Assembly (NCBI GenBank): GCA_964652615.1
Contig: CAZZAT010000001.1
Span: forward strand, 8,070 to 72,069
Reading direction: 5' to 3'
Length of the DNA stretch: 64,000 nucleotides
From: an uncultured Candidatus Saccharibacteria bacterium
GTDB lineage: Bacteria > Patescibacteriota > Minisyncoccia > Phycocordibacterales > Phycocordibacteraceae
Part shown: positions 1-64,000 of the stretch, one piece after another
Numbering within the stretch: position 1 is the first letter of the stretch
Layout of the letters: every line of letters starts with the position of its first letter
Made by a program: the position numbers and the translations under genes
Notes under the pieces: model-generated
What the model was told of the DNA's origin: nothing
The model's database searches: none
Seen by the model: only the letters and a program-made list of their open reading frames with translations

Positions 1-522
1 GGTGAGCGGCTCTTTCAGCAAGGCTTCATGGGCCCAGCGTATGCCGGTCAAAGGAGTGCGTAGCTGGTGCGCTGCGGTTGAAATGAAGTCAGACTTCACG
101 CGGGAAATCTCCGTATCCCGCTTATGCGACTCATTCACGGTATCGATAAGCGTATCAAAAGAGGTTGCAATAGCCTTTACTTCGCGAGGAGCCCCTTCAA
201 TGTCTTCAATAGAAGCGCGCGTACCGTCTGCCGCATACTGCTGCATAGCTTTTTCAAGGCGCTTCAAAGGACGCGCTACAAACGCGCTTAGCGCAAAGAA
301 GACAGCGAGCGTTGCGAAGAATCCAACAGCAAGTATCGCTATCGTTTGCGTTGCAAGCAGTACTTTGAGCGGTCCATCTATTTGAAGCGCAGTCTCAACC
401 GGCAGAAGCGCAATCACCTCTCCACGAAGCAAAAATGCAAAGAAGAAGAATAGCGCAGAAGCAACCGCAAGCACGGCGAAAAGAACAAGGCCAAGGAGAA
501 GCGCAAAACTCATACGCTTCAT
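1..522 (-). CDS. Sensor histidine kinase, N-terminal part (partial; C-terminus beyond the left window edge)
   Basis: Minus-strand frame is open from the ATG at 522-520 to position 1. Translation MKRMSFALLLGLVLFAVLAV... has two hydrophobic segments and then an H-box, STAAHQLRTPLTGIRWAHEAL, typical of a HisKA dimerisation domain. It is absent from the ORF track because there is no stop in the window. Confidence 0.55.
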   Translation of the reverse strand, partial: MKRMSFALLLGLVLFAVLAVASALFFFFAFLLRGEVIALLPVETALQIDGPLKVLLATQTIAILAVGFFATLAVFFALSAFVARPLKRLEKAMQQYAADGTRASIEDIEGAPREVKAIATSFDTLIDTVNESHKRDTEISRVKSDFISTAAHQLRTPLTGIRWAHEALLKEPLT

Positions 523-585
523 TCTACCCTACCGTTGACACGCTTCTTTGGGGGCGTAGTATCGAAAACAGAGAGGAGTACAGAA

Positions 586-1194
586 ATGGCAAGAATCATC
601 TCCTTTACCGGCCCTACGTGTGCCGGCAAAAGTACTTTGGCACGCGCACTTATTGCCGCATATCCTGGACGTGTCTCGTTTGGAGAAAGCGAGACAACGC
701 GCTCCCCGCGAAACGAGGAGGAAGCGTCTTCAGGTGAGTATCGCTATGTCAGCAAAGCGGAGTTCGAGCGAATGATCGCGAAGAACGAGCTTCTTTGGCA
801 TGTCGAACACGGCGGAAACTATTACGGCACGCGAAAGCAAACCATTCTTCGAGGCCTTGCAAGCGAAGAGCACATAACGCTCCTTATCTTAGTGCCAAGC
901 GTGCTCGGCACTCTCTTTGACTTCATCGCCAAGGAGCGCAAGGAACATCGGGATATTCTCGACTCGTGGATTGCCTGCTATGTGAATCCTCCATCGGAGG
1001 AAGAACTGCTTCGGCGCTTGCGAGAACGCGGCGATACCGACGAGCAGATACAGAAGCGCATGGTATCCGAGCGCAACTGGTTTAATGAAACAAGAACCTG
1101 CGGCAAGAGTCTGCAACTCTTGCAAGGATGCCGCTCGATTCGCGATAACTTGATGCGTATTGAACATTTCGTGCATCTGCATCAGGTTGCGTAA
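586..1194 (+). CDS. gmk: Guanylate kinase
   Basis: P-loop GPTCAGKSTL, then TTRSPR..E..G.EY.FVS, which is the guanylate kinase signature. The internal ATG at 586 (MARIISF) follows an A/G-rich GAGAGGAG stretch; the annotated ORF start at 535 is probably upstream read-through. Confidence 0.8.
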   Translation: MARIISFTGPTCAGKSTLARALIAAYPGRVSFGESETTRSPRNEEEASSGEYRYVSKAEFERMIAKNELLWHVEHGGNYYGTRKQTILRGLASEEHITLLILVPSVLGTLFDFIAKERKEHRDILDSWIACYVNPPSEEELLRRLRERGDTDEQIQKRMVSERNWFNETRTCGKSLQLLQGCRSIRDNLMRIEHFVHLHQVA

Positions 1195-1199
1195 ATGAT

Positions 1200-1230
1200 G
1201 CGCCCCCGCTATATGCGGGGGCGTTTTCTT
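1200..1230 (+). terminator. Intrinsic terminator after gmk
   Basis: GCGCCCCCGC-TATAT-GCGGGGGCG followed by TTTTCTT, starting 6 nt after the gmk stop. Confidence 0.6.
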
Positions 1231-1242
1231 ATCGGAACCCTA

Positions 1243-1265
1243 GCTGTCTGGGACGATGTTGGACC
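1243..1265 (+). promoter_or_regulatory. Copy a of the recurrent motif GCTGTCTGGGACGATGTTGGACC
   Basis: Near-identical 23-28 nt box also at 11133, 48550, 49059 and 49598. Here it lies between the convergent 3' ends of gmk and the 1298..1930 gene, followed by TTCTAGAGTT, which also follows copy b. Confidence 0.4.
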
Positions 1266-1297
1266 CTCTTAGTACTTTCTGGACGAAATTAAAACTT

Positions 1298-1930
1298 CTA
1301 GAGTTTCAATAGCGCTTTTAACCGATGCTTGGTCTGTGGGTGAATATTGTTTTTTGCCATATGCGCAAGGACTTGATCTTTTGCTCGAACTAATTCTCTT
1401 GCAATAAAGGGAGCTGTATCGAGGTACTGCTGGTAGCCCTCTTCGCTGACAACAAAATTTCGTTCGGTTTCTCCGTCAAAATGCAGCCCCTCTATACCCA
1501 TAGCTTGTAGTTCTTTGTTAACGTACGCAAAAGTACGTTCGTCAATACGCTTATTCCCAAAGAAACCGACCTTTGGTTTATCTAAAGTGCGTTCAGAATT
1601 CCGAACCCGCTCACGTATAGTTCCTCCGCGCACTTCTTCTGTGTTTTCAAACGCAGCGTGTATAGCTGGAAAGTGTTTCGGGAAGAGGACTTTCAGCACA
1701 CGGTGCGCATGCAGTGTTTCTTCAGCTCGCAGTTCTTTTCGAAAAGAATGAGCTATTACCAACTCTGGGTTTAACGGGTGCACCTCAACTAGACTCTCTG
1801 CACCCTTACCTAATACTTCTCTCCCGGCTTCCCGAAGTGCCTTTTCGGCCGCTCCCATGGCATCTCTATCGAAACGCAGTGGCGGCATACCTCCTTCTCC
1901 TGGTATCGGGGGAAATTTTTCGTTAGACAT
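1298..1930 (-). CDS. Hypothetical protein (210 aa)
   Basis: Long ORF with no recognisable motif. TATACT sits 7 nt upstream of the ATG, suggesting a leaderless or short-leader mRNA. Confidence 0.5.
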   Translation of the reverse strand: MSNEKFPPIPGEGGMPPLRFDRDAMGAAEKALREAGREVLGKGAESLVEVHPLNPELVIAHSFRKELRAEETLHAHRVLKVLFPKHFPAIHAAFENTEEVRGGTIRERVRNSERTLDKPKVGFFGNKRIDERTFAYVNKELQAMGIEGLHFDGETERNFVVSEEGYQQYLDTAPFIARELVRAKDQVLAHMAKNNIHPQTKHRLKALLKL

Positions 1931-1972
1931 AGAATTGAGTATAGCAACCTACTGGCGTCCTACGATTCGAAC

Positions 1973-4036
1973 CTACCCACTCAAAGGCTTCCTCTTTCTT
2001 GCTTTCTTCACCTTCGGTCCCGTCCCTTCAAGTTCATACAACTCATCACGGATAAGCGCAGCTGTTTCAAAGTCGAGCGCCTCCACTGCTTCTGCCATTT
2101 TGAGCCGCAGCTCCTTTGCAAAGCGCTTCGGATCTTTCTTAAAGAGTTCTGTATCAACCGAAAGCATCGAATCCACTGTCTTCTGATGTTCGCTTCGCAT
2201 GCTCTCTGCAATATCGCGAATCTCTTTCTTAATGGTCTCTGGCGTGATGCCGTGCTTTTCGTTGTATGCAAGCTGTATGGCGCGACGTCTGTTAGTTTCT
2301 TCAATGGCGCGCTCCATAGAGCCGGTCATGACGTCTGCATAGAGGATGACGCGGCCAAGCACGTTTCTTGCTGCACGACCTATCGTTTGAATAAGAGATG
2401 TTTCGCTTCGAAGGAAACCTTCCTTGTCCGCATCAAGAATACCCACCAGCTCCACCTCCGGAAGATCTAGTCCCTCGCGAAGCAAGTTCACGCCAACCAG
2501 CACATCAAAGGTTCCTTTGCGAAAGGCAGTGAGAATATCGATGCGCTCAATGGTTTTCACATCAGAGTGCAGATACTCTGCCTTTATCTTTCGCTCCTTC
2601 AAGAACTCGGCAAGATCTTCTGCCATTTGCTTGGTGAGTGTGGTTGCAAGCGCGCGACCTCCACGTGCGATAACAACTTCCACTTCAGAAATAAAATCAG
2701 CAACCTGTCCCTTGTATTCGCCTGATTGAACAATAGGGCGAAGCGTAAGTTCGGGATCCACAAGACCGGTAGGGCGGATGATCTGCTCTACGACTTGGCC
2801 GTTTGGAGAAACGCTGTGCTCTTTCTCATATCCTCCTGGAGTGGCTGATGTAAAGATGACTTGGCCGATACGCTCTTCAAACTCCTCAAAGCGAAGCGGC
2901 CTATTATCACGCGCAGACGGCAAGCGGAAACCATACTCAACGAGATTGTCTTTTCGTGAACGATCACCCGCATACATGCCGCCAATCTGGGGTACCGTTA
3001 CGTGCGACTCGTCGATAACCGTAAGAAAGTCAGGCTTTCCTTCTTTGGTATGCGGGAAGTAGGAAAGTAGCGTATGCGGTGGCTCTCCCGAAGCGCGTCC
3101 ATCAAAGTGGCGCGAGTAGTTCTCTATGCCGTTCGTATACCCAATTTCTTGAATAAGCGCGATGTCATGCAAGGTACGGCGCTTGATGCGCTCTGCTTCA
3201 AGCGGCTTCTCTTCGCGCTTAAATTTTGCCAGCTGCTCATCAAGCTCTGCACGTATATCTTCGAGTGCCCTATTCCTCTCATCGTCCGAAGTAACAAAAT
3301 GCTTTGCAGGGAAAATAAACAAAGAGTCAGGCTCTGAAAGAAGGGCACGCGACACCGGATCAAGACACTCGATAGCAGCAATAACGTCGCCATCAAAGCG
3401 AAGCCTGTAGATGACGCGCTCGTTAACCGGCATCACTTCAAGCGCATTCCCTACCGCACGCACCTTCCCCGGCTCAAGGTCTGCATTCGTACGCTCGAAA
3501 TATATCTTGATGAGCTTTCGCACTAATGCAGCACGGTTCTCCTCGCCGCCCTTTTGAAGCTTCAGTATGGCTTCTGCATAGCGTGAGGGAGAGCCGAGAC
3601 CGTAAATAGCGGAAACAGACGCGACAATGATGACGTCTTTGCGCGTCAAAAGCGCTTGTGCTGCTGCGTGGCGCAATCTGTCTATCTCCGCGTTAATCTG
3701 CGCTTCTTTTTCAATATAGGTATCAGAGTGCGCAAGATACGCTTCCGGCTGGTAGTAGTCGTAGTAGGAGACGAAGTAGTGGACAGCATTTTCAGGAAAG
3801 AACTCTCGGTACTCCTGCGCAAGCTGTGCCGCAAGCGTTTTGTTGTGCGCTAACACTAACGTCGTCTTCTGCGTCTGATTAATGACATTCGCTATCGTAT
3901 ATGTCTTGCCTGTTCCTGTTGCGCCAAGCAAGGTCTGGCTTCTCATGCCTTTCTCGACGCCCTTGGAGAGCGCCTTAATAGCCTTCGGCTGGTCGCCTGC
4001 AGGAGGAAACGGGGTATGGAGCTTAAAGCCTGACAT
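1973..4036 (-). CDS. uvrB: Excinuclease ABC subunit B
   Basis: Walker A GATGTGKT near the N-terminus, helicase motifs, and a C-terminal UVR domain (ALIRDELYELEG). Start placed at MSGFKLHTPFP (ATG complement at 4036); the ORF-track start at 4096 adds 20 aa of read-through. Confidence 0.9.
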   Translation of the reverse strand: MSGFKLHTPFPPAGDQPKAIKALSKGVEKGMRSQTLLGATGTGKTYTIANVINQTQKTTLVLAHNKTLAAQLAQEYREFFPENAVHYFVSYYDYYQPEAYLAHSDTYIEKEAQINAEIDRLRHAAAQALLTRKDVIIVASVSAIYGLGSPSRYAEAILKLQKGGEENRAALVRKLIKIYFERTNADLEPGKVRAVGNALEVMPVNERVIYRLRFDGDVIAAIECLDPVSRALLSEPDSLFIFPAKHFVTSDDERNRALEDIRAELDEQLAKFKREEKPLEAERIKRRTLHDIALIQEIGYTNGIENYSRHFDGRASGEPPHTLLSYFPHTKEGKPDFLTVIDESHVTVPQIGGMYAGDRSRKDNLVEYGFRLPSARDNRPLRFEEFEERIGQVIFTSATPGGYEKEHSVSPNGQVVEQIIRPTGLVDPELTLRPIVQSGEYKGQVADFISEVEVVIARGGRALATTLTKQMAEDLAEFLKERKIKAEYLHSDVKTIERIDILTAFRKGTFDVLVGVNLLREGLDLPEVELVGILDADKEGFLRSETSLIQTIGRAARNVLGRVILYADVMTGSMERAIEETNRRRAIQLAYNEKHGITPETIKKEIRDIAESMRSEHQKTVDSMLSVDTELFKKDPKRFAKELRLKMAEAVEALDFETAALIRDELYELEGTGPKVKKARKRKPLSG

Positions 4037-4106
4037 GAGGCGAGTATAGCAAAAGGGCGCGGCATTCTCTGCCGCGCCCTTCCCACCACACACCAATGCC
4101 TATCTG

Positions 4107-4385
4107 CTATTTGCCGACGCCTGCTTCAAACGCGACTTTCACCACTTGGTCATAGAGCCAAGCGATATCGCCTTCGTGCGCATGCAGAATCGTCTGAAGC
4201 GCTCCGCGGCGGCGAATGACGTTCCGGAGGTCTTCCGAAACCGTCTGTCCTTCGCCTTCCTCAAGTTCGTGCTCCTCGTCGAGATAGAAGAGCTCGAGGT
4301 CAGAGCCGAGCTTGGGACGCAACTCTACGATCTTTTCAATCGTGAAGCAGTCAGTGACAGCAAGCAGTTGATCGATAGTTTGCAT
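4107..4385 (-). CDS. Small acidic hypothetical protein (92 aa), co-directional downstream of tgt
   Basis: ORF MQTIDQLLAVTDCF... with an AAGGA SD-like sequence upstream of the ATG at 4385. The longer track ORF (to 4559) overlaps tgt and is probably spurious. Confidence 0.4.
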   Translation of the reverse strand: MQTIDQLLAVTDCFTIEKIVELRPKLGSDLELFYLDEEHELEEGEGQTVSEDLRNVIRRRGALQTILHAHEGDIAWLYDQVVKVAFEAGVGK

Positions 4386-4455
4386 TGGTGGTCCTTTTTG
4401 TACAACCGCCTCACGTGGGCGGGTTACCGATACTACACTACGAATATAAGTCGTG

Positions 4456-5673
4456 TCAAGAACCGTAATAGTCGCGCATAAACGCTTCTTTGTATTCTTT
4501 GAAGCGTCCTTCGTGGAGCGCTTTGCGTGCTCCATCAACGAGCTGGAGAATAAACCCAAGGTTGTGCGTTGATGCTATCACTGAACCGAGCATTTCCTTT
4601 GAACGCGTGAGATGCGAGACATAGGCACGTGTAAATCCTTCAGTTCCAGGAACAATGGTTTCAGGATCAAGCGGACCATAATCAGTGGTGAATTCTCCGT
4701 TTCGAAGATGGCGTATCCCCCGTCTCGTATAGATAGAGCCATGGCGCCCAATACGCGTTGCCGCAACACAATCAAAGAGATCAAGTCCCTCTTCAATGCC
4801 AAGCAGCAAATCCCCTGGCTCTCCAATACCAAGGAAATGGCGCGGCTTCTCTTCAGGAAGATCTGGAATAGCAGCTTGTAAAGCTCCTTGCATATCCTCT
4901 TTACTAAACGAACCCCCGATACCAAATCCGTCGAAATCCATCGAGGCTGTTTCTTTTGCACTCTCTCGGCGCAAGTCTTCGTATCTTCCGCCCTGCACAA
5001 TGCCAAATATTGCCTGCTTACGATTCGCTTCGATGTTCTGCCTGTGCGCTTTCAAGGAACGCAGTGCCCAGCGATGCGTTCTGTCCATGGCTTCTTTTTG
5101 ATACTCGTAGGGTTCGGTAGGGGCAGTGCATTCATCAAACGCAAAGAACATATCTGCGCCAAGCGCATGCTGTATTTCAATTGAACGTTCAGGAGTAAAG
5201 CGATGCAGGGTGCCGTCATGATGCGAGGTAAAGGTAACGCCTTCATCATCAATGATAGCGAGCTGCCCGTGCTGGCTCTGCACGTCTTCGTCATATACAG
5301 AAACGCCATGCTCGCGCGGCTCCTCCTCGCCTTTTGCAATCTTGGTTATCGTCCTGCCAAATGCAGCCCCAAGCGAGAATACTTGAAAGCCTCCCGAGTC
5401 CGTCATGGTAGGACCCTTCCAGTTCATAAATAGCGCAAGTCCTCCAGCAGCCTTCACTATCTGTTCGCCGGGCTGTAAATATAGATGGTACGTGTTCGCA
5501 AGCACGACTTGCGCACCCATAGCTTTCAAAGCTTCGGGCAAGACGCCCTTTACATTCGCTTTAGTTCCTACCGGCACAAAGGCCGGCGTCTCAATAACGC
5601 CGTTTGGTGTAGTGAGTGTCCCTGCACGCGCTCTGCCATCACGCGTGGTTATAGAAAAGGAAATGGCCCCCAT
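4456..5673 (-). CDS. tgt: Queuine tRNA-ribosyltransferase (tRNA-guanine transglycosylase)
   Basis: N-terminus FSITTRDGRARAGTLTTPNGVIETPAFVPVGT, then ANTYHLYLQPG and MTDSGGFQ, all characteristic Tgt motifs. Confidence 0.85.
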   Translation of the reverse strand: MGAISFSITTRDGRARAGTLTTPNGVIETPAFVPVGTKANVKGVLPEALKAMGAQVVLANTYHLYLQPGEQIVKAAGGLALFMNWKGPTMTDSGGFQVFSLGAAFGRTITKIAKGEEEPREHGVSVYDEDVQSQHGQLAIIDDEGVTFTSHHDGTLHRFTPERSIEIQHALGADMFFAFDECTAPTEPYEYQKEAMDRTHRWALRSLKAHRQNIEANRKQAIFGIVQGGRYEDLRRESAKETASMDFDGFGIGGSFSKEDMQGALQAAIPDLPEEKPRHFLGIGEPGDLLLGIEEGLDLFDCVAATRIGRHGSIYTRRGIRHLRNGEFTTDYGPLDPETIVPGTEGFTRAYVSHLTRSKEMLGSVIASTHNLGFILQLVDGARKALHEGRFKEYKEAFMRDYYGS

Positions 5674-5716
5674 CAGCTCAAAGTAGCGACAGGAGCCATT
5701 TCGTGCAAGTACGCTT

Positions 5717-6196
5717 CTACTCTACGCCAAGAAGCTCTACCTCAAAGATAAGCGTTGAGTTTGGTGGAATAGTGCCCACTGCTTGAGCGCCGTAGCCAAG
5801 TTCCGGCGGAATAACCAAAGTGCGCTTGCCGCCAACCTTCATACCGGCAACACCCTGTTCCCAGCCTTGAATGACCATGCCTGCGCCAAGAGGAAATGAG
5901 AACGGCTGACCGCGAGATACTGATGAGTCAAATACTTGCCCACTCTGAAGCGTTCCGGTGTAGTGCACCGTTACGTTTTTCCCTGGAACTGCCTCTTCGC
6001 CCGTACCCACTACCACGTCTGTAACCATAAGTGCTCCTTCGTTATCTGAAAATGCAGGCATCGCTGCTTCTTCCGGCATCGATTGAAACGGAGAGAAGAG
6101 CGAGGGCCCAAGAAACAGGAATCCAAGCGCAACTACCACCGCAAGCGATACTGCAATTGCGGTGGGAGTAATGCCTTTAGTGTCTTGTTGTGCCAT
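5717..6196 (-). CDS. FKBP-type peptidyl-prolyl cis-trans isomerase with N-terminal membrane anchor
   Basis: C-terminal FKBP domain: GKNVTVHYTGTLQSGQVFDSS..RGQPFSFPLGAGMVIQGWEQGVAGMKVGGKRTLVIPPELGYG. Confidence 0.75.
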   Translation of the reverse strand: MAQQDTKGITPTAIAVSLAVVVALGFLFLGPSLFSPFQSMPEEAAMPAFSDNEGALMVTDVVVGTGEEAVPGKNVTVHYTGTLQSGQVFDSSVSRGQPFSFPLGAGMVIQGWEQGVAGMKVGGKRTLVIPPELGYGAQAVGTIPPNSTLIFEVELLGVE

Positions 6197-6250
6197 GCCT
6201 AGCAGTATAGCAGGTAGAGCCTTCTCACCACCCTCTCTGGGGACAAGTGC

Positions 6251-8989
6251 TTAGGAGAGGTAGCGTTCGCGTATTTCTGCCTCAACGGTCTTACGATCCC
6301 TGCCATAGGTGAGGTAGGAAAGCTCGCGAAGATCGTTTACCTGCTCTTGGTTTCCCTTTGGAAGATCTACCGTGCGGATATTGAAGGGCTTTTGCGGCAC
6401 GCCTTCAGCCAGAATGCGCACATACGCATTGCGATTCTCGATATTCACAAAATCAAGCGCTTTGAATGCAGGCGCAAACTGCTTCTCGAAGAATTCGCCG
6501 TCTTCCTCGCCTACACGAAACACTGCCATGGAACCGACGTTGCCGAATACTGCATCGCGTATCTTTTCATCTATCTGCTTCAAGAACTGGTGTGCAATCG
6601 TAAGGGACAGTTTGTATTTACGTGCTTCAGAGAGAATGCCTGGAATGGAATCGGTGGTGATGTTTTGGAACTCATCGATATAGAGGTAGAAGGGCGCAAA
6701 GTTTCCGCGCGGATCATCGGCTCTCGAGAGCGCTGCCATGAAAATCTTGCCTACCATGATAAGACCGAGAAGGTTTGCGTTTCTCTCGCCCAGGCGGCCC
6801 TTGGAGAGATTCACTAAGAGAATCTTCCGGTTATCCATGACGTCGCGGAAGTTAAAGGAGGAATACTGCTGCCCTACGATAGGGCGCATGAAGTCGTTTG
6901 CCGTGAAGTCATCGAACTTGTTCGTGATATAGGGCACGATGTTTTCCAAAGATGCTTCGCCTCCCGCCTGCGTTGCAATCTTTTCCCAGAATTGATTCAC
7001 CACAAGATTATTGCTTCGTGAGAGCTTCATATTGCGAAACGCAGAGTCTGAAAGTACGCGTCCAATATCAAGCATGGTTGAGCCAGAGGCAGGATCTTCC
7101 ATGACGAGAAGCGTTGCGTTGCGGAAGTACTGCTCGAAGGCAGGACCCATGCTTTCAGGCACATCGCCATAGAGTCTGCGGAAAATAGCGAGAAGCTCGT
7201 TCACGATGAACGTCTTTTGTTCAGGACGGTTTTCATCGTACTCAAGCAGGTTTAAACCAAAAGGACGCGAGAGCTCTGCGGGGTCAAAGTAAATGACATC
7301 CTCATAGCGCTCGGGCGGCACCAGAGAGAGCACATCGATAATGTCAGAGCCGTGCGGGTCGATGAAGCACACACCCTCGCCGTTTTTCATATCCTGCTCA
7401 ATCAAGGTCTTCATGAATCCGGTCTTTCCAGTTCCCGTCTGCCCTATCACATACAGGTGCCGCAACCTATCAGCAGGCGATAGGCGCACCGCAGCTTCCT
7501 GCCCGCGAAATGCGTTTCTACCGAGTTGAAGACCCTCTCGCGGAAGTGAGAGCGGGGCTGCCGCTGCGGTAAAACGGGATTGCTTTAGGTGCGGCGAAGA
7601 TACGATACCTTTAGGCGGATAGTGATAGAGGCCCGTAAGCTCTTTCAAGGAAAGTGGCATGCGCGCTTCGTGCGAGAAGAGGCGGTAAGTGAGGTTGTGG
7701 TAAAAGCGCTTTGAGTCTCCTTTCTTGATGCGCTTAAAGCCAACGCGGTTTCCTTTTGTGTTTTCGTACTGATTAAAGGCAGCTTCAAGTTCCCCGATAA
7801 TAGCAGAAGCTCTTCCGGGAGCTGCTGACGAAGCAACAAGGCGGATGTTGGTTTCAACAACCGGAGAAGCCATCTTCTTCTCAACGCCTTCTATTGCCGT
7901 CTGGTCAGGCCCGTAGCTTGATGTCTTCGTATCACCCTTCAATATTGAGCGCGTCTCGTACGCAAAATCAGAGAATAGGTCGTGTGAGATTCTAAACGCT
8001 TCACGCTTTGAGACTCCTTTGCGCAGTTCTTTCAACATTCTGCGGTACGTATTCACATACTTATCCTTTTGCGGCTTGAAGATGATTTGCACGGCAGCAC
8101 CCTCGTCCTCAGGCGCAATCTTTGCAAAAGCATTCAAGAGCGCATTCAAGGGGTCGTATTCGAAGTCTTGGTAGTCCTTCAAGGGCAGCGGATGCGCGCT
8201 CTCAAGCTTTGCAAGGGAGCCTTCATTTTCTCCGTCTTGCACAAAGATGTTGTAGTCGTTTGGAGAGACTTCCATGACCGCATGTGGAAACACGGCGAGC
8301 ACTTGTTTCTCAAAGAGATCTCTGCGGGAGTTTGGTACAGCCGCATAGAAACGAAGCTCTGGTGTATCGACAGGAACGGCAAGCTCAAGCGCAAAGTACG
8401 GCGGTTCTCCGCTGTACGCATCTTCAACAGCAAGCATGCCGCTATAAAACTGCTCCATGGGAGCAACTAATTCTCGAAACGCGCGGCGTATACCTCCCTC
8501 TTCCTCGCTTGCTTTCTCGGGGAGCGCTACTTGATACAACGTCATATGAAGCGACTTCCACTCGGGAGCATTTTCAGCAAGACCTTTGAGTGTCCTTCCG
8601 GTAAGGAGGTAGGCAACAAGATAGCGATGGAAATCGTCTTCTAGGTGCGGGCTCTTTAATTTTTCAAGAACAGAGAATGCGTTATGAATGCCCCGAGCCT
8701 CCATAATGAGGCGAAGCTCTTCCATCGTCTCATCATCGCTTTCAGGATCAAGGTTAAGCGCAAGCTCTCTCGCCTCTGTTTCAGGTATCTGATAGTCAGG
8801 ATGGAGCAATTGACCAGCTGGCGTCTTCACATGCTTCGCAAGGCGCTCGCGTGCAGCTGCTTCAGGAGAAACCGGACGCCGCATGCGTTCAAGTTCGCGC
8901 TCTTTCGCTTCAATTTGTGCGCGCAAATGTGCGAGCTCCGCTTCTGGGGAATCGATAGGCGCTACAGGCCCCTCATACTGCATTTCCAT
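6251..8989 (-). CDS. Large P-loop ATPase (912 aa): VirD4/TraG-like C-terminal half, N-terminal ~450 aa without recognisable homology
   Basis: Walker A VIGQTGTGKTGF; CFIDPHGSD (HerA/VirB4/VirD4-type); Walker B FYLYIDEFQN (DEF as in TraG/VirD4); downstream LSLTIAHQFLKQ (AxQ...Q as in coupling proteins). The N-terminal half matches nothing I recognise. Confidence 0.55.
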   Translation of the reverse strand: MEMQYEGPVAPIDSPEAELAHLRAQIEAKERELERMRRPVSPEAAARERLAKHVKTPAGQLLHPDYQIPETEARELALNLDPESDDETMEELRLIMEARGIHNAFSVLEKLKSPHLEDDFHRYLVAYLLTGRTLKGLAENAPEWKSLHMTLYQVALPEKASEEEGGIRRAFRELVAPMEQFYSGMLAVEDAYSGEPPYFALELAVPVDTPELRFYAAVPNSRRDLFEKQVLAVFPHAVMEVSPNDYNIFVQDGENEGSLAKLESAHPLPLKDYQDFEYDPLNALLNAFAKIAPEDEGAAVQIIFKPQKDKYVNTYRRMLKELRKGVSKREAFRISHDLFSDFAYETRSILKGDTKTSSYGPDQTAIEGVEKKMASPVVETNIRLVASSAAPGRASAIIGELEAAFNQYENTKGNRVGFKRIKKGDSKRFYHNLTYRLFSHEARMPLSLKELTGLYHYPPKGIVSSPHLKQSRFTAAAAPLSLPREGLQLGRNAFRGQEAAVRLSPADRLRHLYVIGQTGTGKTGFMKTLIEQDMKNGEGVCFIDPHGSDIIDVLSLVPPERYEDVIYFDPAELSRPFGLNLLEYDENRPEQKTFIVNELLAIFRRLYGDVPESMGPAFEQYFRNATLLVMEDPASGSTMLDIGRVLSDSAFRNMKLSRSNNLVVNQFWEKIATQAGGEASLENIVPYITNKFDDFTANDFMRPIVGQQYSSFNFRDVMDNRKILLVNLSKGRLGERNANLLGLIMVGKIFMAALSRADDPRGNFAPFYLYIDEFQNITTDSIPGILSEARKYKLSLTIAHQFLKQIDEKIRDAVFGNVGSMAVFRVGEEDGEFFEKQFAPAFKALDFVNIENRNAYVRILAEGVPQKPFNIRTVDLPKGNQEQVNDLRELSYLTYGRDRKTVEAEIRERYLS

Positions 8990-9025
8990 TACCGTTTAGT
9001 ATACGGTACGAATGCACGAGTTTCG

Positions 9026-9418
9026 TTAGGCTACTTTGCGTATACCACCAAAAAGCCAGTTGATAAGCGAGAGGACAAGCGCAAAGAGAAGCGCCATCCA
9101 GAAACCTGCTACCGCAAATCCTGGAACAATCATCGCAGCGAGCATGACGAGAAGCGCGTTTATAACAAGCGAGAACAAGCCGAGCGTCAGGATATTTATA
9201 GGAAGCGTCAGGAGCGATATGACTGGCTTAATGAATATGTTTATGAGCGCAAGCACCACCGCAAGCACGAGAGCGCCCATAAGCGTAACTTCGGTGCCAG
9301 GTACAAGATATGCCGCAAGCAAGATAGCAACAACGGAAACAAACCAGTGAAGGATAGTCATAGGGTGTTCGTTATGGGTATATACAGAAAGCATACGGTA
9401 TTCTCGTGAACTTTTCAT
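9026..9418 (-). CDS. Four-TM membrane protein, DUF360 / phage-holin-4-like family
   Basis: Translation ...ILLAAYLVPG...LINIFIKPVISLLTLPINILTLGLFSLVINALLVMLAAMIVPGF resembles the putative-holin DUF360 family. The true start may be the internal M (MTILHWF). Confidence 0.5.
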   Translation of the reverse strand: MKSSREYRMLSVYTHNEHPMTILHWFVSVVAILLAAYLVPGTEVTLMGALVLAVVLALINIFIKPVISLLTLPINILTLGLFSLVINALLVMLAAMIVPGFAVAGFWMALLFALVLSLINWLFGGIRKVA

Positions 9419-11079
9419 GAAGCACCTGCATAGAGGGCGCGTGCAAGCTTCAGTTCTTCAAATGTGTAGCGACGCTTTAAATGGGAGAAGACTGGCGCAA
9501 GGCGCTCGCTCCCAAGCTCATCAAAGGCCGCGTGAATTTTAGGAAGCGCGTCTTCAAGGCGTCCTGAAGCATAGGAAAGCACATCATCATCGGAGAGTCT
9601 CCCTTCTTTTCGCAGCTTTTCTATATGCGAAACGATGGTGCCAAGCACAACACCGCGCTCTTTTGCCACCTCCTGAAGCGACTTTCCTTCTTGTAAGAGA
9701 GCGAGTGTTGCTTCATAGGTGCTTTGCACTTCTTTTGGCACTTCGCTTGGTGTAAGCGAGCCGCCTGAAGCGCGTATAAAGTTTTCTTCAAGCTTTTCGC
9801 GCTCCCCTGACTCTTCAAGCGCATTGAAAGCGTTTGCAGCAGCTACGGATGCACGGCGAAAGCGCGCATCTTCTCCGAGCACTTCAGGGTGTACGAGAAG
9901 CGCCTGCTCGCTCCAGCCAAGAAGGTGGAGTCCTTGTAATGTGCGCAGTCGTGAAAGCGCCACATATCCCTGCCCGTATTCAAAGGCACGTGAAAGATCC
10001 ATAGCAGCAGCATCCAAGGACTGTCCTTGGCTTTTGTGTATCGTAAGCGCCCACGCAAGGCGAAGCGGTATTTGCTCGACACGCGCACGCACCTTTCCTC
10101 CTTCCTCAAGCGCCCATTCGCTAGGAATGGCAGGTATTTCTCGCCCATCTTGAAGAAGAACGATGGGGTGGCCTGTGCCGCGTTCAAAGCGCTCCACCTT
10201 TCCCAAGGTTCCATTTTGATATCCCCCTTGCGGATTGTTTTTGGTAAACATGACAATGGCTCCTTCTTTGAGTTCGAGCTTCTCGGGAGACAAGCAGCCG
10301 CGCTTCAAAGACTCAATTAAGGGCGGCGCCCCTGTTGCGCTCATGAGAAAAGGCTTTGCATATCCCGGAAGCGCAGCGAGTTGCTCTGCGTTCTCTTTAT
10401 CAACATCCGCGTTGTGCGTATACAAACGCGGTATGCCTTCAGGAATACCATCACTCTCCATTTCGCGCTCGAGAATACGGGAGACGTCTTCTGCTTCACA
10501 GACATTCTTACGGATATTTGAGAGCACACGGCCAAGGACTTCGTCCTCGAGCCGATACTGTTCATGCAGATACAACGGGAGGGGATTAAGAGCGCGCCAT
10601 GCCTCTGATTGAAAAGCAAACGCAACCTCTCTCCCTCCCTTTGCCACCGGAGGGAGCTGAAAGAAATCTCCGACAAGCACCACTTGCAAGCCGCCAAAGG
10701 CTCTCTCGCTTCCTCTCGTTTCTTGCAGGATGCGATTCACTAGTTCAAGCACATTTCCTGAAAGCATGGAGACTTCATCAATGATGAGTACGCTTGCCTT
10801 TTGATGGCGCCGCACGAGATGTTCTTTGCTTGAAATAGCATCAAGGTCGCTTGCAGAGAGGTAATCACGAATACCAAGCCCGCTCCAAGCGTGAATGGTC
10901 ATGCCGCCCACATGCGTTGCAGCTATTCCTGTTGAGGCGGTAATAGCAGGCTCAATGCCGCGCTCGCGCAGCCAGCGTATATAGGCATTCACCGTATGTG
11001 TCTTTCCGGAACCTGGCTCTCCGGTCAAAAAAGCATTGGCTCCTGTCTGCAGTATGCGTAGCGCTTCTCCTTGAGTCAT
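9415..11079 (-). CDS. PIF1/RecD-family DNA helicase with a C-terminal HTH-like extension
   Basis: Walker A FLTGEPGSGKTH, Walker B LIIDEVSM, and ALTIHKSQGQSLD, which is the PIF1/RecD2 motif pattern. The C-terminal ~100 aa are an extra helical domain. Confidence 0.7.
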   Translation of the reverse strand: MTQGEALRILQTGANAFLTGEPGSGKTHTVNAYIRWLRERGIEPAITASTGIAATHVGGMTIHAWSGLGIRDYLSASDLDAISSKEHLVRRHQKASVLIIDEVSMLSGNVLELVNRILQETRGSERAFGGLQVVLVGDFFQLPPVAKGGREVAFAFQSEAWRALNPLPLYLHEQYRLEDEVLGRVLSNIRKNVCEAEDVSRILEREMESDGIPEGIPRLYTHNADVDKENAEQLAALPGYAKPFLMSATGAPPLIESLKRGCLSPEKLELKEGAIVMFTKNNPQGGYQNGTLGKVERFERGTGHPIVLLQDGREIPAIPSEWALEEGGKVRARVEQIPLRLAWALTIHKSQGQSLDAAAMDLSRAFEYGQGYVALSRLRTLQGLHLLGWSEQALLVHPEVLGEDARFRRASVAAANAFNALEESGEREKLEENFIRASGGSLTPSEVPKEVQSTYEATLALLQEGKSLQEVAKERGVVLGTIVSHIEKLRKEGRLSDDDVLSYASGRLEDALPKIHAAFDELGSERLAPVFSHLKRRYTFEELKLARALYAGAS

Positions 11080-11132
11080 GAGAGAGAAATTGTACCAAAA
11101 TGGTTATCCACCATGAGCACACATATTTGATG

Positions 11133-11156
11133 GTTGTCTGGGACACTGTTGGAACC
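11133..11156 (+). promoter_or_regulatory. Copy b of recurrent motif (GTTGTCTGGGACACTGTTGGAACC)
   Basis: In the divergent region between the PIF1 helicase (-) and a small + ORF, about 50 nt upstream of the ATG at 11205. Followed by TTTTCACAACATGTGGTACTTTTTTCTAGAGTTAGAAGGAGG, which includes an SD. Confidence 0.45.
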
Positions 11157-11204
11157 TTTTCACAACATGTGGTACTTTTTTCTAGAGTTAGAAGGAGGTT
11201 CATT

Positions 11205-11450
11205 ATGAACATTGTGCAAGTTGCTCGTTTCTTTGAAGCTGTTCGAAGAGAAGGTTCTGTCGCCGTGTCTAAAGAATGCCCGAGTCTTACGGAAGGAAAC
11301 TTCCTTAAATTCGATAAGTTTGGACACCTTTGCGCTGACGCAGGATCGCTCGCCTTGCTTTTTTCCGGCTTGGCAGACCCTAATACAAAGGGTGTTGAAG
11401 AGACTGTGCGCAACGAAATGATAGCGTTCGGTGAACGCTACGTTCGATGA
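11205..11450 (+). CDS. Small hypothetical protein (81 aa)
   Basis: ATG preceded by AGGAGG at -12, directly downstream of motif copy b. The track ORF start at 11100 is upstream read-through across the motif. Confidence 0.4.
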   Translation: MNIVQVARFFEAVRREGSVAVSKECPSLTEGNFLKFDKFGHLCADAGSLALLFSGLADPNTKGVEETVRNEMIAFGERYVR

Positions 11451-11520
11451 AGAAACGAAACCGCTCCAGAGATGGGGCGGTTTCTTGCTGGCAGCTTGGG
11501 ACGAAGTTAGAACTTTACTC

Positions 11521-11952
11521 TTAGCCTTTCAGGTTGAGCGGAGTTTGTACCTCGTCAATTGGTACCTTAAACAAATCTCTGCTTTCTAGCCTTATTTGAG
11601 CACCTCCAACAAGAGCTGCTAGTAGAAAAGAGGCAATAGCCCATCTCATCGCATTGCGCGAATTTTCCCTCGCCTCTTGTAGTTCAAGGTAGTCTATGTA
11701 CGTTGATGCTCCAGAGCCGGAAAGAAAATATCTGTGTTCTCCGTCTCCTTTGTGGTGCGAACCTAGATGAGCGATCAAGGGAGGGTCTCCTTGGATTTCT
11801 CCCATCATGAATCGCTGAATCCAAGTCCACTCCTCATCATCATTAGCGCATGCCGCTTGAAGCTCGCTCATGGTAAAACCAACCGACCCGCGGTCAGACG
11901 CCCACTTAAGGACACGAGTGAATAAGTATTTATCCTTTGAATTGTTGCGCAT
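11521..11952 (-). CDS. Hypothetical protein with C-terminal TM segment (143 aa)
   Basis: ORF only; hydrophobic stretch AIASFLLAALVGGAQI near the C-terminus. Confidence 0.4.
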   Translation of the reverse strand: MRNNSKDKYLFTRVLKWASDRGSVGFTMSELQAACANDDEEWTWIQRFMMGEIQGDPPLIAHLGSHHKGDGEHRYFLSGSGASTYIDYLELQEARENSRNAMRWAIASFLLAALVGGAQIRLESRDLFKVPIDEVQTPLNLKG

Positions 11953-11980
11953 GATTATTTGGAGCGATACTAAAACCTTA

Positions 11981-12319
11981 CTACTTGTTGAGTAGCTCTG
12001 CTGCCTTCCCGAATATTTTATCTATTCCTACGGTTAGGTTTTTTATAAGATAAGGAAACCAGCCAAAAACACATGTACTCACGATGAGTAGAAGAAGCAG
12101 ATCAATGAAACTCGCCTCGTCTCCTAAAACAAGCAAAGGAATACGTACTGAAATCAAGTAATAAAGTACGCTCCCTCCTATAAGAAACCCAGCAAAATGA
12201 TTTAGGCGTTCGTTGATTTTATGTACCGTCGTCCCTTCTTTTTGTGCGGCTTCATACTTCAACATTCCGAGCATTAAACTCGCACCGAGAATAATTAACC
12301 AAATGAATGAGTCGTTCAT
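11981..12319 (-). CDS. Small integral membrane protein (112 aa)
   Basis: Three hydrophobic segments; no motif recognised. Confidence 0.4.
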   Translation of the reverse strand: MNDSFIWLIILGASLMLGMLKYEAAQKEGTTVHKINERLNHFAGFLIGGSVLYYLISVRIPLLVLGDEASFIDLLLLLIVSTCVFGWFPYLIKNLTVGIDKIFGKAAELLNK

Positions 12320-12379
12320 GTAAATTATTCTGTGCTTATATCGAAGAATTGCAACTGGCTGACATCCTAGAACTCGAAC

Positions 12380-12832
12380 CTACCTCTTCACTAACCCCAG
12401 AAGCTCCTTTCTCCGCACGAAAACCAACACTAAGCTCGACACCCATACTAGGCATGCCGCCACAAAAAGTCCTCCACCATCGTTATTTGGATCAGTTCCA
12501 AGTGGTGTAAAGAGGTGAAAGAATACCGCTCCGGTCATAATGCCAAATGCAAGAAGAGCACCAAAACCCTGAAGCTTGCGTAGTGCAGGAATGATACCAA
12601 GCAGAAGAAGTGCCGAGGCAACCAATTCTACAGAACCAATGACATAGGGACTAAAGAGACCACTTGATGAGAAGAGTCCAGGAGTTCCAAGCGTGCCCGC
12701 CCAGTCATTTAAGATGCCGAAGATGTTCTCGGTATTTGGATGATTCGTAAACTTAAAACGAAGAGAGTCTACGAACACTGCGGCAATGAAGAGTGCAAGT
12801 GCATGCGGGATATACGAGAGGATTCTTTTCAT
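12380..12832 (-). CDS. DoxX-family membrane protein (putative)
   Basis: Four-TM, 150 aa protein with DoxX-like hydrophobicity and Gly-rich loops. Family assignment is by resemblance only. Confidence 0.45.
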   Translation of the reverse strand: MKRILSYIPHALALFIAAVFVDSLRFKFTNHPNTENIFGILNDWAGTLGTPGLFSSSGLFSPYVIGSVELVASALLLLGIIPALRKLQGFGALLAFGIMTGAVFFHLFTPLGTDPNNDGGGLFVAACLVWVSSLVLVFVRRKELLGLVKR

Positions 12833-12835
12833 ATA

Positions 12836-13189
12836 TTAGGTAGTTCTGCGTTCTGGTCGGTTCAACACAGCGAGCGCAAGCGCAGCGAGTGCGATTGGAA
12901 CATCGCGGAACAGCACTTGGAAGTCGCCAAGGTTCAAGATAACGATAAGGGCGAGCATGCCTGATGCAACAAGCGAGGGATAGAAGAGGCGCTTCCCTGA
13001 GAGAATCCAGAGACCAATGACAATCTCTATGGCGCCGAAGATGTGCAGCAATACCATTTCAGGACCAAGATCACGGACAAAGCTTGGGAAATACCCTACC
13101 CACGCATACGGATCTATAAACGCGTTAATGGGCGGATACAAGAACGCAAACGCAACGCCAAGACGAAGAAGGAGTTGTGCGGTTCTCAT
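12836..13189 (-). CDS. Small membrane protein (117 aa), possibly DoxX-like
   Basis: Multi-TM ORF immediately upstream of the DoxX-like gene. Confidence 0.4.
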   Translation of the reverse strand: MRTAQLLLRLGVAFAFLYPPINAFIDPYAWVGYFPSFVRDLGPEMVLLHIFGAIEIVIGLWILSGKRLFYPSLVASGMLALIVILNLGDFQVLFRDVPIALAALALAVLNRPERRTT

Positions 13190-13192
13190 ACG

Positions 13193-13678
13193 CTACTCAA
13201 CAACAATGGTTCCGTGATGATCAGACTCGCGATGGTTGTGGTACCCCCATATACCCTCTTTCGTAAAAGTGAAGGAATAGGTGCTACCTACGCCGCACTG
13301 ATCAAACGAGGTGGCGCTTGGCGCACCATTTACACAATGCTCATCTTTGTTTGTGCCCGAATACTGCGTATGAGTTGGATGCTCATCAGAGCCTACCCAC
13401 ATCTCTTCAGTACCTTGGTTGATAAACGTGACGGTTGCTCCAAGCGGAACAGAGAGGGATTCAGGAGAGAACCCTGCTGACGTGTAGCGAACGGTGTACG
13501 CAGAAGAAGATTCTCCTGCAGCAGCTCCGTCTTTCGAGTCATCAACGAATTCTTCGTTCTCTCCGGCAACTTCAGGAACCGGCGCTTCAAGAACAGCTTC
13601 CTGTGCGCTATACCACCACCAACCAAGCGCTCCGAGAATAATGACTGCCAAGAGAATCCAAATAGGGGTTGTTTTCAT
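13193..13678 (-). CDS. Secreted/anchored protein with a His- and Cys-containing C-terminal domain
   Basis: N-terminal signal anchor (ILLAVIILGALGWWWY). The C-terminal region has EHPTHTQY...HCVNG...CGVG...GYHNHRESDHHG, which may bind metal. A cupredoxin-like fold is only a guess. Confidence 0.35.
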   Translation of the reverse strand: MKTTPIWILLAVIILGALGWWWYSAQEAVLEAPVPEVAGENEEFVDDSKDGAAAGESSSAYTVRYTSAGFSPESLSVPLGATVTFINQGTEEMWVGSDEHPTHTQYSGTNKDEHCVNGAPSATSFDQCGVGSTYSFTFTKEGIWGYHNHRESDHHGTIVVE

Positions 13679-13805
13679 ATGCGTTCGCGTTATGCGAATA
13701 ATGTACCTCTAGTATACCATTCCCCATTTTTGTTTAGACATTTCTTGAAAGAGGAGCATACTCATCTGTAATGTCGCGCTTTGTGGCAGCGTACCGTAGG
13801 AGAGC

Positions 13806-14180
13806 GTGATGCGTGCATTCCTGATGCTCCTGTGTCTTCTCGCGTTTAGCACGAACACAAGAGCGCAAACGATTGAACTTCAATATGAGCTGCCGTACGT
13901 CGGCCTTGTCTGCGAAAGCGAACAGATGGCGCAGGTGCTCGGCACTCTTTTTGAACGAGGAGGTGCAGACGCGTTCATTGAAGCTGGAGCGTATGCAGCC
14001 GCCATGCGCAAAGGCAACTGTCGCATATATGAGACATACCGCATACGCCGTGAGGTGCCCTCTGAAATAGTGGCGCAGTGGCACAATGGCACTGTCGGAC
14101 TCATTCTCGTGCGCTCAACAACCGAAAGCGAGGGACGGAGCATGACGCTCTATAGCTTCTCTCCTGTTCCTTCCACCTGA
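13806..14180 (+). CDS. Secreted hypothetical protein (124 aa)
   Basis: Signal peptide MMRAFLMLLCLLAFSTNTRAQT. Confidence 0.4.
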   Translation: MMRAFLMLLCLLAFSTNTRAQTIELQYELPYVGLVCESEQMAQVLGTLFERGGADAFIEAGAYAAAMRKGNCRIYETYRIRREVPSEIVAQWHNGTVGLILVRSTTESEGRSMTLYSFSPVPST

Positions 14181-14239
14181 AATACAACGGGCGGGAAAGC
14201 ACTGCTTTCCCGCCCGTTTGTCGTATCTACCGCTATGCC

Positions 14240-14779
14240 CTAGTTAGGCATCGGAATATTTGGCATGCCGTTTGCACCAAGCTCCATGAAGGTAACGTCT
14301 GCTGGAGGAGTAAACAGAGACGCATCAGCTACCCACGGTGCGCATGAGTATTCGACGCGCGAGTCATAATCAACACCGCCTGAAGCAGAAGTACTTGTTT
14401 CCTGTCCTTCAGGAATAAGAATCTTCATGCCCTGCGGATACATATCCGACCAAGTGTACGCATAGCCATCAGCCTGAATCATGTGAGAAGTTACTGGCTG
14501 TCCTGTAGCAGCTGGCGTTGACGTAAAGTCTGCGCGAATTTTGCCGCCTGAAATGTAGGCAACGCCTTCTGAAGGAGCTTCTTCAACAGACATTGATACT
14601 TCGCACTTCCAGCTGCCTGCGCGCGCGATAAGGTCAGCAAATGTTGCTGCACCACTTGCGCCTTCCTGCGCTTCGTTTTCAGTACCGGTTTGGCTTCCTC
14701 CAGAACTCGAGAAGTACCAAACGCCTCCCCCTACAATAATGACTGCTGCAATAAGTCCGAGAACTGCTTTCGTACTCAT
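14240..14779 (-). CDS. Membrane-anchored secreted hypothetical protein (179 aa)
   Basis: N-terminal TM anchor followed by a Ser/Gly/Thr-rich linker. Confidence 0.45.
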   Translation of the reverse strand: MSTKAVLGLIAAVIIVGGGVWYFSSSGGSQTGTENEAQEGASGAATFADLIARAGSWKCEVSMSVEEAPSEGVAYISGGKIRADFTSTPAATGQPVTSHMIQADGYAYTWSDMYPQGMKILIPEGQETSTSASGGVDYDSRVEYSCAPWVADASLFTPPADVTFMELGANGMPNIPMPN

Positions 14780-14858
14780 GAATATTCTGCTATGTGGTAA
14801 TGCCTAAGAGTATAGCAAAAGGAACAGCCGGACCTTTGAGAAAGGGTCCGGCTGCTTT

Positions 14859-15236
14859 TTAGTAACGCTTTGGCTTGGTTCTTGGCCAAAGGAGATAGGC
14901 AAGACCAAGCGTTCCAATCACGAGCGCTATGAGCCCGTATTTCTCCCTTTCGGCACGCACCAAAATCATGCGCCACGGTGAAGGCTCAATAAAAAGCACA
15001 TCACTTACGGGCGGCTCAGAGGGCGCGACTTCGACAACCTCAACGGGTAAGGCAGGGGTTGCTTCGCGCACTTCCGGTTCTTGCGCCTCCAGTGTTTCTT
15101 CTGCAGGCACTTCCTCTTCGAGCACTTCATCAAGCGTCACCTGCGGCGTTTGCGCTGGCTCGGGCTTTGCCTCAACAGCAAACCCGAGCACAAAACATGC
15201 AACAGGAACGAGAATGAACAGATGCCATACTTTCAT
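14859..15236 (-). CDS. Acidic, Pro/Glu-rich protein with signal peptide and C-terminal TM plus basic tail
   Basis: Signal peptide, PE-rich low-complexity middle, and a C-terminal hydrophobic segment followed by RTKPKRY. Confidence 0.4.
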   Translation of the reverse strand: MKVWHLFILVPVACFVLGFAVEAKPEPAQTPQVTLDEVLEEEVPAEETLEAQEPEVREATPALPVEVVEVAPSEPPVSDVLFIEPSPWRMILVRAEREKYGLIALVIGTLGLAYLLWPRTKPKRY

Positions 15237-15304
15237 GGCTTTTCCCCAAAACGAGCGAGGGGAATCCTCGCGTATTCGTATAAAACTATGAGATTGACTT
15301 TATG

Positions 15305-16198
15305 TCAATTCCCTTCGTATGCAGCCCTCAATGCTACTACATCAAACTTCTTCATCTGAAGAAAAGCCTTCGTAACGCGAGCAACCTGTTCTTTGCTTCC
15401 CGTACGCATCATTTCGTCCATTTCCTTTGGCACTATCTGCCACGAGACGCCGTACTCGTCTTTAAGCCACCCGCACTGCTCCGCTTCTGGCACGGCTGAA
15501 AGCGCAGTCCAGTACCTATCAATCTCTTCTTGTGAGTCGCAGCGCACAATGAGCGACAGTGCTTCGGTAAACGTGAACTGATGCGAGAGCCCGCTATCAA
15601 GCGCCATGAAAGTGTGTCCAAAAAGAGTAAACTCTCCGTGCTTTATTGTTCCCACAGGATCCTTCTCGCTGTCGCCTTCTTCGTACCTGGCAGTGAAGGT
15701 AATGGCAGAGTCAGGAAAGAGCGAGGTGTATTTCTGCATCGCTTCTTCAGCTTTTCCGTGCACCGCTCCCGTGAACATAAACGAAGGAGAGACGCGATCT
15801 TTGACCATACTTTGGTCCTTAAAGAAGTTTAATTGCCACGAAACGCCATAACGGTCGTTGAGCCACACATACTTTGCTTCCCATGGATACCATTGAAGAG
15901 GCATGAGTGCCGTGCCTCCCTCAAGAAGCGTTGCTGCAAGACGGTCTATCTCCTCCTCTGAAACACACTGATATGAAAGAGAAATAGCAGGCGTGAAAGA
16001 AAAGAGAGGTCCTGCACTTATCGCATCAATCTGGTACCCCTGAATACTAAACGATACGACATCTACCGAACCTGAAGGAGTATCGGTGAGCACCGAGCTT
16101 TGAAGGATGTTTGAGTCTCCCCCAAAGAGAGACGTGTAGAAAGCGGCGGCTTCTTTTGCTTCTTTGTTGAACCAGAGGTGGGGGACTATTTTTTGCAT
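15305..16198 (-). CDS. VOC-superfamily protein with tandem PhnB-like domains
   Basis: N-terminus MQKIVPHLWFNKEAKEAAAFYTSLF is repeated later as LFPDSAITF...; this glyoxalase/PhnB-like signature is duplicated in one polypeptide. Confidence 0.55.
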   Translation of the reverse strand: MQKIVPHLWFNKEAKEAAAFYTSLFGGDSNILQSSVLTDTPSGSVDVVSFSIQGYQIDAISAGPLFSFTPAISLSYQCVSEEEIDRLAATLLEGGTALMPLQWYPWEAKYVWLNDRYGVSWQLNFFKDQSMVKDRVSPSFMFTGAVHGKAEEAMQKYTSLFPDSAITFTARYEEGDSEKDPVGTIKHGEFTLFGHTFMALDSGLSHQFTFTEALSLIVRCDSQEEIDRYWTALSAVPEAEQCGWLKDEYGVSWQIVPKEMDEMMRTGSKEQVARVTKAFLQMKKFDVVALRAAYEGN

Positions 16199-16220
16199 GT
16201 GTAAATTCTAACAAATTTTG

Positions 16221-16293
16221 CTGGGGAGCTAGGGCACGATCCTAGAGTCTTCTGCTTCAAAGGCAGACGTGTTACCAATTACACCACTCCCCA
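16221..16293 (-). tRNA. tRNA-Gln (anticodon UUG)
   Basis: Reverse complement UGGGGAG-UG-GUGU-AAUUGGUA-ACAC-G-UCUGC-CUUUGAA-GCAGA-AGACU-CUAGG-AUCGUGC-CCUAG-CUCCCCA-G. It folds as a cloverleaf with anticodon UUG. CCA is not encoded. Confidence 0.7.
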
Positions 16294-16319
16294 ATCCCCT
16301 CATCCTGCCCTCTAATCGA

Positions 16320-17225
16320 CTATGAATCAAGACCGCACACCTCCCTAAGAGCCTCTCTATCCTCCTGCGAAAGCGAAAGCTCTTCCCCTGCGTTAAAGGA
16401 ATACATGAGCGAATCAGGATTCTCTACATGGCCGATACCAAGCGCGTGGCCAAACTCATGGGAGAGCACTCGCTCTAGATCCGTAGTTTTAGAGAACTCA
16501 TACACGCTGATGCGCTTCCCCGATGCATCCTCTTGGTAGTCGCCTTGGTCAAAAGCATCTCCCGCATGCTCGTTATAGCGATCCACTTTTGCGTTCAGGC
16601 GCTTTCCAAACGCGTTTAGCGCATCAACAGCTTCATTGAGCTTCTGCGCAAGCGCATTAATCTCTGCAGCATCGTTGTTTATCTCCTCCTGCTCCTCTTC
16701 AAGCTCACGTCCCTCCCTTTGAAGGCGTTCATACTCTCCCGGAGGAGCACCTCCTTCGCTGTTGTATTTTTGCACTTCGGCTTCATACGCTCTCGCACGT
16801 CTTTCAAAAGCAGCTGCCTTTCGCTCATAGATTCTCTGGGCGAGGTGGTATGCGTCTGCAAGCGTCTCAAGCTCTGTCTTCTTTGCGTCATAGTCTGCTT
16901 GCTCGGAGTCTATCGCTTCGCCAAGCTCATTGGTCTGTTGCTCTTCGCTATACACTAAGGAGACGCGTATGCCTCCCTCTGAAGCAAATACAAACAAATC
17001 ACGTCCTGCAGCTTCCTCCCACAGCTTCTCTGCACGAAGGAGTGAAGCCTGAAGGGAAGCTCTCGACACGCCAAAGCGCTCATCAATGGCGTCAATCGAA
17101 TACGTAAGTGGCTTCTCGCATGCGGGCGTGAAATAGGAGACGGCATGCGGATATACGAGATACCCTGCTGTGCCTATAAGCACGAGCGCAACAAGAAGCT
17201 GGATTCCTTTTAGAAACGCATTCAT
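16320..17225 (-). CDS. Membrane-anchored metzincin-type zinc metalloprotease with long coiled-coil region
   Basis: HEFGHALGIGH...SLMY matches HExxHxxGxxH plus a Met-turn. N-terminal TM; the central ~150 aa are E/A/R-rich coiled coil. Confidence 0.6.
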   Translation of the reverse strand: MNAFLKGIQLLVALVLIGTAGYLVYPHAVSYFTPACEKPLTYSIDAIDERFGVSRASLQASLLRAEKLWEEAAGRDLFVFASEGGIRVSLVYSEEQQTNELGEAIDSEQADYDAKKTELETLADAYHLAQRIYERKAAAFERRARAYEAEVQKYNSEGGAPPGEYERLQREGRELEEEQEEINNDAAEINALAQKLNEAVDALNAFGKRLNAKVDRYNEHAGDAFDQGDYQEDASGKRISVYEFSKTTDLERVLSHEFGHALGIGHVENPDSLMYSFNAGEELSLSQEDREALREVCGLDS

Positions 17226-18250
17226 TCTCCGTAGAGCGCGATAACGGCAAGCTCAAGCGGCAGTACGCCAATAGGCGAGAAGCGCAGGCGTGCCGAAGCT
17301 TCAAGAAGCGCCTTCAAGGTGCGATGAGTAAGTTTCGATGCTGTATCGGAAGCTATGTGCGAAAGCGCCTCATATTCCTCTCCTACTTCCTCTTCAAGCT
17401 CTTTCTTTAATTCCGGAGCATGGCGAAGAAGAAGCGCTTGCCGCACGCGCTCAAGCGAAAGCGAAAGGAAAAGCTGCATATCGATATCTTCCTTGTGCGC
17501 ACGTGAAAGTACTGTGAGGGCCGCTTCGGCTTGGCCTTGGTGAAGCGCATCGATAAAAGACATAACAAGCTCGCTTCGAGGAGTGCCGGTTGCCTTCTCT
17601 GCTTCTGCACGCGATATCTTCGTGTCTTTTGATACGGAAAATACTTTCTCTAAAATGGAGAGGGAATCACGATACGAGCCGTCGGCAAGAAGAGCAACAA
17701 GATCTGCGACTCCTGCTTCAAGTGCGTAGCCTTCTTTTTTAGCAATGCTGCTAATCAGTTTTGCAAGGCCTGCGCGCGTAGGCTTTCGAAACTCATACAC
17801 CTGACAGCGGCTCTGCACCGTTTCAGGCACTTTGGAAAGCTCGGTAGTTGCAAGCACAAAGACAGCGTGGGAAGGCGGCTCTTCAAGTGTCTTCAAAAAT
17901 GCATTCCATGCACCCTTTGAGAGCATGTGCGCTTCATCGAGAATGTAGAGTTTTTTAGGGGAGTCAAAGGGAAGTGTGTAGATGTTTTCAGCAAGCGCGC
18001 GGATATCCTCAACGCTATTGTTTGAGGCCGCATCAATTTCGTACAGATCTTTATCGGATACGCCAAGTTCCCTCCCTAAAATGCGCGCAACGGAAGTCTT
18101 GCCGAGTCCGCGCGAACCCGAGAATAGGTACGCATGCCCTACCTTGCCCGCACCAAGCTGCTCGATAAGCGCTCCTACGATATGCTCCTGCCCCTCCACT
18201 TCTTTGAAGCTTTTCGGGCGGTATGAGCGATAGAGGGACTGATGTGCCAT
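17222..18250 (-). CDS. dnaX: DNA polymerase III subunit gamma/tau, short form
   Basis: YRPKSFKEVEGQEHIV...GKVGHAYLFSGSRGLGKTSVARILGREL, then Walker B YILDEAHMLS and sensor TTE..KV..TVQSRCQ. Confidence 0.75.
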   Translation of the reverse strand: MAHQSLYRSYRPKSFKEVEGQEHIVGALIEQLGAGKVGHAYLFSGSRGLGKTSVARILGRELGVSDKDLYEIDAASNNSVEDIRALAENIYTLPFDSPKKLYILDEAHMLSKGAWNAFLKTLEEPPSHAVFVLATTELSKVPETVQSRCQVYEFRKPTRAGLAKLISSIAKKEGYALEAGVADLVALLADGSYRDSLSILEKVFSVSKDTKISRAEAEKATGTPRSELVMSFIDALHQGQAEAALTVLSRAHKEDIDMQLFLSLSLERVRQALLLRHAPELKKELEEEVGEEYEALSHIASDTASKLTHRTLKALLEASARLRFSPIGVLPLELAVIALYGE

Positions 18251-18540
18251 TGCGGGCCTAGTATACCAAGAACGCGCTAGGGCCCGAAGGACCTAGCGCG
18301 CTGTTTATGCGTTCATAGCGATTTTACGGCGCGTTGCAAGGAGCGCATGCACGCGCCAAGAGCGGCGTTCCCACTTCTTGGCCGTACGTTTCTTGCCCTT
18401 AGCCAAGGCAGATCTCGCTCTCGCACTGCACTCATTCGCGTATTCCATCGCGCAAGCGACGTCTGAACGCAGGCTTGTGTGTCTTAAGAACGTTTGAAGT
18501 TCCTTTCGCAAACCCATGGACTCCTCCCTAAGAACGAAAT

Positions 18541-19515
18541 CTATACTACACCTGAAATTTCTTTTCTCAATTCCTCAAGCGAAGAGGTGTTCATAAGTCT
18601 TCCGCGGAGCTCTGCGGCACCCTCATACCCCTGCACGAAAGCCTTGAAGTGCTTTTTAAGAATATGGAAATGCTTCTTAGGGTAGAGTGCATCAAACTTT
18701 TCAGCTAAGAGAAGTAGGGAAGTCAGACGCTCCGAAGAAGAGAGTTCCTGCGGGGAACGCCCAGCAAATACCCACGGATTCCCAAAGATAGCGCGTCCAA
18801 GCATCATGCCGTCCCATCCTTGCTCAAAAGCAAGAGTGCGACCCTGCGCCGTTGAAAGTACATCGCCGTTGCCAAGCAGCTTCACTTCCCTGTTTTTATC
18901 TCGGCAAAACGAGACTACTTCAGCTCCAAGCTCAAAGTGTGCAGCGACTTTACTCATTTCTTTTCTGGTACGCATATGCACGGTAAGCGCTCTAATGCCC
19001 GTATCAAGAAGGTATGGCAGCCACTCTTGGTATTCAATTTTGTTGTATCCAAGGCGTGTCTTCACCGACACTGGAATCTTTCCTTCAACGCCTCGTATCG
19101 CAGCAGCAATAACCTCTTGCGCACGCCGCGGATCTTTTATGTGCGCTGCTCCTGCTCCCTGCTTCTCAATACTCTTATCCGGACACCCCATATTGATATC
19201 AACGCCGTCAAAACCTTTCTCGAGAGCATAGCGGGCGGCATATTCCATGCTTTCGGTATTGCTCGTAAAAAGCTGTGCGACTATGGGACGCTCCGCATTT
19301 GTATACAGCAAGTCGCGCACCAAGGGATTCTCCTCATCGCTCATACTTTTCTTTTCTCGGGTATGGAAAAGGCCGTCGGCCGATACGAACTCGGTCCAGG
19401 TAATATCCGGCTTTCCGTATGCTGCAATGACTTGCCGATACGCAGGGTCAGTTACATCCGCCATGGGCGCAAGAGCGAAGAAAGGCGCGGGCAGAGTGTC
19501 CCAGAATGATTTCAT
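18541..19515 (-). CDS. tRNA-dihydrouridine synthase
   Basis: LAPMADVTD near the N-terminus, plus a TIM-barrel Dus motif pattern with the catalytic Cys in INMGCP. Confidence 0.8.
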   Translation of the reverse strand: MKSFWDTLPAPFFALAPMADVTDPAYRQVIAAYGKPDITWTEFVSADGLFHTREKKSMSDEENPLVRDLLYTNAERPIVAQLFTSNTESMEYAARYALEKGFDGVDINMGCPDKSIEKQGAGAAHIKDPRRAQEVIAAAIRGVEGKIPVSVKTRLGYNKIEYQEWLPYLLDTGIRALTVHMRTRKEMSKVAAHFELGAEVVSFCRDKNREVKLLGNGDVLSTAQGRTLAFEQGWDGMMLGRAIFGNPWVFAGRSPQELSSSERLTSLLLLAEKFDALYPKKHFHILKKHFKAFVQGYEGAAELRGRLMNTSSLEELRKEISGVV

Positions 19516-19603
19516 TTCCTTACCTTAACAGAAGTTGACAAAGTCATATAATGTAGATATACTGTGGACAACGTCGGAATCAACCGATGAAGGAGAAAGA
19601 ACC

Positions 19604-19876
19604 ATGGCGACATGGGAAGAGCTTGATGATGGCGTGCCTGAATCGCATTGCATCAACAACGTCTCCGCGGACATGGTGCAGTTGTTCAAGACGGGATTTC
19701 CAGACCAGTTGGACCTTCATAAATACATCGAAGCTGGGTGGTGCGGCCACGTCGACACCATTCTGATGGGTCTCAAGGTCTACGAAAACGAGGAGTTGCG
19801 CAAGGATCTCCCCGAAGCGCAGCAAATCGCGATTTACGCCTGGAACCGTCTCTGCTTGGACGTCTGGTACTCATGA
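19604..19876 (+). CDS. Small hypothetical protein (90 aa)
   Basis: ATG at 19604 preceded by GAAGGAGAAAG; no motif recognised. Confidence 0.35.
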   Translation: MATWEELDDGVPESHCINNVSADMVQLFKTGFPDQLDLHKYIEAGWCGHVDTILMGLKVYENEELRKDLPEAQQIAIYAWNRLCLDVWYS

Positions 19877-19922
19877 CCGTAAGCGGCGCTGCAGGAAACT
19901 ATCCCTGCCGCGCCGCTTCTAT

Positions 19923-20828
19923 TTATTCCCTCCTCTTTATATACGCCTTCCCGCCAAAGCGCAGATCCACATACTCAATGGAGCCATCCATGAAATTAAG
20001 CTTCCCGAAGGTAGAGTCGGCAATATGCGCAGCCTCACTCTCCTTCCCTACGACATACGTAATGCGCGTATCGCCTGCAGAATACAAGTCAGCTTCATCG
20101 CCGCGAATAGCAACAGAGCGAAGCACAATGCCAAGAGAACCAATAGCGCGCGCAAACCGCAAGATATCTGGAAGCTTTGCAGCCCCCTCTACTTTTGCGC
20201 CAAGCGGATACGCGCGTGTTGATGAAGCAATATCAAGGGAAGCAAATACGTGCAAAAGCGATGCTTCTTCAAGTTCGTTCTCATATGCCGCAGGAGAGAA
20301 TACAAACCCTTCAGCGTCCGTCTCATAGCAAAGGCCGGAGTGAGCTCCTGCAACTTCTGGCGTACCGCACCAGACAAATGCCGCTTGGCGCGATGAGGCG
20401 GTAATAGAAAGTTCTGTGAAGCCAGTGCGCTGTATGGAAAGCGCTGAAATGCTTGGATAGGCATCGAGTATCGAGCGGCGCATCTCTTTCTCTGAATACA
20501 TAAAGAAGGAATTGCGCGGAAGAAGGTGGTAATAGGTGCCGGTAAGCGTTTCCGTCGCTAGTGCTGCAATGCCTGCAGGATCTGGCGTTTCTTCTGCAGT
20601 AATGCTTGTAATGCGCACTTCAGGGCGCCAAAAGCCATAAAGAAGAGCGAGCGCACACAACACAAAGAGTACGAGTACGAAGGTGTTTTTGGTACCGCGC
20701 GCTTCACGCCGCTTCTCCCGAAGCGTCTTACGGCGACGCGGCGCAGGAGTTTCTTTTGCCCTGCGCTTTGTGCGACGTGCCGGCGCTTCTTTCCTAGGCT
20801 GGACGTCGAATGACCTCTTTGCCGACAT
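19923..20828 (-). CDS. FtsQ/DivIB-like cell-division protein (putative)
   Basis: Basic N-terminal tail, a single TM, then a POTRA-like segment (ISALSIQRTGFTELSITASS). Confidence 0.45.
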   Translation of the reverse strand: MSAKRSFDVQPRKEAPARRTKRRAKETPAPRRRKTLREKRREARGTKNTFVLVLFVLCALALLYGFWRPEVRITSITAEETPDPAGIAALATETLTGTYYHLLPRNSFFMYSEKEMRRSILDAYPSISALSIQRTGFTELSITASSRQAAFVWCGTPEVAGAHSGLCYETDAEGFVFSPAAYENELEEASLLHVFASLDIASSTRAYPLGAKVEGAAKLPDILRFARAIGSLGIVLRSVAIRGDEADLYSAGDTRITYVVGKESEAAHIADSTFGKLNFMDGSIEYVDLRFGGKAYIKRRE

Positions 20829-22062
20829 ACGGTACGAGTGCGTCAGGAACCTTTATGGAGCCGTCTTCCTGCTGATAATTCTCTACGATGGAGACGAGGA
20901 TGCGTGGAGTAGGTATTGCCGTTGAGTTCAAAGAGTGCACAAAACGCATCTCGCCATCAGCATCGCGGTAGCGGGTGTTAAGCCTTCTTGTTTGGAAGTC
21001 ATGGAAGTAGGATGCTGAACTTATTTCCCGATAGGTATTCTCTCCTGGCACCCACAGCTCAACGTCGTACTTTTTCACTTGGCCAAGACCGAGATCGCCG
21101 CCGCAGTTAAGCACGGTGTGGTACGGAATATTGAGAGACTCAATGAACTCTTCCGTGTTGCGGTTCAGCCATTCGTGCCACTTCACACTTTCTTCGTGAG
21201 AGGCTTCGCAGAGGATGACTTGCTCCCATTTATAGAACTCATGCACGCGAATTAACCCGCGCACATCCTTGCCATGCGCTCCTGCTTCGCGCCTAAAGCA
21301 TGGCGAGAACGCAAGGAACTTCTTCGGAAGTTCTTCTTTGGGAAGCACCTCGTCCATGTGGTAGCCCATGGTTGCAACCTCTCCGGTTCCTGCAAGATAT
21401 TCCCCATCCTGCGTTTTATACAAATCCTCTTCAGACTGCGGCAGAAAACCAGTACCCATAAATGACTCGCGGCGAACCAAGGACGGCACAATCATCGGTA
21501 CAAAGTCTTTCTTCAAGAAAAACTCCTGTGCATAGCGCCAAATAGCAAAGGAGAGAAGCGCCCCGTCGCCTTTGAGGTAGTAGCCGCGAAAGCCTGCGGT
21601 CTTTGAACCGCGCTCAAAGTCAGCCATATCAAGCTCGGTCATAAGCGTCACATGATCTTTGGGCGCAAAGGAAAACTGCGGAATATCTCCCCATTTCTTC
21701 ACTTCCTGATTATCCGCATCGCTCTCCCCTTCAGGTACGGTCATATCCGGAATGTTTGGCACCATGAGCATGAGCTGCTGCCACTCCTCCATCACAACCT
21801 TGAAGCGCTCCTCGGCATCTGTCATACCCTTTTTAAGGTGCTGCATGGCTTCAATCATCTGCTCGCGCTCTTCGCCTTTGGCAAGCGCAATGCGCTTTGA
21901 AGCGAGATTCTGTTCTGCACGCTTCTCTTCAAGCTCTTTCCCGAGCGTACGACGCTCTTCATCAACCTTTAAAAGACGGTCTATATCGACCTCGATGCGC
22001 TTCTTGCGCGCACCCTCCTTTATAAGGTCAGCGTTCTCGCGGATGAACTTAATATCAAGCAT
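20794..22062 (-). CDS. serS: Serine--tRNA ligase
   Basis: N-terminal coiled-coil arm and class II core motifs (FRREAGAHGKDVRGLIRVHEF, GGDLGLG). Start placed at MLDIKFIRE (22062); the track ORF includes 79 aa of upstream read-through. Confidence 0.85.
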   Translation of the reverse strand: MLDIKFIRENADLIKEGARKKRIEVDIDRLLKVDEERRTLGKELEEKRAEQNLASKRIALAKGEEREQMIEAMQHLKKGMTDAEERFKVVMEEWQQLMLMVPNIPDMTVPEGESDADNQEVKKWGDIPQFSFAPKDHVTLMTELDMADFERGSKTAGFRGYYLKGDGALLSFAIWRYAQEFFLKKDFVPMIVPSLVRRESFMGTGFLPQSEEDLYKTQDGEYLAGTGEVATMGYHMDEVLPKEELPKKFLAFSPCFRREAGAHGKDVRGLIRVHEFYKWEQVILCEASHEESVKWHEWLNRNTEEFIESLNIPYHTVLNCGGDLGLGQVKKYDVELWVPGENTYREISSASYFHDFQTRRLNTRYRDADGEMRFVHSLNSTAIPTPRILVSIVENYQQEDGSIKVPDALVPYVGKEVIRRPA

Positions 22063-22137
22063 AGTGTCTTCGATTGTACGGCATAGCGCGCCTTCCCGAA
22101 AGGCGTCTGCGTGGTATAGTCCGCGAGGACTAAGGAG

Positions 22138-22413
22138 GTGTTCATGGAAAGCGCACGCTTGACTGCTAACCCGTCTGTCCCGACGCAAGCGGACTTCGAA
22201 ACTCTCTCGAGAGAGGCAAACCAGCGGTTTTCTGAAATGAATGAAGAAGACCAGATGCTCTCCCTGCTTCGCATGCGACTCGGCTATGCGGCCGGCCAAA
22301 GCCTCGACAAGGAAGGCGCCTACAAGCGTCTTATCGCGAAGGACTTCGGGCCTAAGTTTGCCGAACGGGTGCTTAGCGATCCTGTCTGCCGGCGCAAGCT
22401 CGGCTTAGCATAA
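22138..22413 (+). CDS. Small hypothetical protein (91 aa)
   Basis: ORF only. Confidence 0.3.
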   Translation: MFMESARLTANPSVPTQADFETLSREANQRFSEMNEEDQMLSLLRMRLGYAAGQSLDKEGAYKRLIAKDFGPKFAERVLSDPVCRRKLGLA

Positions 22414-22471
22414 ACAGAAGGCGCGGAACAGCAGTTTCCGCGCCTTTTCATTTTGATGCATACTTACGGCC

Positions 22472-23128
22472 ATGAATATCCGTGAACTTGCTAGAGACGC
22501 GTTCCCTCCGGAGCTTCTTGAGATACCCGAGCCTCCAGAGCGTCTCTACGCGCGCGGCGCATGGCCAAAGGAAGAAACGAAATATCTTGCCGTGGTTGGT
22601 TCGCGTGCCCTTACGCCGTATGGCCGTTTCGCATGCGAGCACCTCATTACAGGCCTCAAGGGGTATCCTGTCTCCATCGTTTCAGGACTTGCGCTTGGCG
22701 CTGATGCCTGCGCGCATCAAGCTGCATTAGACGCAGGGCTCCATACTATTGCTGTGCTTGGTTCAGGCTGTGATGATGCGTCCATATACCCGAGAGCACA
22801 TGCAGGACTTGCAAAAGACATCTTGAAAAGTGGCGGCCTTATTCTTTCGGAACAGCCTGCGGGGTATAAGGCGCAACCGTATGATTTCCCAAAGCGAAAT
22901 CGCATCGTCGTGGGACTCTCGCATGCAGTCCTTGTCATTGAGGCGGGAGAAAAGTCTGGAACCCTTATCACCGCTCGTCTTGCAAGCGAATATAATCGAG
23001 ATTTATTGTGCGTCCCGCATCGCATAGGAGACCCGAACAGTATCGGATCGCATCTCTTTCTACGGCTCGGCGCAGCGCACATTGCAGCCCCGGAGCATAT
23101 TCTTGAGGTTCTTGGTTTGCAAAAATAA
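22472..23128 (+). CDS. dprA: DNA processing protein DprA/Smf
   Basis: Rossmann-like LAVVGSRALTPYGRF...IVSGLALGADACAHQAAL...TIAVLGSG, which is the DprA signature. Confidence 0.75.
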   Translation: MNIRELARDAFPPELLEIPEPPERLYARGAWPKEETKYLAVVGSRALTPYGRFACEHLITGLKGYPVSIVSGLALGADACAHQAALDAGLHTIAVLGSGCDDASIYPRAHAGLAKDILKSGGLILSEQPAGYKAQPYDFPKRNRIVVGLSHAVLVIEAGEKSGTLITARLASEYNRDLLCVPHRIGDPNSIGSHLFLRLGAAHIAAPEHILEVLGLQK

Positions 23129-23276
23129 AAGGCTGCGCTTTCACGCAGCCTTTATCGTGCTCTAGTGCGGCGGTGGGAAAAACACTGCCGACACAAACAA
23201 TGCAGTGCAGACCGAACCAACGAGAAGCACTGCTAGCAACATATCGAACCTTTTGGTCCACCTACTCTTGAGCATT

Positions 23277-23792
23277 TTATCCTCCAAAGAGATACACTGC
23301 AGAGTTGTAACCCCAGTATATCATTATTGCGATTCCTATATAACCAAATAAGAATCGACTTGCTGTTTTGACATTCCTAAAGCCAATCACCTCTTCATCG
23401 CTGAATAAGGGTACACGGATCTTGCTCTCGGCAGCGCCAATATCTGAATAGCGCTCGAGAGTGGCCAATTTTACGTCATAGAGACGAATCCATTGCTCAG
23501 CCCTCCTACTTGCAACAAGTAAGCCAAAATGAACTAGGAGACCAATTATGCTGATTGCTGTCTTTAAGGACAGTGGGACTTCTTCAGCATAAAGTAGAGG
23601 AACTCCAATAATATTGAATCCAAGAAACATTTGTACTTTCTGCCATTGCATCAACATATACGTATTTCGCATTGTGACGATGGCAGCATATACGTTTGGC
23701 TCTCCATTTTGCATGGTGTGCCCTTTCTCTGTTATTCCGAAGAGGTTATACCACGGTATCCAGAAACGTACATATTTTAAAAGCCCCCGCAT
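23277..23792 (-). CDS. Integral membrane hypothetical protein (171 aa)
   Basis: Four hydrophobic segments. Confidence 0.4.
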   Translation of the reverse strand: MRGLLKYVRFWIPWYNLFGITEKGHTMQNGEPNVYAAIVTMRNTYMLMQWQKVQMFLGFNIIGVPLLYAEEVPLSLKTAISIIGLLVHFGLLVASRRAEQWIRLYDVKLATLERYSDIGAAESKIRVPLFSDEEVIGFRNVKTASRFLFGYIGIAIMIYWGYNSAVYLFGG

Positions 23793-23809
23793 TTCGCGGG
23801 GGCTTTACC

Positions 23810-24082
23810 TTACGCACCAACACGCTGGCCGAGTACCAACGCTTCGAGCTCGGCAAGGCGTTCGCGCCAGTACTGCTCGTAGTTATCGTGTTTTGGCTTG
23901 GTGTCTTGCCCGAAACCAAGCCTTTTGGCGGCGCTTTGAATTGAGCTCACCAGATCTTCGTGGCGCTCCTCGACAGCGATACCGCCGAGCATGAATTTCA
24001 CTAAGACCGAGAAGGTCCGGGTGTCGCTCGCAGCCGTAAACGCATCGATAAGAAGCACTGCGTTTGTCTTTTTCTCGTTCAT
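23810..24082 (-). CDS. Small hypothetical protein (90 aa)
   Basis: ORF only; divergent from the next small gene across an AT-rich promoter region. Confidence 0.35.
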   Translation of the reverse strand: MNEKKTNAVLLIDAFTAASDTRTFSVLVKFMLGGIAVEERHEDLVSSIQSAAKRLGFGQDTKPKHDNYEQYWRERLAELEALVLGQRVGA

Positions 24083-24231
24083 GGCACGTTCCTTATATAA
24101 GCAACTTCCGTATACGTTGTACCATGTACGCGCTCTAGCGAAATAACTTGACGTGATATATATTATATGGTATATAAACGGCAGGGTTTTGGTTTCTTCC
24201 CTTTCAAAGAGACTGGTACATGGAGGCCATT

Positions 24232-24537
24232 ATGGCCCGCGCTTATACGCTCGTTGACCGGCATCGACTTAACTATGGCCCAGATACGAAAACGCTCGTT
24301 CGCAGTATTGAACTTGGTCATTGCCCGAATGGAGTGATTCAATTTCAAACGAGAGGCCGCAACTTTGCTGTCTATGTCGACCGGCTCGAGCGAGGAAAGC
24401 AAGAAGACGACTGGATTATCAGGGGCTCCATGGTCGAAGCTCAAGGCTTCGATGCGGTTCCTGACGTACAGTTCAGAGCTCGGTGGAATACGGAGACCTT
24501 CACCGGCTCCATCGGGATCTACCAGCGTAAAACCTAG
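24232..24537 (+). CDS. Small hypothetical protein (~101 aa)
   Basis: Upstream TTGACG-17nt-TATATA promoter-like sequence at ~24160-24195; GGAGG SD before the ATG at 24232; hairpin-plus-T terminator at 24555-24590. Confidence 0.35.
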   Translation: MARAYTLVDRHRLNYGPDTKTLVRSIELGHCPNGVIQFQTRGRNFAVYVDRLERGKQEDDWIIRGSMVEAQGFDAVPDVQFRARWNTETFTGSIGIYQRKT

Positions 24538-24639
24538 AAAACCACACTAAGAAGAGCGCGCTGAAATGGCGCGCTCTTTGTTATTTTCATGAAGTGCGAA
24601 TTTGACAATATATAAGGTATCGCGTTATCAGTAGCGGTA

Positions 24640-27009
24640 ATGAGCAAAACGCTTGTTATCGTAGAGTCTCCTGCAAAAGCGCGCACCATAGGCGGATATC
24701 TTGGTGCTTCCTATGAAGTGCTCGCATCTGTCGGGCACGTACGCGACTTGCCGAAAACCAATAAAGACGCTGTTGATATCGACGGCGGCTTCGTGCCCCG
24801 CTACGTTATTTCTCCCGAAAAGCGCGACGTCATTTCGAAGATTACGAAGGCAGCCACAAAAGCTGATGAGGTACTTCTTGCAACTGACCCTGACCGCGAG
24901 GGCGAAGCTATTGCATGGCATATACAAGAAGCGGTAGGCCTTAAAAAGCCTAAGCGCGTGGTCTTTCATGAGATTACTAAGGACGCGATACAAGAAGCGA
25001 TTAAACACCCGCGCGCGATAGACCAGAATCTCCGCTATGCCCAGGAAGCGCGACGCGTCCTCGACCGCCTTGTAGGCTACGATCTCTCCGGCCTTATCTG
25101 GAAGAAAGTACGCTACGGCCTCTCTGCAGGACGCGTGCAGTCTCCCGCCCTTCGCATACTCGCCGAACGCGAGCGCGAGATACAGGCATTTATTCCAGAA
25201 ACGTATTTCGTCCTTTCAGGAGAATTTAAAGCAAAGAACGGCTCCTTCACTGGAGTATGCGCCGAAGAACCAAAAACAAAAGAAGAAGCAGAACGCATTC
25301 TTACGCTTGGAAAGAAGGCTGCTTGGAGTGTGGGAAGTGTCGTAGAAAAGGCAGAGGAGCGCAGTCCCCGTCCTCCCTTTACAACCTCCACGCTCCAGCA
25401 AACCGCATCGACACGTCTTGGCTTTGCTCCCTCGAGAACCATGCGTGCGGCGCAAAAACTCTATGAAGCAGGACATATCACCTACATGCGCACTGACTCG
25501 GTGAATCTTGCAAAAGAAGCTGTAGCAAAGCTTTGTGCTGCAGCTGAAAAAGACTTTGGGAAAGACTACGTGCAGGCACGCACCTACACGACAAAGTCAA
25601 AGAATGCGCAGGAAGCGCATGAAGCGGTGCGTCCCACAGAGCCTTCGAAGGTAAAGGCAGGCGCAACGGGTGATGAACAAGCTCTCTATGAACTTATCCG
25701 CATACGCGCTATCGCCTCACAAATGGCTTCTGCAAAGATGCTCCGCACAAAAGTAGAAGCAAAAGCTGATGCTGCGATTCCCCCATTTACCGCAAACGGT
25801 TCTCGCGTCCTCTTCCCCGGCTGGCTTGCGCTTGATACGCGTGCGCGAGGAGAAGATGTCGAGCTGCCGAAAGTAGTGGACGGTGAAGCGCTCTCACTCC
25901 TTTCACTTCAAAGTGAAGAAAAGCAGACAGCGCCGCCAAACCGCTATACCGAAGCAGGCCTCATCAAAGAACTTGAGAAGCGCGGTATTGGCCGTCCTTC
26001 TACCTACGCTTCCATCATGAAGACTATCCAAGACCGCGGGTATGTGGATAAGGAAGGACGGACCCTAAAACCAACTGCTACCGGCATGGTGGTGTCCGGT
26101 TGGCTTGAAGAGCATTTTGCAGACTACATCAGCGACTCCTTTACCGCAGAAATGGAAGATGAACTTGATGAGATAGCGCGCGGCGAGCGTGAGTATGTAA
26201 AAACTCTTAAGGAGTTCTATACGCCCTTTAAGAGTGCTGTGGATTCAAAAGCAGACCTTCCAAAAGCAACGGCGCTTGGGAAAGTGCCAAAAGAATTCAC
26301 CTGTCCAAAGTGCGAAAGTGAGATGGAATTCAAACTTGGCCGCGGCGGTGTCTTCATGAGCTGCACCCGCTATCCTGACTGCGATGGCGCACGCCAAGAA
26401 GACGGGCACGAACTGAAAGCAGACGAACCGCTTGGCATGCATCCTGATACCAAACTCCCCATATTCATACGCACCGGACGCTTTGGCCCGTATGTAGAAA
26501 TGCCTGAACCTGTACAAGAAGAAGCAGAGCCGAAAAAGAAAGCAACGAAGAAGCGTGCAAAGAAGCCTGCTTTTTCTGGAAAGCGCGCGTCCATACCTGC
26601 CGGAAAGAATGTGTCTGACGTAACGCTTGAAGACGCGGTGAAGTACCTCTCACTTCCTCGCGAACTTGGTGTACATCCAAAGACCGGCGAGATGATAGTT
26701 GCAAACACCGGACGATTCGGTCCGTATGTCGCTCACAACGGCGAGTTCCGCTCTATTAAAAAAGGAGGCGACCCCTATACGATTACGCTTGCAGAAGCAG
26801 TTGTGCTTGTCGATACGCCAAAGCAACCTCCTAAAGGTGCTGTTGTTGCGAAAGAACTCGGAAAGCATCCAAAGACCGGCAAGGCGCTTACGCTGTATAA
26901 ATCAAAACAGGGACTCTTTCTGAAGAAGGGGCTTCGACGCATCTACCTTCCTGATTCTGTTGATGCAGATACAATGACTGCAGAAGAAGCTGCAGGATAC
27001 CTTATATAA
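24640..27009 (+). CDS. topA: DNA topoisomerase I
   Basis: TOPRIM LVIVESPAKARTIGGYLG, then GHVRDLP, with C-terminal Zn-ribbon repeats (CPKCESEMEFKLGRGGVFMSCTRYPDC). Confidence 0.9.
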   Translation: MSKTLVIVESPAKARTIGGYLGASYEVLASVGHVRDLPKTNKDAVDIDGGFVPRYVISPEKRDVISKITKAATKADEVLLATDPDREGEAIAWHIQEAVGLKKPKRVVFHEITKDAIQEAIKHPRAIDQNLRYAQEARRVLDRLVGYDLSGLIWKKVRYGLSAGRVQSPALRILAEREREIQAFIPETYFVLSGEFKAKNGSFTGVCAEEPKTKEEAERILTLGKKAAWSVGSVVEKAEERSPRPPFTTSTLQQTASTRLGFAPSRTMRAAQKLYEAGHITYMRTDSVNLAKEAVAKLCAAAEKDFGKDYVQARTYTTKSKNAQEAHEAVRPTEPSKVKAGATGDEQALYELIRIRAIASQMASAKMLRTKVEAKADAAIPPFTANGSRVLFPGWLALDTRARGEDVELPKVVDGEALSLLSLQSEEKQTAPPNRYTEAGLIKELEKRGIGRPSTYASIMKTIQDRGYVDKEGRTLKPTATGMVVSGWLEEHFADYISDSFTAEMEDELDEIARGEREYVKTLKEFYTPFKSAVDSKADLPKATALGKVPKEFTCPKCESEMEFKLGRGGVFMSCTRYPDCDGARQEDGHELKADEPLGMHPDTKLPIFIRTGRFGPYVEMPEPVQEEAEPKKKATKKRAKKPAFSGKRASIPAGKNVSDVTLEDAVKYLSLPRELGVHPKTGEMIVANTGRFGPYVAHNGEFRSIKKGGDPYTITLAEAVVLVDTPKQPPKGAVVAKELGKHPKTGKALTLYKSKQGLFLKKGLRRIYLPDSVDADTMTAEEAAGYLI

Positions 27010-27049
27010 GTAAAAGCGCCGCTGTCCTGTTGACAACGGCGCTTTGCTT

Positions 27050-27328
27050 TCACGCAGCGCGCAGTTCGAAATCTGGAACGAATCTGCGGACCTCGTCGAT
27101 CGACAGTTCTCGCACCCCTTCTTGCGAAATCAGATCGTAGTCACGATCCGCTTCCACGGTACGGCGCATGAGACCACCGTTTTGTCCGCGCGGCTGTGCG
27201 CACACTTCTTGAAAGTTCGTGCAGTCTTTGATTGCTTCGGGTTCTCTCGGTTTGGGAACCGTTTTGAGCTCGGATGCTCGCGGAGCGCAGGAGCGCGCCA
27301 CATCTTTACCACACAACTCACAGAACAT
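27050..27328 (-). CDS. Small zinc-ribbon protein (92 aa)
   Basis: MFCELCGK...C...KDCTNFQEVC gives a two-CxxC/Cx6C arrangement. GGAGG lies 8 nt upstream of the ATG at 27328. It sits between topA and relA on the opposite strand. Confidence 0.45.
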   Translation of the reverse strand: MFCELCGKDVARSCAPRASELKTVPKPREPEAIKDCTNFQEVCAQPRGQNGGLMRRTVEADRDYDLISQEGVRELSIDEVRRFVPDFELRAA

Positions 27329-27409
27329 CGGGATTCCTCCGTTTTGCAGTATTTCCCAGCGCGAACTATACTCATCATAATGACGACGGTCAAGGAGGTT
27401 ATCAACGCC

Positions 27410-28999
27410 ATGAAGCACCCTACCCCTGAAGGGATAGCGCTTGTTGAGAAGGCCTATGCGTTTGCAAAAGAAGCGCACAAGAACCATACGCGGTATTCGG
27501 GCGAACCATACTTCATACACCCTGCAGCAGCTGCAAAAATACTGGCAGAGCTTGGCATGGACGCGCCAACGATTGCTGCAGGACTGCTTCATGATGCCAT
27601 TGAAGATACCGATACAACCGAAGAGGCAGTAAAGGAGGCCTTTGGCGCTGAAGTCCTATTTCTCGTCGAGGGCGTGACAAAGCTCGGGAAGCACAAGTAT
27701 CACGGCGCTGAACGCCATGCAGAGAGCTTGCGCCGCCTCTTGGTTGCAACCTCCTCTGATGTGCGCGTCCTCATCATCAAGCTCGCTGACCGCTACCACA
27801 ACATGACGACCATTGAGCACGTGCCTTCCGAAAAGCGCCGCCGTATCGCACTTGAAACGCTTGAGATATACGCGCCTTTGGCAGACCGCCTTGGTATGGG
27901 ACGCATGAAGAAAGACCTTGAAGATCTTGCCTTTCCTGCAGTTGATCCAGACGCCTATTCGCACGCTGTTGAAGTGCGAAAGCTAAAGACAAAAGAAACG
28001 GAGGAAGGACTTAAAAAGGTGCAGCGAGAACTTCAGAAAGAACTTGCAAAGAAGGGGCTGCGCGACTTCCAGACCTCGATACGCATGAAAGGATACTGGA
28101 GCCTTCACCAGAAGCTGCGGCGCAAGGGAGATGATATCGATGCAATACACGATATTGCTGCACTTCGCGTTATCGTAAAATCCATTGACGACTGCTATAC
28201 GGTGCTTGGCGTTATTCACGCGAAGTTTCGACCCTTACCTGGCGAGTTCAAGGACTATATCGCCTTCCCAAAGCCAAACGGCTACCAGTCACTGCATACC
28301 ACCGTGCTTTCCGAAGAAGCAGGCGTGGTTGAAATGCAGGTGCGCACCGAGGAGATGCATCGGCGCGCACAGTTTGGTATCGCCTCACACATGTCGTATA
28401 AGCAGATAGGGCATAAGGTTGCTGCGCGCGGCAAAGACGAGCAGAGAAATGCATTTGAGATGCTCTCTCTTTCATGGATACGAGATCTCGTACCTACCCT
28501 GCTTAATTTCACCAAACCAGCAGCCGCTGAAAAACAATTGTCTCCAAAACAAAAGAAACAAAAGGTTGATACGGCGCCGCGCTGGCTCGCCGAGCTTGCA
28601 GATGTACACACCTCAATGACCGAGTCCTCTGAATTTGTAGAACGCTTGAAAGAGGATTTCTTCTCACATCGCGTCTTCGTGTTTACGCCAAAGGGCGATG
28701 TTATTGACCTCCCTATTCATTCAACACCTATAGACTTCGCGTATGCGATACACAGCGACCTTGGAAACCGTATGCAGGGCGTGAAGGTGAATAAGAAGAT
28801 GGTTGCCTTTGATACGCCGCTTCGAAACGGCGACATTGTTGAAATCATGACGCGAGATGCTGCTCGCCCTACCCAAAAATGGCTTGACATGGCAAAGACC
28901 ACTATGGCGCGAAGGCACATCCGCGCAGCACTTGATGTTGCTGCCGTTGTTCCGGCAAAAGCTGATAGCCGAAAGACGCGTAAGAAGAAGGCTAAGTAG
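27410..28999 (+). CDS. Bifunctional (p)ppGpp synthetase/hydrolase RelA/SpoT
   Basis: HD domain HPAAAAKILAELGMD...LLHDAIEDT, synthetase domain, and TGS/ACT C-terminus. Start at MKHPTPEG with AAGGAGG at -11; the track ORF adds 122 aa of read-through. Confidence 0.85.
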   Translation: MKHPTPEGIALVEKAYAFAKEAHKNHTRYSGEPYFIHPAAAAKILAELGMDAPTIAAGLLHDAIEDTDTTEEAVKEAFGAEVLFLVEGVTKLGKHKYHGAERHAESLRRLLVATSSDVRVLIIKLADRYHNMTTIEHVPSEKRRRIALETLEIYAPLADRLGMGRMKKDLEDLAFPAVDPDAYSHAVEVRKLKTKETEEGLKKVQRELQKELAKKGLRDFQTSIRMKGYWSLHQKLRRKGDDIDAIHDIAALRVIVKSIDDCYTVLGVIHAKFRPLPGEFKDYIAFPKPNGYQSLHTTVLSEEAGVVEMQVRTEEMHRRAQFGIASHMSYKQIGHKVAARGKDEQRNAFEMLSLSWIRDLVPTLLNFTKPAAAEKQLSPKQKKQKVDTAPRWLAELADVHTSMTESSEFVERLKEDFFSHRVFVFTPKGDVIDLPIHSTPIDFAYAIHSDLGNRMQGVKVNKKMVAFDTPLRNGDIVEIMTRDAARPTQKWLDMAKTTMARRHIRAALDVAAVVPAKADSRKTRKKKAK

Positions 29000-29941
29000 C
29001 TAAACGCTAAAGTTCTTTACTGAATAAAGGTCTTCTTCGGCAGGCGCATCGCTTGTGGTATCGATACCGGTTGCTTCTTCAAGTTTTTCCTCTGCTTCTG
29101 CTGTCTTTGCGCTAGCTTCTGCAGCAAGAGCAGCAACAATGTTTGAGAGGTCTTCAGGAGAGAAGAATTCAATAAGGACACGACCGCCGTTTGGCCTATT
29201 CTCAATTAAGACGCGGGTGCCAAGCGTTTCGGTAAGCGACTTCTCGATATCCATCATCTCCGGAGTCTTGTCGTGCTTTCGAATCTTATCCTGCGCAATG
29301 CGGCGTACCATCTGCTCCACATGGCGCACTGTAGTCTTTTTAAGAAGAATTTCCTTAAACAAGGTCTCTTGTTCCTGTGGACGGTCCGAAAGCATAAGGA
29401 GAGCTCTCGCGTGTCCTTCGGTAAGCTCCTTCCCTACAACCGCATTTTGTACCGCTTCAGGAAGCAGAAGGAGGCGTATTGAGTTTGAGACGAACTCACG
29501 GCTTCTGCCCACCTTTGCCGCTACCTCGGAGTGAGAGAGGCCGAATTCATCAACGAGCTGTTTCAAAGATTTTGCACGATCGATGGCGTTCAGGTCTTCA
29601 CGCTGAAGGTTTTCGATAAGTGCGAGCTCAAGCTTGGTGCGATCATCTGCAACTTCTTGGCGAATGACGACAGGAACAGTCTTAAGACCGATAAGTTTTG
29701 AAGCGCGCAAGCGGCGCTCACCGGCAATAAGTTCATACGAGCTTCCAAGACCTCCGTCTGCTCGTTCAACATCCTTGCGCGTGACGACAAGCGGCTGCAA
29801 GACGCCGTACTGGCGTATCGATTCAGCAAGAGCTTTCAGTGCCTCTTCGTTAAACTCTCTTCGGGGCTGGTACGGGTTCGGTACTATCTTCTCTACTTCG
29901 ACCCAGTACACCGAGTCGTATTTTGTCGTGTCATTCTGCAT
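29000..29941 (-). CDS. parB: Chromosome partitioning protein ParB/Spo0J
   Basis: ParB box VVEVEKIVPNPYQPRREFNEEALKALAESIRQYGVLQPLVV and HTH. No parA next to it. Confidence 0.8.
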   Translation of the reverse strand: MQNDTTKYDSVYWVEVEKIVPNPYQPRREFNEEALKALAESIRQYGVLQPLVVTRKDVERADGGLGSSYELIAGERRLRASKLIGLKTVPVVIRQEVADDRTKLELALIENLQREDLNAIDRAKSLKQLVDEFGLSHSEVAAKVGRSREFVSNSIRLLLLPEAVQNAVVGKELTEGHARALLMLSDRPQEQETLFKEILLKKTTVRHVEQMVRRIAQDKIRKHDKTPEMMDIEKSLTETLGTRVLIENRPNGGRVLIEFFSPEDLSNIVAALAAEASAKTAEAEEKLEEATGIDTTSDAPAEEDLYSVKNFSV

Positions 29942-30042
29942 GATGCGGGCATTTTACCACGCGCTGTTTAAGTTGTAGGAATCAGGGGGGTGAAAACTTG
30001 TGTATGTAGTGTTAATATCCCACTTGCTGGGGAAGGTACAAT

Positions 30043-30128
30043 GCCGCGGTGATGAAATTGGTAGACATAGGGGTCTCAAAATCCCCTGCTGGAAACGGCG
30101 TGCGGGTTCGAGTCCCGCCTGCGGCACC
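30043..30128 (+). tRNA. tRNA-Leu (anticodon CAA), class II with long variable arm
   Basis: Acceptor GCCGCGG/CUGCGGC, D-arm with AAUUGGUAGAC, anticodon loop CUCAAAA (CAA), variable arm GCUGGAAACGGCGU, T-arm GCGGG-UUCGAGU-CCCGC, discriminator A, and CC encoded. Confidence 0.8.
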
Positions 30129-30129
30129 T

Positions 30130-30705
30130 ATTGAATCTGAAAGAGCCGAGAGGCTTGCGTATATAGTTGGAGTTGCTCTCGGCGATGGAAATCTTTCTTG
30201 TCCAAACGGCAGGGCCACGCGTCTGCGAATTACTTGTGATACAAAATATCCAAGACTTGGAAGGGAGATTAGAAAATCACTATTGTTCCTTCTACCTCGC
30301 AACAAAGTCTCTATCGTTTTAAGAAACGGATCCAATTGTTTTGATATCAGCGTATATTCGAATCAATTGAATCTATGGATGCCATGGCGAGTGGGTCTTG
30401 GATCAAAAATAAAGCAAAAAGCACGCGTCCCTGCATGGGTATGGACCAGCCCGTTATATATGAAAGCGTGCTTAAAGGGCCTTATACAAACAGATGGTTG
30501 TATATATGTAGACCGCGGGTATCCAATGATTAACTTCACAAATCACTGTCGTGAATTGGCGGAAGATGTAAGAGACATGTTACTTCAACTCAATTTTAGA
30601 GCTTCATTCATGCAGTTTCGCGTATCTACTGGCATACGCTATACCGTCAAGATTGCTCGAGAGACAGCTAGATTCAAACGTGAGTTGCGTCTATACAAGG
30701 CATAA
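30130..30705 (+). CDS. Double-motif LAGLIDADG homing endonuclease
   Basis: Two LAGLIDADG motifs, LAYIVGVALGDGNL and LKGLIQTDGCIYV, about 100 aa apart. The frame is continuous with the 3' end of tRNA-Leu, and the only in-frame ATG (30049) lies inside the tRNA D-arm. Confidence 0.7.
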   Translation: MESERAERLAYIVGVALGDGNLSCPNGRATRLRITCDTKYPRLGREIRKSLLFLLPRNKVSIVLRNGSNCFDISVYSNQLNLWMPWRVGLGSKIKQKARVPAWVWTSPLYMKACLKGLIQTDGCIYVDRGYPMINFTNHCRELAEDVRDMLLQLNFRASFMQFRVSTGIRYTVKIARETARFKRELRLYKA

Positions 30706-30775
30706 ACATTGATTTGACTCTCCCCTCTCCCCAAAGTAGAGTCCTTCTCGGACTCATAACAGAGGAGAGTTCTTA

Positions 30776-31474
30776 ATGTCAGGTACAGACACTTGGATGG
30801 TGCGCGCCCACGAGCGTGCAGCAGAGCTTGAGCGTCGCGGTGCTTATTGGCGCCATGACGGAAATCCTAAGCGCCCCTATGTGCGTCTTCGTTCAGGCCT
30901 CATTTCAGATGGCTACTTCAATGGGGGCGTCATTTCGGAAAGTCCTGCCCTTGTGCAATTTATCGCCCGCGAACTCGTGCAGGAATTTGTAGAGCGCAGA
31001 GGCATGACTAAGGTGCCAAACCGAATCATTGGTCCTGCTATGGGCGCAATTACGTTCGCGCACGAAATCGCATCGCAACTTGATGCGTACTTCATGCTCG
31101 ACGGCAACGTGCGCATGTCGTTTGCGGAAAAAGAAGGCGATAGGTTTGCTTTCAAACGCAACCCGCCGCGCGATGGTGAGCGATTCCTCTTTGTCGAGGA
31201 TACGATAACAACTGCAGGCAGTGTGAACAAAGTTATCGATGCTACGGTCGCCTGTGTACACGGGCACGAGCGTGAGCCGTATCTCATTGTTCTCTGCAAC
31301 CGAACAGGCGAATACGAGCTGTCCGACGGAACTGAAATCGTCTCATACGTTGAGGGCGACTTCCGCACGTGGAAGGAGGGCGAAAACCCCTTCACTCCTG
31401 ACGGAAAAGAGCTCGTTGCTGTTGTTGAGAATGCTAAAGAGAATTGGCAGCTCTTGACCAAAGACTATACCTAA
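30776..31474 (+). CDS. pyrE: Orotate phosphoribosyltransferase-like (type I PRTase)
   Basis: PRPP-binding motif FLFVEDTITTAGSV and an N-terminal LRSGLISDGYFN hood region. Confidence 0.6.
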   Translation: MSGTDTWMVRAHERAAELERRGAYWRHDGNPKRPYVRLRSGLISDGYFNGGVISESPALVQFIARELVQEFVERRGMTKVPNRIIGPAMGAITFAHEIASQLDAYFMLDGNVRMSFAEKEGDRFAFKRNPPRDGERFLFVEDTITTAGSVNKVIDATVACVHGHEREPYLIVLCNRTGEYELSDGTEIVSYVEGDFRTWKEGENPFTPDGKELVAVVENAKENWQLLTKDYT

Positions 31475-31512
31475 AGAAACGCCCCCGACCTATTGGCCGG
31501 GGGCGCGCTTTG

Positions 31513-32451
31513 TTATTCGTCCTTCACGATGGGAACCATCGCGTCATGGTACATGAGCGCAGCTGCTTCCACATCCGCAAGCCATGTTTCAGGATTCTTG
31601 GACGCTTCTGCAATGCCGCGGCCCACATTCACAACCCACGGCGCCTTATGATGGGCGCGCATGGCTTTCACGACGAGCTCGAGATCGCCGCCTTGTGCGC
31701 CCACGCCAGGAATGAGGAAAGGTGCTTTTGACGCCATGAAGGAAAGGTTCTCGAGCATTGTAGTGTTCGTTGCTCCGACGACGAGGCCGTGGCCCATGAG
31801 TTGAGCTTTGGAACCAACATAGTCGGAAAGCAATGTGTCGTTTCCAACCAGAAGCGATTGAAGCTCGTTAGCGCCTTCATTTGAAGTCCGCCCGAGCACA
31901 AAGCAGTCGATGTCGAGCTTGTTGAATTCTCTCGTCACGTCCGCGATACCCATGTACGGATTAACTGTCACGATATCTGCGCCGAGTTTCTTCGCAAATT
32001 CTGCAGAGCGCTTCGAAGTATTGCCGATGTCGCCGTACTTCCGGTCGAGGATAATAACCGCATCCGGAAAGTCGGAACGCGCGCGTTCAATGAGCGCCTT
32101 CAAGGAAACGAGAAGTTCGAAGTTGTATTCCAGGGTACACCAGAATTCGAAATTAAACTTGAACGCCGCAGCGTAGCGGCCAGTGCGGCGAATGACGCTG
32201 CCCATATACGGAATCGCATAGTCGGCGTCGCTTATGAGACGGTCGGAGAGACCGTAGCCTTGCGAGCCGTTGATGACGGTTCTTGCATGCGAGAAGTCGG
32301 GATCAAGCCCGACGCACAGATGCCTGCCTGCCTTATTCGCGGCCGCAAGCTTTTCAAACCCTTTTCCCATGTGCTGTTCTCCTAAAAGGACTACCGTGTC
32401 CGCCCCCGATACTACGGCAAAGCTCTCAATTGTGCTAGCCTTGATGCCCAT
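31513..32451 (-). CDS. pyrF: Orotidine 5'-phosphate decarboxylase (long type 2)
   Basis: LCVGLDPD and ILDRKYGDIGNT (the DxKxxDIxNT motif). Start at MGIKAST (32451); the track ORF adds 103 aa overlapping miaA. Confidence 0.7.
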   Translation of the reverse strand: MGIKASTIESFAVVSGADTVVLLGEQHMGKGFEKLAAANKAGRHLCVGLDPDFSHARTVINGSQGYGLSDRLISDADYAIPYMGSVIRRTGRYAAAFKFNFEFWCTLEYNFELLVSLKALIERARSDFPDAVIILDRKYGDIGNTSKRSAEFAKKLGADIVTVNPYMGIADVTREFNKLDIDCFVLGRTSNEGANELQSLLVGNDTLLSDYVGSKAQLMGHGLVVGATNTTMLENLSFMASKAPFLIPGVGAQGGDLELVVKAMRAHHKAPWVVNVGRGIAEASKNPETWLADVEAAALMYHDAMVPIVKDE

Positions 32452-33277
32452 GAAGGAGAAGCTCAAAATCCTCTGTATCGCAGGACCCACCGCCTCCGGG
32501 AAGACGGCGCGTGCGGTTTTACGCGCAAAGGAACGTAACGGAGAAATTATCTCTGTTGATTCAAGGCAAGTGTACGAGATGCTTGATATCGGCAGCGAAA
32601 AGATATCTCCCGAAGAGATGCAAGGAGTCCCCCACCACCTCATTGGTTTTAAGGACCCCAGAGAGGCATATAGCGCAGGCGACTTCGTGCAGGACGCTTC
32701 ACGGCTCATCAAGGAGATATCCTCACGCGGCAAGCTCCCTATCCTTGCCGGGGGCACGCATTTCTATTTCGATGCTCTCTTGCACGGCCTCCCCCCAGAA
32801 TCTCCGGACGATCCTGTACTTCGAAAAGAATTTGAGAAGCTCTCAACCGAAGAATTGTTTGCCCGTATCAAAGCAAAAGATCCACGACGTGCAGAGACGC
32901 TTGATCCGCACAACCGCCGCCGCCTCATACGCGCCCTCGAGCTCGTATACACGCATGGTAGTGTCCCGCTTCGATCTCCGAAGGAGGAATACGACGTCAC
33001 ATGGGAAATACTCCTTCCAGAACGGGAGGAACTTCGACAGCGCATCAAGGAGCGCGAAGCATTGAAGTTCCCTCGCGGGCTCATAGACGAAGTGCGCCGC
33101 GTGCGTGCGTACGTAGGAGACGAGCGCCTTAATGAGCTCGGCCTTGAGTATCGAATTGTGGGCGAATACTTACGAGGAGAACGAAGTGAAGAATCGATGC
33201 TTCCTGCGCTTAATGCAAAACTCTTTCAGTACGCACGAAGACAGGAGGCGTGGCTACGGAAGTTGCAAAAAGGTTAG
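32450..33277 (+). CDS. miaA: tRNA dimethylallyltransferase
   Basis: ILCIAGPTASGKT P-loop and DSRQVY motif. Start at MKEKLKIL (32450) or MPMKEK (32444), divergently overlapping the pyrF start. Confidence 0.8.
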   Translation: MKEKLKILCIAGPTASGKTARAVLRAKERNGEIISVDSRQVYEMLDIGSEKISPEEMQGVPHHLIGFKDPREAYSAGDFVQDASRLIKEISSRGKLPILAGGTHFYFDALLHGLPPESPDDPVLRKEFEKLSTEELFARIKAKDPRRAETLDPHNRRRLIRALELVYTHGSVPLRSPKEEYDVTWEILLPEREELRQRIKEREALKFPRGLIDEVRRVRAYVGDERLNELGLEYRIVGEYLRGERSEESMLPALNAKLFQYARRQEAWLRKLQKG

Positions 33278-34452
33278 CGGTAAATTGAGAAGTGATTTCC
33301 TGTTATATGGGAATACGCAGGTTCAGAACTGCAATGAGCCTCAACACCTAACGCCTTTACAGCATCTCTAAGGTTGCAGTCTGTAGTTTCAAAAACCGCA
33401 CGCATGCCAGAGAAAGAGTTCCCGAAAGCTGCAATTTGTGCAGCAGTAGGATTTGCCGTCCGTATAGCAACATCGACACAAGTACCGTTTCCATGACACG
33501 CATTGCTATGGTTCACTGTTGGCGGCCACATTTCAGTAATCTGCCAACTCATGTTTGTCTCTACGTCTTGAAGCTCTGCAAGCAAATCTCTATGAATCAT
33601 GCAGTCTGATACTGGAGTAGCTAGAACAGGACTGGTCTGCGGATCACATCCGCCGTTAACATTGCATCCCGCTCCGCTATTGCATGATGTTCCGGAACCC
33701 TTGCGCGGCACGCCAGTAACAACCGTACAATTAGCGCATGTGATTCCCTGTCCTGTAGCTTGTCCGGAAGGGACTCTACAGCGAGTTGGAAGAATTCTGC
33801 TTTCAGTCGTATTGTCTTCGTAGCGTATAGAAAGAGCCACACCTTCTGTTGCTCCTATGGGAGTACCTATTTCAGTCACGGTTCCGCGCGTATAGGTATT
33901 CTCTCCAAGCTTCATACACTCAACTGCATCACCTACATCAAAGTCACCAGTGCCAGTGCCCGTTCCGGTCCCTGTACCTGTCCCCGTACCTACAGGCGCT
34001 TCAACTGGTGCCTGCTCCTCTATACACTTCTTACCACTATTTTCATTCAAAATAGAGTTCCAAGGACCAAAGCTTCCCGCATCCTCGTTATACAGAGCCT
34101 TCATCACGAAATCAACGATAAGCCATGCGGAAAGCGCAATCACGAACCCTATGACCGCATTTGTGAGTATTGCACGCGCCTGTTCCTTCCCTTTCGGATT
34201 GATGGAGCTCGCCATGAAAAGTGCACCAGCGTATGCCGCTACCAAAACAAAGAAGATGGTAGCGAGAGAGATGCCAAGATTGATGATGTTCTGAACCGTC
34301 TGAAGAACGCATCCCCAGTCAGGGGCAGATTCTCGACACACACATTCTCCGCTGATTATAGGACCGAAGAAATTCGCGGTAGCGGCATATGCTGCTAAAG
34401 GGACGAATGTAAGAAAACCTGCAAGGACAGAAAGGAGGAGTGCTCGACGCAT
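33274..34452 (-). CDS. Fusion protein: N-terminal pilin-like two-TM domain, (Thr-Gly)7 linker, C-terminal Cys-rich domain
   Basis: A signal peptide is followed by a Cys pair and then IINLGISLATIFFVLVAAYAGALFMASSINPKGKEQARAILTNAVIGFVIALSAWLIVDF, which resembles the pilin-like segments at 44593-46597. Then comes TGTGTGTGTGTGTG, and then a ~220 aa domain with about 16 Cys. Confidence 0.5.
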   Translation of the reverse strand: MRRALLLSVLAGFLTFVPLAAYAATANFFGPIISGECVCRESAPDWGCVLQTVQNIINLGISLATIFFVLVAAYAGALFMASSINPKGKEQARAILTNAVIGFVIALSAWLIVDFVMKALYNEDAGSFGPWNSILNENSGKKCIEEQAPVEAPVGTGTGTGTGTGTGTGDFDVGDAVECMKLGENTYTRGTVTEIGTPIGATEGVALSIRYEDNTTESRILPTRCRVPSGQATGQGITCANCTVVTGVPRKGSGTSCNSGAGCNVNGGCDPQTSPVLATPVSDCMIHRDLLAELQDVETNMSWQITEMWPPTVNHSNACHGNGTCVDVAIRTANPTAAQIAAFGNSFSGMRAVFETTDCNLRDAVKALGVEAHCSSEPAYSHITGNHFSIYR

Positions 34453-34547
34453 ACGGATAGTATATAAGGCTTTACGAGGCCAGGCGTCGCTTTCCCCAGA
34501 CCTCCATTTCTGCTATCGTACTGCTACGAAGAGGCCCTGCCTCTTTC

Positions 34548-34618
34548 GGGTCCATAGTTTAATGGTAGAACGAAGGCCTCCAAATCCTTTGGTCGAGGTT
34601 CGATTCCTCGTGGGCCCG
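34548..34618 (+). tRNA. tRNA-Trp (anticodon CCA)
   Basis: Acceptor GGGUCCA/UGGGCCC (one G-U pair), anticodon loop CUCCAAA (CCA), T-arm CGAGG-UUCGAUU-CCUCG, discriminator G. CCA is not encoded. Confidence 0.7.
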
Positions 34619-34659
34619 CTTTAAAAGTTAAGGCTCCGGATTTCTCCGGAGCCTTGGCT

Positions 34660-35502
34660 TTAGTTTTTAGAGCGGAGTTTCTGAAGCGCAGATTCGTGTT
34701 CGGCAATTTGCCTGCTCCGTTCCTGCTCTTCCTTTCTCTTCTCCAGCTCACGATATGCAGCGCGCGCCAAGATTAAAGCTTGCGCCGATCCGTGCCCTTT
34801 CAGCAATCCATGCTCTACTGAGCCGAACTGATCGACCAAGAGAACTTCGAGTTTGCACAAAGCCTCTGGGTCAAAACTGTCCCAAGCACTAGTGCATTCC
34901 CAGCGGTCGATAGCGAAAGAACCTTTGTTGGGTTCGGGAATCAGCGTCATCACTTTGTCGTGATGATGCAGGACCTCAAGCGCGTTTTGTCTTCCGAAGA
35001 TTGGCACGTACGCGTACGGGCCATCGTCATCAGACTGAACATATACCTTCAACGGCCCCTGATGACCCCAAGCATATTTGCACAGCGATTGAAGAAAGTC
35101 TCGGATTGGTTCCGCCGGATAGCCGGAGCCCCACAACACGTTCCCGGGAGTACGGACAAACTTAATGACCGCACGCACCGTCTCTGTGTCGTAGGTGTTC
35201 TTCAGATGACTGACATCAATCCTCTTAAAGAAGTGGTCGGCGAGGACCCGTACTGCCTTATGCCGCACCTGGTCTTGAGGTTCGTAGGTCTGCACCCATC
35301 CTTCTGCAAGTCCAAGGAGGAAGCGTATTCTTTCACCGCTTTCTTTCTTGAGCTCTTTTACGTCCTCAGTCGGGAGCGTAGCAGAGAAGACGTGGTGTAG
35401 AAGGCCAAGCGCCGTCGGAATGTCCCGAACAGCAACCCAACGCTTCTTCCAAGTCTGCCAGGAAATCGCGGGAGCAAGCTCACGCTGTTTCTCGGTAGTC
35501 AT
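34660..35502 (-). CDS. Hypothetical protein (281 aa), first gene of the tRNA-Trp-adjacent cassette
   Basis: Start at MTTEKQRE (35502). Upstream on its own strand lie the 26 bp repeat and TTGACC-16nt-TATATA. No known motif. Confidence 0.45.
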   Translation of the reverse strand: MTTEKQRELAPAISWQTWKKRWVAVRDIPTALGLLHHVFSATLPTEDVKELKKESGERIRFLLGLAEGWVQTYEPQDQVRHKAVRVLADHFFKRIDVSHLKNTYDTETVRAVIKFVRTPGNVLWGSGYPAEPIRDFLQSLCKYAWGHQGPLKVYVQSDDDGPYAYVPIFGRQNALEVLHHHDKVMTLIPEPNKGSFAIDRWECTSAWDSFDPEALCKLEVLLVDQFGSVEHGLLKGHGSAQALILARAAYRELEKRKEEQERSRQIAEHESALQKLRSKN

Positions 35503-35588
35503 GGTATTTCCCTTTCTCTTGCCCTGTTTTTGGGCTCTATAGGAACACATTTGTTCCGAGACGACTATATACCCCCTTATTCAAATCG

Positions 35589-35614
35589 GTCAATTCCGTT
35601 CGAATAGCGTCCCA
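35589..35614 (+). repeat. 26 bp direct repeat copy 1 (GTCAATTCCGTTCGAATAGCGTCCCA); promoter-associated box
   Basis: Identical 26-mer at 36189-36214, exactly 600 bp away. The next 10 nt (TGGGCCCGCT, 35616-35625) match the 3' end of tRNA-Trp. Read on the minus strand it gives TGGGACGCTATTCGAACGGAATTGAC, which shares TGGGACG.T.TT.GAAC with the 5-copy motif. Confidence 0.5.
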
Positions 35615-35673
35615 TTGGGCCCGCTAAGCAGAAAAAGAAAGTGGCTAACCTTTCGATTAGCCACTCACGAAGT

Positions 35674-36099
35674 TTATTCGGTGCTTGTTGGAAGCAATTT
35701 GCTCCACGCGTCAGCCTGACTTCTAATTTTTGCAGAATGCCCCCTGATTGCAGGCAGGATGTGAATCAGTGCCTTTTCGCACAGGAAAGCAGCGATTTGT
35801 TCGGGATCTTTTTCAATTTCTTTTATTCTTCGACCGAAATCAATATGCGCTTTGATTTCAAGCTTCTGGTCTTGAGAGTACATGGAAAGGACGAAGTGGA
35901 CATCGTACACAACGTAATTGGGATCCGACCATGTCCAAGGATCCACTCGCATAATCTCGATGCGGCTTGCGATAGGCCCAAGAAGTTCCATGAGCCTGAC
36001 CCAACCTATTGCGAAACCAGAAATTTGAGCTTCACTCAATTTCGACGAGTTATTACGATTCCGAGATTGCGCCCAATTTGGCATGCTGAACTTTGTCAT
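35674..36099 (-). CDS. Hypothetical protein (141 aa), second cassette gene
   Basis: ATG at 36099 with AAGGAG at -9. Upstream on its strand are repeat copy 2, a perfect palindrome GGCGTTTGAAACGCC, and a stem-loop. Confidence 0.45.
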   Translation of the reverse strand: MTKFSMPNWAQSRNRNNSSKLSEAQISGFAIGWVRLMELLGPIASRIEIMRVDPWTWSDPNYVVYDVHFVLSMYSQDQKLEIKAHIDFGRRIKEIEKDPEQIAAFLCEKALIHILPAIRGHSAKIRSQADAWSKLLPTSTE

Positions 36100-36188
36100 A
36101 GAACGTACTCCTTGGCGTTTCAAACGCCTCTCATTCCTGCCCTACTTTCAGGACAGGTAGCTGCACTCTGCTCTTCCTATCTAGATTA

Positions 36189-36214
36189 GTCAATTCCGTT
36201 CGAATAGCGTCCCA
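36189..36214 (+). repeat. 26 bp direct repeat copy 2
   Basis: Identical to 35589-35614. Confidence 0.5.
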
Positions 36215-36300
36215 ACGGGGATGCATTAACTTTCCCCCACTACTAATTTATGTGTACGAAAAGGGCGCGGAGTGTTCTCCGCGCCCTCAAGTCATTTAGA

Positions 36301-36939
36301 TTAGCCACTGGTCTTAGGAGCCTCGGCTCTTTCTTTTCGCTCTCGCTCCCTCATCCATTCAGGCTCATTCGCCCGCGCGATGGCGCCGTATCCTTTGCCG
36401 GCGACTTTGCGGGCGTTGTCGAACATGAAGTCCCACAAGTTCCGGATCAAATCAGTGAAGATCCACGCAAGCAAGCTCCATGGCCAATGAAAGATCCACT
36501 TCATGATGAGCGAGACGCGCGAACCGTAGCCACTCAAGCGATTCTCGTATTCCCTGTCTTTCGCCCGTTCAGACGAGTCGTACTTCAGCCGCTCATTCAT
36601 ACGCTTGCGGTATTCGCGCGCATAGAAGTAAAAGCGGATGTTGCTGTAGACGTACCCGACAAAGATATAGCCGAGAACGTATGCCCAAAGATGCAGCGCT
36701 GTGCCCCAGAAGTCGTCGGTAATGAGCGAGCGAGCATCAAAAGGAGTGAAAAAATGCAGCACTGCGACCGTGAGAATCATGAAGAGCAGCGTCCGCCAGA
36801 AGCGGTAGCGCCACCGTTCACTTTCGTAGATGTCGTAGCCCCAGAAGAAGACGGGGAATCCTGAAAAGAACAGGAGGGTCCCGAAGAGGACGTAGGGAGT
36901 GGTGAGCCACCCCGTTACGAGTCCTGCAAGGAATTCCAT
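36301..36939 (-). CDS. Integral membrane hypothetical protein (212 aa), Trp/Tyr/Phe-rich
   Basis: Five or six hydrophobic segments; charged C-terminal tail. Confidence 0.45.
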   Translation of the reverse strand: MEFLAGLVTGWLTTPYVLFGTLLFFSGFPVFFWGYDIYESERWRYRFWRTLLFMILTVAVLHFFTPFDARSLITDDFWGTALHLWAYVLGYIFVGYVYSNIRFYFYAREYRKRMNERLKYDSSERAKDREYENRLSGYGSRVSLIMKWIFHWPWSLLAWIFTDLIRNLWDFMFDNARKVAGKGYGAIARANEPEWMRERERKERAEAPKTSG

Positions 36940-37042
36940 GACTTTTCTCCTTTATGAGAAGACCACTATTGGTCGGTATGAGATTGCCTTTTCAACCTGC
37001 TCCTGTCAACTAAGAAAAACCCCGCTCTTTGCGGGGCTTCTC

Positions 37043-37198
37043 TTACTTCTTCGCTTCCTTGAATACTTCCCTCTTGCGGGTGACCGGATCAAACTTCTTA
37101 TACTCAAGCTTGCGCTCTACTTTCTTCTTATTCTTGCGCGTGAAGTACACCGTATCCGACTTGGTCGACTTCAACTTGATGAGGTGGTCTTGAGACAT
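37043..37198 (-). CDS. rpmG: 50S ribosomal protein L33
   Basis: 51 aa, MSQDHLIKLKSTKSDTVYFTRKNKKKVERKLEYKKFDPVTRKREVFKEAKK, with the bL33 pattern (YxTxKNK...KLExKKFDPVxRKHVxxKE). Missed by the ORF track (<60 aa). Terminator hairpin CCCCGCAAAGAGCGGGG plus T-run at ~37015-37040 on its strand. Confidence 0.8.
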   Translation of the reverse strand: MSQDHLIKLKSTKSDTVYFTRKNKKKVERKLEYKKFDPVTRKREVFKEAKK

Positions 37199-37238
37199 AT
37201 GTAGGGAAGACTGTACCAGAAAGGCTGTATTTGGGCAA

Positions 37239-39929
37239 TTATGCCTCCGCCTTAGCCTTTGGCTTGCGGGTTCTTGAGACAGTACGCTTCACTTCAAAGT
37301 GCGGTTCGGTGCCTTTCATAGAGACGGAGACGGAACCCCCTTCCATGACGCCCTGACCCACCATGAGGGTTGCTATAGGGGTGAGGATTTTATCTTGGAT
37401 AGCGCGCTTCAACGGACGGGCTCCGTACTGCGGGTTGTGTCCAACTTCTGCAAGCCAGAGCTTCACTTCAGGAGCAAGCGTGAGGGTAATGCGCTTCTCT
37501 GCAAGGCGCTTCACCACATCTGCCACCTGCGTATCGACTATCTTCATCAAGGTTTCTTTGCCGAGAATATCGAACATCACAATGTCATCGAGGCGGTTCA
37601 AGAACTCGGGACGAAAGTGCTCTTTGAGTGCCCCCATCACCTTTTCCTTTACCTGTTCGAACTGCATGCTTTCGTCTCCATCGCTAAAGCCAATAGATGC
37701 CATGCGGTCCATAAGCTCTGCGCCAATATTTGAGGTTAGAACAATGATGGTGTTCTTGAAGTTCACCTTGCGGCCCTTGCCGTCAGTCAGGTGTCCTGAA
37801 TCAAGCACTTGCAGCAAGATATTGAATACCTCTGGATGTGCCTTTTCGACTTCATCAAAGAGGACTACGGCATACGGACGATGGCGTATACGTTCAGTGA
37901 GAGATCCCGCCTCTTCATGCCCCACATATCCTGGAGGCGCGCCGATAAGTTTTGCGACGGAATGCTTCTCCATGAATTCCGACATATCAACGCGAACCAA
38001 CGCATCCTTGTCATTGAACATGAATTCTGCAAGCCGACGCGATAGCTCTGTCTTACCAACGCCTGTTGGACCAAGAAAGAGGAAGGAGCCGATAGGCTTG
38101 TTCGGATCTGAAATACCTACGCGTGAGCGCTTCACAGCATCCGTAATGGCTTTCACTGCCTTGTCTTGCCCAATGACGGCATCCTTCAAAGCTTCCTCCA
38201 TGCGTGCAAGTTTTGCAGCCTCTTCTTCGAGCATCTTTGCAACTGGAATACCCGTCCAGCGCGAGACAACACCCGCTATCTCACCCTCCGTCACTTCCTC
38301 TTGGAGGACGCGGCGTGATTTCTGCAGTGTCTTCAGACGCTTCGTCTTAGTCTCAAGTTCTTTCTGAAGAAGCGGAATTTTACCGTAGCGAATTTCAGCG
38401 GCAGTACCAAGGTCCGCAATCGCTTCAGCGTTCTCCGCTTGTACGCGGAACTTATCAAGCTCGCCCTTCAAGGTGCGTATTGCGTGCAAGACGTCTTTCT
38501 CATTCTTCCACTTAAGCTCAAGCTCGGAGGTTTCTTCTTTCAGGTCTGCCATCTCGGTATCAATCGCTTTCAGGCGCTCTTTGATTTCTTTTGCACGAGC
38601 GGGAGACAGCGTTCCTGAATTCGATTCATCTTTTTCAAGCGCCTGGCGCTCAATAGTGAGGCGGCGGATTTTCCTATCTGTCTCTTCAAGCTTTGGCGGC
38701 TTGTTTTCAAGCGCAATACGAAGTCCGGATGCAGCTTCGTCGATAAGGTCGATGGCTTTGTCAGGAAGGAAGCGGTCTGAAATGTAGCGGCTTGAAAGCT
38801 CGACTGCAGACACTATCGCGCCGTCGGTGATGCGCACGCCATGGAACAGCTCGTACTTATCGCGAAGTCCGCGCAAGATAGCGATAGCGTCTTCAACGGA
38901 AGGCTCTTGCACGTATACGGGCTGGAAACGGCGAGTCAGTGCTCCGTCTTTTTCAATATGCTGCTGATATTCGCGAAGCGTGGTTGCGCCGATAATGCGG
39001 ATATCGCCGCGAGAAAGTGCAGGCTTTAGCATATTCGATGCATCCATGGCGCCTTCAGCAGCGCCCGCTCCCACAAGCGTATGCAGCTCGTCAACAAAAA
39101 GAAGTACCTTCCCTTCTGCGCGCTCTACTTCCTTCATCACGCTTTTCATGCGCTCTTCAAATTCACCGCGATACTTCGTGCCCGCTATCATAAGGCCAAG
39201 ATCAAGCGAGAGCAGTTCCTTATTCTTCAAAGATTCCGGCACGTCTCCCTGCGCAATGCGAGAAGCAAGACCCTCTGCAATGGCAGTCTTTCCGACTCCT
39301 GGTTCGCCAATCAAAACTGGATTATTCTTGGTGCGGCGCGAAAGAATTTGGATGACGCGATGAATTTCCGTATCGCGTCCAATGACGGGATCAAGTGCAT
39401 TCTCGGAAGCAAGCTTGGTAAGATTTTTGGTGTACTTTGCAAGCGCGCGGAATTTCTTAGGCTCGATAATATGGCCATCTTTGGAATTCTTCAATTCCTT
39501 TAGCACCTGCATCACCGTCTCCGCATCTATCTTGAAGCGCGCAAGGATATCTCCTGCAGGCCCTGGGTACTCAAGCGTTGCTACAAACAAGTGTTCGGTA
39601 CCCACAAACGCTTCATTCATCTTGGCTGCAACTTTTCCTGCAGCTTCAAGCGCCTGTGCAAGGTCAGGAGTGAGATACAGCTGATATGAGGGGGAGAGCG
39701 TTGCAGACGTTTCAGGAGCTTCAAGCGTCTCAAGAAGCGTGTCGGCAAGCAATAAGCTGTCGACATCCATGTGGTCGAGTACGGAAAAGACAAGCGACTC
39801 TTCTTGATGTACAAGTGCGGCAAGAAGATGCAGCGGCGATACATGGTTTTGCCCGCGCTCTATGGCAAGCTCATGTGCTTTTCGTATCGCTTCTTTAGCT
39901 TTGGTGGTGAAGTGTTTGAAAGGAGGCAT
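37239..39929 (-). CDS. clpB: ATP-dependent chaperone ClpB
   Basis: Two AAA+ modules (GEPGVGKT and GPTGVGKT) and a long coiled-coil middle domain typical of ClpB. Start at [13 protein letters not shown]. Confidence 0.85.
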
Positions 39930-39960
39930 ATAGAGAAGGACGATTAGAGGACTCTTGCCA

Positions 39961-40680
39961 TTACGGAATCTGCGCAAGCACGCTCTCTGCTACAGAGCCT
40001 GCGATATACGTGGTACCGCCTGCAAAAAAACCAAGCACTTCCCCAGAGAGACCGACTACCGATGAGCCTGCAAGAAGGCCGGGCAGGGTTGCTTGTAGGC
40101 GTCCTTCTTCGACCTTAGAAATAATGCCGGTGACGGCGCTTCCATCTTGCGAAAGCGCAATCGCAGTCTGTCCCGCCTTTATCGCAGAGGTGTCCGTAAA
40201 GCGAGGAGCTGCGCTGGGTGGAAGAGCGACGTCTCCTGAAACAACATACGCCTTAAGCGCTCCCTGCTCTGCTACCCTATCCGCTTCAACTGATGTGCCG
40301 TTTGAAAAGACAAGTGTTACATGTCCTGGAAGATCAGCTGCGGTAAGGACTGCGCGCTTTGCAGGAACATAGGTGCCAGCAGCAACCGGAGCATCAGCAC
40401 CAGCTCGGTAGATGATGACGCGGCGCGCGGCGCTTCCCGCAATTGCAGAAGTAAGAAGCTCTTCGGTAGTAGGGCCTCCATCGCTTTCAACAACTGACGG
40501 GACCTGGGTTGTTACGGTCTCAATGGTGTGGTCAACGATGCGATTCACTGTTTGCGTAACAGTGGTTGGCGCCTCATCAAGCAAAGAAACAGTTAAAACG
40601 CCGGTAGCGATAGCGACGACGAAGTTGACGAGGATGGTGAGGAGCAGAAGCTGTGATTTCGACAAATCTTCTATATCCAT
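39961..40680 (-). CDS. Membrane-anchored Ala/Val/Thr-rich hypothetical protein (239 aa)
   Basis: N-terminal TM; no catalytic motif recognised. Confidence 0.4.
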
Positions 40681-40686
40681 AGGACT

Positions 40687-41853
40687 TCAGTATAGCTTGT
40701 TTTTATCGAGAAATCGAATGCGGGAAATGAGCGCCAAAGCGAAGCGAAGTAGTGTCTTTTCTTGTACCTCTGGCCCCCATGAAATACGCAGTGTTGAAGC
40801 AGCAAGTTCATTCTTCCCTGTTTCAGCAAAAGCCATTCTTGAACCGTCTACAGAATCGCTCTCGCATGCGCTCTTTGTTCCAACCGCATATCCGTCTGCA
40901 TCAAGTAGTGCCTGCAAATAGTCGGTGTCGCGCGATGGAAGTGCGATGGTAAGGAGATGCGGCGCAGCACCCGCTCCACCAAGCACAACAACATTTTCTA
41001 TTTCTTCTTGGATCTTTTGTATAAGGCGGGCACGCATACGTTGTGAGCGCGCGGCAAATTTCTCTCTTTCTTTTTGAGCTTCATGAAGTGCGTGAGCAAA
41101 TGCTTGCGCAAGTGCTGGAGACTCCGTGCCAGAGCGAAGACCTCGTTCTTGTCCGCCTCCAAGATAGAGCGGCAGAAGCTCGGCTCGTGCAGAACGTATA
41201 AGGCATCCTATGCCCCGCACTCCTCCTATCTTCTGCGCATCAAGTGTGAGCAGGTCTGCGCTAAGGCGCTCGCGCTCAAAGGATTCAACGAGAGGGAGCT
41301 GGCTTGCGTCTACGTGTATAAGCGTATGCGTGCACGACGCGCTATCAAGCATGGTACGCAGTTCTCGAGTTGCGTGGCGCATGCCTGTTTCTGGAGATAT
41401 CGCTTCAAGAGAGATGAGCGCTGTGTCTTCCCCAACAAGTTTCTTCAACGCATCGATATCAATTCTTCCTTGTATGAGCGGAAGTGGGACAACGGTTATT
41501 CCCTTTCCGGCCAAGCGCTCCATCACATGTGTGACGGACGCATGCGCTCCTTGATGATAGAAGAACTGTATAGAGGAAGGTGTGCGACCCCCCGCAAGAA
41601 GCTTTGCAGCATAGCCTTCAAGAGCAAGTGTATTTGCTTCAGTAGCTCCCGAAGTGAAGGTGAGATGTTCTTTTTTCGCTGTCGCCATGCGCGCTATACG
41701 CTCGCGCGCTTCCTCAAGGAGTTTTTTGCCGCGCCTCCCTTCCTCATGTGCTGATGAAGGGTTCCCGTATACAGAAAGTGCACGCAAAAATGCACGCTTC
41801 GCACCTTTTGAGACAGGCGCTGCGGCTGCATAGTCGAGATAGACGCGCTTCAT
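40687..41853 (-). CDS. Cysteine desulfurase (class V aminotransferase, NifS/IscS-like)
   Basis: MKRVYLDYAAAAP...GNPSSAHEEGRR...FTSGATEAN; the PLP-lysine region is present. The track ORF N-terminal 97 aa are read-through. Confidence 0.75.
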   Translation of the reverse strand: MKRVYLDYAAAAPVSKGAKRAFLRALSVYGNPSSAHEEGRRGKKLLEEARERIARMATAKKEHLTFTSGATEANTLALEGYAAKLLAGGRTPSSIQFFYHQGAHASVTHVMERLAGKGITVVPLPLIQGRIDIDALKKLVGEDTALISLEAISPETGMRHATRELRTMLDSASCTHTLIHVDASQLPLVESFERERLSADLLTLDAQKIGGVRGIGCLIRSARAELLPLYLGGGQERGLRSGTESPALAQAFAHALHEAQKEREKFAARSQRMRARLIQKIQEEIENVVVLGGAGAAPHLLTIALPSRDTDYLQALLDADGYAVGTKSACESDSVDGSRMAFAETGKNELAASTLRISWGPEVQEKTLLRFALALISRIRFLDKNKLY

Positions 41854-41940
41854 ATGCCGTAATGGTACGACAGGAGTAGAGAAAGTGCATCTGCGAAAAT
41901 GCTTGATGTACGCCGTATTTTGTGATGTAATACTAGGTAT

Positions 41941-43416
41941 ATGGCAGTTTCCCCTCGTCACCCAATCGTCGCCGTCATGGGCCACATCGACCACGGCAAG
42001 TCCTCGCTTTTGGACTATATCCGTAAAGCAAACGTTACCGCAGGAGAAGCGGGCGGTATCACCCAGCACGTATCTGCGTATGTTGCAGAACATGTACATG
42101 AAGGAACTCCTCGAAAAATAACATTCCTTGATACCCCAGGCCACGAAGCGTTCAAAGCGCTACGAGCCCGAGGCGCTGCAGCCGCAGACATTGCCATCCT
42201 CGTTATCGCTGCAGATGAAGGCGTGAAGCCGCAGACCGCCGAAGCGTTTAGTGAGATTACCGCAACAGGCATTCCTTTTGTTGTTGCGTTCACAAAGATT
42301 GATAAGAACGGCGCAGACGTAGAGCGTATAAAAGTATCTGCGCTTGAGGCAGGTATCTATCTTGAGGGACTTGGCGGACAAACTCCCTATGCAGCTGTCT
42401 CTTCAAAAACAGGCGAAGGCGTAGACGCACTCCTTGATCTCGTCTTGCTTACCGCAGATCTTGCAGAACTTACCGCAGACGCATCCCTTCCTGCTTCTGG
42501 TTTTGTGCTTGAGTCTTCTCAAGACCCCAAAAGAGGTATAGGCGCAACGCTCATCATTAAAAACGGAACGCTTGAGACCGGTACGGTAGCGCTTGCAGGA
42601 AGTGCACTTACGCCTGTGCGGTTTATTGAAGACTTCAAGGGCGGGCGTCTTGAAAGCGCAGGACCTTCAGAACCTGTTGCACTCTCTGGTTGGAGCGAGC
42701 TACCTTCTGCAGGCGATTTGTTTACCGTATATCCCTCAAAGAAAGAGGCAGAGAAAGCAAAGAGCGTACCCGAAGCTAAGAAAAATGTCCCCGCAGCAAC
42801 CTCCCTTGAAGGCAAGGTTGCCCTTCCCCTTCTCATAAAAGCTGATGTATCAGGATCTATCGAAGCTATTACCACGATGCTCGGAAAACTCTCGCATGAG
42901 CGTATCGGCATACAGATTATTGGCTCTGGAGTTGGTAGCGTAAGCGAAGCAGATGTGAAGAGCGCTGCGGCGAGCGGCGGCATTATCATCGGTTTTCATG
43001 TGGGCATTGACTCGCTTGCACGCGATCTTGCAGAACGCATGCAGGTGTCTATTGAAACGTTCGACATCATCTATGAACTTCAAAAGCGCGTTGAAGATGT
43101 TCTTATCGAAAAGGCGCCGCGCATGAAAAGCGATGTGGTACAGGGTGAAGCAAAGATACTTAAATCTTTCTCTGTCTCTGGATCAAAGCATGTGCTTGGC
43201 GCGCGCCACCTTAGCGGCACGCTCACGGTTGGTGAGCAGGTAAAGATACTGCGCCGCGATATTGAGCTTGGCCGCGGCCGTCTCTTAAACTTGCAGGCTG
43301 CAAAAGCAGACGTTAAAGAAATACACGTTGAGGGCGAGTTCGGGCTGCAAATAGAATCAAAAATTGATATTGCCGGGGGTGATGTCATTGCAGCATTTCG
43401 CGTCATCGAATCATGA
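41941..43416 (+). CDS. infB: Translation initiation factor IF-2 (short form lacking N-terminal domains)
   Basis: G-domain [28 protein letters not shown], then beta-barrel domains. Confidence 0.85.
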
Positions 43417-43742
43417 GCCTCCACGACGAACGTCTCTCTTCCCTTCTCGTGCAGCTTGCAGCCGAGTACATTGCACGTGAAGCTGGCAGAGAAACACTCA
43501 TTACCCCTACGCGTGCCGTTATCGGCAAGGACCGTAATGCAATCGTGTTTATAAGCGTATTCCCTGAAGAGCAGGGTCCTCATGCAGTTTCGTTCCTTAT
43601 GCGCCATGCAGACGACTTCCGCGACTATATGAAGAAGCAGGGACGCTTCTCGCACCTGCCGCGTGTCACCTTTATGGTGGATGACGGAGAAGTACAGCGT
43701 CGTCATTTGGACGACCTTTCGCGCGAGCTCGACTCGCGTTAG
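43413..43742 (+). CDS. rbfA: Ribosome-binding factor A
   Basis: Position directly after infB, with KH-like RbfA pattern (ITPTRAVIGKDRNAIVFISVF). Confidence 0.65.
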   Translation: MSLHDERLSSLLVQLAAEYIAREAGRETLITPTRAVIGKDRNAIVFISVFPEEQGPHAVSFLMRHADDFRDYMKKQGRFSHLPRVTFMVDDGEVQRRHLDDLSRELDSR

Positions 43743-43755
43743 TATCAAGCGTATT

Positions 43756-43828
43756 GGCCCAGTGGCGAAGTAGTAACGCAGGGGACTGCAAATCCTCGAT
43801 TGCGCGGGTGCGATTCCCGCCTGGGCCT
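43756..43828 (+). tRNA. tRNA-Cys (anticodon GCA)
   Basis: Acceptor GGCCCAG/CUGGGCC, anticodon loop CUGCAAA, T-arm GCGGG-UGCGAUU-CCCGC. Confidence 0.75.
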
Positions 43829-43854
43829 CATATTGTGTGGTATCCTCGGCACAC

Positions 43855-43943
43855 GCCGAGGTGGTGAAACTGGTAGCCACGGAGGTCTTAAACACCTCTG
43901 GCCTTTAAAAGCCTTGTGGGTTCGATTCCCACCCTCGGCACCA
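43855..43943 (+). tRNA. tRNA-Leu (anticodon UAA), class II, CCA encoded
   Basis: Acceptor GCCGAGG/CCUCGGC, anticodon loop CUUAAAC, long variable arm, T-arm GUGGG-UUCGAUU-CCCAC, and ACCA followed by a T-run. Confidence 0.8.
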
Positions 43944-43975
43944 TTTTTCGGATTCTTCTAGAGGTGCAGTAAGCA

Positions 43976-44242
43976 CTACACGCGCTCGAGCTTCTTGATG
44001 CGACGTTCGTGAGCGATAAGTATCTCAGAGTCCTTGCTCACAGCCTCTGCAACTGCATCTAACGTCTCTGCTACGTCTTCAACTCTATTCTCCAAGCCAC
44101 TCAACCGACGCTCAATACTCGAAAGCCGCACGTCAACATTATCCACGCGATCCTTCATTACCAGAAGGATACTCATCATTTTATTCTGGCTGTTCGCCAC
44201 CTCTCGCAGCGTTGGCTCTTTCTTTGGGTTCTTCGAAGCCAT
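43976..44242 (-). CDS. Small coiled-coil protein (88 aa) inside the tRNA cluster
   Basis: MASKNPKKEPTLREV...LSSIERRLSGLENRVEDVAETLDAVAEAV... shows heptad repeats. Confidence 0.35.
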   Translation of the reverse strand: MASKNPKKEPTLREVANSQNKMMSILLVMKDRVDNVDVRLSSIERRLSGLENRVEDVAETLDAVAEAVSKDSEILIAHERRIKKLERV

Positions 44243-44352
44243 AGTTGGGTAAGTGTAGCATACTCCGCTTTTCGCCCGCTTAGCGGGTGCGGCGTTGTAG
44301 TTATTCACAAAAAGAAATACCCGAACATGCGTTTGGGTATTTCTGTTTCGTG

Positions 44353-44425
44353 TCCGCCTGGTAGGGCTCGAACCTACGACCATCTCCTTAAGAGGGAGTT
44401 GCTCTACCAACTGAGCTACAGGCGG
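44353..44425 (-). tRNA. tRNA-Lys (anticodon CUU), unusual C1-G72
   Basis: Reverse complement CCGCCUG-UA-GCUC-AGUUGGUA-GAGC-A-ACUCC-CUCUUAA-GGAGA-UGGUC-GUAGG-UUCGAGC-CCUAC-CAGGCGG-A. There is an A-A mismatch at 27-43. Terminator hairpin plus U-run follows. Confidence 0.55.
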
Positions 44426-44469
44426 GTGGTCTTTGCAGATTAGCGTGCTCGGTATACTCTTGCAAGATT

Positions 44470-44554
44470 GCCGGGGTGGCGAAATTGGTAGACGCACCTG
44501 CCTTAGGAGCAGGCCCCGCAAGGGATGGAGGTTCGAGTCCTCTCCCCGGCACCA
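44470..44554 (+). tRNA. tRNA-Leu (anticodon UAG), class II, CCA encoded
   Basis: Acceptor GCCGGGG/CCCCGGC, anticodon loop CUUAGGA, T-arm GGAGG-UUCGAGU-CCUCU, ACCA. Confidence 0.8.
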
Positions 44555-44592
44555 AAAAAGAATCGAACGCATACTGCGTTCGATTCTTTGTA

Positions 44593-44850
44593 TTAGGGCA
44601 ACAGCGAATCTGACGTTGCCCCGATAAGTCCCACAATGCCGTTTGCAGCGAAAATAATAGCAAGTCCTACGATACCCCAAATCATGTGGCGGCGCCCGTC
44701 TTCTTTCTCTTTTCCGCCGGTAGCTCCTGCACGTATGTATTCAACAACTCCCCACAGAAAGAGAAGGAAGGCTGCAAGCGCAACAAGCGTCATCAAGGGC
44801 TCTATGAGCTGGCGTACAATTCTTCCTACAAACGATTCAAGTGCTTCCAT
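44593..44850 (-). CDS. Small two-TM pilin-like protein, paralog 1 (85 aa)
   Basis: Shares the pattern hydrophobic helix - G..EEKKKEA/GGKEKEDGRR - second helix (I.G..G.....S.WG.V..L) with the five neighbours. Confidence 0.5.
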   Translation of the reverse strand: MEALESFVGRIVRQLIEPLMTLVALAAFLLFLWGVVEYIRAGATGGKEKEDGRRHMIWGIVGLAIIFAANGIVGLIGATSDSLLP

Positions 44851-44868
44851 GAAGCTAGTATACCTCCC

Positions 44869-45093
44869 CTAGCCTCGCGCAAGCGAAAGTAAGATGTGGA
44901 GGATGAAGGTTAGCGCAAGCACGATAAGGCCATAGAGCATCACGGTCTTCCCATGATCTGCAAGTTCTTCGTCGTACCCTCCTGCAAGAAGGAAGAGGCC
45001 TGCACCCCACGCAAAGGAAGCGATGGACGCAGTAAACAGGATAGGTATGAAAAGCTGGAAGAAAAAATAGGCTGCAATGCTGCCAATAGTCAT
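44869..45093 (-). CDS. Small two-TM pilin-like protein, paralog 2 (74 aa)
   Basis: Same architecture. Confidence 0.45.
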   Translation of the reverse strand: MTIGSIAAYFFFQLFIPILFTASIASFAWGAGLFLLAGGYDEELADHGKTVMLYGLIVLALTFILHILLSLARG

Positions 45094-45165
45094 GTGTAGA
45101 TTCTAGCATCCTTACGTAAAGGAAAAACCGCCGATCTGTATCGGCGGTTTTTCGTACGAGCACCT

Positions 45166-45513
45166 CTAGCGAGGCCCAGGGGCTGGCGGTAGTGGAGGAA
45201 CGTTTGAGTTCAAGTTGAAGGTTCCAACGAGAATGTTCACAAGGCCCCATACCGATACCATCACGAAGAAGCCGACAATGCCGTAGAGCATGAGGTGCGT
45301 TGCTTCTTTCTTCTTCTCTTCACCACCAGCAATGAAGTACTGGAAGACACCCCAGATGAACACGAGGAAGGCGATAGCGAAGATAAGCGGCACCAAGACA
45401 CCATTGATGATGTTGGTGATGGTTGCTGCAAGGCTCGTAATATTTGACTGTGCAAGCGCAAGTGCAGGCAGGGCCCAAGCAGCGGCGGCAGCAATCGGTA
45501 TGAGTTTTTTCAT
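45166..45513 (-). CDS. Small two-TM pilin-like protein, paralog 3 (115 aa) with signal peptide and Pro-rich tail
   Basis: Signal peptide with AQS cleavage-like site, ITNIINGVLVPLIFAIAFLVFIWGVFQYF, EEKKKEATHLMLYGIVGFFVMVSVWGLVN, and a PPLPPAPGPR tail. Confidence 0.5.
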   Translation of the reverse strand: MKKLIPIAAAAAWALPALALAQSNITSLAATITNIINGVLVPLIFAIAFLVFIWGVFQYFIAGGEEKKKEATHLMLYGIVGFFVMVSVWGLVNILVGTFNLNSNVPPLPPAPGPR

Positions 45514-45614
45514 TGATGATTATGTAAGGGCCCTTGTAATGGCTATGGATATAGCATAGTGCTTCATTACGGCGCGTCAATGCACATTATGTGCCTGTGT
45601 GGAAAACGTCACGA

Positions 45615-46076
45615 TTAACCGCCGCAGATATATGTTGCCGTATTGCACGGAACGCCGTACTCACATCCAGGAAGGGGTGGTCGACAACTCTCTCCAACTC
45701 GTCCCCTTCTCGTACGGATGTCACCACCTCCTCCTCCATTACCTCCGCCAAAAATATCTCCAAGTATGTCTTCTACTAGATTGCCCCCGCTTGGCGCTCC
45801 AAAGCTTGGTAGCGGCGGCCTTCCCTGTCCTTGGAAACCAAAGGTGCCAACGAGCACGTTCACCATGCCCCATACAGAAATCATGAGAAAGAACCCGATG
45901 ATGCCGTAAATAGCGAATTTGCGTGCTTCTTTGCGTTTGTCATCGCTGTTGCTGTTAAGAATGAATCCTTGGACAATACCCCAGATAAAAACAAGGAACG
46001 CTATGGTAAAGATAAACGGAACGATGACCGAATTAATGAGGTTTAGAAGAAACGCGAAGAAGTCGAGAATGGGCAT
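45615..46076 (-). CDS. Small two-TM pilin-like protein, paralog 4 (153 aa) with Gly-rich linker and Cys-containing tail
   Basis: Core is near-identical to paralog 3; the C-terminus is GGGNGGGGGD...ESCRPPLPGCEYGVPCNTATYICGG. Confidence 0.5.
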   Translation of the reverse strand: MPILDFFAFLLNLINSVIVPFIFTIAFLVFIWGIVQGFILNSNSDDKRKEARKFAIYGIIGFFLMISVWGMVNVLVGTFGFQGQGRPPLPSFGAPSGGNLVEDILGDIFGGGNGGGGGDIRTRRGRVGESCRPPLPGCEYGVPCNTATYICGG

Positions 46077-46079
46077 GGT

Positions 46080-46319
46080 TTAGAAGAATGAGTACATAAG
46101 CAAGCGCACAAGGCCCCATACGGAAAAGATAACGGCGAGCGCGATGATGCCGGAGACGGCAAACGCACGCCCCTCCTTGCGCTTATCCTCGCTATCGCTG
46201 AAGAAGTAGCGCACAATGCCGAAAAGAAAGAACAGGAACGCAAGCGCGTAGAGAAACGGAATAATAACCGCATCCACTATCGGAACAATTCTGCCGTAGA
46301 CAATATCAGCGAAGGTCAT
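46080..46319 (-). CDS. Small two-TM pilin-like protein, paralog 5 (79 aa)
   Basis: Same architecture (SEDKRKEGRAFAVSGIIALAVIFSVWGLV). Confidence 0.45.
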   Translation of the reverse strand: MTFADIVYGRIVPIVDAVIIPFLYALAFLFFLFGIVRYFFSDSEDKRKEGRAFAVSGIIALAVIFSVWGLVRLLMYSFF

Positions 46320-46597
46320 ATAGCTCCTACGGTTGATTCAATAACAACGGCAAGTCCGCTTGCACCAAGAAGAAGCAGACCGCCAATGACTGTCCAAAGT
46401 AGTGCCTCGCGAGCTTTCTTAATCTCTTCAGGCTTCCCTTGCGCTTTCACAAAGAGAAAGCCGACATACACCAAAACGATAGTGAGAAAGATAGTACCGA
46501 GATACACCACCGCATCAAGAAGAAGCAAGAGAAGGTCAGGCAAGGTACACACCTGAAGCGGATTCACGAGGGCCCCTTCTTGTCCGCAGGTATCCAT
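46316..46597 (-). CDS. Small two-TM pilin-like protein, paralog 6 (93 aa)
   Basis: Same architecture (KPEEIKKAREALLWTVIGGLLLLGASGL). Confidence 0.45.
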   Translation of the reverse strand: MDTCGQEGALVNPLQVCTLPDLLLLLLDAVVYLGTIFLTIVLVYVGFLFVKAQGKPEEIKKAREALLWTVIGGLLLLGASGLAVVIESTVGAI

Positions 46598-46599
46598 AG

Positions 46600-47889
46600 T
46601 TAGCGAAGTGATGCGTTAAGCGCACGCGCGGCGGCCTCAACCGCTTCAGCTGCTTCTTCTCTGCCAGTAAGCATATTCCCTATCATAGCCGAGAAGATAG
46701 CGTCAGTCGCGTCAGGTGAGGGGGATAGCCAACCCTTGGCAAGGAGCGCTTCTGGGTAATAAAGGGTCTGGTAGCGGTCGCTTGCAGAAGGCGTAAGAAG
46801 CGAACGGTGAGCAGGAGCCGCTCCAAGCGTGTTTGCAATAGCAAGTGCTGGCCTATTCTCGGAGAGCGCAGCTGCTACTTTATACGCCCCAGAAGGGTTT
46901 CGTGCCGCTCTTGTTATGGCAAGCGCATACGCTTTTCCGTAGGTTACGCCTCCCGCATTTGTGCCTAGGCGTGGGATCCTTCCCATATCAAAATCAAGGT
47001 TTGGAGAAGCAGCTTTCAAGAGATTAAGCTCTGAAGCAAAGCCTGGATAGAGTGCCAGATCCCCTACGAGAAACGCGGAACGTGAAGATGGTTGGCCTGC
47101 ATTCCATGAATAGAGCGTCCGTGAGGGATTACCGAACTCTGTGTAGTACGTGAGTGCTGCTTCAGCTGCCGTTCTTCCAAAACCTCCTTCTGTGTCGAGC
47201 ACCGCTTGCACGCCCCTATCCGTCTTGGCAGTTATCGGTGTCCCCGCCTGGAGCATGAGGAGTGAAAGAATTGCACGAGCATTCGTTACGTTTGCATAGC
47301 TTCCAAACGGCACAAGACTTTGATCAAGTACGCCTCCTTGGTCGCGTTTAATGATGACGCTTGCAAGCCCTGCAACTGCTTCCCAGGTAGCGGGAGGTGA
47401 CGCAATGCCAGCAGAAGCAAGAATGGTGCGATTGTAGTAGAGGACGAGCGGGTCAAGCGCAAGCGGTATGCCGTAAACGCCCTCATCTGCAAGGAACAGC
47501 TCAAACTCTGGAACAAAGAGATCAACGAAGGTGCGCTCCGGAATGGTTTGGTATGGAATAGGCGCAAGCTTGCCGCGCTCGGCATAGAGCTCTTCTTGTG
47601 AAATGAGTACAAGATCAGGTCCTGTTCCTTCAGCGATGGCATCTGCAAGATCGCGACTGAAGGTTGCCGCAGACATTTCGACATAGCTCACTTCGCTATA
47701 TTCGTTGCTTGAGGCCGTAAGCTCTGAAAGTCCCGCTTCGATAGCGGCTTTTGGCATAAGGCCCCATATCACTACCTGCCCTGCGCGTGCGCTTGCACCT
47801 CCTCCTCCGCTAAAGTTTGCAAAAAGATACAGACTCACAAGTGCGAGTATGCCAAAGGCGACGAGGAGAACGACTTGAAAGATCTTCAT
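46600..47889 (-). CDS. Membrane-anchored extracellular solute-binding-protein-like protein (429 aa)
   Basis: N-terminal TM anchor, then a ~400 aa domain with periplasmic-binding-protein character. Assigned by overall pattern; low confidence. Confidence 0.4.
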   Translation of the reverse strand: MKIFQVVLLVAFGILALVSLYLFANFSGGGGASARAGQVVIWGLMPKAAIEAGLSELTASSNEYSEVSYVEMSAATFSRDLADAIAEGTGPDLVLISQEELYAERGKLAPIPYQTIPERTFVDLFVPEFELFLADEGVYGIPLALDPLVLYYNRTILASAGIASPPATWEAVAGLASVIIKRDQGGVLDQSLVPFGSYANVTNARAILSLLMLQAGTPITAKTDRGVQAVLDTEGGFGRTAAEAALTYYTEFGNPSRTLYSWNAGQPSSRSAFLVGDLALYPGFASELNLLKAASPNLDFDMGRIPRLGTNAGGVTYGKAYALAITRAARNPSGAYKVAAALSENRPALAIANTLGAAPAHRSLLTPSASDRYQTLYYPEALLAKGWLSPSPDATDAIFSAMIGNMLTGREEAAEAVEAAARALNASLR

Positions 47890-47912
47890 ACGTCAATCGT
47901 ACTACATGCGCG

Positions 47913-48458
47913 CTAGGGAGCGGTGAAGAGAATGGAATAATGGTGCGCACCGCCTCGAAAGCCTTTCGCTTTATGGAAACCTGCTCCGATGAAGAGTTCT
48001 TCCGCTGCATGCTCGGAAACAATACGTGCTTCTGAAGGACCTATGCCGCCATAGCAGCCAGCCCAATCAACAACGAGAAGCTTGCCTCCTGAACGCAGCA
48101 CGCGGCGTATCTCATCTATCATTTCCTTCTTACGTTCAATCTGAAACAGAGTGTTTGAGAGAATGACTGCATCAAGAGACTGTTCTTTTAAGGCTGTGCC
48201 TCCGAGCTTTTCAAGATCTCCCCATATCGTCTCAACGTTTTTGAGGCGCAGGTGATGCGCTTCTGCTTTCAGTCTTGTGAGCACGTCTTCTTGCACATCA
48301 ACCGCATATACTCTCCCCTTCTCTCCCACTATCTTTGCAGCTGCAAAAGCATAGTGGCCAGATCCGGCTCCGAAGTCCCCAACCTTCATACCTTCTGCAA
48401 GACCCATTTGAAGAACATTGTCCTGCGGGCTACAGAACCCAGCGGTAGCTTTATTCAT
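47913..48458 (-). CDS. Class I SAM-dependent methyltransferase
   Basis: Motif I VGDFGAGSGHY; acidic motif II VYAVDVQ; post II ILSNTLF. Confidence 0.7.
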   Translation of the reverse strand: MNKATAGFCSPQDNVLQMGLAEGMKVGDFGAGSGHYAFAAAKIVGEKGRVYAVDVQEDVLTRLKAEAHHLRLKNVETIWGDLEKLGGTALKEQSLDAVILSNTLFQIERKKEMIDEIRRVLRSGGKLLVVDWAGCYGGIGPSEARIVSEHAAEELFIGAGFHKAKGFRGGAHHYSILFTAP

Positions 48459-48549
48459 ATGAGTAAAATAGCACGGCGTTCTATAGGCAGTGGTTTGTTA
48501 TCGACATACGCAAACATGGCTTTGAAAGCTTTGACCACAAGGAGTCTCT

Positions 48550-48577
48550 TGCTGGCTGTCTGGGACGATGTTAGAAC
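48550..48577 (+). promoter_or_regulatory. Copy c of recurrent motif (GCTGGCTGTCTGGGACGATGTTAGAACC)
   Basis: About 20-30 nt upstream of the candidate ncRNA. Followed by the perfect hairpin GGGCGGAGTGG-CATAG-CCACTCCGCCC at 48607-48633. Confidence 0.45.
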
Positions 48578-48589
48578 CTTTCTAACTTC

Positions 48590-49035
48590 GGAACCAAAAG
48601 CAGCGGGCGGAGTGGCATAGCCACTCCGCCCTTCCGGCTACAGCTCGGTGTCAATTCCGCGCTTGCCGTTGCCGTACCTTGCTATAGGAACCTCTCTGGT
48701 ATGGAACATTTTTGACAAAGAATCGTGTTGGAGTAGACTCGCCTTCGGTGGTTTAGGCAAACGTTTGTGGTCTGCCGAGGGTTTGACTCCCTCAATGGCC
48801 GTTGTTTTTGGAAGACGGAGACAATCGGGAGTTCGATTCTCCTGAGACGGACTGATAGCTCATCCAGCGTCGCGCAGCCCTGTGCGCCTCACGGCGCACA
48901 TACTAGGTGGGAGACGAAAGTCGCCAATGAGACACCACTCGCGCTGGAAACAAGACTCGGGAGCCTTCGGGTGTGACGGGTCGTCGTAGGTCGCTTAAAC
49001 CACCACCTCGCCACCTCATGATATGAGGTGGTTTT
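48590..49035 (+). ncRNA. Candidate structured non-coding RNA of unknown class (~430 nt)
   Basis: A 680 bp gap with no credible ORF. Bounded by motif copy c upstream and an intrinsic terminator at 49011-49040. Contains a tRNA T-arm-like element GGGAG-UUCGAUU-CUCCU (48829-48846), a cUUCGg tetraloop, and several GC-rich helices. Confidence 0.35.
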
Positions 49036-49040
49036 TGTTT
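49011..49040 (+). terminator. Intrinsic terminator (CCACCTCAT-GATA-ATGAGGTGG then TTTTTGTTT)
   Basis: Perfect 9 bp stem followed by a T-run on the + strand only. Confidence 0.65.
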
Positions 49041-49058
49041 GCATACGATAGTTAGCAA

Positions 49059-49086
49059 GCTGGCTGCCTGGGACGCTGTTGGAACC
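49059..49086 (+). promoter_or_regulatory. Copy d of recurrent motif (GCTGGCTGCCTGGGACGCTGTTGGAACC)
   Basis: About 55 nt upstream of the ATG at 49140; followed by TTTTCACTACATATGCTAGGCT. Confidence 0.45.
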
Positions 49087-49139
49087 TTTTCACTACATAT
49101 GCTAGGCTCTGTCCAGGACAGTAGATGGAGTGAATAGTC

Positions 49140-49538
49140 ATGTCCCTTGATAGAACTGCTGCTTTTCGAGCGAAGGTTGTCTCGGCAAAGGAAAAAGAAG
49201 CGGAGGAGCGTAATGCTCAGGAAGCAGCTAGGGATGCGGAACTCGAACAACTACGAGCCCAGCATCCCGAAGTCGTCGCCCTTTTAAAAAGCGACGACGG
49301 GTGGTTCTGGCCACGCCCCCATGAACCTCTCCCGGAGAAAAAGGCTCCTGCAGGATGCTTCTTTCTCCTCGGAGGCTGGTACGATAATCAAGATGGTCGT
49401 GGTTCTGGCAGAACCTTCTGGAAGCTCAAAGTCGTTGATGCTTCCGTTCGCGAAGTCATCGATAAGATAATAAAGCTTGAGAATACTGGCATGACCAGAA
49501 CAACAGATGACATCTCGAAAGTCAGATTCTTCGGTTAG
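49140..49538 (+). CDS. Hypothetical protein (132 aa), N-terminal K/E/A-rich helix
   Basis: ORF downstream of motif copy d; no motif recognised. Confidence 0.45.
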   Translation: MSLDRTAAFRAKVVSAKEKEAEERNAQEAARDAELEQLRAQHPEVVALLKSDDGWFWPRPHEPLPEKKAPAGCFFLLGGWYDNQDGRGSGRTFWKLKVVDASVREVIDKIIKLENTGMTRTTDDISKVRFFG

Positions 49539-49597
49539 TTCGTCATCCCATCCTTACCTTAGAGAAAGCTGGAATTGTTTCCGGCTTTCATTTTATG

Positions 49598-49624
49598 CTG
49601 GCTGTCTGGGACGATTATGGAACA
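49598..49624 (+). promoter_or_regulatory. Copy e of recurrent motif (GCTGGCTGTCTGGGACGATTATGGAAC)
   Basis: Overlaps the stop codon region of the minus-strand HEPN-like gene. It is oriented so that a transcript from it would be antisense to that gene. Confidence 0.4.
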
Positions 49625-50133
49625 TCTTTATCTACGGATTTGGAGCGTAGTTCTGCAATACTTTGAGCTAGCACCTCGTCGGTAATTCCGTACTTCATTC
49701 GCACAGGTTTGAAGAGTTCCTCAAGTAGCGAGTCAGCATAGCGGAATATCTCTGTTATTTCGTCTAACTCGGCAATCATTCTTGCCCTTCCTTCCGATGA
49801 ATTAAAGTAAATGACTCTGTCTCGGAAATAGTGGTGTATAAGCCAATTCCGTTTTTCAAGCGCATAAGATAGGGATTCAGATAGATTTGGCGGTATGGCA
49901 GTTATGTCTTCCAGTATGGAAATCATCTTTCCTAAAGTACGTTTAGATTGTTCTTCCGTATAAGAATCAAAAAGTGCTTCCCATTCTTTTGTTTCTAGAT
50001 TTCCACGCTTTTTCGGTAATAAGTCTAGATAGATAAGCGCACCTATTAACTCTTGTTCAAGGCATTGAGCACCATAAGCAGCGAGACCGAATCTTGCATA
50101 TACCTCTCTGACCTCCTCTTCTTCGGGAGACAT
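49615..50133 (-). CDS. HEPN-motif protein (172 aa), putative
   Basis: All-helical ORF containing EKRNWLIHHYF, which fits the HEPN Rx4-6H motif (R-N-W-L-I-H). No partner nucleotidyltransferase gene is visible. Confidence 0.4.
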   Translation of the reverse strand: MSPEEEEVREVYARFGLAAYGAQCLEQELIGALIYLDLLPKKRGNLETKEWEALFDSYTEEQSKRTLGKMISILEDITAIPPNLSESLSYALEKRNWLIHHYFRDRVIYFNSSEGRARMIAELDEITEIFRYADSLLEELFKPVRMKYGITDEVLAQSIAELRSKSVDKDVP

Positions 50134-50162
50134 AAAAATTTCCCACCTCCTAGGATTTAACC

Positions 50163-52631
50163 CTACAGCGCCACCATCGATGCAATGCTATCTCCTTCGC
50201 GCATCTTCATGATGCGAACTCCTTGCGTAGCTCTTGAGAGCGATGGAATTTCTCCGGTTGAGGTGCGGATAACCTGCCCTTTCTTTGAAATGACGACGAT
50301 TTCTTCCGTCTCTTCTTCTTTACCGATAAGGACTTTGGCACCGATGATTTCTCCGGTCTTTGCGGTTACTTCAGCAGTCTTTATGCCAGAACCACCTCTT
50401 CCCTGTACTTTGTATTCTGAAAGCTCGGTCTTTTTGCCGTAGCCCTTGCTCATGATGACGAGCAAAGCACCGTCCTTTGCGGAAGCCGGTACTACTTCTG
50501 CAGATACGACGCTGTCGCCTTTTTTCACCGTCATGCCGCGCACGCCTCCCGCAGTGCGGCCCATGGCGCGCACATCTCCCTCATCAAAGCGAATCGACTG
50601 ACCCTTTTCGGTGACGATAGAAACACTGTCGCCTTCTTGTGAAAGGTGCGCAGACACAAGCTTGTCCTTGCCTTTCAAAGAAATTGCGATGATGCCTGAG
50701 CGGCGCACGTCTGCAAAGTTCTTTGCTTCCACTTTCTTTACGACACCCTCTGCGGTAACGAAGAAGACCGAGGTTGCGGCAAGTTCTGCGCCTTTAGGCA
50801 CTGCCAAGACGCTCGTTACTTTCTCTTCGCCTGCAAGCGGCAGGAAGTTCATGATGCTCTTTCCTTTGGTTGCACGCTTTCCTTCTGGTATCTCGTACAT
50901 CTTTGTCTGGTATGCCTTACCAAAATCAGTAAAGAAGAGAAGGTTGTCATGCGATGAAGCTGCAAGGAAGTGCGTTACGACATCTTCTTCCTTTGTCGAC
51001 ATATCGATAACGCCCACGCCTCCACGCTTTTGCGCTTTATATTCTGAAGGGTTGGTGCGCTTTACATAGCCGCCTGCCGTAATCACAAGGACGCTCTCCT
51101 CGTCAGGTACAAGGTCTTCGATTGAAATATTCTTCACGCCGCCTTTCACTATTTTTGTTCGACGGTCATCTCCGTATTTTTCAGAAAGCTCGTTCAACTC
51201 GTCTTTGACGACGGCAAGGATGTTCTTTGCAGAGGAGAGAATCTTCTTAAGCTTCTCGATGAGTTTCTGAATTTCGCTAAGCTCATCTTCAATTTTCTTG
51301 CGTTCAAGGCCTGCAAGAGTTTGAAGGCGCATCGCAAGAATAGCTGCGGTTTGGCGCTCGGAGAACTTAAACTTCTTCTGGAGCTCAAGATCTGCGGTTG
51401 GTACATCTTTTGCCTTCTTGATGATAGCGATGACCTCATCGATATGGTCGAGCGCTTTTGAAAGGCCGAGCAAGATATGCTCGCGCTCTTCTGCTTTTCG
51501 CAGATCGTATTCGGTTCGCTTCTTAACCACATCACGACGGTGCGCGACAAAACTCTCTAGGATACCCTTCAAAGAAAGGGTCTCTGGTACGCCATCAACC
51601 AGCGCGAGCATGTTGTAGTGGAAGGTGCTTTCAAGCTCGGTGTGCTTGTAGAGTGCATTCAAGACTGCTTGTGGGTGCGCGGTTCCTTTGAGTTCAACGA
51701 CGACGCGTATGTCTTCAGCAGATTCATCGCGAAGATCTTTAATGCCTTCAAGACGCTTGTCGCGCACCAAGTCTGCAATCTTTTCTATCAAGGTGGCTTT
51801 GTTCGCGCGAAATGGAATCGAGGTGATGATTATCGAAGATCCCTTCTTATCCTCCACAATTTCCGCAACGCCTCTACATACCACACCACCCTTGCCGGAA
51901 GCGTATGCGTGCTTAATGTCTGCTTGATTGAACGCAATGCCGCCAAGCGGAAAGTCAGGGCCCTTCACGAACTCAAGGAGGTCTTCGGTTGTTGCTTCCT
52001 CATTATCAATAAGGTGGATCGTTGCGGCGACTACCTCGCGCAAGTTGTGCGGAGGAATGTTGGTCGCCATACCAACCGCAATGCCGAGCGTACCGTTTAA
52101 AAGAAGGTTCGGTGCTGCGGCGGGCATTACTCTTGGTTCCTTGAGAGTGCCGTCATAGTTTGGATTCCAATCAACCGTTTCTTTTTCAAGATCGGTAAGC
52201 ATGGATGCTCCGATGCGCGACATCTTTGCTTCGGTATAGCGCATAGCTGCAGGCGGGTCACCATCAACTGAACCGAAGTTTCCCTGCCCTATGACAAGCG
52301 GGTAGCGCGTGGTGAAGTCTTGCGCGAGCTTAACCATAGCGTCATACACTGCAACGTCGCCGTGCGGATGGTACTTACCGAGCACCTCGCCCACTACCGT
52401 TGCAGACTTCTTGGTCTTTGAAGCAGGACCAAGACCTATCTCCCCCATCGCGTAGAGGATGCGGCGATGCACTGGCTTCATGCCGTCTCGCACATCTGGG
52501 AGCGCACGATCGGTAATAACCGACATGGCATAGTCGATAAACGAAGTGCGCATCTCATCCGTAATGGACTGCGCAATGACATTTGCAGCCGTCTGCGGCA
52601 CTACTTCTGCTTCCGGTTCCTTCTTTGCCAT
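50163..52631 (-). CDS. gyrA: DNA gyrase subunit A
   Basis: N-terminal ...[32 protein letters not shown], active-site Tyr region, and C-terminal beta-pinwheel repeats. Confidence 0.9.
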
Positions 52632-52634
52632 GAT

Positions 52635-52967
52635 TTAGAACGGTATAACAGTTGCTTCTCCTGGATCTTCTTGATCAAGCGTTGATGACGCTTTGGTCTC
52701 AACTGCGGAAAGCGTACCTTCGCCTGAAACAACTGAAGAGAATGATGCTGCTGCCCCCGCAAGGCTTCTGTTGATTTCTTGCACCGAACCAAAATCAGGC
52801 TCTGCAGTTTGTGTGTTATTCAAAGCAAGCGTGCCTGATGTCGTGAGAACGACCGCCCAGCCCACAAGGACGAGGCCTGCAACCCCTCCAGCTGAAAGGA
52901 GCGCGACTCTGCGGCGCACATGCTCCGGCTTTGCTTTCAAATGCTCGATGCGGTCGCGTATACTCAT
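52635..52967 (-). CDS. Membrane-anchored hypothetical protein (110 aa)
   Basis: Single N-terminal TM, Ser/Thr/Ala-rich. Confidence 0.4.
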   Translation of the reverse strand: MSIRDRIEHLKAKPEHVRRRVALLSAGGVAGLVLVGWAVVLTTSGTLALNNTQTAEPDFGSVQEINRSLAGAAASFSSVVSGEGTLSAVETKASSTLDQEDPGEATVIPF

Positions 52968-53605
52968 GGTGTTATCACCATTATATCACCATCCTTGTCA
53001 AGCGCATCCTTCTTCTTCAGGGTGAGTTTATCTGTTTTCTGGCTCTGACCTCCCTCCTCCTTTATATATGCCTCGAGCGCTTTGGGTTCGCCCATGCCGG
53101 ACCAGTGCATCGGGATGATGATTTTTGGTTCAAGCATCGTTGCAAGCTTTGCAGCAGCAGACGCATCAAGCACACCCTCGTCTCCGACAGGAAGAAAGAG
53201 TATGTCTATCTCATCAATGCCTTCTTTTGCTTCTGAAGGGAGTACCGGCTCTGAAAGCGCGCCAAGATGCACCAGCGTCATACCTTCAAGCTTTACCGCA
53301 TAGATGGTGTTCGTTGCATCAGACGCACCTTTAGAAAGGCCGTACGAACTCTTGGTTAAGAACCCTTGCACGGTGATGCCCTTGTATTCATATTCGCCAG
53401 GACCTGTGATGGCAAAGGGTACTTTCTCACCATACGTTACTTCTTCGATGCCATTCATATTTGGATGGTTTCTCGACACAAGCGCGATGTCTGCACCAAA
53501 GCGAACTGAGGGGAGCGTTCCTCCTTTTGCTATTGGATCGAAGACGAGCGTAAGGTCGCCAAACGTTACCTTAAAGCACTGCCCGCCGTGGTGGGTGATG
53601 ACCAT
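52964..53605 (-). CDS. MBL-fold metal-dependent hydrolase (UPF0173-like)
   Basis: MVITHHGGQCF...DIALVSRNHPNMNG...IIPMHW gives a beta-lactamase-fold His cluster pattern. Start at the internal M (53605); the upstream 42 aa are doubtful. Confidence 0.55.
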   Translation of the reverse strand: MVITHHGGQCFKVTFGDLTLVFDPIAKGGTLPSVRFGADIALVSRNHPNMNGIEEVTYGEKVPFAITGPGEYEYKGITVQGFLTKSSYGLSKGASDATNTIYAVKLEGMTLVHLGALSEPVLPSEAKEGIDEIDILFLPVGDEGVLDASAAAKLATMLEPKIIIPMHWSGMGEPKALEAYIKEEGGQSQKTDKLTLKKKDALDKDGDIMVITP

Positions 53606-54027
53606 AGATACTCCGTATTCTAGCAAAAAAGCGCCTTTAACACTATCCCCTTGCACGCATCTATAGAGGTGCGAAAATGCGTGGAGCAGCGACTTGATGT
53701 GAAAGCTCGGTTGCTGTAGGAGTCTGCGCATGACCGCTTTCTCCGCTTCGCCTTAAAGCCATCATCTCCGCTGGAGAAGTTTGATGCCACTTAGGTTTGA
53801 AGTTCGGGCAGTGGGCCCGCCGTATGAAGCCCTTTGGGACCTCGCGCAGCCGCACATCGGAGGCGAAGACATCTGAAAGGGGGTGACGACGGTCTTCTGG
53901 TAACAGGAGCCACGCTGGGCGGCGTCGTGAGGCTTCGAGACTTCACGACTGCCGCCCAGCTTTCTCTTTATATACGGACACGTTTTGGTGTATTGACAAG
54001 TTTTAGGGGGTATGGTAGCTTTGTCCC

Positions 54028-54540
54028 TGACACCCGAAAGGGGTCCCTGTCTGCCCGAGGCCAGCAAAGGCCGGAGGAAGACCAGACAGGTTTTGATGGG
54101 AGAAAACGTATGCGTCAGGAATTGCCGCCGTGAGTGTGATGCGCCTCTCGCAAGAGAAGCTCATTAACTTTCATAAATCCGTCGGCTTCGTCGACATCCA
54201 AACCGCACGCGGCGCCGGCGCCTCGATCTGATCGGGCGCGCGAGCAACGCGAAGTCCCTGCAAGGACGGCTATGACCCATCCATCAAAAGTACCCCGAGG
54301 CTAGCGCAGCCTTTATATCTCAAAAGCGCAGGACCCCCCGGCTGAAAGGCTGGGGGGTTTCGCTTATGCTACTCTTCGAATACCGACTCATGTGAGTCGC
54401 AAACAGGGAGCGCGTCATGCGTAGACTTGACAAAGATGATGTTGGCCGCGAAGTGTGGCCGATCCAAGATCCCCCGCCCCGCTGGTAACTGGGTGCGGGA
54501 AAGTAGAGGGGCGGGAGCATAGGCTCCCGCCCTTTTCTAT
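54028..54540 (+). ncRNA. Candidate structured RNA(s) or long leader in the 900 bp non-coding region upstream of rpsA
   Basis: No credible ORF across 53732-54665. Perfect -35 TTGACA at 53993-53998, with TAGCTT 17 nt downstream. Hairpin CCCCCCGGC-UGAAAG-GCUGGGGGG plus UUU at 54334-54360; strong terminator at 54508-54540. Confidence 0.3.
54508..54540 (+). terminator. Intrinsic terminator (GGGGCGGGAGC-ATAG-GCTCCCGCCC then TTTTCTATTCT)
   Basis: 10 bp perfect GC-rich stem plus T-run, 125 nt upstream of the rpsA ATG. Confidence 0.6.
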
Positions 54541-54665
54541 TCTCCCCTTCTCTGGTATAGTCCTGCCTGTAGCGTTGTGCGGCCGTACGGCAGAATAACC
54601 CTCGATTTCTGGCTGTTGCCAATAAGGGAATCGATACCTGCCAGAATCCCGCTTCGTTTTAAATA

Positions 54666-55799
54666 ATGTCTGAAGAAACCGCAGTAGCTGCGGCTCCAAA
54701 AGTGGAGCCCGTTACTATCGAACTCGATCCTTCCCACCCGATGGCAGGAATGATTGATGACATAGCAACTCCGCCAAAAGCCGGAGATCTTGTTGATGGC
54801 ACCATCATTGAGCTTGTGCGCGGACGCCTCTATGTCGATCTTCCCCCATGGGGCACCGGCATCATCTACGGACGCGAATACCTAAACGCCGCAGACGTGC
54901 TTCGCAAAGCAAACCCAGGTGACCAGATCTCTGCAAAGGTTGTTGAGACTTCTGGCATTGAGGGGTACATCGAGCTTTCTTTGAAGGAAGCACGCCAAGC
55001 AGCTATTTGGGGCGAGGCGGAAACCGCTATCCTCTCTGAGACCCTCTATAGCGCAACGGTTGAGGAAGCTAATAAAGGCGGCCTCATCCTTTCGTGGCAG
55101 GGCATTAAGGGCTTCCTTCCTGCAAGCCAGCTCTCGAAAGACAACTATCCGCGCGTTCCGGAAGGAGACAAGGATAAGATTCTCTTTGAACTTGAGAAGC
55201 TTGTCGGCAAGTCTATGCAGGTGCGCATCATCACTGCAGACCCGAAAGAAGGAAAGCTTATCTTCTCTGAAAAGACAGGAACCGAGACTGAAGACAAGAC
55301 CTCCCTTATCGACAAGTACCATGTGGGTGATGTTGTCGAGGGCGAGATTACGGGCGCTGTAGACTTTGGCGTCTTCGTGAAGCTCGAGCAGGGCCTTGAA
55401 GGCCTCGTGCACATCAGCGAGCTTGATTGGGGTCTTGTTGAAGATCCGCGCGCCCTCTTTAAGGTAGGCGACAAGACGCAGGTGAAGGTTATTGAAATAA
55501 AGGACGGCAAGATATCGCTCTCGGTAAAGGCTTTGAAGGAGAATCCTTGGAAGGCCGCAGCAGAAGCGTATAAGAAGGGCATGGAAGTGCAGGGCGTTGT
55601 CATCAAGTACAACAAGCACGGCGCGCTTGCCTCTATCGAAGAAGGCGTCGCAGGTCTCGTGCACGTATCAGAGTTCGCTTCTCCACAGGAGCTTCGCGAT
55701 ACGCTCGAGCTTGGCAAGACGTATCAGTTCTCGATAAAGGTCTTCGAACCGAAAGAGCAGCGTATGACGCTTGCCTTTTCTGGAAGCCAGAAGAAGTAA
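54666..55799 (+). CDS. rpsA: 30S ribosomal protein S1 (four S1 domains)
   Basis: Repeated S1 OB-fold pattern (GDLVDGTIIELV; GDVVEGEITGAVDFGVFVKL; GLVHISEL; GMEVQGVVIKYNKHGALASI). Confidence 0.85.
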   Translation: MSEETAVAAAPKVEPVTIELDPSHPMAGMIDDIATPPKAGDLVDGTIIELVRGRLYVDLPPWGTGIIYGREYLNAADVLRKANPGDQISAKVVETSGIEGYIELSLKEARQAAIWGEAETAILSETLYSATVEEANKGGLILSWQGIKGFLPASQLSKDNYPRVPEGDKDKILFELEKLVGKSMQVRIITADPKEGKLIFSEKTGTETEDKTSLIDKYHVGDVVEGEITGAVDFGVFVKLEQGLEGLVHISELDWGLVEDPRALFKVGDKTQVKVIEIKDGKISLSVKALKENPWKAAAEAYKKGMEVQGVVIKYNKHGALASIEEGVAGLVHVSEFASPQELRDTLELGKTYQFSIKVFEPKEQRMTLAFSGSQKK

Positions 55800-55841
55800 G
55801 GAAAAAGAAAAACCGCTCCCTTCTCGGGAGCGGTTTTTCTT

Positions 55842-56609
55842 TTATTTCTCTTTGAAAAACTTCTCAATATGCTTCCAAATCTTCGGGACTGATGCTGACG
55901 ATACGCCCATATGCTCGTCGCCTGAAAGCTCCACGTAACGGGCGCCGGTATCTTTTGCAAATTGTTTTGCGGGAGCCGCATGCACCACGCGGTCTCCTTT
56001 AGCATGTATGAGAAGAAGCTTCTTGCCGTCGATGCTGTCTTTTGCGTGCACGGGGTTATAGAAATCCCCTGCTTCAAGGCGTTCAGGAATATGATCGCCT
56101 GGACGATACGCCTGTCCGAACGCTTTCGGAAGGTATTCGCCCATAAGTTCGAGAGGCTCAACGGTATGCTTTTGTTCGCGCCAATCCACCACACCTGAAA
56201 TCGACACTGCTTTTACGACGCGCGGGTTTCTCGAAGCAAGAATAGAAGCGGCTCCGCCAAAGGATCCGCCAATCAGATACACCTCGGGTTCGTGTATGAC
56301 GTACTCCCCTTCGCTCCAGAGATCGCGAAACCCTTTGTCGAGCTCGTTGATGATAAGTTCCACATCTTCTGAAGGCGGGTGCGCAAGAAACGCGCCGTCA
56401 CTCTCCCAGGTGCCGCGATATGACGGAATAATAGTGAAGAATCCTTTGCGCGTTAGAAAATGCATCAAATCGCGCTTGCCGAGCGGATAGCCTGGGCAAC
56501 CGGGCAAGAGTATCGCCACTTTGTTTGTGGCGCGCACTGCAGGCTGAAACTGGGCGACAATGTCGCCTGCAAAGCGCGTGCGGAAAATATCAAACCCAAC
56601 CATTTGCAT
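55842..56609 (-). CDS. Alpha/beta-hydrolase (dienelactone hydrolase / peptidase S9-like)
   Basis: Nucleophile elbow IGGSFGG, with downstream Asp and His (IHAKGD..V..., SGDEHMG) consistent with a Ser-Asp-His triad. Confidence 0.65.
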   Translation of the reverse strand: MQMVGFDIFRTRFAGDIVAQFQPAVRATNKVAILLPGCPGYPLGKRDLMHFLTRKGFFTIIPSYRGTWESDGAFLAHPPSEDVELIINELDKGFRDLWSEGEYVIHEPEVYLIGGSFGGAASILASRNPRVVKAVSISGVVDWREQKHTVEPLELMGEYLPKAFGQAYRPGDHIPERLEAGDFYNPVHAKDSIDGKKLLLIHAKGDRVVHAAPAKQFAKDTGARYVELSGDEHMGVSSASVPKIWKHIEKFFKEK

Positions 56610-56672
56610 ACAGTATGCATGAGGAGCGGATAAAGATAAAGCGCGCCGACAGTATGTCGGCGCGCTCTTCTC

Positions 56673-56993
56673 TTACCAGTGCCACTCGCGTGCGAGAAGC
56701 TCTTTGAATTCGTTCTCATCTTTTGAAGAGAACAACCTTCCGATGACGTCGCCCATGAGAAGAAGCTGTTCATCGCGGTCGCGCTGTCCCATGGTGTGCA
56801 TTGCGGTTGTTTCGAAATGCACGCGCGCCATGGTACGAGCAGCTTCGCGCAGAGTACTTTCGCTCATGAGTGCGCGATTATCTTCCCAGAAACAGAAGAG
56901 TTGCTTTCGCATAGAAAGGCAGCTCTGCCATTGTGCAGCTGAGACTTTTCCAGCTGCAGCGAGCGCAAGACGCATGCGTGTCGTTGCTCTCAT
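56673..56993 (-). CDS. Small helical hypothetical protein, tandem paralog A (106 aa, ends REWHW)
   Basis: Paralogous to the next gene. Confidence 0.4.
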   Translation of the reverse strand: MRATTRMRLALAAAGKVSAAQWQSCLSMRKQLFCFWEDNRALMSESTLREAARTMARVHFETTAMHTMGQRDRDEQLLLMGDVIGRLFSSKDENEFKELLAREWHW

Positions 56994-57000
56994 ATCACAC

Positions 57001-57303
57001 CTACCATTTCCACTTGCTCACAAAGCGTCCACTGAAAGCACGCATATTTTCTGCGGCAAACAGTTCTTGTAGGACACCACCCATTTCAAGCAGCGTCTTT
57101 TTGTCTCCTGCAAGTCGCTTCTCGGTTGCGTAGTTTATCGCGTGCGTTCGTGCCGTCTGCATTATCTTCTCGGCCGAGAAAACATTCGGAAGTGTCTGGC
57201 GCGCATGAAATGCTCTTGCGAGCATGCGATAGAGGCGCTTTTTGTCTTCAGGAAGCCTGGTAACTTCTTGCACTGGCCCATCAAGCTGGGTGATTTCACT
57301 CAT
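57001..57303 (-). CDS. Small helical hypothetical protein, tandem paralog B (100 aa, ends SKWKW)
   Basis: C-terminal halves align (...MGDVIGRLFSSKDENEFKELLAREWHW versus ...MGGVLQELFAAENMRAFSGRFVSKWKW). Confidence 0.4.
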   Translation of the reverse strand: MSEITQLDGPVQEVTRLPEDKKRLYRMLARAFHARQTLPNVFSAEKIMQTARTHAINYATEKRLAGDKKTLLEMGGVLQELFAAENMRAFSGRFVSKWKW

Positions 57304-57342
57304 TCGTACTACTCCACTAGTCCACCGGCCACCCTAGCACAC

Positions 57343-57939
57343 TTAGCGCGTATTCGCTTCCATTGTCGCTTTCTCGATGCCATCGGTTATAAACAGTCTT
57401 GATGCTTCTACGGCTTTCTTCAAGGTCTTCTTTAGAGTTGCTTCTTCTGCAGGTTTGAATTTGCCGACAACATGCTTGTTTACCTTCTCCTCTCCGTGCG
57501 GCTTTTTTGCTTGGTGCTTCTTGCCCGCTCCCGATATGCCGATGCGCAGCCGTGCAAAGTCCTTGGTCTTTATGGCGCGCATCACGCTCTCCACGCCCTT
57601 ATGTCCTCCGGAGTTTCTTCCGAACACCATCTTCATGGCGCCAAGCGGAATATCAAGTTCGTCCTGAACGACAAGCATGTCTTTTGCGGCTTTCACGCTT
57701 TTTACGAAAGGAGGAATGGACTTTCCTGATTTATTCATATACGTCTCGGGAAGAATGAGTACTACCTTCTCTCCGCCTATTCTTCCTTCGCTTATGAGCG
57801 CTTGCGCTTTCTTATGCTCTGTGAACTCGGGGAAGCCTTCGTCTTTTGCAAGCTTCTCGACAACCATGCGCCCCGCGTTATGTCGCGTCTTTTCGTATTC
57901 CTTCCCAGGGTTTCCAAGTCCAACGATGACGTATGCCAT
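57343..57939 (-). CDS. pth: Peptidyl-tRNA hydrolase
   Basis: MAYVIVGLGNPGKEYEKTRHNAG... and the catalytic His region. Confidence 0.8.
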   Translation of the reverse strand: MAYVIVGLGNPGKEYEKTRHNAGRMVVEKLAKDEGFPEFTEHKKAQALISEGRIGGEKVVLILPETYMNKSGKSIPPFVKSVKAAKDMLVVQDELDIPLGAMKMVFGRNSGGHKGVESVMRAIKTKDFARLRIGISGAGKKHQAKKPHGEEKVNKHVVGKFKPAEEATLKKTLKKAVEASRLFITDGIEKATMEANTR

Positions 57940-58235
57940 GGGAGCATAGTACCAGAGGATATGTAATGTTGGTCTTTCAAACCAACAGAAATTCCTACGG
58001 TAGCCCCCGGTCTTCCAAGTTCGCGCCAGCGACTAGAACGTTACTAATCGCACCTTGCGTGCATAAAACATGTCACAAGGCTAGGAGGTAGCTTGAAGCC
58101 TAGGGGCTTTCGTAGAGATTTCTGTTTCTCTAAAACCCTTCTGGCTTGAATTATAACCCAACTATCTTCCACAACAAGCTACTTATGTAACTTACCTATT
58201 TGACTCGCAGAAAATCAGGAATACAATACTCCTCA

Positions 58236-58775
58236 ATGAAAGTACTCAAGGAGATTCTTTGGCTCGTTCTCCTCGCAGTACTTGTTGTCGTCCCTATTCG
58301 CATATTCATAGCGCAGCCCTTCGTTGTTGAAGGGCTTTCTATGTACCCAACCTTTGAGGACGGCGACTACCTCATCATTGATGAACTCTCCTATCGCTTT
58401 GAGGAGCCAGTGCGTGGTGATGTTGTTGTCTTCCGCTATCCTGGGAACCCTTCTATCTTCTACATTAAGCGCGTTATCGGCCTTCCAGGAGAAACCGTGC
58501 GTATAGAGCGGGGACAGGTGTCAGTGACGCGCGTGGATGGCACCTCGCTCACACTTGAAGAACCGTATGTTGTTGCTGAAGACGCAACCTATTCTGGCGT
58601 TGCAACACTTGGCGCAGGCCAGTACTTCGTCATGGGCGACAATCGTCCAAAAAGCTCCGACTCGCGCGTCTGGGGCGTGCTTCCAAAACAAGACATTATG
58701 GGTAAAGCATTCTTGCGCCTTCTTCCAGGAGAAGATGCAGGCTTTTCTCCTGGCGCCTACGCACTTCCACAATGA
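58236..58775 (+). CDS. lepB: Signal peptidase I
   Basis: TM anchor, catalytic Ser box EGLSMYPTF, Lys box YIKRVIGLPGE, and the GDNRPKSSDSR box. Confidence 0.8.
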   Translation: MKVLKEILWLVLLAVLVVVPIRIFIAQPFVVEGLSMYPTFEDGDYLIIDELSYRFEEPVRGDVVVFRYPGNPSIFYIKRVIGLPGETVRIERGQVSVTRVDGTSLTLEEPYVVAEDATYSGVATLGAGQYFVMGDNRPKSSDSRVWGVLPKQDIMGKAFLRLLPGEDAGFSPGAYALPQ

Positions 58776-59908
58776 TTTCCTCGCTTGAACCGTCAGATAT
58801 ATTGCGTCGTGCACATCTTGTCGGCACCTACTACGGCTTCACGCCCTTTAGCGCTGCTGCACAGAAGAAAGAAAAGACCGGAAAAAACAGCTACCCTGAT
58901 TCCCTTCCTTTTGATGCGCTTGATGCGGACGCGCGCGAAGTAGCAGGCTTTCTGAAGCGTGTCTCGTCTGCAGGCTTTACTCCTTCTCAAGGCGCTCCGC
59001 TCTTTTTCTGGCACTCAAATGCAGCTCCTGGACGCCCTGCGCCAAAACAGCTCGTCATACAATTCCATGCGATAGGTGCAGACCGCGCTATTGCAGACGC
59101 CGTGCTTATTCGTGCCGTACGCTCTTTCGCTGCAGATGTGAGCAAAGCAGAGCCTTCAGTGCACCTGAATTCGATGGGCGATAAAGAGACGCGTGCACGC
59201 CTTGTGCGCGAGCTTGGCTCGTTCTTTCGCAAGCGCGCGGGCGTACTTCCGCCAGACGCTGTGGAGCTTGCTAAAAAAGACGTGCTCGCAGCAGCAGAAA
59301 TGCTCGTGAGCATGAAAGGACATGGTATCCCTTCTTCAACTGATCATCTTTCAGAAGCAAGCCGCAAGCATTTTGAAACGCTTTTGGAATACCTTGAGGC
59401 GACTGACACGCCCTACGAGCTCTCGCCAGACATCATGAGCAAGGCAAATGCCTGGAATGAGACCTGCTTTGAGATACGGCTTGATGATGAGGTGCAGATA
59501 TGGGGCTCCCGCTATCACGAGCTTGCACGCCATTTCTGGAAAGGTGCGCCTTCCTCTATCGGTGCTGTTATTCGCATCAGCACTGCCTCAAAGAGCGTTG
59601 TACCTCCGGCAAAAAAACATACCGCTCCCCGCTTTGTGTTTGTGCATATAGGGGAAGAGGCAAAGCGCGCTTCCATTCGTATGGCTGATACGCTTCGCCA
59701 TGCCCGCATCCCGCTTACCCAAGTGCTTGGCGTCGAATCCCTTTCAGAACAAATGCGCCTTGCAGATGAACTAAATCCCCGCTTCCTCCTTATCATGGGC
59801 CGCAAAGAAGCGCTTGAGCAGTCGGTCATTTTACGAGAGCGCGCTACTCATGCCGAGACGTTTATTCCTTTCGATTCGCTGGTAGATCAGCTGAAGGCGG
59901 TTGCATAG
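58772..59908 (+). CDS. Histidyl-tRNA synthetase-like protein (divergent HisRS/HisZ family)
   Basis: A degenerate class II motif 2-like segment GRPAPKQLVIQFHAIG resembles the HisRS GRYRQFHQLG. The C-terminal FLLIMGRKEALEQSVILRE resembles the HisRS anticodon-binding domain. No FRYE motif. Confidence 0.45.
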   Translation: MISSLEPSDILRRAHLVGTYYGFTPFSAAAQKKEKTGKNSYPDSLPFDALDADAREVAGFLKRVSSAGFTPSQGAPLFFWHSNAAPGRPAPKQLVIQFHAIGADRAIADAVLIRAVRSFAADVSKAEPSVHLNSMGDKETRARLVRELGSFFRKRAGVLPPDAVELAKKDVLAAAEMLVSMKGHGIPSSTDHLSEASRKHFETLLEYLEATDTPYELSPDIMSKANAWNETCFEIRLDDEVQIWGSRYHELARHFWKGAPSSIGAVIRISTASKSVVPPAKKHTAPRFVFVHIGEEAKRASIRMADTLRHARIPLTQVLGVESLSEQMRLADELNPRFLLIMGRKEALEQSVILRERATHAETFIPFDSLVDQLKAVA

Positions 59909-59955
59909 GCGCATCCTTTACAGAGAAACTGCCTTTGTGCTACAGTACGGCCTAC

Positions 59956-60216
59956 ATGCAAAAAGCAGTCCGCGTAGAAGTTTCTAGGGGGAAGAACGAA
60001 AGCGCTACCTCCCTTATCCGCCGTTTCTCCCGCCGCGCGCAGGGCCTTAACCTCGTGCGCATGATGCGCAAGAAGCGCTACTATGAGCGCATCAAGTCAA
60101 AGAACGTCTACCACAAGCGCGCCCTTATCCGCGGCGAACGTATCAGACAGTTCAATGAAGATGTGAAGCTTGGGAAGATTGATTTGTCCGCGCCTAAGAA
60201 GAAGGGCCGCAAATAG
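59956..60216 (+). CDS. rpsU: 30S ribosomal protein S21
   Basis: Basic 86 aa protein MQKAVRVEVSRGKNESATSLIRRFSRRAQGLNLVRMMRKKRYYERIKSK... with the bS21 pattern. Confidence 0.65.
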   Translation: MQKAVRVEVSRGKNESATSLIRRFSRRAQGLNLVRMMRKKRYYERIKSKNVYHKRALIRGERIRQFNEDVKLGKIDLSAPKKKGRK

Positions 60217-60220
60217 CGAG

Positions 60221-60700
60221 ATGGCGAGCGTAGATATACGAAACATGACGAGGCGCACTGCGCCTCGTTTCGCCTATGCCTCTATCGCAGAAGAGGTTTT
60301 GAAGGGTTGGGATATTTCTCTAGTGTTTGTCGGGGCACGACGTGCAAAGGCACTTAATCAGACACTTCGTGGCAAAGACTATGTGCCAAATGTCTTGTCA
60401 TACGAGTCAGGAGAGAAATCAGGAGAGATTATTATCTGCATCGACCGCTTGAAACAAGAAGCTCCAGCCTTCACTCTCTCTCCTTCACACTACTGCCTCT
60501 ATTTATTTATCCACGGTCTCCTGCATTTGAAAGGACACCCTCACGGGACTACAATGGATAGGATGGAGCGGGTACTTATGGCCCGGCATGCTCCTGTTAC
60601 TACAAAGAATGAAACGACGCATAGCGACCGGCATCGACATCGGAACGCACCAGACGAAAGTCGTGGTGGTCGAAGAGGTGCGCGAAAAAGGGGGCGCTAG
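60221..60700 (+). CDS. ybeY: Endoribonuclease YbeY (rRNA maturation factor)
   Basis: Zinc-binding motif IHGLLHLKGHPHG (HxxxHxxGxxH); C-terminal overlap with the ftsA start. Confidence 0.75.
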   Translation: MASVDIRNMTRRTAPRFAYASIAEEVLKGWDISLVFVGARRAKALNQTLRGKDYVPNVLSYESGEKSGEIIICIDRLKQEAPAFTLSPSHYCLYLFIHGLLHLKGHPHGTTMDRMERVLMARHAPVTTKNETTHSDRHRHRNAPDESRGGRRGARKRGR

Positions 60701-61775
60701 CCTTAAAATACTCGCAACCGGTCTTGCTCCCTCGACCGGCATGCGCCACGGATATGTGGTTGATGCTGAAGACGTTGCCGCAGGCGTGCGCCTTGCAAAG
60801 CGGCAAGCAGAGAGTATCGCCCGCGTTCCTATACAAACCGCCTTTCTTGCTATTGGCGGTATTTCGCTTGATGAGGTGCGTGCTTCGGGAGCTGCCATGG
60901 TAACGCGCGCAGACGGGGAAATTACCGAGCTTGATACCGAAAAGACACTTGAGAGCGCACGGCTTTCCGCAAAAGGCCAATTCACCAACCGCCGTATTCT
61001 CCATGAAATACCGCTTGCATACCGCATAGACGGCGAGAAGTCATTTGGAGAGCCCTACGGCCTTAAGGGTGCGCGGCTTGAGGTTGATTATCTTTTCATA
61101 ACAACGCTTGCACAACACGCAGACTCTTTGGTTGAAGCGTGCGAAGCCGCTGACGTCGACATCATTGACTGCATGGCTTCTCCCCTTGCTGGTTCCTATG
61201 TAACGCTCTCAAAGGACCAAAAGATGAAGGGGTGCGTACTTGCAAACATCGGTGCAGAGACGCTTTCGATAGTGGTGTACGACGAAAACATTCCTGTTTC
61301 CATGAAGGTCTTCCCTGCCGGCGGAGCAACGATTACCGACGAGCTCGCACTTGGCTTTCGCGTTTCCCTTGAAGACGCCGAGCGTATCAAGATGGGACGT
61401 CTTGGCGGGAGCGACTATCCTAAGAAAAAAGTAGACGACATTATTCATTCGCGCTTCCGCGCCATGTTCTCACTTGTAGGCGAGCACTTGAAGACGCTTG
61501 GGAAGAAAGGAAACCTCCCTGCCGGCATCATCCTTTCTGGAGGAGGCGCAGGCCAAGGGCAGGTTTCAGATATTGCACGCGGTACCCTTGCGCTCCCTTC
61601 CCGCATTGCAGACTTGCAAGTGCCCTCTGACGCAAAAATTCGCGATGCTACGTGGGCTGTTGCCTATGGCCTCGCTCTTTGGGGTTTGACCGGAGATACT
61701 GACACCCCTAAAAGCGACCGCTTTGCCTCGCACAAGAAGACGCTTCGCCGGTTTATACAGCAGTTTCTTCCTTAG
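60609..61775 (+). CDS. ftsA: Cell division protein FtsA
   Basis: Actin-fold phosphate-1 GIDIGTHQTKVVV, connect and phosphate-2 ILSGGGAG, adenosine motif. Confidence 0.8.
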   Translation: MKRRIATGIDIGTHQTKVVVVEEVREKGGASLKILATGLAPSTGMRHGYVVDAEDVAAGVRLAKRQAESIARVPIQTAFLAIGGISLDEVRASGAAMVTRADGEITELDTEKTLESARLSAKGQFTNRRILHEIPLAYRIDGEKSFGEPYGLKGARLEVDYLFITTLAQHADSLVEACEAADVDIIDCMASPLAGSYVTLSKDQKMKGCVLANIGAETLSIVVYDENIPVSMKVFPAGGATITDELALGFRVSLEDAERIKMGRLGGSDYPKKKVDDIIHSRFRAMFSLVGEHLKTLGKKGNLPAGIILSGGGAGQGQVSDIARGTLALPSRIADLQVPSDAKIRDATWAVAYGLALWGLTGDTDTPKSDRFASHKKTLRRFIQQFLP

Positions 61776-62158
61776 TCTGGAAGGGTAATTCCTGCGTGCG
61801 AAGCGAGTGCGGCTATCTGCCTATCATGGCGCTCGAGGTGTGCGGCACCCATACTGTTTTCAGTACGCAAATCACCTATAGCTCCTGCTATGCCATCAAG
61901 GGTGACTTCTATGCGCTTGACGACATCCTTTACCTCTCCCAGCTCTTCTTTTATCTCCCCCACTTCAACGGCAAGGTCTGCCAGATCCTCCTTTGTGGCA
62001 AAGGCTTTGAGGTCATCTTTGGTAGCGAAAGCCTTCAGATCATCTTTAGTGGCGAAAGCCTTAAGGTCGTCTTTTGTAGCAAAGACTTTAATGTCGTCCT
62101 TTGTTGCAAAGGTTCCTTTGAGCTTCTCTATGTCTACGTCCGTAATCATGGAAGGCAT
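61772..62158 (-). CDS. Hypothetical protein with five tandem 9-aa repeats (ATKDDLKAF), 128 aa
   Basis: Repeats FATKDDIKV/FATKDDLKA x3/FATKEDLAD are encoded by a 27 bp tandem DNA repeat; the C-terminal region is coiled-coil-like. Start at MPSMITD (62158). Lies between ftsA and ftsZ on the opposite strand. Confidence 0.4.
   Translation of the reverse strand: MPSMITDVDIEKLKGTFATKDDIKVFATKDDLKAFATKDDLKAFATKDDLKAFATKEDLADLAVEVGEIKEELGEVKDVVKRIEVTLDGIAGAIGDLRTENSMGAAHLERHDRQIAALASHAGITLPD
61995..62120. repeat. Five imperfect 27 bp tandem repeats (coding)
   Basis: Units: tggcaaaggctttgaggtcatctttgg / tagcgaaagccttcagatcatctttag / tggcgaaagccttaaggtcgtcttttg / tagcaaagactttaatgtcgtcctttg / partial fifth. 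Confidence 0.6.
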
Positions 62159-62361
62159 TCTATCATTTGGGCTATCCACACAAGGTACACAACTTTGTAT
62201 CCCTAAAAGACACCTCACGTCTTGTGTCAACGCTTTTCTGTGTTTTTCAGCTTTTTCTACGGACACGTTTCGCTTATCGGGTCAAGAATTGCGCTCAAGT
62301 CTGTGAGGAGTATCATAGAAAACGCTACTAATTATTTGCGTCAAATTTCACCCCCTTTCCT

Positions 62362-63591
62362 ATGAGTAAGCGCGTCGTTCCAGAAGTCGAGACATTCGCC
62401 CGAATACGGGTTGTGGGCTGCGGTGGTTCCGGAAACAACGCCATCAATCACATGATCAACTCCAAGGTGAAAGGGGTTGAATTCATCGCGGTGAACTCAG
62501 ACGCACAAGACCTCCACCGCTCTCTTGCAAAGCGCAAGGTGCATATCGGCAAGAATCTCACGCGCGGTCTTGGTACCGGCATGAATCCGGAACTCGGCAA
62601 GCGCGCAGCCGAAGAGACCCGCCAAGAAATACAAGAAGCGCTCCAGGGTTCTGACATGGTGTTCATCACTTGCGGTATGGGGGGCGGAACGGGTACTGGT
62701 TCTTCTGCGGTTGTTGCAAAGATTGCAAAGGAAGTAGGCGCACTCACCGTTGCTGTGGTAACGCGTCCGTTTGCGTTTGAAGGAGCGCAGCGCAAAGATA
62801 TCGCCGACCACGGTCTTATTGAACTGAAGAAAGAAGTAGACGCATATCTCATCATTCCAAACGATAAGCTTCTTGCGATTGTCGATCCTGGCACCTCTGC
62901 AAAGAATGCTTTCGCTCTTTCAGACGAAATACTGCGACAGGCAGTTGAGGGCGTTTCCGACATCATCACCACCCCTGGTGAAATCAACACTGACTTCAAC
63001 GATATTAAGGCGGTTGTAGAGGGCGCAGGCCCAGCACTTATGGGTATCGGTATCGCGGAAGGCGATAACCGCGCAAAAGAGGCTGCAATTGCCGCTATTA
63101 ACTCCCCGCTTCTCGATGTCTCTATTAACGGAGCGCGCGGCATCCTCTTTGTGGTTGCGGGCTCTGAAGACCTCGGTATCCTTGAAGTGCAGGAAGCAGC
63201 GAAGGTTATCGGAGAGACTGTCGACAAGAGCGCGAAAATCATCTTCGGTATCATGCGCGATGAGAAGCTCAAGAAGGGTCAAATCCGCATCATTGTTATC
63301 GCAACTGGCTTTCCTGAAAGCTCAATTGCAGGTGTAGCGGAAGCAAAGCCCATCGAGCGCTCTTCCCTCTTCTCGATGCCGTCCAAGGATCAGGAAGAGA
63401 CGCGCGGCAAGATATACAACGAAATAGCGAAAGCAAAGGAGGAGCCGGAAGAAGAGTCGAAGAAGGAAAAGCAGGAACCGGTTGTAACTGCGCCTTCAAG
63501 AAAGCAGGAAGCGCCGGTAAAGCCCCAGCCGGTTGAAGAAGAGGAGGGTTTTGGTGTGATTCCAAACTTCCTTCGAAGGAATAAGAAATAG
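62362..63591 (+). CDS. ftsZ: Cell division protein FtsZ
   Basis: GCGGSGNNAINHM, tubulin signature GGGTGTG, and T7 loop NDKLL region; C-terminal acidic/basic tail. Confidence 0.9.
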   Translation: MSKRVVPEVETFARIRVVGCGGSGNNAINHMINSKVKGVEFIAVNSDAQDLHRSLAKRKVHIGKNLTRGLGTGMNPELGKRAAEETRQEIQEALQGSDMVFITCGMGGGTGTGSSAVVAKIAKEVGALTVAVVTRPFAFEGAQRKDIADHGLIELKKEVDAYLIIPNDKLLAIVDPGTSAKNAFALSDEILRQAVEGVSDIITTPGEINTDFNDIKAVVEGAGPALMGIGIAEGDNRAKEAAIAAINSPLLDVSINGARGILFVVAGSEDLGILEVQEAAKVIGETVDKSAKIIFGIMRDEKLKKGQIRIIVIATGFPESSIAGVAEAKPIERSSLFSMPSKDQEETRGKIYNEIAKAKEEPEEESKKEKQEPVVTAPSRKQEAPVKPQPVEEEEGFGVIPNFLRRNKK

Positions 63592-63597
63592 TGTAGA

Positions 63598-63630
63598 GAA
63601 AGCCGCCCTCGAGCGGCTTTCTTCTTGGTG
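63598..63630 (+). terminator. Intrinsic terminator after ftsZ
   Basis: GAAAGCCGC-CCTCGA-GCGGCTTTC followed by TTCTTGG. Confidence 0.5.
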
Positions 63631-63647
63631 CGGTATACTACTGCTTC

Positions 63648-64000
63648 ATGAAAGATCTCATCATTATCGGCGGAGGACCAGCAGGTATTGCAGCAGGCGT
63701 ATACGCAGCGCGAAAGCGCCTCAAGACAACACTCATTGCAGAAGAAGTGGGTGGGCAATCCACCGTGTCAGAAGGAATAGAAAACTGGATTGGTACGGTA
63801 AAAATTCCAGGACCTGAACTTGCAAAAAGCTTTAAGGAACATTTGGATGCGTACAAAGGAGACGTAGTTGAAACGGTTATTGGGGAGCGTGTGAGCGCGC
63901 TTGAAAGGATAGAGGGAGGGTTTCGCGCGACAGTAGCTGGAAAGACGTATGAGGGCCGCGCTGTCCTTATCGCTACGGGTGCAGGCCGCAGAAAGCTTGA
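63648..64000 (+). CDS. trxB: Thioredoxin-disulfide reductase-like flavoprotein (partial; continues beyond the right edge)
   Basis: FAD-binding MKDLIIIGGGPAGIAAGVYAARKRL...GGQ... The frame is open to the window end, so it is absent from the ORF track. Confidence 0.6.
   Translation, partial: MKDLIIIGGGPAGIAAGVYAARKRLKTTLIAEEVGGQSTVSEGIENWIGTVKIPGPELAKSFKEHLDAYKGDVVETVIGERVSALERIEGGFRATVAGKTYEGRAVLIATGAGRRKL

Follow-up and report, generated by a model that had tools for sequence, protein, structure and literature searches.

Directly downstream of tRNA-Trp in a 64-kb window of a Candidatus Saccharibacteria contig (the whole stretch of DNA analyzed here), two genes are each preceded by the same 26-nt box. 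Then, what placed a pair of identical boxes beside a tRNA gene, and what do they do? An earlier note, made from the window alone, took the locus for a small integrated island, or the stump of one, which carries co-regulated genes and retains an attR-type remnant of integration into the tRNA 3' end. The question has a wider bearing, for the genomes of Patescibacteria, including the Saccharibacteria of the candidate phyla radiation, are very small, and little is known about their gene regulation or their gain of accessory genes.

The tRNA-Trp locus and its genes

The tRNA-Trp(CCA) gene (34548-34619, plus strand; Rfam tRNA, 64.6 bits) is convergent with gene 1, an ORF of 280 aa on the minus strand (34660-35502), and the 17-bp hairpin between them (34624-34661) is predicted to be a bidirectional intrinsic terminator. 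Also on the minus strand are gene 2, an orphan ORF of 141 aa (35674-36099) with its intrinsic terminator at 35639-35666, and gene 3, an ORF for a predicted membrane protein of 212 aa (36301-36939) with a terminator hairpin at 36262-36287. The far, conserved border of the interval is rpmG, which encodes ribosomal protein L33 (37043-37198, minus strand), followed by ClpB (37239-39977). Terminator prediction found an intrinsic terminator of its own for every transcription unit at the locus. The three minus-strand ORFs listed in the earlier note were all recovered, gene 1 being 280 aa instead of 281 aa long. Gene 3 has no box upstream, and its tie to the boxed units is uncertain.

Genes 1-3 have no match in Pfam, PADLOC, PHROG or NCBIfam, in agreement with the earlier statement that they lack a recognizable domain, but gene 1 is not unique. 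It belongs to an undescribed family of ~270 aa with 36 other representatives, which surfaced only in an exhaustive HMMER scan of the library; a word-indexed homologue search with the locus proteins returned only the queries themselves. The family is marked by the motifs W..W..RW, PTALGLLH, ER..FLL.LADGH, KAF.VLA..FFK, KLEELAL and GS.AA, and the closest homologue of gene 1 shows 40% protein identity. For 29 family members no Pfam or NCBIfam relative was found, the family profile did not match any of the PDB sequences, and the single-sequence structure model of gene 1 was unusable (pLDDT 49). The AF2 single-sequence model of gene 2 has an alpha-beta3-alpha2 fold (pLDDT 69, pTM 0.66) and gave weak HPF-like matches when compared with the HPF/YfiA ribosome hibernation factor fold (beta-alpha-beta-beta-beta-alpha). 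An origin of genes 1 and 2 as paralogues by a 600-bp tandem duplication was ruled out (BLASTP E = 3.4). Look-ups of gene 3 and of the pilin gene next to tRNA-Trp returned only the same strain, the exact L33 protein is not on record, and the two 912-aa ORFs of the window are unrelated.

Promoter anatomy and structured leaders

The 26-mer TGGGACGCTATTCGAACGGAATTGAC is present in two minus-strand copies, at 35589-35614 upstream of gene 1 and at 36189-36214 upstream of gene 2, exactly 600 bp from start to start. No third copy was found in the window at up to three mismatches, and none appeared in 100 shuffles (0 expected), so the pair of identical boxes described earlier is confirmed. The 600-bp spacing is without counterpart: the intervals in further arrays of this motif are 313, 358, 508, 538 and 993 bp. 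The box ends 3' in TTGAC, which the earlier note had proposed as a -35 element. In copy 1, TTGACC is followed by TATATA at 16 nt or by the overlapping TATAGT at 18 nt (35564-35571, minus strand), and a promoter scan scores TTGACC-18-TATAGT at 10/12 matches; in copy 2, TTGACT is followed by CAGAGT at 17 nt. The proposal is borne out by the wider sample of eight copies from five genomes. Seven of them have TTGAC with a -10-like hexamer, defined as A at position 2 and T at position 6, located 16-18 nt downstream, and a gene with a Shine-Dalgarno (SD) sequence behind it. The remaining copy has no TTGAC, no -10 and no gene behind. The 26-mer is the -35 hexamer plus 21 nt of upstream sequence of a predicted sigma-70-type promoter.

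The conserved sequence is longer than the box. It forms a 37-nt module with the consensus AGCGGGCCC-NN-TGGGACG-NN-ATTCGAACGGAATTGAC, which spans -36 to about -72 and keeps a fixed distance to the -35. Copy 1 of the module reads AGCGGGCCCA-A-TGGGACGCTATTCGAACGGAATTGAC (35589-35625, minus strand), and the upstream arm of copy 2 (36189-36224, minus strand) is degenerate (GCATCCCCGT). Within the module the pentamers GGGCC, GGGAC, CGAAC and TTGAC are phased at 9, 11 and 9 bp. OmpR/PhoB/GlnR-type boxes are phased direct repeats with an 11-bp unit that serve as upstream activator sites (class I activation). The module is similar to sigma-70 promoters with such an activator site in its -35/-10 spacing of 16-18 nt and its phased upstream pentamers, a likeness drawn from the general architecture of these sites; unlike them, it is G+C-rich, has a palindromic 5' part, and in some copies lacks a promoter. 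The G+C-rich upstream part would be the binding site of a putative DNA-binding regulator that switches the genes behind the module together. A response regulator or other transcription factor was not found among the window ORFs scanned. Co-regulation of the two genes, as suggested in the earlier note, is plausible through the common box because the two are separate transcription units, each closed by an intrinsic terminator; the island to which the suggestion was attached is unsupported. Two other identities of the box region were rejected. A tRNA fragment was ruled out by the absence of T-stem complementarity, with ARAGORN and Rfam silent there, and a CtsR-like repeat in the spacer of copy 1 was set aside as it is not kept in the other copies.

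Downstream of the promoters, each of the two genes has a structured leader. The leader of gene 1 (35510-35562, minus strand) is conserved in the gene-1 family and is arranged as a pyrimidine-rich anti-SD stretch, hairpin 1 (35542-35557), hairpin 2 (35521-35535) and the SD. All nine family leaders (9/9) fit one covariance model, and in the resulting alignment either hairpin is paired in 42-43 of its 45 cells, with three base pairs showing double-sided compensatory changes. The anti-SD stretch pairs with the SD in five to six of the nine leaders. The leader of gene 2 (36100-36174, minus strand; MFE -27.4 kcal/mol, z = -3.9) contains the hairpin CCTGTCCT-GAAAGT-AGGGCAGG at 36136-36157 and the perfect 15-nt palindrome GGCGTTTGAAACGCC at 36114-36128, which together abut the SD AAGGAG. 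Neither leader matched an Rfam family, even at E <= 1-5. The earlier note had called the dyads before the two genes operator-like. Both dyads are real, but GGAACA-AATG-TGTTCC before gene 1 is hairpin 1 of the conserved leader, and it is unlike a fixed-spacing operator because its loop length varies and the stem carries compensatory changes. A Cheo/LexA-type operator was likewise ruled out, the spacer being N6 and N5, not N4, and variable from one homologue to the next. The two conserved hairpins and the SD-pairing pyrimidine stretch liken the gene-1 leader to SD-sequestering 5' leaders such as small riboswitches, protein-binding leaders and RNA thermometers, whereas it differs from the known classes in having no Rfam match and no recognized loop or junction motif. 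Each gene would add its own translational control to the common promoter, through a structured leader able to sequester the SD.

A variable slot beside tRNA-Trp

The box was compared with contigs of other Saccharibacteria (designated L006 to L022). Both copies of L006 and those of L009, L010 and L013 match it at 24-26/26, always in the rpmG-to-tRNA-Trp interval; in this small comparative sample the exact box is limited to two GTDB species representatives and one JGI contig. The cargo behind it is unrelated from case to case, comprising the 280-aa family, the 141-aa protein, a 79-aa protein in L010 and a protein of ~105 aa in L013. The flanks, ClpB-L33 on one side and tRNA-Trp with a T4SS pilin gene on the other, are kept in the window, L010 and L017, between which the gene content differs; one flank each is visible in L006, L009 and L013. 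The box is conserved and keeps a fixed distance to the -35 in front of several genes, which would suit a regulon box, but the copies of the wider motif with no promoter or gene behind them (see below) do not suit it. Since the box is 24-26/26 identical and the best gene-1 homologue only 40%, the non-coding box is under stronger constraint than the coding sequence.

This constraint bears on a simple explanation of the pair, in which a promoter fragment was duplicated locally as a neutral event and the boxes themselves do nothing. The likeness between the two copies does reach 42 nt at 83% identity, extending 11 nt into the promoter spacer, as a duplication would leave it. A neutral copy would not be expected to stay 24-26/26 identical between genomes with protein identities of about 40%, nor to belong to a motif with eight copies, as against 0.13 expected, confined to intergenic DNA. 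We consider this explanation highly improbable.

The resemblance to tRNA-Trp is more specific. The 10-mer TGGGCCCGCT is found only at the tRNA 3' end (34611-34620) and at 35616-35625, in direct orientation, vs 0.05 expected. The repeat that the earlier note described as mimicking the 3' end of tRNA-Trp is therefore real, but the heptamers do not line up, with TTCGAAT 10 nt before the copy at 35616-35625 and TTCGATT 5 nt before the copy at the tRNA end. If genes 1 and 2 were the stump of an island integrated in the tRNA-Trp 3' end, TTCGAAT..TGGGCCCGCT would be its attR. The restriction of the 10-mer to these two places as a direct repeat is in line with such an origin, as is the atypical codon usage of genes 1-3 (codon score -0.03 to -0.045; core genes, +0.09 to +0.16), although low expression or a young age of the genes would explain that usage just as well. 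The comparison with relatives argues against it. In L006 and L013 the module keeps GGGCCCGC unchanged even though tRNA-Trp there reads GGGACCGC (GGGACC). GGGCCCGC therefore belongs to the conserved module and was not copied from the tRNA at the site, whereas a tRNA island is bordered distally by a direct repeat of the tRNA 3' part. T-stem complementarity is absent as well. Homologues of gene 1 are convergent to tRNA-Trp directly in L006 and L022 and with one gene between in L017, and in L022 and L017 neither the box nor the tRNA-like boundary was found. The GC content of the locus (0.53 and 0.46 vs 0.51 for the window) is native. The earlier note saw no integrase, and the scan agrees, with no recombinase found in genes 1-3 and about 40 other window ORFs; the contrast of empty and occupied tRNA-Trp sites proposed there gave no empty site in the relatives. 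The core of the box also recurs between genes at six further places in the window. Both this recurrence and the presence of the gene-1 family at this position without a tRNA-linked boundary are of the kind that the note itself had named as contrary to its reading, and the stump with an attR is very unlikely.

We favor, with moderate confidence, a common promoter module of regulatory function that sits in an accessory-gene slot of variable content, with no demonstrable integrated island. The content of the slot would turn over between the ClpB-L33 and tRNA-Trp-pilin flanks, most likely by homologous recombination after natural transformation, and the repeated module would supply extra homology together with a ready-made promoter. 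Saccharibacteria are naturally competent (PMC10633639, PMC10187176), and DprA is encoded in the window at 22472-23128. The arrangement resembles the minimal mobile elements of Neisseria (Saunders and Snyder; Snyder et al. 2007, as cited in PMC2784325). These share with the slot its position between core genes, differing whole-gene cassettes, a competent lineage and no mobility genes; what sets the Saccharibacteria cassettes apart is a conserved promoter module for each cassette and related motif copies at the borders.

The wider motif as a possible recombination site

The 26-mer box is a local variant of a wider motif, TGGGACG-N3-TTNGAAC, with eight copies in the 64 kb vs 0.13 expected, all intergenic. 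Its TGGGAC and TWGAAC elements are spaced by 11 bp and either adjoin the -35 or take its place. The other six copies are all on the plus strand and adjoin small, codon-atypical orphan genes. Three precede a gene or structured region: the copy at 11138-11156 is upstream of an 81-aa orphan gene (11205-11450), that at 48560-48578, with 0 mismatches to the consensus, is upstream of a structured non-coding region (48579-49036), and that at 49068-49086 is upstream of a 132-aa orphan gene (49140-49538). Three follow a terminator: the copy at 1248-1266 (CTGGGACGATGTTGGACCC) faces a convergent orphan gene (1298-1930), that at 11496-11514, after the terminator of the 81-aa gene, faces a convergent orphan (11521-11952), and that at 49606-49624, after the terminator of the 132-aa gene, overlaps the stop codon of a convergent orphan (49615-50133). 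Near-consensus copies without a co-directional gene or -10 are those at 1248, 11496 and 49606, and in L010 that at 2468-2505; in all, four copies of the wider motif and copy A of L010 have no promoter or gene behind. A degenerate pattern of the box was also matched in four actinobacterial metagenome contigs and one Ruminococcaceae contig with nothing else in common, and these matches are treated as chance.

The gene-less, -10-less copies are unexplained by a pure promoter or activator-site reading, under which the likeness of the module to the tRNA-Trp 3' end is also left as coincidence. Both would be accounted for if the motif, including the module of the Trp locus, were an att-like site at cassette borders, with integrase-less cassettes stacking in tandem by a recombinase supplied in trans. 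The tRNA-Trp 3' end would itself be among the cassette sites, and the process would resemble CIME accretion, decayed tRNA-targeting elements or a promoter-carrying analogue of integron cassettes. Motif-gene-terminator-motif arrays are seen at four loci (11138/11496; 48560/49068/49606; 36206/35606 and then tRNA-Trp; L010 2468/2781), and the single or terminal copies with no gene behind resemble empty or terminal sites. Genes within 150 nt of the motif are codon-atypical (mean 0.001 vs 0.065, Mann-Whitney p = 0.0016, in a crude ORF set). The module itself is a head-to-head imperfect palindrome, AGCGGGCCCA-N-TGGGACGCT, whose arms match two alleles of the acceptor 3' strand of tRNA-Trp; the tRNA end and trailer of L013, CTGGGACCGCTTTAGAACC, fit the motif consensus at 15/19, and L010 has TGGGCCCGCCTTCGAAC. 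The direct repeat of TGGGCCCGCT flanks the gene-1 unit, and in SRR15237806 the assembly is interrupted exactly at 35616, a hint of a second haplotype that would share the gene-2 side and differ left of TGGGCCCGCT.

Several results weigh against such a site. The scanned window ORFs yielded no recombinase. No cassette was seen at two different sites, and with orphan genes as cargo, mobility is untraceable. The gene-1 family has long resided next to tRNA-Trp, also in the module-less L017 and L022, and it is tRNA-proximal in the window, whereas serial integration predicts the oldest insert farthest from the tRNA. The motif is not a long imperfect palindrome of the attC kind and shows no dif/Xer-like symmetry, and three scans did not find it in 2.9 million viral contigs. 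The left break of the assembly (34590-34619) falls within the conserved tRNA and so carries no information. We regard an att-like site at the cassette borders as unlikely, yet far less so than the attR stump.

Elements that target tRNAs and their integrase-less tandem derivatives are exemplified by streptococcal CIME accretion and Prochlorococcus tycheposon islands (10.1101/2020.12.28.424599). The locus shares with these arrays a variable content 3' of a tRNA, tRNA-3'-end-like repeats at the borders and small cargo units. It differs in that its repeat measures only 10 nt and, in two of five genomes, does not match the tRNA at the site. The window ORFs scanned contained no integrase, the oldest gene lies nearest to the tRNA, and the units are single-gene, 0.3-1 kb long and with promoters of their own. 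Integron cassettes (IntI, attI, attC) likewise form single-gene arrays split by a recurring short site and carry many orphan cargo genes, but they are usually promoterless, whereas the Saccharibacteria motif is 5' of the gene and carries its promoter. The site here is 19-37 nt long and has neither the bipartite palindrome nor the R''/L''-L'/R' symmetry of attC, which in integrons is at the 3' end of the cassette, and no IntI was found among the window ORFs scanned. A new gene-capture system, in which the motif and its palindromic tRNA-Trp-like variant are the site where promoter-carrying single-gene cassettes are inserted, stacked and swapped by a recombinase in trans, is in our judgment slightly less likely still.

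The reading we prefer, at about even confidence, remains that of a promoter module heading independent units in the variable rpmG-to-tRNA-Trp slot of one Candidatus Saccharibacteria subclade. The conserved module could reveal a regulator and its regulon, and would be a useful portable promoter for new genetic tools in the phylum. The leader of the gene-1 family is a candidate for a new cis-regulatory RNA in front of an undescribed ~270-aa protein family. In the SRR15237806 data, an empty junction ...CCTCGTGGGCCCGCTAAGCAG or a different cassette, if present, would mean cassette-level polymorphism. Should a recombination site be what the motif is, this would represent a new gene-capture mechanism, an integron-like or CIME-like route to accessory genes in the reduced genomes of Saccharibacteria. 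The rpmG-tRNA-Trp slot is a place where strain-specific genes, possibly for host interaction, would come and go.

Promoter module of genes 1 and 2

The window comes from a Saccharibacteria chromosome, and its core content is ordinary (UvrB, TGT, topoisomerase I, RelA, ParB, GyrA, FtsZ, IF2, S1 and DprA). Three minus-strand genes converge on tRNA-Trp(CCA) (34548-34619, plus strand): gene 1 (34660-35502, 280 aa), gene 2 (35674-36099, 141 aa) and gene 3 (36301-36939, 212 aa, hydrophobic), each with an intrinsic terminator (34624-34661, 35639-35666 and 36262-36287, respectively). Beyond them lie rpmG, encoding L33 (37043-37198), and ClpB (37239-39977). The gene upstream of the tRNA (33274-34452, minus strand) encodes a T4SS-pilin-like protein (PF18895) with a (Gly-Thr)7 run, a short tandem repeat at 33940-33990 that could be a site of length variation. 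GC content is not unusual; the codon-typicality scores of genes 1-3 are -0.03 to -0.045, as compared with +0.09 to +0.16 for core genes. Elsewhere, a LAGLIDADG_3 homing-endonuclease ORF (PF14528, Logan gene calls; 30043-30705, plus strand) starts inside or directly after tRNA-Leu(CAA) (30043-30128) and may be connected with the group I introns that have been reported from tRNA genes of Patescibacteria (PMC13011429).

The 26-mer TGGGACGCTATTCGAACGGAATTGAC, termed the box, has two minus-strand copies (35589-35614 and 36189-36214) whose spacing is exactly 600 bp, as the earlier note had reported. The pair is non-random; a scan allowing up to 3 mismatches gave no further copy in the window and none in shuffles, and similarity between the copies spans 42 nt at 83%. 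The 10-mer TGGGCCCGCT is indeed repeated (34611-34620 and 35616-35625; 2 copies vs 0.05 expected), and both dyads before genes 1 and 2 are present as described.

A search for the box with three free positions in GTDB species representatives and JGI contigs found it in only two representatives, the Candidatus Saccharibacteria MAGs L009 and L010, and one JGI contig (L013); viral contigs yielded nothing. Other matches, in high-GC actinobacterial DNA and one Ruminococcaceae contig, were taken as chance. Actinobacteria are hosts of Saccharibacteria. Four homologous, high-GC, actinobacterial-looking JGI metagenome contigs (L011, L012, L014 and L015) have GGGACG-N5-CGAACGGAATTGAC immediately 5' of a conserved ORF (VDDYAGRVLADRYRLP...); this is one locus, and the match is probably due to chance.

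Across five genomes the box belongs to a module, (A)GCGGGCCC-NN-TGGGACG-NN-AT(T/C)CGAACGGAATTGAC, with 24-26 of 26 box positions identical. Seven copies (two each in the window and the Saccharibacteria contig L006, one each in L009 and L013, and copy B of L010) all have TTGAC and, 16-18 nt downstream, a hexamer whose second base is A and whose sixth is T (TATAGT in three copies, TAGTGT, TAGACT, TATCCT and CAGAGT), which bears out the earlier proposal that TTGAC serves as a -35. These are predicted sigma-70-type promoters with the -35 embedded in a conserved module, and there is one promoter and one terminator per gene. The eighth copy, copy A of L010, keeps the upstream part, has GGAGCTC in place of GGAATTGAC, and has no -10 and no gene behind it. 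In L010 the direct copies A (2468-2505, -35 and -10 lost) and B (2781-2818) lie 313 bp apart around a small reversed gene. In the window, ATACGAAGGGAATTGAC (15304-15320, minus strand) differs from the 3' part of the box by 2 mismatches. It sits where gene 15305-16198 ends, upstream of gene 14859-15236, and may be an ordinary -35 region.

Gene-1 family and its structured leaders

An exhaustive HMMER scan with gene 1 identified 36 other representatives at about E <= 1e-3, each of 196-336 aa, and the family alignment has conserved blocks in common. The family matched nothing in Pfam, NCBIfam or PDB sequences. All nine family upstream regions have the order TATAGT, pyrimidine run, hairpin 1, TTGCATAGGC, hairpin 2, ATAGA and AAGGAG, and a covariance model built from three leaders recovers the remaining six. 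Hairpin 1 changes from G-C to A-U at pair 3 and from A-U to G-C at pair 4, and pair 4 of hairpin 2 is C-G, U-A or G-C. Each hairpin has 42-43 of its 45 cells paired, counts that lean towards structure as the alignment was fitted to the model. The hairpin 1 loop is 3, 4, 5 or 7 nt long. In 5-6 of the nine leaders the minimum-energy fold has the SD paired to the pyrimidine run, and the leader is in no Rfam family. The gene-1 dyad, formerly described as operator-like, thus corresponds to hairpin 1 of this conserved RNA leader. The gene-2 leader forms two hairpins abutting the SD (z = -3.9); gene 2 has no homologues for comparison.

Variable slot beside tRNA-Trp

The order ClpB-L33 ... tRNA-Trp-pilin is kept in the window, L010 and L017, the last a contig with a gene-1 homologue and no box. 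The module heads the 280-aa family (gene 1 and both L006 genes), the 141-aa gene 2, a 79-aa protein (L010) and a protein of about 105 aa (L013), four kinds unrelated to one another by tblastn. The slot thus keeps its flanks while its content changes. Conservation of the box far exceeds that of the proteins (40% identity for the best gene-1 homologue), which argues for selection on the DNA element itself.

The earlier note had taken genes 1 and 2 for the stump of an island integrated at tRNA-Trp, with an attR remnant. No recombinase was found among about 40 ORFs scanned in the window, in agreement with the integrase reported absent, and the proposed contrast of empty and occupied sites yielded no empty site. 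In three other contigs, of which two lack the box, the gene-1 family adjoins tRNA-Trp: L006 has two tandem paralogues, a terminator and tRNA-Trp; L022 the gene, a terminator and tRNA-Trp; and L017 L33, the homologue, a 214-aa gene and tRNA-Trp. Other homologues lie between peptidase S41 and other genes (L018 and L021) or adjoin tRNA-Ile (L023). Moreover, GGGCCCGC is invariant in the L006 and L013 module copies though their own tRNA-Trp has GGGACCGC, and the T-loop-like heptamer differs in spacing from the tRNA and has no T stem. Both findings named beforehand as refuting the island were in fact made, and we regard it as very improbable. The promoter reading of the box is right; the island reading is unsupported.

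The likeliest reading combines a regulated promoter, leader gating and slot turnover, and we consider it about evenly poised between right and wrong. The upstream part of the module, with phased pentamers GGGCC, GGGAC, CGAAC and TTGAC (9, 11 and 9 bp apart), would bind a putative regulator that co-controls the module-headed genes; the gene-specific structured leaders would gate translation through SD sequestration; and the slot would change its content through homologous recombination, the lineage being naturally competent. Saccharibacteria are naturally competent (PMC10633639), and the window encodes DprA. Such turnover is likewise proposed for the minimal mobile elements of Neisseria (as cited in PMC2784325).

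Wider motif family and possible cassette borders

The box is a local variant of a wider motif with the core TGGGACG-N3-TTNGAAC, of which the window holds eight copies at <=3 mismatches to CTGGGACGNTGTTNGAACC (0.13 expected), all outside protein-coding sequence save for a 10-nt overlap at one stop codon, and each oriented as the gene it accompanies. The six further CTGGGACGNTGTTNGAACC copies, all on the plus strand, are often preceded by GCTGGCTG. Two (11138-11156 and 49068-49086) lie upstream of small orphan genes (81 aa and 132 aa), where TTGGAA is followed some 18 nt on by an extended -10, and one (48560-48578) upstream of a 458-nt structured non-coding region. The other three (1248-1266, 11496-11514 and 49606-49624) come just after a terminator with no -10 behind, and face the 3' ends of convergent, codon-atypical orphans (1298-1930, 11521-11952 and 49615-50133). 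Genes <=150 nt from a copy have a lower mean codon-typicality score, 0.001 vs 0.065 for the rest (Mann-Whitney p = 0.0016), in a crude ORF set including some spurious ORFs. The 458-nt region (48579-49036, plus strand) lies between two copies, has no convincing ORF, carries the T-arm-like GGGAGTTCGATTCTCC and its own intrinsic terminator (~49006-49035), and is far more stably folded than its shuffles (z = -3.65). Neither a tmRNA (ARAGORN) nor an Rfam family was found in it, and it may be an undescribed structured RNA.

The motif might instead be an att-like cassette border, which we consider possible but doubtful, mainly on the strength of near-consensus copies without a gene and of the resemblance to the tRNA end. 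In the module, AGCGGGCCCA-N-TGGGACGCT forms a head-to-head imperfect palindrome whose arms match the two alleles of the tRNA-Trp acceptor 3' strand; the L013 tRNA end plus trailer agrees with 15 of the 19 wider-motif positions, and the L010 tRNA-Trp trailer TGGGCCCGCCTTCGAAC echoes the box core. Single genes are bracketed by motif copies, in arrays. Logan contigs from one study, covering three runs, match the window at 100% identity. In SRR15237806 (contigs at 32584-34619, 34590-35645 and 35616-37779) the assembly breaks twice, each time with a 30-nt (k-1) overlap: once at the tRNA 3' end, and once exactly where the second TGGGCCCGCT begins (35616-35645). In the other two samples the assembly runs through. 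The break at 35616 points to a co-occurring haplotype that has the gene-2 side in common but differs to the left of TGGGCCCGCT, across the gene-1 unit. The tRNA break (34590-34619) proves nothing because it is inside the conserved tRNA and off by one for a simple repeat-mediated deletion.

Two things are newly found in a variable slot of a Saccharibacteria genome: a leader RNA with its protein family, and a conserved promoter-and-border motif family.

Follow-up and report, generated by a model that had tools for sequence, protein, structure and literature searches.

The intergenic region and its boundaries

The DNA examined here (64,000 nt, hereafter the window) comes from the core chromosome of a Patescibacterium of the Paceibacteria/Parcubacteria type. 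Its genes encode a short IF2, RbfA, GyrA, S1, ClpB, TopA, UvrB, TGT, SerRS, RelA/SpoT, FtsA/Z and Pth as well as type IV-secretion-like pilins, with seven tRNA genes scattered among them, and a simple codon-based gene call assigns 87% of it to coding or tRNA sequence. Between gyrA and a methyltransferase (MT) gene on the minus strand (47913-48458), whose homologues are labelled Parcubacteria, Paceibacterota or Minisyncoccia by their sources, lies a variable slot that holds a gene for a 132-aa protein, a gene for a 172-aa protein, and, adjacent to the MT gene, a gap of 681 nt (48459-49139), the joint second-largest of the window. The 681-base sequence recurs with 100% identity in the contigs of three separate sequencing runs, evidently of one population, which is the one sampled in SRR15237817, SRR15237804 and SRR15237806.

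The initial annotation saw no plausible CDS in this gap, and codon statistics bear this out. The three longest frames of the gap score −0.36, −0.18 and −0.27 in log-likelihood per codon, as off-frame sequence does, whereas the flanking genes score +0.32 (MT), +0.20 (132-aa) and +0.10 (172-aa). By this measure no coding-like ORF was found anywhere in 48459-49139, and a 51-aa minus-strand ORF within it, the ATG of which adjoins a −10 box, looks non-coding as well.

The units of this region are separated by a motif of ~30 nt, TTGCTGGCnGTCTGGGACGATGTTGGAACCTTT, of which the window contains six copies, all on the + strand. More than 116 stretches bearing the motif were found in GTDB representatives, almost all of them Patescibacteria, and the arrays contain up to seven copies in the same orientation at a median spacing of 525 bp. 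A comparison of 307 copies, drawn from many genomes, shows TAnnnT boxes over-represented 15-19 nt to the right of the motif; the −35 box is then supplied by the motif-internal TTGGAA, with ATG codons at +45 to +59. Promoter signals occur on both sides of the motif in the same comparison, and leftward −10 boxes with leaderless starts accompany the copies in related arrays. When the 132-aa unit of the window is compared with that of a related locus (L002), homology starts inside the motif and stops at ...TTTTATGCTGGC; therefore, the motif marks unit boundaries. We considered an integron attC site, given the similarity of GTTRGAA to GTTRRRY, but in L002 the boundary of the unit is not located between the G and the TT. 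In L002, another T-arm fragment adjoins the 132-aa unit.

Two motif copies and a third, motif-like stretch lie in the gap. Copy c (GCTGGCTGTCTGGGACGATGTTAGAACCTTT, 48551-48581, + strand), which the initial annotation had already noted, is a boundary or promoter-associated element, and a degenerate motif-like stretch with direct repeats (TTGCT..GGAACC..TCTGG..TATGGAACATTTT, 48678-48709, + strand) lies further downstream. At the other end, a conserved tail (GCATACGATAGTTAGCAAGCTGGC) runs into motif copy d (together 49041-49089, + strand), which contains a promoter of the 132-aa gene's own, TTGGAA-18-TAGGCT. The tail and motif d are 83% identical over 48 nt to a second related locus (L138), and motif d with its downstream sequence is kept upstream of homologues of the 132-aa gene. 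Copies b and d of the window fit the TAnnnT pattern, whereas copy c has no such box 15-19 nt downstream.

A predicted transcript and its fold

In our best model, which is built on sequence signals, the gap would encode an RNA of ~290 nt on the + strand (~48747-49040) with its own predicted sigma-70-type promoter. This promoter, TTGACA-16 nt-TAGACT (48712-48739, + strand), matches the consensus at 10/12 positions, begins just downstream of the degenerate motif-like stretch and predicts a start at ~G48747. No other such site occurs in 2.5 kb, where 1.7 are expected by chance, and what gives it weight is its placement: a 12-bp helix (P1) begins 7-8 nt after it, and the predicted start, G48747, is the first base of that helix. 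The unit ends, as had been proposed, in a + strand intrinsic terminator (49010-49040) composed of the hairpin GCCACCUCAU-GAU-AUGAGGUGGU (49010-49032; pair probability 0.96) and the U run UUUUGUUU, which reaches 49040.

These boundaries differ from those initially proposed, a single promoter-to-terminator unit of ~430 nt that begins with motif copy c. Copy c is unlikely to be the promoter of the RNA because it lacks a usable −10 box (TAnnnT) at the distance seen in the other copies, because the 48632-48745 segment upstream of the predicted start is unstructured and folds no better than its shuffles (z = 0.06), and because the hairpin that precedes this segment scores as a terminator of the opposite strand. 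That hairpin (48605-48631) had been described as perfect and 11 bp long; it is perfect, GC-rich and 12 bp long. It lies upstream of the MT gene, and a AAAAGCAGCG-hairpin at the same position in L138 ends a 71-aa gene that reads in the same direction as MT. The U tract that follows it on the minus strand is short and set back. This hairpin is probably a minus-strand terminator that lies outside the RNA.

Within P1, the model predicts three tandem hairpins, two of them with T-loops, followed by a second multi-helix domain. P1 pairs the 5’ strand GGUGGUUUAGGC (48747-48758) with the 3’ strand GCUUAAACCACC (48993-49004), after which ACCUC follows; it comprises 12 bp with one G-U pair, and its pair probability is 1.00, while those of nine further helices range from 0.78 to 0.99. 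The three robust hairpins form the predicted tRNA-like module (48762-48849, + strand), and a 5-bp closing stem (48762-66/48845-49) would join them into a cloverleaf, but this stem is weak, with a pair probability of only 0.28. Arm A (48769-48800) consists of a 4-bp stem, GGUC/GGCC, around a T-arm-like hairpin, GAGGG-UUUGACU-CCCUC (48777-48793), with pair probabilities of 0.80 and 0.94, respectively. Arm B (48801-48825; pair probability 0.91) is a 10-bp hairpin with the loop GAAGA and four G-U pairs, which turn into mismatches if the minus strand is read. Arm C (48826-48844; pair probability 0.93) is a canonical T arm, CGGGAG-UUCGAUU-CUCCUG, and includes the T-stem-loop GGGAG-UUCGAUU-CUCCU that first drew attention to the region, at 48827-48843.

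The second domain (48863-48948, + strand; GC content 0.63) is predicted to be a junction closed by an 8-bp helix (48863-70/48941-48; pair probability 0.93). It would contain an 8-bp GC hairpin with the loop UCAC (48881-48900; 0.99), a mini-hairpin GAC-GAAA-GUC (48910-25; 0.98) and a 3-bp hairpin GAG/CUC (48929-40; 0.90). The GAAAGUC string singled out earlier is found at 48916-48922. A further predicted hairpin (48954-48982; 0.79) follows on the same strand and is capped by the cUUCGg tetraloop, also reported before, with the loop at 48965-48970.

The thermodynamic signal of the core is modest. On the + strand the core folds at −107.2 kcal/mol (z = −2.8) with ~13 G-U pairs, and on the minus strand at −93.6 kcal/mol (z = −1.9). 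Random 258-nt windows of the same genome (n = 59) have a mean z of −0.6 with a standard deviation of 1.5, and four of the 59 reach the z of −2.7 to −2.8 of the core, which places it in the top ~7%. The z of −4.6 obtained for 48590-49040 is inflated by the two terminator-type hairpins. We place the RNA on the + strand because the + fold is stronger, because it makes use of the G-U pairs, and because the T-loops are readable only there.

Relation to tRNA and to known RNA families

The initial annotation described the T-stem-loop as tRNA-like, and we searched both strands of the window (128 kb) for T-arm-type hairpins with a 5-bp stem and the loop TTCRANY. There are seven, of which five are in tRNAs, one is the copy in the gap and one lies elsewhere. 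The relaxed T-loop hairpin of arm A (UUUGACU) lies 50 nt upstream of the canonical T arm. Since few such hairpins occur outside tRNAs and the gap has two of them 50 nt apart, the T-arm observation goes beyond chance.

A covariance model of 48759-48852 (R1) was searched in ~790 kb of Patescibacterial DNA. Apart from the module itself, it recovered nothing but genuine tRNAs (Gly-GCC, Thr-GGT, Pro and Arg), aligned end to end with 18-25 bits and E values of ~1e-5 to 1e-2. Of the 24 positions of GAC-AAUCGGGAGUUCGAUUCUCC, which span the variable region and the T arm, 22 agree with the tRNA-Gly(GCC) of Parcubacteria C7867-007/008, and the alignment to the tRNA-Thr of locus L079 shows a likeness of arm B, and of the sequence behind it, to the anticodon arm of tRNA-Thr(GGU). 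The module thus shares with tRNA the T arm and its preceding bases, the middle arm and a cloverleaf-like arrangement. It differs in that it has no 7-nt anticodon loop (the loop of arm B is 5 nt), its ‘D loop’ contains an entire extra hairpin, it has five weak closing pairs in place of a 7-bp acceptor stem, and it forms part of a larger RNA closed by a helix. We rejected the module as a tRNA on the grounds of the missing anticodon loop, the hairpin in the ‘D loop’ and the negative results of ARAGORN and the Rfam tRNA model (RF00005), neither of which detected a tRNA in it. We also considered the module as the 3’ fragment of a tRNA left as an att-site scar, but no tRNA in the window has a matching 3’ end. 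From the sequence comparisons, the module appears to descend from, or to converge on, tRNA, and we read it as a tRNA-derived part embedded in a larger RNA.

The comparison with known families gave no assignment. The Rfam scan that had been proposed found no match in the gap at gathering score (Rfam 15) and nothing in the whole window at E ≤ 1. At E ≤ 10 in a 1-kb region, the sole related match was beta_tmRNA at 8.4 bits, which covers the T-loop alone and compares with a gathering score of 84; the standard, alpha and cyano models of tmRNA gave no match. The initial annotation had suggested tmRNA or RNase P RNA, and neither suggestion is supported. The RNA shares with tmRNA a UUCGAUU T-loop, a size of a few hundred nucleotides and the pairing of its 5’ and 3’ ends. 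However, in comparison with tmRNA, including the two-piece permuted form, its T arm (48826-44) lies mid-RNA, 150 nt from the 3’ strand of P1; it has no G3:U70 (the third pair of P1 is U-A), no CCA (the 3’ tail is ACCU), no series of pseudoknots and no tag reading frame. The lack of a tag frame had been recognized before, and the one candidate, a GCU-UAA frame at 48993-98, has a UAG two codons upstream. ARAGORN detected no tmRNA in the gap, standard or permuted.

With bacterial RNase P RNA, the predicted RNA has in common a multi-helix architecture closed by a P1 and two strings, GACGAAAGUCGCC and GGUCGCUUA, that resemble CR-I and CR-V. There is no RNase P match in Rfam at E ≤ 10, however, and the order of the elements is wrong. 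The absence of a P4 consensus, also noted earlier, is consistent with what we find: the P4-like strands (48918-25/48989-96) form 3 + 2 + 1 pairs with a mismatch, lie ~65 nt apart without enclosing a specificity domain, and overlap, and thus compete with, P1. Two further candidates were rejected. The GACGAAAGUCGC string resembles domain V of group II introns, but it comes with neither an AGC triad helix nor an Rfam match. A type III toxin-antitoxin RNA antitoxin would call for tandem repeats, which the RNA lacks, and the HEPN-like gene described below lies on the other strand, ~570 nt off, with one gene in between.

Another architectural parallel is YrlA (Rfam RF02553), reportedly a stand-alone non-coding RNA with a long closing stem between its 5’ and 3’ ends and a tRNA-mimicking module that includes a T arm. 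Bacterial Y RNA-like RNAs are often found on accessory or phage DNA. The predicted RNA is likewise stand-alone and has a long end-closing stem and an internal tRNA-like module with a canonical T arm. It is, however, twice as long as YrlA, has an extra domain and a second T-loop hairpin, and its closing stem lacks the Ro-binding bulge. The YrlA model of Rfam gave no match in the 1-kb region at E ≤ 10, and no Ro60/TROVE (rsr) gene was found among the neighbours and the large ORFs of the window that were scanned. The initial description as an unclassified structured RNA, perhaps divergent or novel, stands as our preferred reading of its nature, with its boundaries moved to ~48747-49040.

A candidate orphan RNA in a variable slot

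We found no homologue of the RNA in phage records (blastn), in viral contigs (exact and degenerate patterns), or in 116 motif-bearing Patescibacterial loci (blastn and nhmmer). A two-anchor T-loop pattern had no matches in the GTDB species representatives, a set to which the source genome itself does not belong, and an R/Y-coded pattern had one match in JGI metagenomes, a chance match inside a CDS. Over the same ~790 kb in which R1 recovered tRNAs only, a covariance model of the second domain (R2) found nothing. The collections searched consequently gave neither covariation nor evidence of selection. A search of the literature returned nothing relevant.

The content of the slot varies among relatives. 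Relatives with a 73-75% identical MT have the order gyrA-X-MT, in which X is a 203-aa gene (locus L001), a 103-aa gene, or several small genes together with an IS30-like gene; the RNA is absent from the gyrA-MT slot of the closest relatives. It is also absent near homologues of the 132-aa gene, which has only three homologues among 5.8 billion proteins, and near homologues of the 172-aa gene. In our reading, the RNA would be strain-specific. Other ORF-poor motif units of similar layout exist, with a TTGACA-type promoter, ~290 nt and a terminator (L088:1147-1520 and L052:3643-4036); they have nothing detectable in common with the RNA and no Rfam match.

The 172-aa protein encoded in the same slot is all-helical, and its structure model is confident (pLDDT 92). 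It bears the invariant motif R95-N96-x3-H100 and gives sub-threshold matches to HepT and DUF4145; Foldseek did not confirm a HEPN fold. We call it a HEPN-like putative RNase. Its gene lies ~0.6 kb from the RNA, beyond the 132-aa gene and on the other strand, and its relatives are flanked either by hsdS and hsdM or by a type I restriction system on one side and Hachiman genes on the other. The anticodon nuclease PrrC likewise sits in type I restriction operons.

Taking these observations together, we propose that the gap holds an orphan RNA gene, the cargo of an accessory unit bounded by the motif; its product would be a structured, non-coding, independently transcribed RNA of ~290 nt from the + strand that includes a tRNA-derived module. 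We hold this reading tentatively, at a probability of roughly 45%. What speaks for it is the way in which promoter, helix start and terminator fit together, along with the intact T arm, the asymmetry of the strands and the absence of coding potential; neither energy statistics nor covariation carries the case. The main rival, which we regard as unlikely but take seriously, is that the sequence is non-functional debris, left by recombination between motif-bounded units and made up of decayed tRNA-derived pieces, orphaned terminators and a coincidental promoter and closing helix. The RNA is an orphan that is missing in relatives, the slot is a recombination hot spot with differing cargo and an IS30-like gene in relatives, and the same gap contains a degenerate piece of the motif and a stranded minus-strand terminator, all of which debris would explain, as it would the second T-arm fragment next to the 132-aa unit in L002, a z-score no better than the top 7% and a promoter count at chance level. 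On the other side, the genome is compact (87% coding), the promoter, the helix start and the terminator agree to the base, ten helices have high pair probabilities in a fold that prefers one strand, and the T arm is intact and canonical, not decayed. Transcription in the opposite direction, from a leftward promoter of motif d (TATCGT, 49045-49050) to the terminator at 48631-48605, would make the functional transcript antisense to our model, and we think this quite unlikely. It accords with the leftward −10 boxes and leaderless starts of motif copies in related arrays, with the 12-bp hairpin as a minus-strand terminator and with the tail, whose leftward −10 box is kept in L138; but the minus strand folds 13.6 kcal/mol worse (z = −1.9), the T-loops and G-U pairs read on the + strand only, the U tract behind the hairpin is short and set back, and the 51-aa ORF, with its ATG abutting the −10 box, is non-coding-like.

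The remaining rivals assign the region a more familiar function. A cis-acting leader (riboswitch or attenuator) that governs read-through into the 132-aa gene would fit the shared orientation, the terminator 100 nt before the ATG and the ability of the P1 3’ strand to pair alternatively with the 3’ strand of the terminator. This alternative hairpin, however, keeps the U tract, so that termination would not be prevented, and no riboswitch or T-box family of Rfam matches. Downstream of the terminator and ahead of the 132-aa gene comes motif d, whose −35 and −10 boxes make up that gene's own promoter and which is kept in relatives that have neither such a leader nor the RNA; a riboswitch-type leader is therefore improbable. 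We give very little credence to a highly divergent housekeeping RNA (tmRNA, RNase P RNA, SRP RNA or 6S RNA): the length, the multi-helix architecture, the T arm and the likeness of GAAAGUC...GCUUA to CR-I and CR-V of RNase P RNA would suit one, but ARAGORN and Rfam are negative even at E ≤ 10, the element order is wrong for tmRNA and RNase P RNA alike, there is no tag frame, and an essential RNA would hardly be missing at the syntenic locus in close relatives. It is just as hard to credit that the gap codes for a small protein or contains the decayed remains of a paralogue of the 132-aa gene. One + frame is open over 79 codons, and a 26-residue stretch resembles the 132-aa family with 7.1 bits, a score reached by none of 500 shuffles, but the codon usage of the gap is that of off-frame sequence, the nucleotide alignment of the 26-aa match is out of register with the protein alignment, and the match becomes marginal once corrected for the ~25 proteins tried. 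Against 1.84 billion representative proteins, the longest open frame gave only repeat-inflated chance matches with a common G..(F/L)WK motif. A pseudogene test found no trace in the gap of the 203-aa gene that occupies the slot in L001, nor of the neighbouring cassette proteins.

If the gap does encode a non-coding RNA as we propose, it would be transcribed from the sigma-70-type promoter, start at the first base of P1 and stop at the intrinsic terminator, and P1 would join the 5’ end to the segment just before the terminator. Its gene would be the cargo of one of many small motif-bounded units in the variable slot between gyrA and MT. Such an RNA may work as a tRNA mimic, the ‘elbow’ of its T arm being bound by tRNA-recognizing proteins, for instance enzymes that modify or process tRNA or a nuclease directed against it, while the other domain and the closing helix could give stability or a second binding surface. 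A role as a decoy or inhibitor toward the HEPN-like putative RNase is conceivable because the two genes lie in the same islet and relatives of the HEPN-like gene occur in restriction and defence islands. The boldest form of this idea, in which the RNA is the founding and so far unique member of a class of tRNA-mimicking regulatory RNAs on mobile Patescibacterial cargo, for example as a substrate-mimicking decoy or antitoxin against the HEPN-like putative tRNA or RNA nuclease, or with its two T-loops docking on the elbow of a cellular tRNA, is a long shot.

Patescibacteria have tiny, gene-dense genomes, and to our knowledge almost no non-coding RNAs besides the universal ones have been catalogued in them. 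This is a candidate from a single genome and its value is that of a lead, and the small-gene units that the motif delimits in its surroundings may be of more general significance. If the reading is correct, such a structured 290-nt RNA, derived in part from tRNA, would add a new type of accessory RNA to this large and little-understood group, of added interest since the variable islet also carries a candidate defence-type RNase, and it would give a starting point for learning how these episymbionts control or safeguard their tRNA pool.

Genes and tRNA-like elements around the candidate RNA

On the minus strand, a 20-codon ORF upstream of the methyltransferase gene (MFAYVDNKPLPIERRAILLI, 48457-48518) ends in an ATGA that overlaps the start codon of this gene, and P0002, a homologue of this methyltransferase, has an N terminus that is 19 residues longer. 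Beyond the 132-aa gene that lies downstream of the RNA, the minus-strand gene at 49615-50133 encodes a 172-aa, all-helical, HEPN-like protein with an invariant RNxxxH motif. Some of its homologues are found between hsdS and hsdM, and others have a type I restriction system on one side and Hachiman (HamA and a helicase) on the other; at those loci the homologues are preceded by an overlapping 81-aa gene, which is absent from the window.

In L002, the locus holding the closest relative of the motif-bounded 132-aa unit, the unit is directly followed by a lone T-arm-like hairpin, TTGGG-TTCGAAT-CCTAG (5000-5045, opposite strand), which is also present in L003 and is part of no detectable tRNA. Among the tRNA genes of the window, only some of which encode CCA, we noticed that the minus-strand tRNA-Lys(CUU) at 44352-44425 begins with C1, paired to G72 (terminal sequences CCGCCUG.../...CAGGCGG).

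The non-coding gap next to rpsA

The window's largest non-coding gap, 934 nt at 53732-54665 with a GC content of 0.57, is flanked by a Lactamase_B_3 gene and rpsA. It contains a strong structure at 54332-54650 (z = -5.4 on the plus strand), and Rfam gave no match at E<=1. The gap may harbour a second RNA that is so far unclassified, or rpsA may have a large leader here.

The ~30-nt motif and the units it bounds

In the window and in loci L019-L134 from other genomes, small gene units are set apart by a ~30-nt motif, TTGCTGGCnGTCTGGGACGATGTTGGAACCTTT, whose window copies (at 1248, 11138, 11496, 48560, 49068 and 49606) are all on the plus strand. Three other motif-bounded units, all in Parcubacteria/Patescibacteria MAGs, contain no ORF: L088:1147-1520 and L052:3643-4036, both on the minus strand, and L049:4023-4284 on the plus strand. 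The L088 unit combines a TTGACA-17-TAAGGT promoter with a moderately structured stretch of about 290 nt and an intrinsic terminator. In the L052 unit a terminator accompanies a TTGACA box for which no clear -10 box is seen. None of the three matched Rfam or showed similarity to the candidate RNA of the window.

An exact copy of the motif's 21-mer is also found once in each of a set of high-GC, prophage-like contigs from Alphaproteobacteria (L139-L171 and the Rhodobacterales matches). In these contigs the 21-mer sits inside conserved coding sequence (…VWDDVGTFDGRPWRG…); its presence there is a coincidence and has nothing to do with the Patescibacterial element.

The ~30-nt motif is present in >116 stretches from GTDB species representatives, nearly all of them Patescibacteria, and forms arrays of up to seven copies in one orientation, whose median spacing is 525 bp. 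Promoter signals are seen on both of its flanks, and the cargo genes of the units are found on both strands. The motif appears to be a regulatory or recombination element shared across the lineage.
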